This document shows, in pieces, positions 1 through 31,155 of a stretch of DNA of 31,155 nt. This DNA comes from Myxococcota bacterium (GTDB taxonomy: Bacteria > Myxococcota > XYA12-FULL-58-9 > JABJBS01). Position numbers and translations under genes: made by a program. The notes below the pieces were generated by a model. The model had not been told where the DNA came from and did no database searches. It saw nothing but the letters and a program-made list of their open reading frames with translations. How positions within the stretch are numbered: the stretch's first letter is position 1; every line of letters starts with the position of its first letter. The DNA lies in the NCBI GenBank assembly GCA_036339465.1, contig JAYZAY010000050.1, positions 1 through 31,155 on the forward strand, in the 5' to 3' direction.

Positions 1-141
1 GTAAATACGGCAGTAAATACGGCAGTAAATACGGCAGTAAATACGGCAGTAAATACGGCAGTAAATACGGCAGTAAATACGGCAGTAAATACGGCAGTAA
101 ATACGGCAGTAAATACGGCAGTAAGCACGGCAGTAAGTACA
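1..141. repeat. 12-bp tandem repeat (GTAAATACGGCA) x10 perfect plus 2 degenerate copies, running off the window start
   Basis: Read directly: GTAAATACGGCA repeated over 1-120, then GTAAGCACGGCA and GTAAGTACA. Plus frame 1 reads (VNTA)n...VSTAVSTVSSKA* and stops at TGA 157-159, so it may be the C-terminal tail of an upstream gene. Confidence 0.95.
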
Positions 142-216
142 GTTTCTTCCAAAGCGTGATTGCTAGGTGCCGCCCTTTGGTGCAAAAGACCCACCGTGTC
201 GAAGCACTTACCTCAT

Positions 217-1272
217 ATGAATATCGTACGCCCCCAACCCATCTTGGATGACCTTGAGGTGGTTCCCGTTAAACGCATTACCGACAGGGCGTGGGCAGTC
301 GAGGCTCTTCTCGAAGGGGAGTATCTTCTCGTCGACGATTTCTACAGCACTGGACTGGATATTTTGGCAGCCCTGAAAAATCGATTGAAGAAAGTCCAAA
401 AAGGCCTTTCCTACCAAGGAGAACGGGCGTTTCGTTCCCAATATCAGGAAGTTTCACAAAGGCTTCTCGTCTGCATAGAAAATCGAAAATTGGCCCTCAG
501 CAAGGCCCCCACCATCGGCTGGATTGAGCGCTTGTATCCGGAACTCACCGATTTCCTCTTACCCTTTCCCCAAGTTCAAGGCCTCAATAGTTCGTGGCAA
601 TGGTATTGCAATGGAATTCAACTTCCCATTCTCCAAGACCCCATTCATCCCTATTTCGGTACCTATTTCCCAACCCGTTTTGACCATTTGGACTTATTTT
701 CCCACTGGTTGAAACAGTATCGCGGTCCGCGAAAAACCGCAGTAGATGTGGGCACCGGCTGTGGGGTGTTGGCTCTCCATCTTTTACAACAAGGATTTGA
801 AACCGCCTATGCCACCGACATAAATCCCAATGCCATTCTCAGTGTGGAAGGGGAGCGTTCGACGCGGAAACTAGAAGCACGTCTAAGCCTTGAGAATGTA
901 GATTTAATGGGTCGCTATGAAGGCACCACAGATCTTATCATCTTCAATCCTCCGTGGCTTCCCGGCCCCACCCACTCCCAACTCGATAAAGCCATCTACT
1001 ACGATGAGGCCCTCTTCGAGCGTTTCTTTACGGCGGCACGCAAACATCTCACACCCGAAAGTCGGCTTGTTTTCCTCTTTTCCAACCTCTTGAAAAGTGC
1101 AGATACGCGTGCGTCCCATCCCATTGAAGCCGAATTGGGCGAGGGGAGCCGGTTTCGTTTGGTGGAGCGGTTAGAACGCAAGGTTCGGCCGGGTTCCAAA
1201 AAAACCCGCCGTTCCAACAAAACCCGGGAAAACGAACGCGTGGAGCTTTGGAGCTTGGCACTTAAGAATTAA
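217..1272 (+). CDS. Class I SAM-dependent methyltransferase (methyltransferase-small/MTS-like)
   Basis: Motif I VDVGTGCG, ATDINP, and motif IV FNPPW. ATG 217 preferred over TTG 160. Confidence 0.85.
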   Translation: MNIVRPQPILDDLEVVPVKRITDRAWAVEALLEGEYLLVDDFYSTGLDILAALKNRLKKVQKGLSYQGERAFRSQYQEVSQRLLVCIENRKLALSKAPTIGWIERLYPELTDFLLPFPQVQGLNSSWQWYCNGIQLPILQDPIHPYFGTYFPTRFDHLDLFSHWLKQYRGPRKTAVDVGTGCGVLALHLLQQGFETAYATDINPNAILSVEGERSTRKLEARLSLENVDLMGRYEGTTDLIIFNPPWLPGPTHSQLDKAIYYDEALFERFFTAARKHLTPESRLVFLFSNLLKSADTRASHPIEAELGEGSRFRLVERLERKVRPGSKKTRRSNKTRENERVELWSLALKN

Positions 1273-2300
1273 GTAGCGGTTTCTTTTTTACCGCCGGGCC
1301 TGAGGGCGAATCTTTCCCGTTTAGCACCGTGAATTGGGCCGGATTCCTTCCATGGCCAACCACCAAAACCCGTGCGTTGATAATCTGCAATGGCACCGTA
1401 AATTTCTTGGGCTGTGTTCATCACAAAGGGCCCATACTGAACCACCGGCTCTCCGATTGGTCGTCCTTGCAACATGAGAAGTTCCGATTCCACCGCCCCA
1501 TTGGTGATTAAACACTCTTGGGCCGGATTCATGTCTATTTGCTGGCCACCAGCGACTTCTTCCTTGCCGATATGCAACCGCTCGCCCTCGAAGAAATAGA
1601 GGGTTCGTTGGCCCTCAGGCTGGGTGGCAGGAAGCGTCCATTGGGCATTGGCATCCAGCTTGATGGTCCAAATCCCCACATCAGATCCTGGTTGCGCCGC
1701 CCATGAGTTGGGGGGAGGGGAGGGGGCTTTCGCATCCAGATACCTACCGGCATGAACAGTCACATGCGTCCCATGTCCATGGGAATCGAGGATGGTTTTA
1801 TGGGGAATCGTAGGGGCCCACAGCATCGAGAAATGGGGCTCGGCGAATTTATGGGCCTGCGGGAGATTCAGCCATATCTGAAAAAGCTCCATGGGGTTAT
1901 TTTCGTCGCGGTCGAGAAGGGGAAACATCTCCGAATGTTGAATACCCTTACCCGCTGTGAGCCACTGGACATCCCCCTCACCATAGCGCGCTTTAGCGCC
2001 CATAGAGTCGCTGTGATCCAAAAGCCCCTGACGGGCAACAGTAATGGTTTCAAATCCTCGGTGGGGATGCTTCGGAAAACCGGGAACCGTCATTCCGTGA
2101 TACATCCGCCATCCATCAATCCCTGCAAAGTCTTGGCCCATATTGCGCCCATCCAAGGAGGCTACTGGACCGAAATTCTCGTTGCCTTTGGGATAAATAT
2201 CATGATGATAAACACAAAAGAGAAAGGGATCCCTGGTTTTCCATGGAGCCACTCCCGGTGAAAGAGGGGCGAGGTTTAGAATACTCGTGGCAAATGACAA
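1269..2300 (-). CDS. Pirin family protein
   Basis: GFPKHPHRGFETIT, HSDSMG, GDVQWLTAGKGIQHSEM, FQIWLNLP, GRPIGEPVVQYGPFVMNT are pirin signatures. Start codon is TTG and uncertain. Confidence 0.93.
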   Translation of the reverse strand: MSFATSILNLAPLSPGVAPWKTRDPFLFCVYHHDIYPKGNENFGPVASLDGRNMGQDFAGIDGWRMYHGMTVPGFPKHPHRGFETITVARQGLLDHSDSMGAKARYGEGDVQWLTAGKGIQHSEMFPLLDRDENNPMELFQIWLNLPQAHKFAEPHFSMLWAPTIPHKTILDSHGHGTHVTVHAGRYLDAKAPSPPPNSWAAQPGSDVGIWTIKLDANAQWTLPATQPEGQRTLYFFEGERLHIGKEEVAGGQQIDMNPAQECLITNGAVESELLMLQGRPIGEPVVQYGPFVMNTAQEIYGAIADYQRTGFGGWPWKESGPIHGAKRERFALRPGGKKETAT

Positions 2301-2867
2301 TTTCGGCTTCTTCGGTGTCGTTGATTCTAGGGTAAGCAGGGGGGCGGGATTTGTCTAGAAGTTATCGTCTATCGGCTACCCGGTTCATCTAGTCTCAATT
2401 CACAAACGAAAGATTCGCCATCGTTATGGCAGCAGTGACTCAACTGCTGCGGCAAATTTTGTCGTCTTCTCTCCAATGGGGTTTTCGTATCTTTGTCTAT
2501 GATTCCGAGTTGTTTGTTCCTCGTTTGTTCCTAGGCAAAAAGCTGTTCTTTAGCGAGGCTCTGCGACTTGTTTAAACATTGCTTTCAAGTGCGCTTCAAG
2601 CGAACTGGCCAAAGATTTAGCCAACGCCTTCTGGAGAGCGTGGTGTGGCCATAGGCATCAAATATTGAGCTTCTTGTCGCTTTTTTTGGAGGGCGTAGCC
2701 CATATCCATCTGCATACGAAATCATCAGCCCCGGAAGCAACCGGTCCTGGTTTTCAGTGGTGGTTACACAAATCGCCAATCTATTTAATATCCCGCCGTT
2801 TGGATTGAGGAGCTTGGATCCGCGTGCTATGACGAATCCATCTATTTGTAGAAGTGTGAGGTAACCC

Positions 2868-3542
2868 ATGTATTTAATAAATCGATGGCTGGTCATTTCT
2901 CTTTTTCTTATTTGGGGAATTGGTTTTCAAGGATGTTCCAAAAACAAAGACACGACCCAAATACCGGAGCTAAGCGCCGATACCACCGAGACCGACAAAG
3001 CACTCGCCGGTGGAATGTCTCAGGAAGTCATTTTTGACCCCAGGGATCCGCCGCCCGGATTTACCACATGTCACCGTAATCACTGCCACCGAGAAGGGGG
3101 AGGCGTCGCTTCTTACGACCAGGTGATGAAAGAAATCGGGGCGACCAAAATCATCGGGGTGCCTAAGCGTGTACCTATGCCCCCCGCTCCCGCCGATGTG
3201 TCTACCCCACCGAGCGATGCAACCACGACCCCCACTGGATTGGCCAGCAAAATGCTCAAGGCGGGTAATGGTAAAATCAAACCCTCCGCCGCCAGTGTTG
3301 TCACCGTTCACTACACCGGCTGGCTCACAAGCGGTGAGGCCTTCGACAGCAGCGTCTCCCGCGGACAACCCGCCCGCTTTCCCCTCAACCGCGTCATCCC
3401 CGGCTGGACCGAAGGCCTTCAGCTCATGAAAGTGGGGGAGGAACGACGATTTTGGATCCCTCAAGCACTCGCCTACAATGGACGCCAAGGAGCACCTAAG
3501 GGCATGCTCGTCTTTGACGTGGAATTGCTTTCGGTCGAGTAA
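2868..3542 (+). CDS. FKBP-type peptidyl-prolyl cis-trans isomerase, probable lipoprotein
   Basis: C-terminal FKBP domain (VTVHYTGWL, FDSSVSRGQP, VIPGWTEGLQLMKVGE, LVFDVELL). N-terminal hydrophobic segment ends in lipobox-like FQGC. Confidence 0.92.
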   Translation: MYLINRWLVISLFLIWGIGFQGCSKNKDTTQIPELSADTTETDKALAGGMSQEVIFDPRDPPPGFTTCHRNHCHREGGGVASYDQVMKEIGATKIIGVPKRVPMPPAPADVSTPPSDATTTPTGLASKMLKAGNGKIKPSAASVVTVHYTGWLTSGEAFDSSVSRGQPARFPLNRVIPGWTEGLQLMKVGEERRFWIPQALAYNGRQGAPKGMLVFDVELLSVE

Positions 3543-4964
3543 TTAACCGGTCAACCGACCCACTTTCTCTAAGCCTGGTCGGGCTCCTAATCCTAAAAGC
3601 ATCGAAAGTAATAAAAGTGCCCCCACACTAACAGCCGTGCGAGCCGCCAAAGCCTTGGTGGGTTCTTCTTTGAATTCAAAACTCGGCAATTGTCGTAAAT
3701 CTTTAGTTCTCATTTCGAGCCCCGACTGCACCCGCTCGGAAAAGAAAGCCCGAAACTCCCTGTGAAAGCTATCGGCTTGTTTTTCAAAGCGCGCATGTCG
3801 GATAGAACCCGAACCCGCTACATCCTCCAAAGATAGCTGGACCAAAATAGCGGGGGAGAGAAAGCGAAGGGCACTCAGTATGGTCTGCCGCTCTTGTAAT
3901 TTTTCGTTAAGCTCTTTGAGCACCGGCTCCGAACGCTTGACCAGTTCATCCTGCACCCGGATGATTTTTCTGGCGCCGTCGCCTGCCTTAGGATCCACGT
4001 CGTGACGACCCTCCAGGTTGTTGAGTTCTTTCTGAATATCCCGAGCCGCCTCTCGAGCCTCATGCAGAAGCTCAATACGAGAGGGTGGGGGATAGAAAGT
4101 ATCCACACCAACATTCACCAAACCAGGCACCACCACCACCACCACCAGCCAGATCCCCACAAGAACCAAGGCATTTTTAGCCGAACTTCCGCCGCGAGAA
4201 TTCACCAAAATAGCCGTGGCAAACCAAAAGGTGGCCCACCCCACCAACACACCGGCGTAAAGAAGGAAATGGAAACTCTCTTCGCGTTGAAAAAAGCTTC
4301 CCCCGGCGATTAGCAGGCCCAGAAAAGCAAAAACCAAAGTTAGGCCCGAAAGGGCCGTCAGACGCGCCAGGGCTTTTCCTAGAACGAATGCTCCTTGGGA
4401 TACGGGTTGGGAGAGAAGCATGGCCAGGGTGCCCCGTTCCCTTTCGCCGCTGAGTAGCTCGTAGGAGAGGGCGATGATCACCAAGGGAAAGAGCACCACA
4501 AAGAGAAAGGCGGGATCAAATGCGCCAGTCTGGAGGCGGGTGGGCCCGGCCATAGGGGTTTCGGTTTCCCGTTCTAAGATGAGGTTTAGAGCACTGGTGA
4601 CCCGCACCGCCTGGGGGCGAAAATCCCGTTGGCCCATGGCCACCGAAGCCAGAGGAGCAGGGGGAAGAACCGCCAGGCGTGCCGCCCCCTCTTGGCCCAT
4701 CCACACGGCATTGCGGGGATCTCTCGCACTCAAGGGCTTTTGCGTGGTTTCGAGTTTTGCCAGTTTCTGTGCCAGTGTTGTTAGGCGCTGGACTTCCTCA
4801 GTTTCGGAGCGCTCCAATCCTTTGGCCATTTGCCGGGCATGATTTCCCCCCGCAAGCGATGCGAGCACGAGAAAACCGGCAAAGAGAGCCAGCACGCCCA
4901 TGGCAGCGCGGTCCTGTTTTAGGATCCGCCACTCTAATCTGAAAACGGTTTTCCAGGTGCTCAT
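3543..4964 (-). CDS. ABC transporter permease subunit with DUF3526-type C-terminus
   Basis: GAFDPAFLFVVLFPLVIIALSYELLSGERERGTL motif and multiple TM helices. ATG 4964 overlaps the stop of the upstream permease (ATGA). Confidence 0.88.
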   Translation of the reverse strand: MSTWKTVFRLEWRILKQDRAAMGVLALFAGFLVLASLAGGNHARQMAKGLERSETEEVQRLTTLAQKLAKLETTQKPLSARDPRNAVWMGQEGAARLAVLPPAPLASVAMGQRDFRPQAVRVTSALNLILERETETPMAGPTRLQTGAFDPAFLFVVLFPLVIIALSYELLSGERERGTLAMLLSQPVSQGAFVLGKALARLTALSGLTLVFAFLGLLIAGGSFFQREESFHFLLYAGVLVGWATFWFATAILVNSRGGSSAKNALVLVGIWLVVVVVVPGLVNVGVDTFYPPPSRIELLHEAREAARDIQKELNNLEGRHDVDPKAGDGARKIIRVQDELVKRSEPVLKELNEKLQERQTILSALRFLSPAILVQLSLEDVAGSGSIRHARFEKQADSFHREFRAFFSERVQSGLEMRTKDLRQLPSFEFKEEPTKALAARTAVSVGALLLLSMLLGLGARPGLEKVGRLTG

Positions 4965-6388
4965 ACCACCCTCACTTTCTGGGCCGACCGCAGGGCCAAG
5001 AGAATCGCCGCTACCAACCACAGTAAAAGTATCCCTAGGCTCAGCGCATGGGTTTGTAGGGCGAAGCCCACTGTGGGGGCCTCGTAGGTGAAGGGGGGGA
5101 TTTTCTTCCAAAGTTCGGGACCGGCCCGGTATTCCCAACCCTCATAGCCTGCGTTGTCTGCGAAGTCCTTATTCAGTTGGGTCACGAGTTTCTTGCGCCA
5201 CGCTTCTGCCTGATCGGTGAAGTGGCGATGGTGGGAAAAATCGGTGCCGGAGAGTCCGGCAGAGAGGGTGCGCATGGCCAGAAAAGGGGAGATGACCCCG
5301 ATGAAAGCCACCACTTTTTCCTGAGCTTCGATATCGTCATCGAGGGCTTGCATGTGGTGGTCGTAGATCATGTCTTCCCATCTTGCTTCGGCTTGGAGTT
5401 CCAGCCCGTTTATCTGCGAGCCCTGCACCAACAAACCTGTATTCGAGAGATTTTCTGCCGCCATAAGATCGGTGAGGATGGCTTCCACGGCCGTGTCCCG
5501 TTCCATTTTGCCGCCGATTCCATTTTCGAGACTCTGGGTGATATCGCGAGCAAGGGCCCCTTGGCTGGGCAGGGGTTGAGCGGCGGAGGCGACCTCGGTG
5601 GCCACTCGGGGCGCCACCAAACAAAAGAGGCCCCAGACTCCAATCATCGCCACGAGAGCACCACGGGAGGAGCTGTTGATGGCAGACACATAAAGGGTGA
5701 GGCCACCGAAAATGGCGAAGTAGATACCGTAGGTGAAGACCAAAAGCATGAGTCGGAAGATGGTAGCACTGTCGCCCCCGCTTAAAGCCCAGAGGACGGC
5801 AATGAGGATGAGGGCAGCGGGGATTAAAAGGACAGCGATAACAACGCCGAGGGCACCCGCCTTGCCCCAAAAGAGGGTGCGACGATCCGCCCCGGTGCTA
5901 AGAAGTTGCCGGAGCGTACCGCTCTCTCGCTCGCGACTCCAAAGTCCGTGTCCCAAAGCGATAATGAGCAAGGGGACCAGCTGAAGGAGCACACTGGCCA
6001 CAGAGAAGGAACCCATACGCCGAAGACTGGTGCTGTCTTGAGCAGAGGAGTGAGCCGCCAGATTGCGTTTGTGGGCTTCGATTTTCACCGAGCGACCCAA
6101 ATAGGCCGAGATCCCAGGATCGATGGCGGTAACGGCGCTGATGGGGGCGAAGAGGTGGGTACCGTAGTGGGCGGCGACGTGTGGGTTTTTATCCCCTTGG
6201 TTTTCCCACTGCTTGGCCGATCGCTTTCGGGCGTGCTCGCGGGCATCTAGGGCTTCGAGGGTTTGTTGGGCACCAAAAGCGAGGGCGGCGAGGGCGAGCA
6301 CCACCACGATACCCCCCAAAAGACGAAGGCGACCGTCTCGGATGATTTCTTTGATTTCCTTATTTGCGACCCAGCGAACCAAGGACAT
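4961..6388 (-). CDS. ABC transporter permease subunit with DUF3526-type C-terminus
   Basis: KNPHVAAHYG, SRERESGTLRQLLS, LSGTDFSHHRHF motifs. ATG 6388 has a GGAG RBS. Confidence 0.88.
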   Translation of the reverse strand: MSLVRWVANKEIKEIIRDGRLRLLGGIVVVLALAALAFGAQQTLEALDAREHARKRSAKQWENQGDKNPHVAAHYGTHLFAPISAVTAIDPGISAYLGRSVKIEAHKRNLAAHSSAQDSTSLRRMGSFSVASVLLQLVPLLIIALGHGLWSRERESGTLRQLLSTGADRRTLFWGKAGALGVVIAVLLIPAALILIAVLWALSGGDSATIFRLMLLVFTYGIYFAIFGGLTLYVSAINSSSRGALVAMIGVWGLFCLVAPRVATEVASAAQPLPSQGALARDITQSLENGIGGKMERDTAVEAILTDLMAAENLSNTGLLVQGSQINGLELQAEARWEDMIYDHHMQALDDDIEAQEKVVAFIGVISPFLAMRTLSAGLSGTDFSHHRHFTDQAEAWRKKLVTQLNKDFADNAGYEGWEYRAGPELWKKIPPFTYEAPTVGFALQTHALSLGILLLWLVAAILLALRSAQKVRVV

Positions 6389-6401
6389 GGCCTCTCCTCT
6401 C

Positions 6402-7109
6402 CTAGTCGTGCATGTGTTCGAGGTAAATACGCTCGAGGTCGTTGTGGGAGAGGTCTTGGGCAACCAGTTCCGCCACCAGCTCTCCGTGTTTCATAATGCC
6501 GATTCGAGAGGCAATTTCCCGAGACCGAAAAAGATCGTGGGTGGCCATGAGAACGGCCACGCCCGAATCGCTGAGGGAGCAGACCAACTGGGAAAATTCG
6601 TTGGAGGCTTTGGGATCCAAACCGGAGGTGGGTTCGTCTAGGAGGAGGAGTTCGGCTTTGCGGGCCATGGCCATGGCGATACCCACCTTTTGGCGCATGC
6701 CCTTGGAGTAGGTGCCCACGGGTCGGTCCGTAGCATCGGTGGGAAGTCCTGCCCGATCGAGGGTGGTGCGGAGCTCTTCGGAGCTGGTATCGGTGATACC
6801 CGCGAGAGTCGTGAAGTATTCGAGGTTTTCCATGCCGCTCAAATTGGGGTAGAGCATGACGTTTTCGGGGATATAGGCCAAGAACTTCTTAGTTTCCAAA
6901 ACATTTTCGGCCACTTCGAGTCCTTTGATTTTGGCGCTACCGGAAGTGGGTTCGATGAAGCCTAAGAAGAGTTGGATAGTGGTGGTTTTACCCGCGCCAT
7001 TGGCCCCGAGTAGGCAAAATACTTCCCCCTGCCTCACGTGGAGATCGAGCCCTTTGAGAGCAGGGTGGTTGCCGTAGTGTTTGACAAGGCCTTGGGCCTG
7101 CAGAACCAT
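6402..7109 (-). CDS. ABC transporter ATP-binding protein
   Basis: Walker A GANGAGKTT, signature YSKGMRQK, Walker B LLLLDEPTSGLDP, H-loop ATHD. Confidence 0.96.
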   Translation of the reverse strand: MVLQAQGLVKHYGNHPALKGLDLHVRQGEVFCLLGANGAGKTTTIQLFLGFIEPTSGSAKIKGLEVAENVLETKKFLAYIPENVMLYPNLSGMENLEYFTTLAGITDTSSEELRTTLDRAGLPTDATDRPVGTYSKGMRQKVGIAMAMARKAELLLLDEPTSGLDPKASNEFSQLVCSLSDSGVAVLMATHDLFRSREIASRIGIMKHGELVAELVAQDLSHNDLERIYLEHMHD

Positions 7110-7386
7110 GGAATTCTCTCCGGTTGAGGTCGATAGAGGACTACAACACCGGCCCCTTCAACGTCAATTCCTTTGGCAAGGATCACCGATTATGGGCAAT
7201 CGATGGTCAGACATCGACTATCAGCAACCGGTTTTTGTCTCTCTGCCTTCGGTAACGCTTTGGCGACCACCGATTTTCAAGTATCGTTATCATCACTGCA
7301 TTTTGCATTTCTGTATCATCGTTGGGCTCGGGGCTTGCCCCTCTAGATGGTCCTGTACTTGGGAAGAATCTTTTGGAGAATAGAAA

Positions 7387-8460
7387 ATGCACACCGTCAA
7401 GTGGAATCCAACCATCCCTCTGATGTTCATGCCCCTTTTGGGAGGTGTTGCCCATGCGGACACGGAGATTTTGCGGTTAACAGGCAAAAACCAATTTAAG
7501 GGTTCCAGGGTTCAACATGTGGATACCACGGGCCGGAGCCGACGCAGTAGGGAATGCTGTACGATTGTGGACACCAACGGTCGAGCCTATTCCTATAATG
7601 TACGACGAGAGGTGGAAGAGGTGGAACGGGATGGGGAAAAGGTTAAAATCTACCATTATTATTTCGAATACTACGCCGGGAAGGAAGGAAAGTTGGGGCT
7701 TATTTCCTAGATCGCTTATTGGAATTCCGAACAATCAGCCCCCACCACCTGGAAAACCGCCAGCATCCAACTCAATGAAGCGGGCGTACCATTTCTTTTG
7801 GCCTATAAAACCCATGGACCAGGGGGAGGGCGAAAAGACTTGGTCCTATTGCGCCGAAATGCGGTCCAAAACACGGTACTCCCTAACCACAATGGTGGTT
7901 TTTCCGAGCTGAAATTGCTCTTAGACAATGATGACCAAGCGATTGCCATAGGGAAGCAGGGAAAAAACCTGGTATCCATTTACAATCATTCGGTCACAAA
8001 ATTGATTCAAAAAACCACCTACGATTGGTCGGTGGCGCGAGACAAGCAAGGATGGATTTATGTTCTAGCTTACACGTATGACCAACGCTCCTTTTTAGTG
8101 ACAGTCTCTCGCGGAGATCTGAAAGACTGGCGTTTAAAGATGGTGGATTCCTCGGAAGCGGGCTGGAACCATTCTATTTCCATGTGGGAAGACCAAGTGG
8201 TCATCGCTTACTACTACCGAAATAGCTTCAATAAGGGATTGCGACTTTCCTATCTCATTTACAAACGATTTTATGCAATGCATGGAACTGGTTTATTCTT
8301 TCGGGTGGGCTATGGTGCTCAAGGATTGGCCCATGGCTTTCGGGCAGGGCCGCCTGGGGATCGCGATGCGAATGAACGAGACGATTCAGATTCGGTTACC
8401 CGCGCCCATCACTATCAAGTTCAGCATGGGCCCTTCTTAAACTTGGGGCTTGTTTACTAG
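7387..8460 (+). pseudogene. Probable decayed gene for a secreted beta-rich protein, interrupted by an in-frame TAG at 7708-7710
   Basis: ORFs 7387..7710 and 7798..8460 are in the same frame, and the intervening sequence is open (IAYWNSEQSAPTTWKTASIQLNEAGVPFLL). The N-terminus resembles a signal peptide ending VAHA. Confidence 0.55.
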
Positions 8461-8609
8461 CCCCTATTGCTATCGAGAGTGAAAGGATGGTTGGGGAATG
8501 TAACCAACGAGACCTTTAGACAGATTTCGCTAAACTTTCGACGGTTTTAACCACCAAGAAGAGCACTCTGGTCCTAGGTGGCGAGGGAGCTGGGAACGTT
8601 TGAGCAATA

Positions 8610-9020
8610 TTATTCCTTCCGGGCAACCTTCTCAGCCTTGAGTACCGCGGCAACGGTGGCCACAAAATGGTCGGGAGAAATCGGTTTTTCCATGACCGCA
8701 TCCGCACCAAATTCAGCCGCGATTTCCAACCACTCCTCGGTATCACTCGAACCGCCCCGCAAGATATCAATGCCCCCGGAAATGGCGATGATTTTGGGCT
8801 TCAAAGATGCCTCTGCAAGTATTCGAATGGTTTGAAGACCCTCTTGTTCGGGCATCACCAGATCGGTAATCACCAATTCCGGGGTTTGACTTTCATAGAT
8901 TTCAATCCCCAGTCTTCCATTATCGGCTTCGAGCACATCGTGACCCGCATCGACAAGCAAAGCCCGCATGAATTGGCGAAACAACGGATCGTCATCGATA
9001 ATTAGAATTTGATAAGCCAT
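8610..9020 (-). CDS. Single-domain response regulator (CheY-like receiver)
   Basis: ILIIDDD, VITDLVMPEQEG (phospho-Asp), IAISGG, EKP. Confidence 0.93.
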   Translation of the reverse strand: MAYQILIIDDDPLFRQFMRALLVDAGHDVLEADNGRLGIEIYESQTPELVITDLVMPEQEGLQTIRILAEASLKPKIIAISGGIDILRGGSSDTEEWLEIAAEFGADAVMEKPISPDHFVATVAAVLKAEKVARKE

Positions 9021-9171
9021 ATAGAAGTGTTCCTATTCCACCGCCTCATAAGTGTATTCCCACTCCCAACACGATTCAAGGGGTTGGGGATTGGCACTAA
9101 AATAAGTAGGGTTATTATTGAGACATGTCTTCATTTTCCCTTATTGACCGCTTTGATAGCTGTGACAGCTT

Positions 9172-10143
9172 CTATTTTTCCGCCAATACCACCGCCCTAG
9201 TCGGAGCGGGATAACCCTCTATGGTTTTATTCAAATCATTGGGATCCACAAAATCCGACAACGACTGAAAAGTCATCCATTCCGTCGCTCTTTGCTCATC
9301 CAGACTGGTTTGATTCACATCCACAACCCGAGCATTCTTGAATCCGGCCCGCTCCACCCAATGGAGAAGGGTGGGCACCGACGGGAGAAAAAAGACATTT
9401 CTCATTTGGGCATAGCGGTCAGTGGGCACAAAGGCATGGTGTAAATCGCCTTTGGTGATCAAGGTTTCAAGCACCAATTCGCCTCCGGGACACAAGGCAT
9501 CCTTCAGCTCCTGTAAGTGCTCAAAGGGCGACCGACGATGATAAAGCACCCCCATGGAAAACACCGTATCAAACGCCCCTGTATTCCGGGGAAAGACCTC
9601 CATCACCATGGGCAAATAGTCGACCGGCGCTTCAGGATAAAAATGCTTCACCATCCGAAATTGAAACCAGAAGAGTTGACTCGGGTCCAATCCCACCACC
9701 CGGCGAGCCCCATCGGCCAACATACGCCAGCAGTGATAACCACTTCCACATCCTACATCGAGAATCGTGCGTCCCTCTAAAGCCTTCAGATGAGGCGAAA
9801 CGCGCTCCCACTTCCAATCGGACCGCCACTCGGTGTCGATATGAATGCCAAAGAAATCAAAGGGCCCCTTCCGCCAAGGATGCAAACCCTTGAGCAAGGC
9901 CAAAAGCTTGTCGCCGTCGCCCGGGGACAATTCGCCCTTTTTGCCAATTTGTAGGGTAGGGCGATTGAAATCGAGACTCACCTCCACCGCCACGGGAACC
10001 TGGGCCAAAAGCGCCTCCCATTCCGCCCTTCGACCGTGGAGATTATCCCCACCCAAACGCCCCAGTTCTCGCTCCAAATCCTTCAATCCGGATTTGAGCC
10101 TTGAATTGGCGGCGTATTCTAGGAAGTCGGCGAAGAGAGTCAT
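9172..10143 (-). CDS. cmoB: tRNA 5-methoxyuridine(34)/uridine 5-oxyacetic acid(34) synthase CmoB
   Basis: LHPWRKGPF, IDTEWRSDWKW, LDVGCGSGYH, FSMGVLYHRRSP, RYAQMRNV, TIEGYPAP. Lies directly downstream of cmoA. Confidence 0.96.
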   Translation of the reverse strand: MTLFADFLEYAANSRLKSGLKDLERELGRLGGDNLHGRRAEWEALLAQVPVAVEVSLDFNRPTLQIGKKGELSPGDGDKLLALLKGLHPWRKGPFDFFGIHIDTEWRSDWKWERVSPHLKALEGRTILDVGCGSGYHCWRMLADGARRVVGLDPSQLFWFQFRMVKHFYPEAPVDYLPMVMEVFPRNTGAFDTVFSMGVLYHRRSPFEHLQELKDALCPGGELVLETLITKGDLHHAFVPTDRYAQMRNVFFLPSVPTLLHWVERAGFKNARVVDVNQTSLDEQRATEWMTFQSLSDFVDPNDLNKTIEGYPAPTRAVVLAEK

Positions 10144-10916
10144 TTCTCGGCCACAAAGGACACAAAATTATAACATTGAAACCAAACCGTGGATTGGGAG
10201 AACCCCGCTTGACGGAGACGGTCATGATGGGTGTCCACAGTATCGAGGATCATCACATTTTCCAGGGCTTTGCGCTTCTGGCTGATCTCCATATCGGAAT
10301 AGCCATTGGCCCGCTTGAAGTCGTGGTGCCAATCCACCAGACGTGCCTGTTGGGCCTTGGAGTCGAATTTACTCTTTTCGGAGAGTAGAAGCACCCCGCC
10401 CACAACCAAAGCCTCTTGGATCCGCTGAAGGAGGCGGAATCGCTCCACCGGCTCAAGGAATTGAAGAGTGTAATTCAACACCACCACCGAGGCATTGGAA
10501 AGCTCGGTTTCCCGCACATCCTCACAGCGAACGTCAATATCCAGAGACGCCGAACTCTTGCTCAAATTCTCGCGAAATTTCTCCACCATAGCAGGGGAAT
10601 TGTCCACAGCCACAATTTCTGGTGTGTTGGCGCCCATATGATGCTGGATTGTCCAAGAGACCGCTCCCAAGGAACAACCGAGATCGTAAATACGGGTGCC
10701 TGGCTGGGCAAAGCGGCCAACAAGATTGCCCAGGAGTTCGGTTGCCAGGTAGTAGCCAGGCACAGAGCGGCCAATCATATCCGGAAAAACCTTCACCACT
10801 TCCCGATTAAATTCGAAGGGCCGGACATCCTTCGGGTCTGCGTAAATAGCGTCTTTTTGGACCGGTTTTCCACCGGTCACCGCGCCCCATAAATTCTCGT
10901 GTGATTCCAATGACAT
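10140..10916 (-). CDS. cmoA: Carboxy-S-adenosyl-L-methionine synthase CmoA
   Basis: FPDMIGRSVPGY, YDLGCSLGA, VDNSPAM, LNYTLQF, DFKRANGYS, QKRKALENV. ATGA overlap with cmoB. Confidence 0.96.
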   Translation of the reverse strand: MSLESHENLWGAVTGGKPVQKDAIYADPKDVRPFEFNREVVKVFPDMIGRSVPGYYLATELLGNLVGRFAQPGTRIYDLGCSLGAVSWTIQHHMGANTPEIVAVDNSPAMVEKFRENLSKSSASLDIDVRCEDVRETELSNASVVVLNYTLQFLEPVERFRLLQRIQEALVVGGVLLLSEKSKFDSKAQQARLVDWHHDFKRANGYSDMEISQKRKALENVMILDTVDTHHDRLRQAGFSQSTVWFQCYNFVSFVAEK

Positions 10917-11164
10917 GGTCGTCTCCGTTTCCGCGCGTATATCGCAACATCCCGTCTATTCAAGGGAAAAATGGGGCTGGGCGAGGATGGTGGATTTTAC
11001 CGCCGGGGTTGGCACCCCCGTTCAAGCCACAGCCCCGGTGATCGGGCGGTCGGAATTATCGCACCCATTTTGTTCACCTCCTTTACGTTCTTCCTAGAAT
11101 AAATGCCCTTAAAGCAAACTCCGAGAGACTTGTTGTCTTGGGAAATTAGACATATGGCGGTTTT

Positions 11165-11827
11165 ATGAAAGCGAATCATTGGGTAGTGGTGGGATTTTTG
11201 TTCATGGGCGGTCAGATCGCCTGCGCCCCAACCTATAAGCAAATAGTCATCTCCATGGTCGATTTAGATTGCGCCAGTTGCGGGGACGATTTGGCACATC
11301 AGTTGAACCGCGGCGAAGCCACCAAGGGCGCCCAATTTAATCTCAATTCGGCAGAAATCACGGTAAGCTACAACCCCCAACATACGACACCCGAAAAATT
11401 GGTGAGCACCCTTCAAAGCGAGGACTACAAGCTCACCCTCGGCCCCGGGAAAGGGTCATACACGCCCATGGCCAAATTCGCCAAGAACGCCGACGTCAAA
11501 ACCATCTCCAAAAATGGTGAGGCCGTGTGGTTGGAAAAACATTGGGTGCGAGGAAAAATCACCGTTTTTGATTTCTACGCCGACTGGTGTGGACCCTGTC
11601 GGAAAATCAACGATTTCCTTAAAGTGCAAGCCGAGACCCGTAACGATCTGGCCATCCGCAAAATCAATATTGTCGACTGGGATAGCCCCGCCGCTCAGAA
11701 GCATCTGGCCCACGTGGCAGGACTACCTTTTGTGGTCGTGTATGGCCCCCTAGGGACGAAGCTTGGGCACGTTGAAGGATTGAAGTTTGAGCAGATTGAA
11801 AAACTCATCGCGCCGAGGACAAAATAA
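11165..11827 (+). CDS. Exported heavy-metal-associated (HMA) domain plus thioredoxin domain fusion protein
   Basis: N-terminal hydrophobic segment with lipobox-like IAC. HMA-type LDCASC followed by the beta-alpha pattern ITVSYNP...LVSTL. C-terminal Trx domain DFYADWCGPC...GLPFV. Confidence 0.85.
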   Translation: MKANHWVVVGFLFMGGQIACAPTYKQIVISMVDLDCASCGDDLAHQLNRGEATKGAQFNLNSAEITVSYNPQHTTPEKLVSTLQSEDYKLTLGPGKGSYTPMAKFAKNADVKTISKNGEAVWLEKHWVRGKITVFDFYADWCGPCRKINDFLKVQAETRNDLAIRKINIVDWDSPAAQKHLAHVAGLPFVVVYGPLGTKLGHVEGLKFEQIEKLIAPRTK

Positions 11828-12906
11828 TGAAATTGAAACGTGTGGGAATTGCAGTATGGATCACCTTTTCGATGTTTTTGACCTGGACACCCCAGTTTAG
11901 TTTTGCCGCCACTTGAACCGCTTGAACAAACCCAAGTCTCCCGGGTGGAGGCTCCGACTTACTAAGCAATCTTGAAACCGAGATTTCCTACCTCCTTAGC
12001 GTGAGGCTATCGTCTAGGTATATCCACACTTCCCACAAAGTCGACCCCCGTCAATGGGAGCCGGGTATTGCTCAGGACCAGCAGGCCTACGACCACGTGC
12101 TGGATTTTCTCTTTTTCGATTTGGAGCTAAGCGGCACCTATTTTTTGAATCGATGGTTGGGGCTGAAACTCTACGTGCCTCTCAGGATGGTGGGCGCAGA
12201 AGCACAATTTAACAATTTCGATGGCCTGGAAATCGCGGGCTTCAAGAGCATTCACCATCGCCGAGAAACCATTATGGGAATCGCCGACGTGGGAACCGAC
12301 GCTGTATTTCGTTTTCGCCCCTTTCAATCCAAAACACTGGCCTGGACAATGCGTGTGGAGACAGGGTTGCGATGGCCAACTGGAAAGGTCGAGCCCAACC
12401 CCGATCAATTGGGGAGTGAGGGGAAAGAACATCAGCATATCTTTTTCGGTCGCGGCAGTATTGTGCCAATTTTGGGGATGAGTCATGCGCTACGGCTGCC
12501 CGATTTCACCATGGATCTGTGGGGGCGACTCATTTATCCTTTCTACGCCCATGAGCTGGGCTATAGAGCCAGTCGCACCTATTCTGGCGGCCTCGGACTC
12601 AGTTCCAAATTCGGACTCTCACAATGGCAATTTGGGGTTTTCGGAGGTGTCTCTAGGGAAATGCCCGCCAAGTGGGAAGATACCCCGGCGCGAAACAGTG
12701 GCCGAACGCAAGTAAACTTGAATCTTCGTTTTCAATATTATTCTGGACCTAAGTGGGCCCATGGGCTAACCATGCAAATTCCGATCTATGGAAAAGTCGA
12801 AGGCGGACAGATGGCGGCAGGATGGATGCTTTCCCTAGAATCCAATTGGTATGGTCTTGAAGAAGGAACCATAGAGTCCCATGATACTTCCCATACAACG
12901 AATTAG
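11827..12906 (+). CDS. Putative selenoprotein: signal peptide, UxxU motif (two in-frame UGA) and His-rich outer-membrane beta-barrel-like domain, 359 aa
   Basis: ATG 11827 overlaps the upstream stop (TAATG), is preceded by GAGG and is in frame with ORF 12001..12906. Translation is MKLKRVGIAVWITFSMFLTWTPQFSFAAT-U-TA-U-TNPSLPGGGSDLLSNLE..., with TGA at 11914-16 and 11923-25 and no other stops. A SECIS-like hairpin follows. The downstream region has amphipathic beta-strands plus SIHHRRET, GIADVG, WPTG and EHQHIFFGRG. Confidence 0.75.
11935..11953 (+). promoter_or_regulatory. Candidate bacterial SECIS hairpin
   Basis: AGUCUCC-(CGGGU)-GGAGGCU forms a 7-bp stem with one G-U pair and a G/U-containing apical loop. 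The loop starts 16 nt after the second UGA and 25 nt after the first. Confidence 0.6.
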
Positions 12907-13390
12907 TCGCGAACTTTATAGCCCCTATGGTGATCTCATTGCAGGAAAAGATGGCAGTGGGGGAGGGGAGGTTGCCAATCAAGGCACCGCAGAAGCATTT
13001 CACAATCTCGCTTCCTTTAAAAACCTCAGACCTGACTCTGCCAGCCCAAGCATTTCTGTTTTTCGAGTTCAGCCTTTGTCCCAGACTAACTTGAGGTTAA
13101 AGCTTCTGGAAAAACATCCATATTCTACGCAATTTTTTATTCCCATGAATGCGGTGGCCTATTTGGCCATTGTGGCCCTTGGGGATGAGCATCCGGAAGT
13201 GGATACGCTCAAGGTTTTTAAGGTGCCAGGAAACCAAGCCATTGGTTACCATCCGGGCGTATGGCACTACCCCATGGTGGCCCTAGAACGGGTGACCGAT
13301 TTTGTGACCATGACCTACCAAATCGGCAATTCCGAAGACTGCGTGATTCAGGAGTTCAACAAGGATATGGAATTGGAAATTAGCATGTAG
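12881..13390 (+). CDS. Ureidoglycolate lyase (AllA)-like cupin protein
   Basis: YSPYGDLI, ANQGTA, LLEKHPYSTQFFIPM, YHPGVWHYP. The start overlaps the end of the upstream gene by 26 bp. Confidence 0.85.
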   Translation: MILPIQRISRELYSPYGDLIAGKDGSGGGEVANQGTAEAFHNLASFKNLRPDSASPSISVFRVQPLSQTNLRLKLLEKHPYSTQFFIPMNAVAYLAIVALGDEHPEVDTLKVFKVPGNQAIGYHPGVWHYPMVALERVTDFVTMTYQIGNSEDCVIQEFNKDMELEISM

Positions 13391-13484
13391 TAGCCCCCCA
13401 GAAACTTATTGCGCGCGTTCATCTGGGCCTCGCGACAGGACTAAACACCAAAATCACGACGGTTTATCTTCATATTGACGTTAC

Positions 13485-13605
13485 TCCGACGCTTGTCGGA
13501 AAAATACCCATGGATTCCAATCGAGGTGGCGTGCCCTAAAATCCTTTGAAATCAAAAACTTATTGAAATAGCTGTCCTCTAGAACAAAGTGGCACAATTT
13601 TCGCA
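13485..13605 (+). promoter_or_regulatory. Sigma54-type promoter: palindromic UAS, IHF site and -24/-12 element
   Basis: TCCGAC-gctt-GTCGGA palindrome at 13485-13500. AATCAAAAACTTA at 13550-13562 matches the IHF consensus WATCAANNNNTTR exactly. TGGCACAATTTTCGCA at 13590-13605 has GG-N10-GC spacing. Confidence 0.65.
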
Positions 13606-13643
13606 GTTCCATCCTTATGAATAATACTCAAGGGGTCCATAAG

Positions 13644-13820
13644 ATGAATACAGATCTACAAGGTGCATCAACTCAGTTACGCGAAGTTCAGTCATTGGTA
13701 GAGATGGTTCAAGCGAATCGTTCACTGATTGTGGATGGATGCTTGGCCCTACTGGTAGGACAGGCCATTCTATGTGGCGTTATCGTCGGTATTTTATCGG
13801 TGTTTAGCTCAGTGGGGTAA
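13644..13820 (+). CDS. Small hypothetical membrane protein (58 aa)
   Basis: ATG 13644 follows an AAGGGG RBS just downstream of the sigma54 motif. C-terminal hydrophobic stretch LIVDGCLALLVGQAILCGVIVGILSVF. Confidence 0.55.
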   Translation: MNTDLQGASTQLREVQSLVEMVQANRSLIVDGCLALLVGQAILCGVIVGILSVFSSVG

Positions 13821-13914
13821 TGTTCTAAGCTTTCTTAAGGCGTGGAACATGGCGTATGAGGAGAGGCGGAGATTCTGGGCCGCTAAAACGGCCCAGAATT
13901 CTCAATGGGTTCCA

Positions 13915-14604
13915 TTAGAATGGGGCTTGTTCTCCAGCAAGCTGGAAAAAGAGCGTGCCATCATAAAATTTGGCGAGGGTTTCACGGGTTATTACCTGGG
14001 TTTCGTAGCCATACACGGAACGATTTTCACCGGCAATTTCCAGAAGTAGACCAAACTCAAATCGGGAGGCCGTACTGCTTCCGGAATCTTCGAAGTTGCG
14101 CATGTAAAAAGTTTCAAACTCTTGTGCAGAAAGGCAGCCATCTTGGTTGCTATCATAATTCTGAAAAAGCTGCTCAAACTTTTGGGCGTTAAATTGTCCG
14201 CGGTTATCATAGATATCGGTGTCGCTACCGTGTTTTCCGGCGGCGATATTTTTTACTCGGATGGTGAGCGGGGAATACCAAGGTGCGCCAGTGATGCGTC
14301 CTAATCCGGTGTTAATCGCCGTCGCTAAGACCCAAGAACGAAGCCTCCCGAAACCGAGAGCCATCAACCCATCTTGGGTTTCGGAAACGGTAATTTGGCC
14401 ATCGCCATCCCTATCAAAAAACATGGCGTGCTTCTGAAGAGCCGACGGCCCATCGGGGTTACGAACTGCAGAGGATGGAGCGGATACCTCAAAGGTATCG
14501 ACCGCGTCGTTGGTGGGAGCTGGGGTAGAATTGGGAACATTCGCGGGGCCAGTAGGGGACCAAACCGCGGGATTTGTGGTAGAGGGGGTCGTTGAAACGG
14601 GCAT
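13915..14604 (-). CDS. Caleosin/peroxygenase family protein (EF-hand)
   Basis: LQKHAMFFDRDGDGQITVSET (conserved His plus EF-hand), KHGSDTDIYDNRGQF, EFGLL, YDGTLFFQL match the caleosin family pattern. Confidence 0.88.
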   Translation of the reverse strand: MPVSTTPSTTNPAVWSPTGPANVPNSTPAPTNDAVDTFEVSAPSSAVRNPDGPSALQKHAMFFDRDGDGQITVSETQDGLMALGFGRLRSWVLATAINTGLGRITGAPWYSPLTIRVKNIAAGKHGSDTDIYDNRGQFNAQKFEQLFQNYDSNQDGCLSAQEFETFYMRNFEDSGSSTASRFEFGLLLEIAGENRSVYGYETQVITRETLAKFYDGTLFFQLAGEQAPF

Positions 14605-14718
14605 GTATACGCGTCCTTTTGTTTCGGTAAGAGGGAATAGATCACCCCTAGTATCGGACCGAATTTCGACGCGTTCCGTAAATATTGAAATTTTCTAATA
14701 TCTATATAATGCGCGGGT

Positions 14719-15972
14719 TTAGGATGCTTCGAGAGCCGCAGCTTCTTCTTTGGTATGTATTTTCTTTACCTTTAATAGGCTGGCGGTCATCCAGGCGATG
14801 GGGCCCGCGGCAAAACTCAGCAATGCGCCTAATTTAAGCATGTCGGCGGTGCCGCTCTCAGCATAGAGGGCTTGTAACTCGGGAGAAATCCCCGCCTTCA
14901 ACGCCACACTGGTCACAAACAGGGCCACGGTAAAGCCGATGGCTGCCACCATGCCCATCACGATGACCTGTTTGAAGTCCATGCCTTTGGGAAGATTCAG
15001 ACCCATACCTTTTCCGAGGAATGCAAAGGCCAAAACCCCTACGGTTTTGCCCACTAAGAGCGAGAGAAAGATGATCCAGGTAGGGGAGCCACTCAAGGAG
15101 CTACCGCTGAGCACCACCCCTGCATTGGCCAAACCAAAAGTTAAGAGTCCCACGTCCACGATGGGTTTAAAGAAGTGCTCGAATTCATTCATGGTGTCGT
15201 GATGGTGCTCGCCTTCGGCGAAAATCCCCGCGTCCCGCACTGCATGGGGCATGAAAGGCACCACGGGCACCATGGCAAGCGCTGGGTGGACACCACACTT
15301 GTAGAGTCCGATCCAGCAAAGGGGAGTGCCGATGATGAAGTAAGGCCAGAAGCTTTTAACCCCCTTCCGGCGTAGAAGTTCGCATAGAACGACCCCAAGC
15401 ACCACAAGGCCAAGCCACTCGGCATGGACTTGGGAAGTGTAGAAAACGGCGATGATCATCATACCGATGAGGTCATCGAGAACGGCGAGGACGAGCAAAA
15501 ACAAGACGGCGGGGTGGGCCCGTCCAAAAATGAGTCCGGCGAAAAGCCAAGCGTAGGCTATATCCGTGGCAGTGGGAACCGCCCACGCGTTGAAGATATC
15601 GGGATCAGGTGCCAAAACGCCCCGAAGAAGAAAAAACAGGCCGATAGGGCCAAAGACGCCACCTAGGGTAGCAACGACCGGCATGGCAGCCTTATTGACG
15701 CTGGAGAGCGCGCCGCCGGGCAAGAAGCTCTCGGAAACCTCTTTCATGGCGATGCCAAAGAAGAGCACCATGAAAATATCATTGACGAGAAAATGAAGGA
15801 GGTTGTAGTGGCCCAAAAAGTTAATTTTGTGAAAAGCCTCTTCATAGGAATGATGATCCGTGTTCGCCCAAATCAGCGCCGCCACGGTTCCTACGAGAAG
15901 AAAAGCGGATAATTCCTGTAGTTTTTCAAACTGCCGCCTGAAGGCTGATTTTTCTATTGCGTGCTCACTCAT
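14719..15972 (-). CDS. nhaA: Na+/H+ antiporter NhaA
   Basis: ALIWAN, VNDIFMVLFF, WAVPTATDIAY, LAVLDDL, LANAGV, GKTVG, IGFTVALF. Confidence 0.92.
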   Translation of the reverse strand: MSEHAIEKSAFRRQFEKLQELSAFLLVGTVAALIWANTDHHSYEEAFHKINFLGHYNLLHFLVNDIFMVLFFGIAMKEVSESFLPGGALSSVNKAAMPVVATLGGVFGPIGLFFLLRGVLAPDPDIFNAWAVPTATDIAYAWLFAGLIFGRAHPAVLFLLVLAVLDDLIGMMIIAVFYTSQVHAEWLGLVVLGVVLCELLRRKGVKSFWPYFIIGTPLCWIGLYKCGVHPALAMVPVVPFMPHAVRDAGIFAEGEHHHDTMNEFEHFFKPIVDVGLLTFGLANAGVVLSGSSLSGSPTWIIFLSLLVGKTVGVLAFAFLGKGMGLNLPKGMDFKQVIVMGMVAAIGFTVALFVTSVALKAGISPELQALYAESGTADMLKLGALLSFAAGPIAWMTASLLKVKKIHTKEEAAALEAS

Positions 15973-16289
15973 GGCTTCTTCCTTCATCTTCCTGTGGCAT
16001 TTTGCTACTCCCTCTATTTTCCTTGTCTTTGGAAGGTCAACGCAAGTATTTCACCAATTTTTGGCCACATACAACGAACATACAACTATACGCCCTTGCC
16101 AAATCCTTACCCCACCACGTAGCCAAGGGTTGTCGGTCAGTTGGCGACCTCCCAAAGCCCAAGCAGCGTCTAGTTCAATCTTAGGTAAGAGTCCAATCTA
16201 TTTTCTCAGTGGGACGATGGGGGGGACGGCGGCGAAAATCTGGTCACGACAACAGGGATTTGGGAAAAAAACAATCGGCGCTCCACTCC

Positions 16290-18041
16290 CTAAAGCTGTC
16301 CCACCAAACGGAGGTTCATGGCTTTGGAGTCGGGGGAATTTATTTGGCTATAATCCAATCGCAATTCCAGATGATTCTCGAAGAAGACATAACCAATGAT
16401 TCCGGAAACCTCCTGGATGGTGCTTGCTTGCTCTGCGTGTAGAGAGAGTCTCGCTTTGGCAAAATAGTTGCGGTAGCGATAACCCGTTTGGAAATATCCC
16501 CCTATCAGACCTTTGGGCACATCCCCGGTTTCTTGTAGGTGACCACTTTGACCCAATTTAGCCTCTTGCCAGCCATGGTAGATGAATTCTCCTTTAAAAC
16601 TCAATAAATGTCGCTCTCGCCGACGAACACGATACTTCCAGCGTAGGTCCGTAACAATAAAGTATTGCTGAACCTTCCCAAAATCTGGCATTTCAAAGGC
16701 CAGATTGATTCCCAATTCGGGAAGATCGCTGCGACGAAGTGAAATCCGCCCCCCGAAAGCCACACCATCCTTTTTCTTTATTTGACGATTTAAGTCCTTC
16801 TCAAGGGGATTCAAAGTGAGCTCTCGTCCCCGGGTAATCCATCCGCAGTAGTAAAGCCGCCCTCGAAACAACCGTCCGTAGATGTCTAAGCCATCGGAGA
16901 CGAAGTTCATATCCAAAGCGCGGGTGGCAAGTGGATCCAGAGCGAATTTCCGACTCATTTCCGTGTTTCGCCAAACAAGACCTAAGGGAACGACAAAACG
17001 GCCGGCAACCAGTGCCAATCGAGCTGTTTGCTGCTTTCGTAGGGGCTGCATGGCGACCCATTCGATAAGTAGCTTACGAAGTTGAGGTTTCGCACCAGTG
17101 CCTTCGTATCTCGCCGTAAAGGCCGCTTGAACATCCTCGTAGATAGGAGCGCGCAGGCCAATCAGTGCCTTGCCGAGACTTAAAGAACCATTGGGGTTGT
17201 CTACGGAATGAATCTGAGCTTCGAGACTAAGTCTGAGGGTCAACACAAAGGGGTCTTGTAAGAGTGGGTTTAGGTTTTCATCGGCAGTGGTGGGGCTACT
17301 TTGATGTCTTTTACGTTTCCGTTTTTTGGCTTTCCGTTTCTTAACTTTTCCCGATTTTCGCTTCGCCTCGTCGTCTCGAGTGGGGAGGGGAGCTATGGAG
17401 CGTCGTTGCTTTTCCTTGACTGCAGCCAGACATTGGGCTTGCGCCAGTCGTTTTTTCTTTGCCGCGGCTTCGGCAACCCTCTTTTTCTCTTCCCGTACTT
17501 TGGCGATTTGTTCTTGCTTCATCCGCGCCACGGCTTCGGCTTGATCGATGACCCATTGAACCAGTTCTTGCCCGGTTTTTCGTCGTAATTGTCGGCCCTT
17601 TTGACTGACTTGGTGCTCGACCAATATGCCACCTTCTTGGATTTCTCGGAGTTGGGCATGGAGGGTCATGGTTCGGTTTTTGAATTTCATTTCCACCAAA
17701 ACGACATAATCAGCCCCCAACTTTTTACCCATAGGGGCATAGGCGCTGGGAAGGTGGAGTTCTCGCCGTTTGTAGCCAGCATCGAGCGACACTTCGATAT
17801 AACGCTCCAATCGGATAACCTTTTGTCGCTGTCCCAACTCACGAATAAAATTGACGCCCAATTGCCTCCGAATGGAAGCGAGGCCTTTCTTGTTGACGGG
17901 CATGACCAGGTAGGTGTTTTGCTTGGATGCAGATTTACCATGGGCAGCACTGGTGAAACCGAAGCTCACCCCCAGAACCAGGAATAAGAGCATTCTCCCA
18001 AATCCAGAATCCAAAGCTGTCATTCGATGATCGACCTTCAT
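16290..18041 (-). CDS. Hypothetical exported protein with a Lys/Arg-rich linker and a porin-like C-terminal beta-barrel
   Basis: Signal-peptide-like MLLFLVLGVSFGFTSAAHG, GADYVVLVEM, a coiled/basic linker, then amphipathic beta-strands with AGRFVVPLG (porin-like GxFxxPxG). Start is uncertain. Confidence 0.6.
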   Translation of the reverse strand: MKVDHRMTALDSGFGRMLLFLVLGVSFGFTSAAHGKSASKQNTYLVMPVNKKGLASIRRQLGVNFIRELGQRQKVIRLERYIEVSLDAGYKRRELHLPSAYAPMGKKLGADYVVLVEMKFKNRTMTLHAQLREIQEGGILVEHQVSQKGRQLRRKTGQELVQWVIDQAEAVARMKQEQIAKVREEKKRVAEAAAKKKRLAQAQCLAAVKEKQRRSIAPLPTRDDEAKRKSGKVKKRKAKKRKRKRHQSSPTTADENLNPLLQDPFVLTLRLSLEAQIHSVDNPNGSLSLGKALIGLRAPIYEDVQAAFTARYEGTGAKPQLRKLLIEWVAMQPLRKQQTARLALVAGRFVVPLGLVWRNTEMSRKFALDPLATRALDMNFVSDGLDIYGRLFRGRLYYCGWITRGRELTLNPLEKDLNRQIKKKDGVAFGGRISLRRSDLPELGINLAFEMPDFGKVQQYFIVTDLRWKYRVRRRERHLLSFKGEFIYHGWQEAKLGQSGHLQETGDVPKGLIGGYFQTGYRYRNYFAKARLSLHAEQASTIQEVSGIIGYVFFENHLELRLDYSQINSPDSKAMNLRLVGQL

Positions 18042-18314
18042 CTTATCCCATTTGGCGCAATGAACGACCAGTACTTCATCATGACACTTATCATGGGGCA
18101 TGGAAAGTGACGACCCCATCAAGGAAAAGGCCCCACAGCCTAGAGATTTCCTGGACCTTTTTGCAGCACCATTCTTTGGCAGACGAGATGCGCTAGCTCG
18201 TGTGTGGTGATTGATTTTCGGTGATTGAATCAACCACCAGTCGCAGGCTAAGAGCTTGCCGCGTTAGAGCCCACCCCATGCATTCAAGGAAAAGGATGAA
18301 GCCAGCCACGATTA

Positions 18315-18470
18315 TGCCTGATTTGACAGCCGCAATAAGAGCCTTCCACGTATTTTTCGCATGCCTTGAATCAGCAACGTGCCATCCTAGTCTTACTCGG
18401 TTAAAAAGGTCCAAAACAATAACAAGACAGCAATGGCCTGCCTCCGTAGGAATGGAAGAGAAACGCGTTC
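18315..18470 (-). mobile_element. Degenerate IS3-family transposase (integrase core) remnant
   Basis: FSSIPTEAGHCCLVIVLDLFNRVRLGWHVADS...KAL resembles the IS3 OrfB pattern ITYIPTxEGWLYLAVVLDLFSRxIVGW. It is short and lacks the rest of the DDE domain. Confidence 0.65.
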
Positions 18471-18596
18471 GAGCTTGGATTTTACTTAAAGGAATATCTA
18501 AGACCGTTAGATTCACCGCCACCAGTTGAGGGGGGATCTTTGGCTTTTTGGCCGGGAATTGGGTGATTGGAGCCATTTGGGAGGATTGGAGCAGAA

Positions 18597-18655
18597 GGTA
18601 AAAAGAGAGGGTAAAAAGAGAGGGTAAAAAGAGAGGGTAAAAAGAGAGGGTAAAA
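18597..18655. repeat. 13-bp tandem repeat (GGTAAAAAGAGAG) x4.5
   Basis: Four exact copies over 18597-18648 plus a partial GGTAAAA. Intergenic. Confidence 0.92.
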
Positions 18656-18868
18656 CAAGTAGCAGAGCCTCAAAAAAGATGAGCTTCTCTCCAGAAAAAC
18701 ACCCGCCATATTCCTCGTGCTGCCAAACGGGACGTGGCCTTGCGCGGCCATTTTTCAGTGTCGTTTTATGGGAAAATCTTATCGGTGATGTGGAGAAAAC
18801 AGGGATTGTTGTATCTTATCTTACCTTGCTTTGCCACCAACATAATCAGCGGGGTGCCCGACAAACCG

Positions 18869-19377
18869 CTAGAAATACGCAGGGCCCAATGGCTTTGGAA
18901 AGTTTAGGGAGATGGAGAGTAGTGGGGCGTTATGTTTCGAAGCTCGAGCAATCGAGAAGCGATTCCGCTGCACTGTCGCTGGCAGCTTCGAAACCGTTCC
19001 AGGAAAATTTGACAGAGTGACAGAAGCGGCAGTCAGATAGTATTTCCCTTTTTCTCCTTTCGCATGCCAAGGATCCCATCCGCCGAGGGCTGAGCATCCA
19101 ACCACTCAGTTTCGGTAAATTTTCCGTAGAATGTAGCGGGCACCGTACCCTGATAGGTTGTGCTAAGCGAGAAGGTGGCTCGGCAATGGATTTTGATATT
19201 GGCACCGGGCTTTACCCGCGCACTGAGATATTCAACATTGATGACTTATGCATCTACAACAATCTCATCTATCGCTTCTAGATCTTCCTCAGACATTGGG
19301 GCCGGAATGGCAAAACCGGCGGCTCTGGTACCTAGAATCATACCGATAATAATGCGTTTGACGGTTGACTTTAACAT
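18869..19377 (-). pseudogene. Decayed gene for a secreted protein (in-frame TAA, probable later frameshift)
   Basis: GGAG RBS and ATG 19377 give MLKSTVKRIIIGMILGTRAAGFAIPAPMSEEDLEAIDEIVVDA*(TAA 19248-19246)VINVEYLSARV..., with the frame still open after the stop. The 3' end is uncertain. Confidence 0.5.
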
Positions 19378-19538
19378 GGGAACTCCATCGGGTTCTGGGC
19401 TGCTGGAGCTACCATCCTAGGACCGCAAGGCCTATGCTAATGTAGGCAAAGGTAAGGTTGCAGATTACTTGACTTTTCTATTTTCTGCGCTCGGGTGCTC
19501 AACACTTTTTGGATACAATCTTCGGTTTTTGCCCCCCT

Positions 19539-20510
19539 TTATTAACAAAGAAACTGGGGTATTGGCCTGTGGATAACGCTGTGTGTAGACATGTGTATAA
19601 ACCGGTAAATCCTGTGATTGTCCTGCTGAGAAAATTTTTTCCCCCTTTCAACGATCCACTGACCGCGGGCAGGAAGGCAATTTTCTCTGATCCCTTTCCC
19701 ATGGGGCTTAGCGCCATTCTATGTTTTTGACTCGGGATTCGATTTTGCAGAAAATTTGACAAAACCCTAATGATTTCAGGGATTTTTATTCGGTTTTCCA
19801 TTTTATACACAGGTGCGTGTGCACAAACATCAAGACCTGGATAAATGAATCATTTTGTCGCTGTTAGTAAGCGGCAATTTTGGAGAGAATTGTCACCACA
19901 TTGTTGCCTGGCCTAGGGCGCTGAGGGAGAGTCGAGCGGCCCGAAGAGAGGGGAGCCTTCACGCAAGTTCCAATTCTTGCGACCTTTGGACCATTCCATA
20001 CATTTTCAAAACTCCTGCCCATCCCCCCCCCTAAGGGAATGGCAAAAGTAGCAAGTTTGTGGCGAACGAGGGGTTACTCGGATTCACCCATTTCCCCCTT
20101 AAGACAAAGCGATAAAGGAGCGCGCTCGAAAGAAAAAATGAATCCATGGTGGGAGGGCTTATTTTCCAAGGCCTGGAACGAAAACGCTCAATCTTCCTTA
20201 TACTTCTCACCCACAGCCCTTTACGATCAATGTGGAAAAACCTGTGCATAACTCTGTGGACTCAGTGGGCAGGGGGGCCAGAAAGTTGTTGTGAACACGC
20301 CGAGAGTTTTGCGATAGCCGGGAGGGTTCCCTGGATGGGCATCGCTGGATTCCAGAGGTGCTAAACTGCAGAAGGTGGGGCTCTGAGGTCCCTCCGCTTT
20401 GCAGCCTTCGAATTAATTTCAGTTCTTTTGCACAAAATTAGATGCTCATTCCGTTGACTGGACCACAGAATAATGTCTGCAAAAACAACTGTGGATAAAC
20501 TTGTGGGTAA
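19539..20510. other. DnaA-box cluster (candidate oriC or DnaA-binding locus)
   Basis: Perfect TTATNCACA/TGTGNATAA at 19568, 19592, 19803, 20243 and 20490. One-mismatch boxes at 19539, 19818, 20231, 20426 and 20502. No convincing CDS in the interval. Confidence 0.75.
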
Positions 20511-20918
20511 CTCTCCATATCTGCAGCGATTCGCTAAACATATCAATGCTCCAGAGGTGCCATGGGGAATATCGCCTTGCACCCGGAGGCTTGTAGGCTC
20601 ATAACCCCGCCACCAATTTGGGCTCATTCTCAAAAACCAATGCGAACACTCAAAAAACCCGCTAAATTGATGCTTTCCCTGCGCACTCTTTGCTCAGATG
20701 CAGTGGACCGATTCGACCACAAGCCACAAATTTAATTCAAAAACCCCCAAGACGACATCAAGAAGGGCTATTGGCCCAAAGTGTGATGTCCCTTTTTTTG
20801 TGCCGGGAAGACAACCTTAATATTTCTGCGTTTATAACCGTATCTGCGCGGACAAATGCAGCTTTGTAGAAATGTGGAAATGCAGAAATATACCAATGGG
20901 CCGCTATTATGTTTGGCT

Positions 20919-21374
20919 CTAATTTCGTTCGATTTTGGTTTTCATGGCTTGCTCTAGGGGCATCCAACAAGCCAGATCCATGAGGTGCCCATAAAAAGGA
21001 CAGAGCATCAAAACAGCCTGGGCCCCACAAAGAACTTCGATATTAAAAATTTGAATGCCTTGTGGATCGACCATCAGAAAGTCTTCCCCAGAATTACACA
21101 TCTGAATGAATCCGATCAGCACACCCAACCAACCGGCGATGACGTAGCCTTTACGGCCAGTTTGAGCGATAATCGCCCCATATTCTGGACTTTCAGAAAA
21201 CCCTGGTAGCAAAATGCGAAATGCATCTATGCCGTGGGCGCCAAGCATAGCGGCATGCCCTCCGACAAAGGTCAGAATGAGCGATGGAGGATTCACAAAT
21301 TCAGTTAACTCTGCCCCCATCATGATGGCGGAAATCGTGAGTACTTGAATAATGACGAAACCGGCCAACAACAT
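20919..21374 (-). CDS. Short MotA/TolQ/ExbB-like membrane protein
   Basis: FVNPPSLILTFVGG resembles the MotA/PomA TM1-2 junction. GWLGVLIGFIQM and LCPFYG resemble TM3/TM4. The large cytoplasmic loop is absent. Confidence 0.6.
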   Translation of the reverse strand: MLLAGFVIIQVLTISAIMMGAELTEFVNPPSLILTFVGGHAAMLGAHGIDAFRILLPGFSESPEYGAIIAQTGRKGYVIAGWLGVLIGFIQMCNSGEDFLMVDPQGIQIFNIEVLCGAQAVLMLCPFYGHLMDLACWMPLEQAMKTKIERN

Positions 21375-21649
21375 CTTATTCTCCAAAGCTCGTTCACCGT
21401 GATAATACAGGGGAGTAGGGCTTAGTAACTAAGGAAAAAATTGGCTTGACGCCTCGCTGATCCTTTTACCTATTTATGTCCCATTTCAAACCTCTATGGA
21501 AACCAAGAGCATTTTAGACCGCAGAGAAGGCCTCCCCACGAATGCCTTCGAGGAGATCCCCACACTCTGGCCAAATCTCAACGCGCTCCCCACAAAAATC
21601 CAGGGACGCAGGCGGTCGTCAAAACCATCCTTCAACAACTCGAAGGGTC

Positions 21650-21682
21650 ATCGGTTTATCGGCTTTATCGGCTTTATCGGTT
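21650..21682. repeat. Short 9-bp tandem repeat (ATCGGCTTT)-like x~4
   Basis: ATCGGTTT ATCGGCTTT ATCGGCTTT ATCGGTT, immediately beyond the DTW gene stop. Confidence 0.75.
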
Positions 21683-22421
21683 ATACATTATCCAGATTAC
21701 TCAGATTACTCTGATTACCCTGATTACTCTGATTACTCTGATTACTCAGATTACCCAGATTACTCTGATTACCCTGATTACCCTGATTACCCTGATTACC
21801 CTGATTACCCTGATTACCCTGATTACCCTGATTACCTCGGGTCGCCAAGGTCCGTTCCACCATGGTGTTAAAGAGTTTTTCTAGGGCCTGATAAACTTCT
21901 TCTCCCTCGATAATCCGAAGAGCACGCGCAATGGCCTCAAAGGTGCTCAATCCACCGGCTTTGGGTTCATGTCTCAGCTGATAGCGAGTGGGGCCCATAT
22001 CAGGAAGAGTCACCCGCGGTAGCTCTTGAAGCGCCGGTTCCCGGGTGGTGCTCTTGGAGGCTTGTCTCCAACTCCCGTCTGGCACCACCAGAGTAATGGG
22101 GCGGGGGTCTTGGGCCAAGAATGCCGAGCTCAACACGTGAGCATCATCACAGGGATAGAGAAGGAGCGTCCGGCGTTTGGCCGTCACAATGCCAGTGGCA
22201 TCGAAGGGAACATCTTTGCGCCCCCTCAACCGAATTTCGCTGGTGGGAGAAGCCTGGGTGAAAAGCGCAGCACTAGCGGTGGGTTTACTCCACTCACGAT
22301 GGTGCATCACCACCACCACCCGGGTGGTGAGTTCCACAATGGGAATAAGTTCACACAGACAATCCTGAACATGCATGCGGCATTTAGCGCAACGGTGCGC
22401 GCGTTTGGAACGGGTACCCAT
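21681..22421 (-). CDS. tapT: DTW-domain tRNA-uridine aminocarboxypropyltransferase (TapT/YfiP-like) with a repeat-encoded tail
   Basis: N-terminal RCxxC...CLC, HHREWSKPT, LLYP, VVPDGSWRQA (DxTW variant), LSTFEA. C-terminal (GNQ/SNQ/SNL)n. Confidence 0.85.
   Translation of the reverse strand: MGTRSKRAHRCAKCRMHVQDCLCELIPIVELTTRVVVVMHHREWSKPTASAALFTQASPTSEIRLRGRKDVPFDATGIVTAKRRTLLLYPCDDAHVLSSAFLAQDPRPITLVVPDGSWRQASKSTTREPALQELPRVTLPDMGPTRYQLRHEPKAGGLSTFEAIARALRIIEGEEVYQALEKLFNTMVERTLATRGNQGNQGNQGNQGNQGNQGNQGNQSNLGNLSNQSNQSNQGNQSNLSNLDNV
21695..21836. repeat. 9-bp coding tandem repeat (GATTACCCT and variants) x~16
   Basis: Units GATTACCCT/GATTACTCT/GATTACTCA/GATTACCCA. Encodes the GNQ/SNQ/SNL tail of the DTW protein on the minus strand. 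Confidence 0.95.
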
Positions 22422-22475
22422 GCTCTCTATTGTGCTCCCATTCTGTGGACAAGGGCTTCAATTAAGAGTTCCATC

Positions 22476-23219
22476 TTAATTTGAAACATCTTGAGGGTCT
22501 GCGGTGAAAAGAACTTCGGGGACCCCCATGGCTTGAAGGGGACCAGCCAAATCCGCTGGCATCGGGGCGCGCACGGTGACAGGTTCACCACTTCGCAAAT
22601 GGCAAAAACTGATCGACGACGCATGGAGAGCCAATCGCTGCAAGCCGAAGCGTTCGCGAAAGAGGCGATTGTGTTCGCCCTTGCCGTAGTTGACATCGCC
22701 AATGAGGGGATGGGTCATATGCTTGAGATGGCGGCGGATTTGATGGAGACGCCCGGTTTTGGGCCAGGCTGCTACCCAAGAGTAGCGTTCGAAATAATAA
22801 AGGCGACGAAAGTAGGTGATGGCATCCACCCGCTCACCCCTAGGTTCCTTAGGTACAGGGTGGTCGATGATGCCTTCGTCGGGGGTGATACCACGCACCA
22901 AGGCCAAATAGGCCTTTTGATGATGACCAGCCTCAAAGCTTTGAGAGAGGGCACGCGCGGCTTCTTTATTGAGTGCAAAAATAAGCGCCCCACTCGTGGG
23001 GCGATCCAAACGATGAACGGGAAAGACATGCCGACCCACATAGTCTCGCACCAGGGTCATGGCCACCACTTTATCGTTGTCCCAGCCGCGATGGACCAAC
23101 AAACCCGAGGGTTTATTGATAACCACGAGATCGGGATCTTCATAGAGACTATCCAAGTCTTCGATTGAGGCGCGGGTGATTTCTGCTGGTTGCTGATGCG
23201 ATGGGGCGTTGCTTGTCAT
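22476..23219 (-). CDS. truC: RluA-family pseudouridine synthase, TruC-like (tRNA psi65)
   Basis: LYEDPDLVVINKPSGLLVHRGW, HRLDRPTSG, KAYLALVRG, PKTGRLHQIRRHLKH, IGDVNYGKGEHNR, RLALHA. Confidence 0.85.
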   Translation of the reverse strand: MTSNAPSHQQPAEITRASIEDLDSLYEDPDLVVINKPSGLLVHRGWDNDKVVAMTLVRDYVGRHVFPVHRLDRPTSGALIFALNKEAARALSQSFEAGHHQKAYLALVRGITPDEGIIDHPVPKEPRGERVDAITYFRRLYYFERYSWVAAWPKTGRLHQIRRHLKHMTHPLIGDVNYGKGEHNRLFRERFGLQRLALHASSISFCHLRSGEPVTVRAPMPADLAGPLQAMGVPEVLFTADPQDVSN

Positions 23220-23348
23220 GAAGGCTACCCCACCGTACCAAGCCGATGGGTCATTTGGGATTGGAGCATGGGGGCTTATAGAGGGGGGGCTCCGGTTGCG
23301 CAACGGTATGGGGAGTGTATTCACACACCGCCACCATCGATAAATCAA

Positions 23349-23465
23349 TGTAATGGCGATACTCTAAGCGAATGCTCTTGTTCAGCTAAATGGGTGGCTA
23401 AGGGCGATTGCTGTGCGTATACTTGTGACAAATGTGGAGCTTGCCTAAAAAAGAAAATGCTCTAG
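23349..23465 (+). pseudogene. Cys-rich somatomedin-B-like domain remnant
   Basis: CNGDTLSECSCSAKWVAKGDCCAYTCDKCGAC resembles CxCDxxCxxxGDCCxDxxxxC. No credible start codon. Confidence 0.4.
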
Positions 23466-23652
23466 ACCAACCTCGACTGAATACCGCCAATCTTCGGCTG
23501 CGAATCCTGGATTTAGTTTTAAGTGTTGGGAAAATAGGTGGTGACTCACCTAGGCGTCGTTTGCCTATTCCAGAAAAACTTTCGTAGGAGCCCTGGGGAG
23601 GCTACCCCAAAGTATCGGTCAAGTGAATCGACCTATGCTCAAAAAATCTACC

Positions 23653-24798
23653 CTATGATTCGAGAGACTCAATGGTTTCTCGATAAATCACACCGCGCTC
23701 TTTGAGACCTTTCAACATAAAATCCACACATTCCTTGTTTTTACCAATAAACTCAGGCGGATTAATGCCTTTGTCCGCAAAGAGCCCTTGGGCAAGAAGT
23801 CGAACCGCCATGCTTGCAGTATAGCCGGTTGCACGAGCCATGGAAGTCGTATTGGTCTCGGTGCAGTAACTGTCTAGAAGGTCATAGCTGTGCCGAATCC
23901 GCTTACCATCCTTGGTTCCTTCGGTGAATACTTTCAGAACGGTAATATCTTCTTCACCTTCAGCCAATTTCCATTGGGCAAACAGAAGCTTGGAGGTAAG
24001 GTCGATGGGACGGATTTTACGCCCATTGATCTCAATTTCTTCTTCACCAAAAAAACCACTTTCGCGCATCATAGACATTTTTTCTCGGTGACCTATATAG
24101 CGAAGGGTTTTTTCCTTCATCAGTTTTGCGGGTATCGTTTTGGCAAGGGTTCTCAAACCATCGCTATTAAATGCTTCCAGAGTACCTACGCCAGGAAAGT
24201 CGAGGAGTTCTGGCTCTGAAAGAGCAGGCATCACAACCATTTTTCCATCCTGAATATAGCGAGCAGGGCGAGTATACTCTTCGATAACGTCAATCGGAGA
24301 AAAAACCGCTTTATATTCATAAGGCCATGTTCTCACTTTGGGAAGACCACCCACATAGGTAATAGCCGTATCAATTTCGTCCAATTGTTCGGCCATATGG
24401 CCGGTGAGAAGATTATTCATGCCTGGTGCCACACCGCAATCTACGATCGCCGTAACTCCTTGCTCTTTTGCCAAGCCATCCAATTCGAAGGGATCTTCGG
24501 AATAGAAAGCGATGTCTACGACATCCTTCTTTGATTCAAGGATCGACCGCATGGTCTTAAATCCCATGAAACCCGGCACAGCATTCACCACCCAATGGTA
24601 TTGTTTCAAAAGCTCCTTGAGGATTTCAGCATTGGATAGATCCGCTTGGATAACCTTAAGGGATGGCGCGGCATGCTTGAGTCGCTGAAGGGCCTGAGCA
24701 CTGATATCAGCCACGGTTACCTCAAAATCTTCATCTCGGTCGAGATCTAGGGCTAGAGGGCCGCCAACAAGGCCGGCACCCAATACGATAACTTTCAT
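23653..24798 (-). CDS. Saccharopine dehydrogenase family oxidoreductase (lysine 6-dehydrogenase-like)
   Basis: VIVLGAGLVG Rossmann motif, NAVPGFMG, DCGVAPG, YVGGLP, IEEYTRPAR, EAFNSDGLRTL, EKTLRY, SMARATGY. Confidence 0.92.
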   Translation of the reverse strand: MKVIVLGAGLVGGPLALDLDRDEDFEVTVADISAQALQRLKHAAPSLKVIQADLSNAEILKELLKQYHWVVNAVPGFMGFKTMRSILESKKDVVDIAFYSEDPFELDGLAKEQGVTAIVDCGVAPGMNNLLTGHMAEQLDEIDTAITYVGGLPKVRTWPYEYKAVFSPIDVIEEYTRPARYIQDGKMVVMPALSEPELLDFPGVGTLEAFNSDGLRTLAKTIPAKLMKEKTLRYIGHREKMSMMRESGFFGEEEIEINGRKIRPIDLTSKLLFAQWKLAEGEEDITVLKVFTEGTKDGKRIRHSYDLLDSYCTETNTTSMARATGYTASMAVRLLAQGLFADKGINPPEFIGKNKECVDFMLKGLKERGVIYRETIESLES

Positions 24799-25435
24799 AA
24801 CAGTCGTCTTTCTCTCGAGTTTGGTCCTCAAGTGTTTGTTGTGTCGTTTTTTTTTAGAGAGGAAACAGGCGCAACTTTGTGGTTAGAGCCCACTGAAACG
24901 ATTGAGATAGGTAATGATACCTACGAGGGATTTGAGGTGGATAGAGTTGCTTGGCATTCTTCTACAGGTCTCCAGATTATAGGCCATCGATAAAGAAGAT
25001 AATTTGGACTGTCAAGCCAAAGGACGTCGCCTATAGGATTCCAAGTTGTTTGTTCATAAAAGGGAGAGCCCGTGTCTTTGGGGCTCGTTGTCTCGCTGTC
25101 TAATACCTAAATTATCATGTACCAATGCGGTGCTAAAACCGACCAAGCCCACCCCCAATCACCCAAAAGTCCAAGACCTCCAACTTGCGGTGGTTGTAAC
25201 AGTCTTTGGTATTGATTCAAGTAAATCCCAAAATCGACCGCTTAGCTCATACTGTATGGTTCTTTTCCCCTCATCCTGGAGCCTTAGCAATATAAGCTTG
25301 AAAGATAAGCTTGGAACCAGCCCAGTGAAAAAAAGGACAGTCCATAAGAGCGTGAAGGCTATCACCAATTTCATGGTATCACTCACTGATAAGGTATTCT
25401 GCGATGATGTGATATCTCGAAATGATTGCCTAAAT

Positions 25436-26314
25436 TTATGCTTGGGTCATGTTTCGTTGGGTCGTACTAAGCACCGATCTTGTGAGCTGGTAAAGCATCC
25501 TTGTGGTATTGCCCTGAAGCAGTGCTTGACTCGATGTCATCCCTGCGACCGCAACCAAATCAATCATCGTAACATCTCCGGAACAACCCACAATGGTGAT
25601 GCCCTCTTTCGGGGTGTTAGGAGCCGGATCCTGAGAGGAAAATTTCCATTTAGTCTCTCTGGCAAGACCATGACACAATTTAGACTTTTCCATAGCAACA
25701 TAGAGAGCTCCATCCCAAAAGCTCGGTCGACGAGGACTTCCCTGAAACCCTCGCAAACGTCCCATGTACTCAATGATCAAGAGAACCTCCATGTGTTTTT
25801 CTAGGAAAACCGCCAGAGGGAGTGCCAAACCCTGGTCTTTGAGTCGCTCTACAAGTTCTCTTGATTGAGTTGAGAAGGCAACCTCTTCAAGTCCTTTGTT
25901 AAGAATGCGTTGTGGCACAATCATTTGATTTAAAACCCTCTTTAATTCCGCATGAATTTGAAGAGGAACACTCTTTTTCCATGCCTCCAACTGATTCCCG
26001 ATAACTCGAATCGTTTCCGGTTCTCCCTCGTTAGATTCTGAGTTTGAAACTTGTGGGGTAAATGATTGATTGTCACTAAACTCATGTGGCTGCGGATAAG
26101 TTCGGTGGAGAAGCTCATGAATATTGTGAGGCTCGGCTTGTTGCCTTTCTATGGTCTCCAATTGCTCGTTACTCGTATTTTTTCTTGGAGAATCAGAATT
26201 TTCATCGATGGTTTGCATCCCATCACTCCCGGTTTGTGTCTCTTGTAAACAGCTTATCAGCAACGCACCTTTTTGTGCGTCTGATTTATATTTAGTGAGA
26301 TTTGCATCACACAC
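25436..26314 (-). CDS. Hypothetical protein (possibly truncated)
   Basis: 292-aa ORF, co-oriented with and downstream of the MMPL gene. No recognisable motif. Confidence 0.45.
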   Translation of the reverse strand: MCDANLTKYKSDAQKGALLISCLQETQTGSDGMQTIDENSDSPRKNTSNEQLETIERQQAEPHNIHELLHRTYPQPHEFSDNQSFTPQVSNSESNEGEPETIRVIGNQLEAWKKSVPLQIHAELKRVLNQMIVPQRILNKGLEEVAFSTQSRELVERLKDQGLALPLAVFLEKHMEVLLIIEYMGRLRGFQGSPRRPSFWDGALYVAMEKSKLCHGLARETKWKFSSQDPAPNTPKEGITIVGCSGDVTMIDLVAVAGMTSSQALLQGNTTRMLYQLTRSVLSTTQRNMTQA

Positions 26315-26405
26315 AGCGACTGGAAATAAATTGAGATGTACTAAAATACGACAATCTTAACTCCTCGCTTATAGTATCCTGTGTGTGGAATTTTCGGAAA
26401 ATCTT

Positions 26406-28733
26406 CTAGTTTGGCGATATGGAAACTTTCGTCAACTCTTTAGACCAGGAAAAAGCCAATAAAGTGGGTAGAAGTATCAAATCGCCAAAAATAGCACTAA
26501 GCATGGTGAAGCCCGTCAATTCAGCGAAGCGTTGGGTCGGAACAAAGTTTGATTGCATGAGCACAAATAAGCCACTTAGTATGATGATAGTAGACACCAA
26601 GATAGCTCTCCCTGTATGTTGAAGGGTGCTTTCTAGGGCCTTGTCTACTGGATATTTTTCGATGTCCTCGCGGAATCTCGCGAGAAAATGTATCGTGTTG
26701 TCAACCGCAATACCTAAACTCAAGCAAAATACGACCACATTGCCCGCGCTTAAATCATAACCACAAATCCCCATGTAGCCCATGGTCATAATCAAGGGGG
26801 TCAGGTTTGGTACAATGGCCACGAGACCGAATCGAAGGGAGCGGAAGAGCAATCCAATGATAAAGAAGATGAGGATTGAAGCCCCAACAAATGAATAGAG
26901 AAGCTCATGGATAAACCTGTCCACAGCTTTTGCATTGACGTAAACTTCACCGGTTTGATGGCCACTAATTTTTCCATTCGTTGGAAAAATCTCTTCAATG
27001 TGGGCTTCGATCTTGTTGATCAGCTCAATTCCCGCTTTGGTTCCTATGTCTTTCACTCTAAGAAGGACCCTGCCTCGAGAGTGGTCTTGATTAATAAAAT
27101 ACTGAGGGTAAAAAACTTCGTGCATGAACTCTAGAAATTTTTGTGTGCTTTGAATTTCTTCATTCGTCCGGACCCAGAATTTATCGTCCTTCGTCTTGAT
27201 GCCATTGAAGTATTGGCGATGGATATCAACATATGAAAGAGATGATATGACCTCTGCCTCATTTTGGGCCTTTGCTTGAAGAGCCGCTATCTTTCTCAAA
27301 TTCCTGCCCTCCAACAAGAATCCGGGGGGGCCGTGAATACCTATTTCCAATTGAAGGAAACCCCCTAAATTCTCATTGATGCGGTGGAGTGTCTGGGAAA
27401 TAGGATGGGTTTCTTCGTAGGTTTCGAGGTAGTGAGAGTTAATAACAACGCGCTGTCCGTAAACCAATCCAGTCCCGATAATAGCAATACTTAAAAAAGC
27501 AAATCCCCATCGATACCGCATGATGACTCGCCCCAATGCAGAAAATGTTCTGGAGCTACGAAGCGAAAGAGATTGGGGCGGTGGAACGAATCGATGCAGC
27601 AAGGTGCAAAAAACAATGACGATGGTGATATACACAATCACCAAGCCAAAAATCGACTGAGCCGCAGTGGATTTTTGGAGATACGAACTACCCCCGGCAA
27701 GAGAACCAAAGCCCAAAGCCGTCGTTAGAATGGTCAAGCCACAAGCCACGACCATATGCTTCATCGTTTCAATGCTGGCTTGGGTCTGGTCGCGACAAGA
27801 AGAAAACTCTTCCCCGTAACGGTGAATAATATGGACACCGTTTGACACACCGATAATCATTAAAAGAAGGGGGAGTGCATTACTAATAACCGTAATGGCT
27901 TGTCCTAGAATAACGAATCCCGCGATGGTCCACGCAAGACCAACGCCAACTGCCACGAGGGGGAGTATGACCCCCACTATAGATCTGAAAATAACGATGA
28001 GTATAAGGATAAAAATAATGGTGACAAGAGGGACCAGAGTAAGCTGGTCGTTCTTAAGATTTCGAATCACGTCAGCTCGAATGGCCGCAAGACCGCTCAG
28101 CTCCCAACTCAGTCCCTGGGGAGGAGAATGTTTATGAAGCGCGCTTTCAATGGCCTCGACGATAGTTAGAATAGCTTCAATGGCTTGAATGCCATTTTCT
28201 ATTTCGATGGCCACCAGACCCATCTTCAGATTTGGACTTAGCCATTGCTGTCCTAGAGGCCCCGACTTCCCAATAACCCCGCGGAGAACAAGGGCGTCCT
28301 CATGAGTCACAGGGATCTCGTCGATAATGGGCAAAGCCATGACCGGTATAAAGGGCACGATGTTGCGTTTGGGTTCTTTGAGACTGGTGGGCGCTAAAAC
28401 CTTCTCGACACCCTCGACCCCAAGCAACTCTTTGGATATTTTTGCCATCCAAGTAAGATTGATTGGCGTGAGGAGATCTTCACGACCTTTGGTTTCAAGA
28501 ACTAAGAGAATAACACGCTTCTGAAGTTTAAAGGTTTTTTGAAAGTCGGCTCGGTATTCTGTCAGATCATCATTTCCCCGAAAAAGCTCTTCAGGACTAA
28601 AGTTGTAGGTAAGATCAACAGCGGAAACAGTCGCCACAAGGGTCAATATTGCCGTAGGATAAAGAACCGTCCTTGGATGCGCTTGTAAGAAGCACACAAC
28701 GCGTTGAACGATATTTTTTCCGTAAACAGCCAT
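26406..28733 (-). CDS. MMPL/RND superfamily transporter
   Basis: Two repeats of periplasmic domain plus TM bundle. IIGVSNGVHIIHRY, LTILTTALGFGSL, LGIAVDNTIHFLARF, TGRAILVS. Confidence 0.92.
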   Translation of the reverse strand: MAVYGKNIVQRVVCFLQAHPRTVLYPTAILTLVATVSAVDLTYNFSPEELFRGNDDLTEYRADFQKTFKLQKRVILLVLETKGREDLLTPINLTWMAKISKELLGVEGVEKVLAPTSLKEPKRNIVPFIPVMALPIIDEIPVTHEDALVLRGVIGKSGPLGQQWLSPNLKMGLVAIEIENGIQAIEAILTIVEAIESALHKHSPPQGLSWELSGLAAIRADVIRNLKNDQLTLVPLVTIIFILILIVIFRSIVGVILPLVAVGVGLAWTIAGFVILGQAITVISNALPLLLMIIGVSNGVHIIHRYGEEFSSCRDQTQASIETMKHMVVACGLTILTTALGFGSLAGGSSYLQKSTAAQSIFGLVIVYITIVIVFCTLLHRFVPPPQSLSLRSSRTFSALGRVIMRYRWGFAFLSIAIIGTGLVYGQRVVINSHYLETYEETHPISQTLHRINENLGGFLQLEIGIHGPPGFLLEGRNLRKIAALQAKAQNEAEVISSLSYVDIHRQYFNGIKTKDDKFWVRTNEEIQSTQKFLEFMHEVFYPQYFINQDHSRGRVLLRVKDIGTKAGIELINKIEAHIEEIFPTNGKISGHQTGEVYVNAKAVDRFIHELLYSFVGASILIFFIIGLLFRSLRFGLVAIVPNLTPLIMTMGYMGICGYDLSAGNVVVFCLSLGIAVDNTIHFLARFREDIEKYPVDKALESTLQHTGRAILVSTIIILSGLFVLMQSNFVPTQRFAELTGFTMLSAIFGDLILLPTLLAFSWSKELTKVSISPN

Positions 28734-29137
28734 CGTTGAATTTTGAGATTCTCCCCTATCTCTCTTGTTTTAATTTAGGAATATTTTATCAGCAACAGAG
28801 AAATTCCGCAAAGTATCCACCGAACTTTGGATGCTGAAGCAAGTTATTGTTTGGGTTATAGATTGTAGACCTCGCCATTGCCCGGCGAAAAACGCAAATC
28901 CAACAAGACTTGTTCTCTTACATAAATACTTGAACATCCAAGGGTCGCCGGAGGTGCATTCAGACTAGACGCCAACTCCATGCTTCATCCTGTGATCTTA
29001 GTCTTCTACAGCGATGAGCGGTTGGCTCTAAACCACAACATATACTATGCATAAATCAGCACCGTCATAGCGATTGTTGGTGGTTGGTCCCTTCTTTGTT
29101 CCGGGGAGGTTAGCGTGCGGGTTCTGGGACTCTTTAG

Positions 29138-29602
29138 AAACGATTTTATTTCCTCCTTATTTGTGATGGCATTGATAATGATTGTGATTTCCACCAAACT
29201 ATCCATGAGGGAGTTGCAGGAACCGGAATGTCTTGTCCTGCCTCCAGCTGCATGGATATCTTAAAAGGCCACAATCCACCAGGAAGTGGCTATTTTTGGA
29301 TGGGCTTTACTGATACGAAAACCCAAAACCTCTATTTCGATGATTTCAATACAGACACGAAGAAAAAACACAGTAAACTTTATAGTTCGAGCTTGGGCAC
29401 CGGAAGTGTTCAATGGAATATCGGAACTTCTCATATTCGGATTCTAATCTCGATGGGTTTCTTCCTAAGGTTGGTTCCTTCCGAACTCTCTTTAAACCCA
29501 TCATCAGTCTATGTGGAAGTTGGGGTCGATTGGGGAAGTGCTGACTGGTTCAACGATGCTAAGGGACCCATGATCCGAGCTTCCGATGGTTCAATTCTCT
29601 GA
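29138..29602 (+). pseudogene. Fragment of a MopE-type repeat / fibrinogen-like secreted protein
   Basis: In frame upstream of ORF 29228 the sequence reads ICDGIDNDCDFHQTIHEG, followed by CPASSCMDIL...SGYFW. The frame opens after TAG 29135-37 with no ATG before the motif. Confidence 0.55.
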
Positions 29603-29725
29603 GTAACGTACTCAAATCAATTTGGGCATCGCCAACGCCTGAATACTTAAATAATGAGTGCGGCATAAAGATTCAAGAAAGGGATTCACAAAAAAACAAA
29701 ACGATTTAATGACAACACCCTACAC

Positions 29726-30829
29726 CTACACAACTTCTTCGATATGAAAATCCCGATAAAAAAGATTTCTATCTTGCCTATAAAGGAACTGGGACAAGTC
29801 CTCACACCGTTTGAGTTTTGGGGCCAAACTTTCCGTCCGGTGCCGCGGTACTAAGAGATTCCAATAAGCAATACGACCACCGGAACGGAATTTATCGGCC
29901 AGCACCCCAAGGATATCGGTTGTTTGTTCTTCGGAGAGATACTCAAATAGGTCAGAGAGATTCGCCTTATTAAAATAACCCTTGGGATGGTGGCGAACAG
30001 GCTGGTCAATGGGAACCATCTCCACACTGAAACGTGGTAAGAGCGAACGTAATTTTTCGTAATTTTCAGCTTTAAGATAAGGGGGAACCGTTTCCAGATC
30101 CACATACCCTCCCAAGTAGAATTGGTGCATGTAAAAATTGCTACGCATGGGGAGGGTCGTGGAGATGGTTTTCATCCGATTAAAAAAGTATTCTCCGACT
30201 TCTTCCATCGTAACGAATTTGAATTGTGCCGGATCACGACCCTCCTGGGCGATTCTATCAGGCCCCGTGTATTGAATAAAAGTAGGGAGGAATTTTGGGT
30301 GGGCAATGAGTTCCTCAAAAGCCACGGCCTGTTTAGCGGGATCGTTCATTCGGCAAAATGCATTCAGGGCATCGGAATCAACAAATTTGTCGAAGCAGAT
30401 GGTACGAAGGTTCTTAAAGTATTGCTCCAGACGGCCATGATTCACCAGGCCAGTTTCAAGAATATGGGTCTGATTGTCCCAAAATGCTTGTGCATAATCG
30501 GGGAGTTTGGCTTTGATTTGTTTGTAAAGTTCAACAGCGCTTTTGTCTGTTTTAAGTCCAAGTAAGCTCAGAAAGTCATCGTGCTCAAATTCTTGAATCG
30601 CGGCGAGTTTCAATTCAATAAGAGAGGTTTGGGCGGGGTTGAGGTCCACAGCGACCACGGTTTGGGGTTCCTCAAGGAGAAGAGCAAAGGCATTGTCCCC
30701 CGCGCTTCCGATGGAGAGAATCCTATCGTCGGGTTGGATGTTCAGCCCTTTCTCTAGAAGGTTGGAATCCTCCCAAACCTGGGCATACCGTATCACGCCG
30801 TCCTTGAGGACCTCTTCTATCTCTCGCAT
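29726..30829 (-). CDS. DUF3419 family protein (BtaA-like SAM:diacylglycerol 3-amino-3-carboxypropyltransferase)
   Basis: YAQVWED, LSIGSAGDN, VDLNPAQTSLIELK, GRLEQYF, PPYL, LSDLFEY, GGRIAYWN, DRNLFY. Confidence 0.85.
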   Translation of the reverse strand: MREIEEVLKDGVIRYAQVWEDSNLLEKGLNIQPDDRILSIGSAGDNAFALLLEEPQTVVAVDLNPAQTSLIELKLAAIQEFEHDDFLSLLGLKTDKSAVELYKQIKAKLPDYAQAFWDNQTHILETGLVNHGRLEQYFKNLRTICFDKFVDSDALNAFCRMNDPAKQAVAFEELIAHPKFLPTFIQYTGPDRIAQEGRDPAQFKFVTMEEVGEYFFNRMKTISTTLPMRSNFYMHQFYLGGYVDLETVPPYLKAENYEKLRSLLPRFSVEMVPIDQPVRHHPKGYFNKANLSDLFEYLSEEQTTDILGVLADKFRSGGRIAYWNLLVPRHRTESLAPKLKRCEDLSQFLYRQDRNLFYRDFHIEEVV

Positions 30830-30940
30830 AGCAGAAGTGTATACGGAGATGGAGCTACGAACCAGTAATGTTGCTTAAGGCGCTGCTTTTGTGAAACTCA
30901 ATTCCGGTGGGTGGTTGTTATGGAACGTGAATCCTTCGAT

Positions 30941-31155
30941 TGAGGTGTCTCGGGCTAAAAAAACAAGGCAGGGGGAATTTTCTCGTGATTTTGGTGCCAA
31001 AAAAAGGTCGCCCGAACGTCTGATGCGGAAAATGGGCCTTGAAGCGATCCATCCTAAGCCTCGCACTTCTGTGCCCCAAAGTAACCATGAGAAGTATCCG
31101 TATCTACTCAAAGGTTTGAAAATAGAACGTCCCAACCAGGTGTGGTCGACAGACA
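30941..31155 (+). mobile_element. IS3-family transposase OrfB fragment, running off the window end
   Basis: From 31017: RLMRKMGLEAIHPKPRTSVPQSNHEKYPYLLKGLKIERPNQVWSTD, typical of IS3 OrfB. The left boundary (TGAGGTG.. at 30941) is tentative. Confidence 0.85.

Follow-up and report, generated by a model that had tools for sequence, protein, structure and literature searches.

The window analysed here, a stretch of 31,155 nucleotides from a Myxococcota bacterium (contig JAYZAY010000050.1, forward strand), carries two adjoining genes on the plus strand. The upstream gene (11165..11827, +) encodes a partner protein of 220 amino acids, and the downstream gene (11827..12906, +) encodes a precursor of 359 amino acids when its frame is translated throughout. 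Only two stops interrupt this 359-codon frame, both of them TGA, at codons 30 and 33. The genes meet in a TAATG stop/start overlap with a ribosome-binding-like GAGG ahead of it (11814..11829, +), through which their translation may be coupled. Read by eye, the precursor starts with a signal peptide of 27 amino acids (11827..11907, +) that would be cleaved past S-F-A, and signal peptides of like kind precede the motif in the homologues of the family alignment. The first TGA (11914..11916, +) falls at mature residue 3 and the second (11923..11925, +) at mature residue 6. With selenocysteine (Sec, U) at both, the precursor reads SFA/AT-U-TA-U-TNP in this region and the mature protein begins A-T-U-T-A-U-T-N-P. 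The gene contains 12 TGG codons and two TGA codons, while TGT and TGC are both absent, leaving no Cys codon. Pfam and NCBIfam searches with the query barrel protein gave no match, an Rfam search gave two chance matches only, and a promoter and terminator scan of the locus stayed at chance level.

TGA is an ordinary stop in the source genome, where it terminates 460 of 1728 long stop-to-stop frames, and both cmoA and a permease gene terminate in ATGA overlaps. A preliminary description of this DNA had already named UGA as a normal stop on the basis of those two overlaps. It had also placed the start at ATG 11827, overlapping the upstream stop and in frame, and had taken the two TGAs, in CxxC spacing behind a signal peptide, to be the only internal stops; the gene and frame stand as it gave them, while the SECIS, the upstream thioredoxin/metal-module partner and the size of the family had been omitted. 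The check for assembly errors that it had proposed is answered by contigs from three studies (runs X1, X2 and X3), which span both TGA codons with no letter differences; X1 may be the source sample, the contigs of a further run, X4, leave both codons uncovered, and X1-X4 are all labelled marine or seawater metagenome. Assembly error as the source of the TGAs is thus rejected. Nor is the motif a mere product of chance. Across the genome, a scan found 3534 in-frame UxxU strings, eight of them followed by a long open frame, and a single one of these eight, the barrel gene, has a strong SECIS-like hairpin.

The gene belongs to a large family. A single-protein search returned 347 representatives at E <= 0.001. 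Among 151 other proteins examined, a CxxC lies within the first 70 residues in 15 and the motif is absent from 136, most of which begin 3' of it. Six of 60 related genomes gave a match, four of them with two TGAs. Of 401 genomes of the phylum searched with a profile, 58 yielded 59 strong matches, with at least 105 weaker ones (<= 99 bits) besides, and a metagenome scan gave 48 loci. Genome matches and metagenome loci together make a set of 107, including the window's own locus and four near-duplicates. These divide into 73 UxxU, 22 CxxU, 9 CxxC and no UxxC forms, with three loci cut, although the metagenome search pattern favours the query's own subfamily so that the proportions are not a census. 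The alignment of codons 30 and 33 with homologues, also proposed in the preliminary description, is uniform: at the 104 loci with a readable N-terminus the first position is TGA in 73 and Cys in 31, the second is TGA in 95 and Cys in 9, and no other residue occurs at either. Trp recoding is rejected, as the TGA positions align to Cys, not Trp, across the family, and the pseudogene reading is rejected as well. A later protein search added 116 proteins, of which 105 have CxxC and 11 start 3' of the motif, so Cys forms are also abundant; where named, these are hypothetical proteins. Named records come from Myxococcota, with a few given only as Deltaproteobacteria. On a tree of 111 sequences (12 CxxC proteins added; five loci omitted, four as duplicates or frameshifted and one as short), at least 10 changes fall on the first motif position and at least 6 on the second. 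The CxxU form occurs in isolates whose records are titled Archangium gephyra, Archangium violaceum, Pyxidicoccus caerfyrddinensis and Myxococcus sp., and its presence in these cultured and harmless myxobacteria (Archangium, Pyxidicoccus, Myxococcus) makes the function open to testing.

More than 100 genomes of the phylum hold distant paralogues (<= 99 bits) that match mainly the C-terminal two-thirds of the profile. In one genome (G196; loci L100 and L132) a barrel-thioredoxin fusion of the UxxU form occurs alongside a CxxC copy whose partner is a separate gene. In the closest family members, L126 and L127, loop 4 is extended by a long insertion rich in His, Met and Tyr; L127 also has an extra Cys pair in loop 1, where one subfamily instead has a CPxIGPxC pair.

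Just downstream of the TGAs lies a bacterial SECIS hairpin (11935..11953, +; -8.5 kcal/mol) with a 7-bp stem and a 5-nt loop that has G at position 2. The loop begins 16 nt past the second TGA and 25 nt past the first. According to the available passages of PMC13188914, the bacterial SECIS model calls for a hairpin that lies 16-37 nt downstream, has G within the first two positions of its loop and has an energy of -7.5 kcal/mol or below; by distance, loop G and energy the window hairpin satisfies this model. With duplicates dropped and a threshold of -4 kcal/mol, which was the analysts' own, a hairpin occurs at the equivalent position in 69 of 70 UxxU, 19 of 21 CxxU and none of 9 CxxC genes, that is, in 88 of 91 TGA-bearing genes. 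Among 20,000 sampled TGAs, 2.4% pass -4 kcal/mol and 0.3% reach -8.5 kcal/mol at such a distance. In 28 genes from the subfamily with a 4-nt loop, 97.4% of the alignment cells are paired, and changes on both sides occur at three pairs; one covarying pair, at synonymous Leu/Gly third positions, is found as C-G, U-A and G-C. The covariation score there is 0.434, a value reached in none of 500 shuffles and far above that of slid controls. In a set of mixed register to which the window belongs, covariation is weaker (4 of 500 shuffles score as high). The hairpin is present when the local 30 nt are folded and absent from the minimum-energy structure of a 91-nt fold of the region (z -0.75). No second hairpin was found for the first UGA, which suggests that SelB on the single hairpin could decode both. 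A SECIS distance that favours the second codon would account for CxxU being common and UxxC unseen. In many Myxococcaceae TGA genes (L133:5024-5077 and related loci) an Arg in the 3' arm of the SECIS is encoded by AGG, while CxxC genes of the Myxococcaceae group use CGN codons at the same Arg; the codon choice is apparently set by the hairpin.

The machinery for Sec, which the preliminary description had suggested looking for, is encoded in the source genome (92.8% complete), where selA, selB, selD and tRNA-Sec with a UCA anticodon were all found. Of the 58 genomes with strong matches, 51 have the TGA form, and selB or tRNA-Sec is present in 50 of these, the exception being 78% complete. The other seven have CxxC only: in three (94-99% complete) selA, selB and tRNA-Sec are all absent, and in four selA and selB are present. 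All three genomes of at least 90% completeness that lack selA, selB and tRNA-Sec carry the CxxC form; no statistic is claimed for this co-occurrence because kin genomes are non-independent. The selD of the source genome (G000:C85:34722-35633) has an in-frame TGA of its own at UxxK, with a 6-bp hairpin and GGU loop about 20 nt downstream.

On this sequence evidence the window gene almost certainly encodes a selenoprotein with Sec at both TGA codons, the incorporation of selenium being what we infer. Those checks put forward in the preliminary description that lend themselves to computation all favour it. The opposite reading, that no selenoprotein is made, is very improbable, whether the frame is put down to a pseudogene, a faulty assembly, recoding to Trp or an internal GTG start at 12001. 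It would fit the gene callers, which place the start of the window gene and of most relatives 3' of the TGAs, and the long-range fold in which the hairpin is absent. The same letters in contigs of three studies, Cys rather than Trp at the aligned positions, TGA at the same place in 95 loci and a covarying hairpin that tracks TGA all argue against it, and with an internal start the signal peptide required by an outer-membrane barrel would be lost.

The remainder of the mature protein forms a barrel. The preliminary description had proposed an exported beta-barrel fold with His clusters; an AlphaFold2 model with a mean pLDDT of 90-91 and a structure search both give an outer-membrane beta-barrel, of 12 strands and the COG4313/FapF fold (mature residues 26-317; 11983..12858, +), and the His clusters proved to be family-invariant across aligned members. 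Six His are near-invariant (12034..12438, +): H43 in 89 of 89 sequences, H63 in 94 of 95, H116 in 95 of 95, H117 in 94 of 94, and H175 and H177 each in 95 of 95. From the predicted strand order, these His would lie at strand ends and in loops facing outward; the conserved residues of the predicted outer face are His, Glu and Asp. The best structural match is the COG4313 channel Pput2725 (4RL8; Z 24.5-25.1, rmsd 2.7 A, 252-253 residues aligned), at a sequence identity of 11-14%; FapF matches with Z 23.5 and autotransporter barrels come next. A sequence search of the PDB with the family profile gave no match. PF13557 does not match the query at E <= 1 and matches 13 of 135 relatives (best E 3e-8), so the query is filed as a distant structural relative of COG4313/PF13557 and not as a member. 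The query barrel had no match to thioredoxin-family profiles either; its fold is a barrel, not a thioredoxin.

Ahead of the barrel, mature residues 1-25 (11908..11982, +) form an N-terminal segment with the UxxU and a conserved NPxLP motif, for which the predicted model has a pLDDT of 52-63 over residues 1-20. Model residues 11-316 align with 4RL8 1-268, and residues 1-316 with residues 1010-1300 of pre-cleavage EspP, the model N-terminus there falling on the segment that spans the EspP lumen. In 4RL8, according to the passages available, the lumen is occluded from the side of the periplasm by the N-terminus (PMC4493636). The N-terminal segment is modelled inside the barrel lumen with low confidence, and its alignment with the 4RL8 plug and the EspP segment suggests an orientation of the Sec pair up the lumen. 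When the model was refolded with full-length relatives, the N-terminal pLDDT rose from 41-48 to only 52-63, so the position of the Sec pair stays uncertain. Likeness to Pput2725, with its N-terminus in the lumen, and the PF13557 matches within the family would suit a redox- or metal-gated channel for organic solutes, in which the Sec pair is a thioredoxin-set switch on the lumen plug. Such a channel is improbable: the identity to 4RL8 is low, the conserved residues of the outer face are His, Glu and Asp, and the neighbourhoods examined hold no conserved catabolic genes.

The partner encoded upstream is a probable lipoprotein (Cys20), a call that follows a loose lipobox pattern seen in 55 of 66 partners and made with no control. 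It has an HMA-like CxxC (C36/C39) and a thioredoxin WCGPC (C142-C145); in Pfam the thioredoxin match (E 1.1e-9) is above the cut-off and the HMA match (E 1e-4) just below it, and neither CxxC pair varies among 24 aligned partners. The thioredoxin accompanies the barrel at 83 of 104 loci, directly upstream in 72 and fused to the barrel C-terminus in 11; nine loci are too short for a call and 12 have neither form. The modules on the 72 upstream partners are Cys/His in 39 and HMA-like in 26, and seven are thioredoxin-only or cut. The Cys/His module matches domains of three heavy-metal RND adaptor proteins at 64-69% identity, one of which is named cobalt-zinc-cadmium efflux membrane fusion protein. 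Cupredoxin_1 matches 5 of 135 aligned members, and the cupredoxin-like domain of P0108, the only member tested, matches CupA (2MRY/4F2E, E 1.2e-7). The family is marked by a thioredoxin, either coupled to the barrel or fused with it, whose metal modules are interchangeable. Three-part fusions of barrel, thioredoxin and cupredoxin-like domain are seen in P0082, P0104, P0108, P0127 and P0152. At L061, the partner gene upstream of position 732 has a TGA in its HMA-like motif (UxxC), making both genes of that locus selenoprotein-like.

Near 4 of 104 loci there is a multicopper oxidase cluster for copper resistance, and 3 of 104 have a CusA/CzcA pump close by, counts made with no background control. 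Neighbour clustering found no third gene conserved across distant loci, beyond close relatives. The source genome (G000) encodes a DsbD_TM protein, a possible source of electrons.

These features point, with about an even chance of being right, to a double-Sec outer-membrane channel that passes copper or a different soft metal, with thioredoxin holding its Sec pair in the reduced state; metal binding and the identity of the metal in the window protein are, like the function, what we infer. In such a channel, SelB bound to the lone hairpin would decode both UGAs, and after export the N-terminal segment would fold into the lumen and place the Sec pair beneath the His-rich outer mouth. A DsbD/CcdA-type protein would feed the periplasmic thioredoxin, which would hold the Sec pair reduced. 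Between the Sec pair and the partner's HMA, CzcB-type or CupA-type module, Cu(I) or an ion like it would then be swapped, and the His cluster would hold the ion at the outer mouth. HMA, CzcB-type and CupA-type modules all occur in resistance systems, and export or detoxification is on that account slightly favoured as the direction of transport. The link to metals draws on the near-invariant six His, the frequency of the thioredoxin, the recurrent metal modules and the few neighbourhoods with copper genes. Counted against a metal channel are the pLDDT of about 52 at the modelled Sec pair, the small number of loci near copper genes, the lack of a conserved third gene, the 12 of 104 loci at which neither partner form is seen, the partner's HMA match under the Pfam cut-off, and the other neighbours in the window, cmoAB and ureidoglycolate lyase. 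A UxxU diselenide may also be too stable for reduction by thioredoxin. Moreover, COG4313 relatives of known role are tied, in the passages available, to hydrophobic molecules and not to metals (PMC4493636).

The same parts could serve a trans-outer-membrane thiol/disulfide relay in which the barrel passes no solute and a mobile N-terminal Sec pair moves reducing equivalents from the periplasmic thioredoxin to extracellular disulfides, polysulfides or metal ions held by His. This is unlikely, although it deserves some weight: thioredoxin is the most constant partner, the metal module is apparently missing from some partners (the seven thioredoxin-only or cut forms and the 11 fusions), and Sec is kept more often at the second position, as expected for a catalytic residue. 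The last point is also explained by the SECIS distance, three unrelated metal modules recur with the partner, and six His suit metal binding better than pure thiol exchange. A diselenide with a purely structural role, stabilising or folding the plug with thioredoxin as a dedicated folding or isomerase partner, is improbable. The diselenide reportedly formed in the UxxU motif of SelL offers a precedent, and the periplasm is oxidising. However, a bond between residues 3 and 6 would contribute little to stability, the mixed form CxxU is frequent (22 of 104), and the retention of costly Sec in many lineages suggests a chemical advantage.

Returning to the soft-metal channel, a wider proposal is that a thioredoxin-driven diselenol/diselenide pair threaded into a 12-stranded barrel carries soft-metal ions or electrons, and that barrel and thioredoxin form a so far undescribed envelope system of two parts, found widely in Myxococcota and in marine metagenomes. 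This proposal is possible, though we would sooner doubt than assert it. If true, it would amount to a selenium-based, TonB-independent relay across the outer membrane, made with two UGAs decoded from one SECIS. Should the soft-metal mechanism hold, selenium chemistry would be connected with the movement of metals or electrons at the outer membrane.

In predicted fold the window protein resembles the COG4313/PF13557 channels (Pput2725, 4RL8; SphA and TcpY) and FapF (5O65), and it would work like a plugged channel of the COG4313 type, but it adds the Sec/Cys pair, the His cluster and the thioredoxin partner to a barrel distant from them in sequence and outside PF13557. The word cysteine is absent from the main text, as available, of the 4RL8 paper (PMC4493636). 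Two other families, NF049945 (TonB-dependent receptor, FCYXU type) and NF041027 (GSU2204 family barrel), likewise comprise outer-membrane proteins predicted to bear Sec, and are the entries whose names in the 2026 catalogue point to outer-membrane selenoproteins or receptors; they have one Sec each, whereas the window protein has two and lacks CXXCH, and their HMMs match neither the query nor any of 95 members. TonB receptors are much larger barrels of 22 strands. Across NCBIfam the sole match among the 95 members is one weak FilC (E 0.0014), the precursor has none, and none of the NCBIfam selenoprotein models matched a member. PcoB, OprC and the Scs/DsbD-type thioredoxins offer a functional analogy only, with no sequence link to the window protein: PcoB and OprC are barrels that bear a metal site, and thioredoxins of the periplasm are tied to copper tolerance. 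In structure, PcoB (7PGE) matches less well (Z 11.8, rmsd 4.1 A).

Two Sec in CxxC spacing occur also in SelL/Prx-like (PF00578), NF041115 and FmdB-like (TIGR02605) proteins. These are small soluble thioredoxin- or HMA-type domains, in contrast to the membrane barrel that bears the motif in the window, and the barrel matches none of the three; NF041115 matches the partner weakly (17.4 bits against a cut-off of 95). SelL, the precedent for UxxU cited in the preliminary description, is not the only one, as the available passages of the 2026 catalogue add Prx-like, NF041115 metal-binding and FmdB-like families (PMC13188914). Most families catalogued there have, as far as those passages go, a single Sec, making it unusual that UxxU is the commonest form in the sampled loci. 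None of the 119 prokaryotic families of the catalogue can be recognised as the barrel family by name or model in the same passages, and the passages available from BSepDB (PMC13326102), deep-Sep (PMC12013277) and the GOS survey (PMC2398784) do not mention it. A literature search covering papers outside subscription found no description of the barrel family, and no paper was found on selenocysteine with Myxococcota or myxobacteria. The barrel selenoprotein family, and with it the two-gene system, is thus probably undescribed, with the proviso that the unvalidated novel candidates of the groundwater deep-Sep study could contain the family.

As such, it adds a large family to the selenoproteins, and does so on a fold for which none is listed. 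Current annotation wrongly gives its Sec forms as hypothetical proteins that are truncated at the N-terminus and lack a signal peptide. The UxxU/CxxU/CxxC series, together with the single covarying hairpin, offers a natural test of how one SECIS serves two UGAs that lie at different distances from it.

Elsewhere in the window, the minus strand encodes an ABC ATPase and two large permeases (3543-7109, -). Beyond the ABC genes, a short opposite-strand ORF (7387-7710) has no NCBIfam match. A further minus-strand protein, presumably DTW-like, ends in a low-complexity NQG/NQS repeat encoded by a 9-bp tandem array (21681-21800, -).

Follow-up and report, generated by a model that had tools for sequence, protein, structure and literature searches.

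The stretch of DNA analysed here (the window, 31,155 nucleotides) carries three consecutive genes on the same strand, the second of which forms a single long frame only if two in-frame TGA codons are read through. The locus therefore raises the question of whether this frame encodes a genuine selenoprotein and, if so, what its product may do next to a protein that joins a metal-binding domain to a thioredoxin (Trx).

Organization of the locus and decoding of gene 2

Gene 1 (11165..11827, + strand, 220 aa), defined by the ORF call, PF00085, PF00403 and an AF2 model, encodes a predicted HMA-Trx lipoprotein. Gene 2 (11827..12906, + strand, 359 aa with both TGA codons translated as selenocysteine, Sec), established by translation and comparison with relatives, encodes a predicted outer-membrane barrel di-selenoprotein, and gene 3 (12881..13390, + strand), recognized through PF04115, a ureidoglycolate-lyase-like (AllA-like) cupin. 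The co-directional, overlapping arrangement was found as first stated in the initial annotation: the junction between genes 1 and 2 is TAATG, in which the TAA stop (11825-11827) overlaps the ATG (11827-11829), and genes 2 and 3 overlap by 26 bp. These overlapping junctions suggest co-transcription in the window. A promoter/terminator scan gave a promoter-like site at 11073-11100 and no terminator inside the operon, and was considered uninformative because the sites it reported were no more frequent than in shuffled sequences.

The frame of gene 2 continues from 11827 to 12906 only if neither the TGA at 11914-11916 nor that at 11923-11925 stops translation, and translation table 11 yields only a GTG-started ORF (12001-12906) without signal peptide. 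Read with Sec, the product starts with MKLKRVGIAVWITFSMFLTWTPQFSFA, followed by cleavage and by AT-U-TA-U-TNPSLPGGG. The signal peptide, read from the sequence (residues 1-27, 11827..11907, + strand), ends in FSFA before AT, and the motif U-T-A-U (11914..11925, + strand) aligns with UxxU or CxxC in relatives, in which hydrophobic leaders with A-x-A-like sites also precede UxxU. Word-indexed homologue searches had returned only 2 and 4 proteins, with no informative names. Using an 8-sequence alignment, 42 related loci were retrieved, and a set of 152 barrel proteins (that of the window plus 151 relatives) was assembled. At the position of gene 2, 38 of the 42 loci have UxxU, 3 have CxxC and one is cut off by a contig end; the signal peptide, UxxU and x-NP-x-LP are conserved together with the frame in 38/42. 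Among the 151 relatives in the barrel set, 9 full-length homologues also have a signal peptide with CxxC-x-NP-x-LP after it. Both in-frame UGA codons and Cys homologues, by which a bacterial selenoprotein is recognized, were thus found for gene 2, and the recurrence of UxxU in 38 of 42 loci is, judging from the alignments, far beyond chance. A genome-wide reassignment of TGA (code 4 or 25) was rejected because CmoA in the window, whose match to TIGR00740 is full-length, ends in TGA. This codon also ends 24 of the 27 Trx genes located upstream of the barrel in relatives. Only one other frame of the window could be extended by reading TGA as U (18679-19281), and it was discarded as a selenoprotein gene since it appears to be non-coding.

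A SECIS-like hairpin (AGUCUCC-CGGGU-GGAGGCU, 11935..11953, + strand), identified by its base pairing, by its constrained codons and by being missing from the Cys forms, is located shortly downstream of the UGA codons and has G in its apical loop (CGGGU). Bacterial SECIS elements obey a spacing rule of 16-37 nt; here the loop begins 19 nt past the second UGA and 28 nt past the first. The conserved core CCUCC-CGGGU-GGAGG follows the second TGA in relatives. Pairing was found in 82.1% of 273 cells, against 39.9-56.0% when the partner was slid, and the observed value was reached by 2 of 500 shuffles. Codon choice inside the hairpin is restricted: the Leu codon is CTC in 38/39 genes (background 0.38), the Pro codon CCG in 34/34 (background 0.42) and the second Gly codon GGA in 34/39 (background 0.13). 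In addition, the fold of the 27-nt segment had a mean of -9.6 kcal/mol in 39 UU genes and -0.6, -6.2 and -5.0 kcal/mol in three Cys forms, and the hairpin is absent from the 3 Cys-form loci. Covariation is modest, with 2 of 7 pairs changing on both sides and most pairs invariant, so that, on the RNA side, conservation and codon bias carry most of the weight. A minimum-energy fold of the whole region, in which the UGA region is paired otherwise, was rejected in favour of this comparative hairpin. A single downstream SECIS hairpin would serve the decoding of both UGA codons.

The initial annotation had taken the UxxU of gene 2 as selenocysteine, and the UxxU and CxxC loci, the hairpin and its codon constraint bear this out; on these comparative data we consider the Sec reading strongly supported. 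The opposite reading, in which gene 2 is no selenoprotein and its TGA codons are either stops (of a pseudogene, or of a leader ORF preceding a barrel gene started at GTG 12001) or reassigned, agrees with public gene calls that start after the motif in most of 150 representatives (e.g., P0002), with the lack of tRNA-Sec, selA, selB and selD genes within the 31-kb window and with an Rfam scan of the window that gave no match at gathering score and, around the TGAs, chance-level matches only and no bacterial SECIS, but it is close to refuted by the frame conserved across both TGAs in 38/42 loci with Cys in 3, by the signal peptide and beginning of strand 1 that the table 11 ORF would miss, by a codon-constrained hairpin not seen in Cys forms and by the TGA end of CmoA. 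In one related locus (L032), SelA and SelB are encoded directly downstream of the barrel.

The barrel, the thioredoxin lipoprotein and their linkage

The AF2 model of gene 2 (pLDDT 85.3, pTM 0.80) contains a 12-stranded beta-barrel at residues 53-344 (11983..12858, + strand) with pLDDT above 90 over this span, while residues 1-46 are unplaced (pLDDT below 50). Foldseek retrieved FapF (5o65/5o67, E 4e-12, TMt 0.67-0.73) and the COG4313 channel 4rl8 (E 1.4e-9). The product thus joins a signal peptide to a 12-stranded barrel like those of solved FapF/COG4313 members, and both methods confirmed the barrel fold previously assigned to it. A C-terminal F or W is usual in outer-membrane proteins, and many relatives of gene 2 end in one of these residues. 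Comparison with Pfam gave no family for gene 2 even at E≤1, and no Pfam or NCBIfam model matches the family; PF13557 was touched at E≤1 by 14 of 134 family members, with a best E of 3e-8. We therefore classify gene 2 as fold-level kin of the FapF/COG4313 barrels and not as a member of PF13557. The two His clusters that had been noticed in the protein were both found and are conserved in relatives: across 134 sequences, conservation is at least 90% for the pair H143-H144 (SIHHR, loop 2, 12253..12258, + strand) and likewise for H202 and H204 of H202-Q203-H204 (EHQHxFFG, loop 3, 12430..12438, + strand). In the model, a cluster of six conserved histidines together with acidic residues is placed on long loops at the barrel end opposite the UxxU arm.

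A HMMER scan at E≤1e-3 gave 456 representatives (50% identity) of the gene 2 family. It is distributed across Myxococcota, and some genomes of Acidobacteriota and Bdellovibrionota have it too. Its genes are labelled "hypothetical protein" in the sources looked up, and the family is missing from the 119 selenoprotein families in the table of a 2026 review (PMC13188914). An outer-membrane barrel with two Sec residues is apparently undescribed.

Gene 1 had been described as exported and provided with two CxxC sites, LDCASC and WCGPC; both sites and the HMA and Trx domains that contain them were confirmed. The signal peptide, read from the sequence (11165..11224, + strand), ends at a lipobox cysteine, Cys20 (..GGQIAC), which aligns with the lipobox cysteine in 19 orthologues having the N-terminal region (23 aligned). 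Beyond being merely exported, gene 1 is thus a lipoprotein as predicted from its lipobox (..QIAC) and the aligned cysteines. The HMA domain (residues 25-92, 11237..11440, + strand) was delimited by its beta-alpha-beta-beta-alpha-beta secondary structure and by fold match, and its first loop bears the CxxC (C36 at 11270-11272, C39 at 11279-11281). The PF00403 match is slightly under the cut-off (E 1e-4, 23.0 bits against 24.8), orthologues reach up to 44.7 bits, and the ferredoxin-like fold matches 6a71, a metal-binding domain of ATP7B, with TMt 0.88 and rmsd 1.4 A. The CxxC is kept in 18/18 HMA-bearing orthologues (alignment A6). The Trx domain (residues 111-215, 11495..11809, + strand) was recognized by PF00085 (E 1.1e-9, 38.6 bits, cut-off 23.5), by the AF2 model (pLDDT 91.9, pTM 0.83 for the whole protein) and by fold matches to thioredoxins. 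It has the WCxPC motif as WCGPC (C142 at 11588-11590, C145 at 11597-11599) and a cis-Pro loop, and all 24 aligned sequences keep W141, C142, C145 and P188.

Linkage of the HMA-Trx and barrel genes in other genomes had been set as the test of the proposal, and it holds: of 38 assessable loci, 33 link the barrel to a Trx like that of gene 1, encoded directly upstream in 27 and fused to the C-terminus of the barrel in 6. No such Trx is present in the other five (L005, L008, L014, L027 and L040), of which L014 has one of the UxxU arms that most resemble that of the window. Fusions of barrel and Trx make up 28 of the 152 barrel proteins, with the same GKxTVxDFWAxWCxPC signature, and contain His/Asp-rich linkers. 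The metal-binding module beside the Trx varies: it may be an HMA with CxxC, an HMA with UxxC (L037 and L042), a CupA-like Cu(I) cupredoxin or a Cys/His-rich segment. HMA is present in 22/27 of the upstream partners, a cupredoxin with C...CxMxM is fused in 7 relatives, one of them matching CupA at E 1.8e-16, and the Trx lacks any metal-binding domain in L011, L013 (the cultured carrier Paraliomyxa miuraensis SMH-27-4), L016 and L017.

An all-against-all comparison of 300 neighbouring ORFs gave the Trx partner as the only recurrent neighbour, and no other conserved neighbour gene was found in the loci examined. No DsbD/CcdA-type electron source was found beside any locus. Metal-related neighbours (MerR-like, MerTP, MerC, a ZntA-like ATPase, multicopper oxidase and MopE) were found in 6 of 42 loci; they disagree with each other, some being of Hg/Zn/Cd type and others of Cu type, and the window has none.

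Proposed function and competing explanations

Probably, genes 1 and 2 constitute a two-part soft-metal relay or redox module of the envelope, by which soft metals such as copper or mercury would be moved or detoxified. After cleavage, the extreme N-terminus of the barrel protein would be a flexible arm in the periplasm, about 25 residues long and beginning with x-x-Sec-x-x-Sec, and gene 1 would be a periplasmic lipoprotein coupling a soft-metal-binding HMA (CxxC) to a reducing Trx (WCGPC). The His-lined barrel and the di-selenolate arm could provide Cu(I) or Hg(II) with a path that crosses the outer membrane or lies at it, with the HMA domain exchanging these ions with the arm. It is known that TlpA reduces copper-site cysteines; in a similar way, the Trx might re-reduce the Se-Se bond and the CxxC once formed in the oxidising periplasm. 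What is observed are the decoding signals for Sec, the fold of the barrel, the domains of the two proteins and the linkage or fusion of their genes, and the metal role is strengthened, at the level of domain architecture, by the swapping of HMA CxxC or UxxC, CupA-like and Cys/His-rich modules beside the Trx. From them we infer metal binding, the kind of metal, electron flow and a transport that may be either uptake or export. The location of the His cluster opposite the UxxU arm implies that a direct hand-over would require the arm to enter the lumen. As an explanation of the whole locus, a two-part envelope module with a genuine selenoprotein barrel and a soft-metal path is, in our judgement, moderately probable.

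Alternatively, catalysis could take place at the arm, in which case the module would be a reductase or peroxidase of the envelope, with Trx as the donor and HMA as an accessory; its substrates might be, for example, peroxides, oxidised envelope proteins or metalloid oxyanions of selenite/tellurite type entering through the barrel. Prokaryotic selenoproteins with UxxC, CxxU or UxxU are mostly thought to be redox proteins (PMC13188914, section 7). The constancy of the Trx partner, the dispensable metal domain in the four loci with Trx alone and an active site of the canonical reducing CGPC/CxPC type also agree with an enzyme. However, the partner mostly does carry a metal module (HMA in 22 of the 27 upstream partners, CupA-like in 7 fusions), metal coordination accounts better for the His/Asp-rich linkers and the six conserved histidines, and a known peroxidase or reductase fold is absent. 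We consequently regard a purely enzymatic role as rather unlikely.

Another possibility is that the barrel serves as a channel through which hydrophobic molecules or polypeptides pass, the UxxU/CxxC arm acting as a redox-gated plug opened or closed by the Trx. FapF and the COG4313 channel of Pseudomonas putida are the best fold matches, both of these structural relatives use an N-terminal segment as a plug, and the 14 family members touching PF13557 point in the same direction. However, the protein of the window has no Pfam match at all at E≤1, those channels show neither the conserved cluster of His and acidic residues nor a recurrent association with Cu/Hg-type domains, and neither fap amyloid nor aromatic-degradation genes occur in the neighbourhoods examined; such a channel seems improbable to us.

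Gene 3 exceeded the cut-off of PF04115 (E 8.3e-39, 133 bits), and eight NCBIfam models were all under cut-off, the best one scoring 109 against 160. Its sequence allows it to be placed in the PF04115 family, with AllA activity as putative. Cupins are often metalloenzymes, and this general knowledge, together with the 26-bp overlap that suggests co-transcription with gene 2 in this genome, would favour a cooperation of all three genes, the cupin being for instance a metal-dependent enzyme supplied by the relay; this is very improbable given that tblastn detected no AllA-like gene up to about 6 kb from the barrel in any of the 42 related loci and that only the Trx partner recurs among the neighbouring ORFs. 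The suspicion that gene 3 was a passenger was thereby upheld and, to judge by gene order, it is an unrelated neighbour outside the conserved module.

Returning to the two-part module, the outer membrane has neither ATP nor proton-motive force, and the selenol/diselenide switch of the arm might be an energy-coupling device, the whole being an outer-membrane metal transporter built on diselenide and powered by Trx. Here, the reducing power of the tethered Trx would drive cycles of metal capture and release. For import, the outer His cluster would catch Cu(II), and the Cu(I) formed from it by reduction would be passed to the HMA or CupA-like chaperone; for export, bound Cu(I) or Hg(II) would be released outside by oxidation. 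This extension of the model is speculative and we do not think it likely.

Relation to known systems and significance

The COG4313/Phenol_MetA_deg (PF13557) channels and FapF (4RL8, 5O65, 5O67) have the 12-stranded outer-membrane barrel fold in common with gene 2, but lack its UxxU arm, its six-His cluster and the Trx partner or fusion. The membrane-anchored, extracytoplasmic CxPC thioredoxins of the TlpA (acting on ScoI/CoxB) and ResA/CcmG type resemble gene 1 in standing beside a metal-binding CxxC client. In contrast to them, the Trx of gene 1 is covalently joined to its own metal domain, and its presumed client is the barrel diselenide. The C-terminal domain of some relatives matches the N-terminal cupredoxin of CupA/CopA from Streptococcus pneumoniae (2MRY, 4F2E, 4F2F), with C...CxMxM kept. 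This domain occurs only in relatives, its equivalent role being held by the HMA in the window.

MerP likewise has a periplasmic HMA domain, as gene 1 does, and MerR-like, MerTP-like and MerC-like genes adjoin the module in 4 of 42 loci (L006, L008, L024 and L034). All of them are under the equivalog cut-offs (81 bits against 95 for the MerTP of L006), and the MerR-like regulators are closely followed in score by ZntR and CueR. No mer genes were found in the window, which thus has no MerR/MerT/MerP/MerA operon, and no MerA was seen in the neighbourhoods examined. We know of no outer-membrane component in classical mer operons.

Regarding selenoproteins, SelL is a thioredoxin-fold protein, and its UxxU can form a diselenide. 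The UxxU of gene 2, in contrast, is on an unstructured N-terminal arm. SelL has been mentioned as a Prx-like protein (PMC2398784). The 'UxxU metal-binding (seleno)protein' of NF041115, a family type listed in Table 1 of PMC13188914, and the MerT/CopZ fusion selenoproteins likewise have UxxU/CxxC and presumed soft-metal binding, and NF041115 matches the HMA of gene 1 weakly (E 3.5e-3). However, NF041115 carries its UxxU inside the HMA fold, while gene 2 has it at the free N-terminus of a barrel and the partner HMA has Cys. Other predicted outer-membrane barrel selenoproteins are the MtrB/PioB-family protein GSU2204 and a TonB-dependent receptor of FCYXU type (PMC13188914, Table 1). They differ from gene 2 in having one Sec each, in belonging to other barrel families with other motifs and in that no Trx partner is described for them there.

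Selenoproteins and envelope metal-trafficking systems are each already known, but the combination of a di-Sec-armed outer-membrane barrel with a dedicated metal-binding Trx lipoprotein was absent from the literature searched. The genes of this family are mostly truncated at TGA in public protein sets and, given this truncation and their labels, correct annotation would add a double-Sec family to the inventory. The family offers a tractable case for studying how one SECIS is shared by a pair of UGA codons spaced 9 nt apart, what favours Sec over Cys (38 against 3 loci) in an oxidising compartment, and how soft metals may cross or be handled at the outer membrane.

The di-selenoprotein gene and its relatives

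Genes 1, 2 and 3 are arranged head to tail on the plus strand (11165–11827, 11827–12906 and 12881–13390, respectively). The overlapping junctions of these co-directional genes described in the initial annotation were observed again, the TAA stop of gene 1 overlapping the ATG of gene 2 (TAATG) and genes 2 and 3 sharing 26 bp, and the motifs listed there (LDCASC, WCGPC, UxxU and the His clusters) were all found in the sequence. Gene 2 is open only when the TGA codons at 11914–11916 and 11923–11925 are read through as selenocysteine (Sec, U); with table 11, only a GTG-started ORF (12001–12906) is left. The product with Sec begins MKLKRVGIAVWITFSMFLTWTPQFSFA, followed by AT-U-TA-U-TNPSLPGGG, and did not match any Pfam or NCBIfam model.

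Profile searching against 1.84 billion representatives recovered 456 relatives (E ≤ 1e-3), of which 110 reach E ≤ 1e-30. Among the best 150 of the 456, most are of about 290 aa and start just past the motif (e.g., "MNPSLPGGGS"), as expected from gene callers that end at TGA. Nine of these 150 are full-length, with a signal peptide and then CxxC-x-NP-x-LP, and their Cys pair aligns with the two TGA codons of the window. Scanning a single genome for each species identified 42 related loci, whose upstream frame reads UxxU in 38 and CxxC in three, the remaining one being cut by a contig end. In all loci read, the motif lies 2–3 residues past a signal-peptidase-like site and, therefore, the mature protein would begin x-x-U-x-x-U. 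The closest relatives come from marine Myxococcota-type MAGs, with an identity of about 40% or less.

TGA is an ordinary stop in the window's genome and has not been reassigned, because the control gene CmoA, with an end-to-end TIGR00740 match, ends in TGA. In the partner genes upstream of the barrel in relatives, TGA was the first in-frame stop, at the alignment end, in 24 of 27. Scans of the window gave no tRNA, no Rfam family and no gene of the Sec machinery. At one related locus (L032:7772-11199), a barrel-Trx fusion gene is followed immediately, on its own strand, by SelA (PF03841, E 8e-107) and SelB.

The family has no counterpart among the 119 prokaryotic selenoprotein families tabulated in a 2026 review (PMC13188914, Table 1), of which NF041115 (an HMA-type UxxU protein), the GSU2204 MtrB/PioB barrel and the FCYXU TonB receptor come nearest. 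Full-text searches on selenoproteins, UxxU, Myxococcota, COG4313 and outer-membrane barrels gave no account of it, and the source names of ten of its clusters are "hypothetical protein" or none.

As for the surroundings, CmoA and CmoB (tRNA cmo5U synthesis) lie upstream on the opposite strand (9172–10916, −) with an ATGA stop/start overlap. Downstream are NhaA and a caleosin-related EF-hand protein (13915–14604, −; PF05042, E 1e-37), which looks unusual in a bacterial context, the caleosin family being best known from plants and fungi. A 647-aa ORF (16290–18233, −) matched nothing in Pfam and was hit in NCBIfam at chance level only. Two ABC-2-type permeases with DUF3526 and an ABC ATPase occupy 3543–7109 (−); the permease ORFs overlap by 178 nt as listed, probably owing to the choice of the first TTG as start.

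A hairpin downstream of the TGA codons

The element CCUCC-CGGGU-GGAGG is common to 39 UxxU genes, 12 nt past the second TGA, the window's form being the SECIS-like hairpin AGUCUCC-CGGGU-GGAGGCU (11935–11953, +). Its loop starts 19 nt past the second UGA and 28 nt past the first, a spacing in the range of bacterial SECIS elements; two Rfam scans, of the window and of the TGA region, gave no SECIS match. In the 7-pair structure, 82.1% of 273 cells were paired, versus 39.9–56.0% with the partner slid, and 2 of 500 shuffles reached the observed pairing. Both partners vary in only two of the pairs, 29-45 (AU 19, GC 5, GU 1, UA 1) and 33-41 (CG 38, UA 1), and covariation is therefore modest. Codon bias is the stronger argument: the Leu codon is CTC in 38/39 genes (38% elsewhere in the same genes), the Pro codon CCG in 34/34 (42% elsewhere) and the second Gly codon GGA in 34/39 (13% elsewhere). 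Furthermore, NP-x-LP is retained in the three Cys-form genes, whereas both the hairpin and GGG have been lost from them; folded over 27 nt, they give −0.6, −6.2 and −5.0 kcal/mol versus a mean of −9.6 in UxxU genes. The bias and this loss therefore indicate that "LPGGG" is largely an RNA requirement. Judged from these sequence features, gene 2 encodes a real di-selenoprotein; that it is a non-selenoprotein, a reading for which the Rfam result speaks and against which the aligned Cys pairs stand, is extremely improbable.

The thioredoxin partner and the barrel fold

The lipobox of gene 1 (..QIAC) aligned to the lipobox Cys of its orthologues, the CxxC of its HMA domain is conserved, and W141, C142, C145 and P188 of its Trx domain are invariant. 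Its AF2 model (pLDDT 91.9, pTM 0.83) contains an HMA fold (25–92) similar to the ATP7B metal-binding domain (TMt 0.88) and a Trx fold (111–215) similar, by fold comparison, to canonical thioredoxins. The Pfam HMA score, 23.0, is just below the cut-off of 24.8, which the orthologues clear.

Linkage of the barrel to HMA-Trx in other genomes, the test by which the initial annotation proposed that its metal/redox operon be refuted, was searched by tblastn with the domains of gene 1 over the 42 loci, leaving out four ended by the contig. The association was borne out, a gene 1-type Trx being linked in 33 of 38 loci; it was absent from five (L005, L008, L014, L027 and L040), and L008 has a different Trx-like gene and MerC upstream. 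The Trx gene immediately precedes the barrel gene in 27 loci, with HMA detected in 20 of them, and Trx is fused onto the barrel C-terminus in six. Trx without HMA was seen in L011, L013, L016 and L017, and a Cys/His-rich segment replaces HMA in L041. In two further loci of the 27, L037 (5220–5894, LT-U-QSCG) and L042 (5192–5890, LD-U-QSCG), Sec stands as the first Cys of HMA, its first metal-binding position; both proteins of the module are selenoproteins there. Barrel-Trx fusions with gene 1's signature GKxTVxDFWAxWCxPC, often carrying His/Asp-rich linkers, make up 28 of 152 proteins (the window's barrel and 151 relatives). When 300 neighbouring ORFs were compared all against all, no neighbour other than the Trx partner recurred. 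The AllA-like gene was present in none of the 42 loci (tblastn), in keeping with its earlier description as a possible passenger, and a three-gene system including it, as its overlap with gene 2 might suggest, is very unlikely.

The AlphaFold2 model of the gene 2 product (134 sequences; pLDDT 85.3, pTM 0.80) is disordered at residues 1–46 and has about 12 strands at 53–344. Its top Foldseek PDB matches were to FapF (E 4e-12, TMt 0.67–0.73) and to the Pseudomonas putida COG4313 channel (E 1.4e-9). PF13557 was found at E ≤ 1 in 14 of 134 family members (best 3e-8), and the window's barrel matched no family in the same Pfam comparison. If the usual topology is assumed, with both termini and the short turns periplasmic, the long loops and strand ends of the opposite side would hold nearly all conserved residues (H70, H90, H143, H144, H202, H204, R145, R293, W283 and several Glu/Asp). 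A distant subfamily (P0082, P0090, P0096, P0100, P0104, P0108, P0109, P0122-P0125, P0127, P0129, P0132, P0139, P0147 and P0151) conserves H-E-x-x-C-P-[DE]-[IL]-G-P-x-C in the first long loop, where H-x-V-x-x-x-Q-x-E-P-G stands in the window's branch; the conserved motif is possibly another site for redox chemistry or metal.

Metal clues and proposed function

Seven relatives (P0081, P0084, P0093, P0102, P0121, P0148 and P0152) have a barrel-Trx-cupredoxin architecture whose CupA-like cupredoxins carry the C...CxMxM Cu(I) pattern; the P0084 domain, which keeps the pattern, was matched to CupA, a Cu(I) chaperone (E 1.8e-16). MerR-like regulators adjoin the module in L006, L024 and L034, all below equivalog cut-offs, MerR scoring best in two of the three with ZntR and CueR just behind. 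MerC-like proteins are near the module in L006, L008 and L024, a MerTP-like protein and a ZntA/CadA-like ATPase in L006, a multicopper oxidase in L033 and a MopE-like protein in L019. No metal-type neighbour gene was found in the window. These sequence clues agree on soft metals and diverge on any single one. L006 also encodes a DF-family (seleno)protein (NF049942; 104 bits, cut-off 70). The DF-family domains of L006 (2687–3421, −) and L008 (1480–2223, +) are fused to parts resembling Trx or MerC and adjoin the module, as do MerR-like, MerTP-like and ZntA-like genes. These neighbourhoods resemble heavy-metal islands in which selenoprotein families abound.

With the Sec signals, barrel fold, domain content, linkage and fusions as observed, we propose that a periplasmic di-selenolate arm and a putative His-lined barrel would handle Cu(I) or Hg(II), that the HMA (or CupA-like) domain would exchange the metal, and that the reduction of Se-Se or S-S bonds would be maintained by Trx. 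A redox enzyme with a non-metal substrate, to which the constant Trx partner could also belong, is unlikely beside the HMA and cupredoxin domains. Rather less probable is a redox-gated channel for hydrophobic molecules or polypeptides, a reading that the FapF and COG4313 matches would accommodate and that is to be weighed against the same metal-binding domains. For the proposed soft-metal module, the resistance-type neighbours would point to detoxification or export; reductive import would fit as well, with His ligands on the outer side and Se ligands on the inner. One related locus, L013 (NZ_JAOVZF010000151.1), belongs to a cultured isolate, Paraliomyxa miuraensis SMH-27-4, with a Trx lipoprotein without HMA and a UAGU barrel, and this organism may serve as an experimental system for the module.
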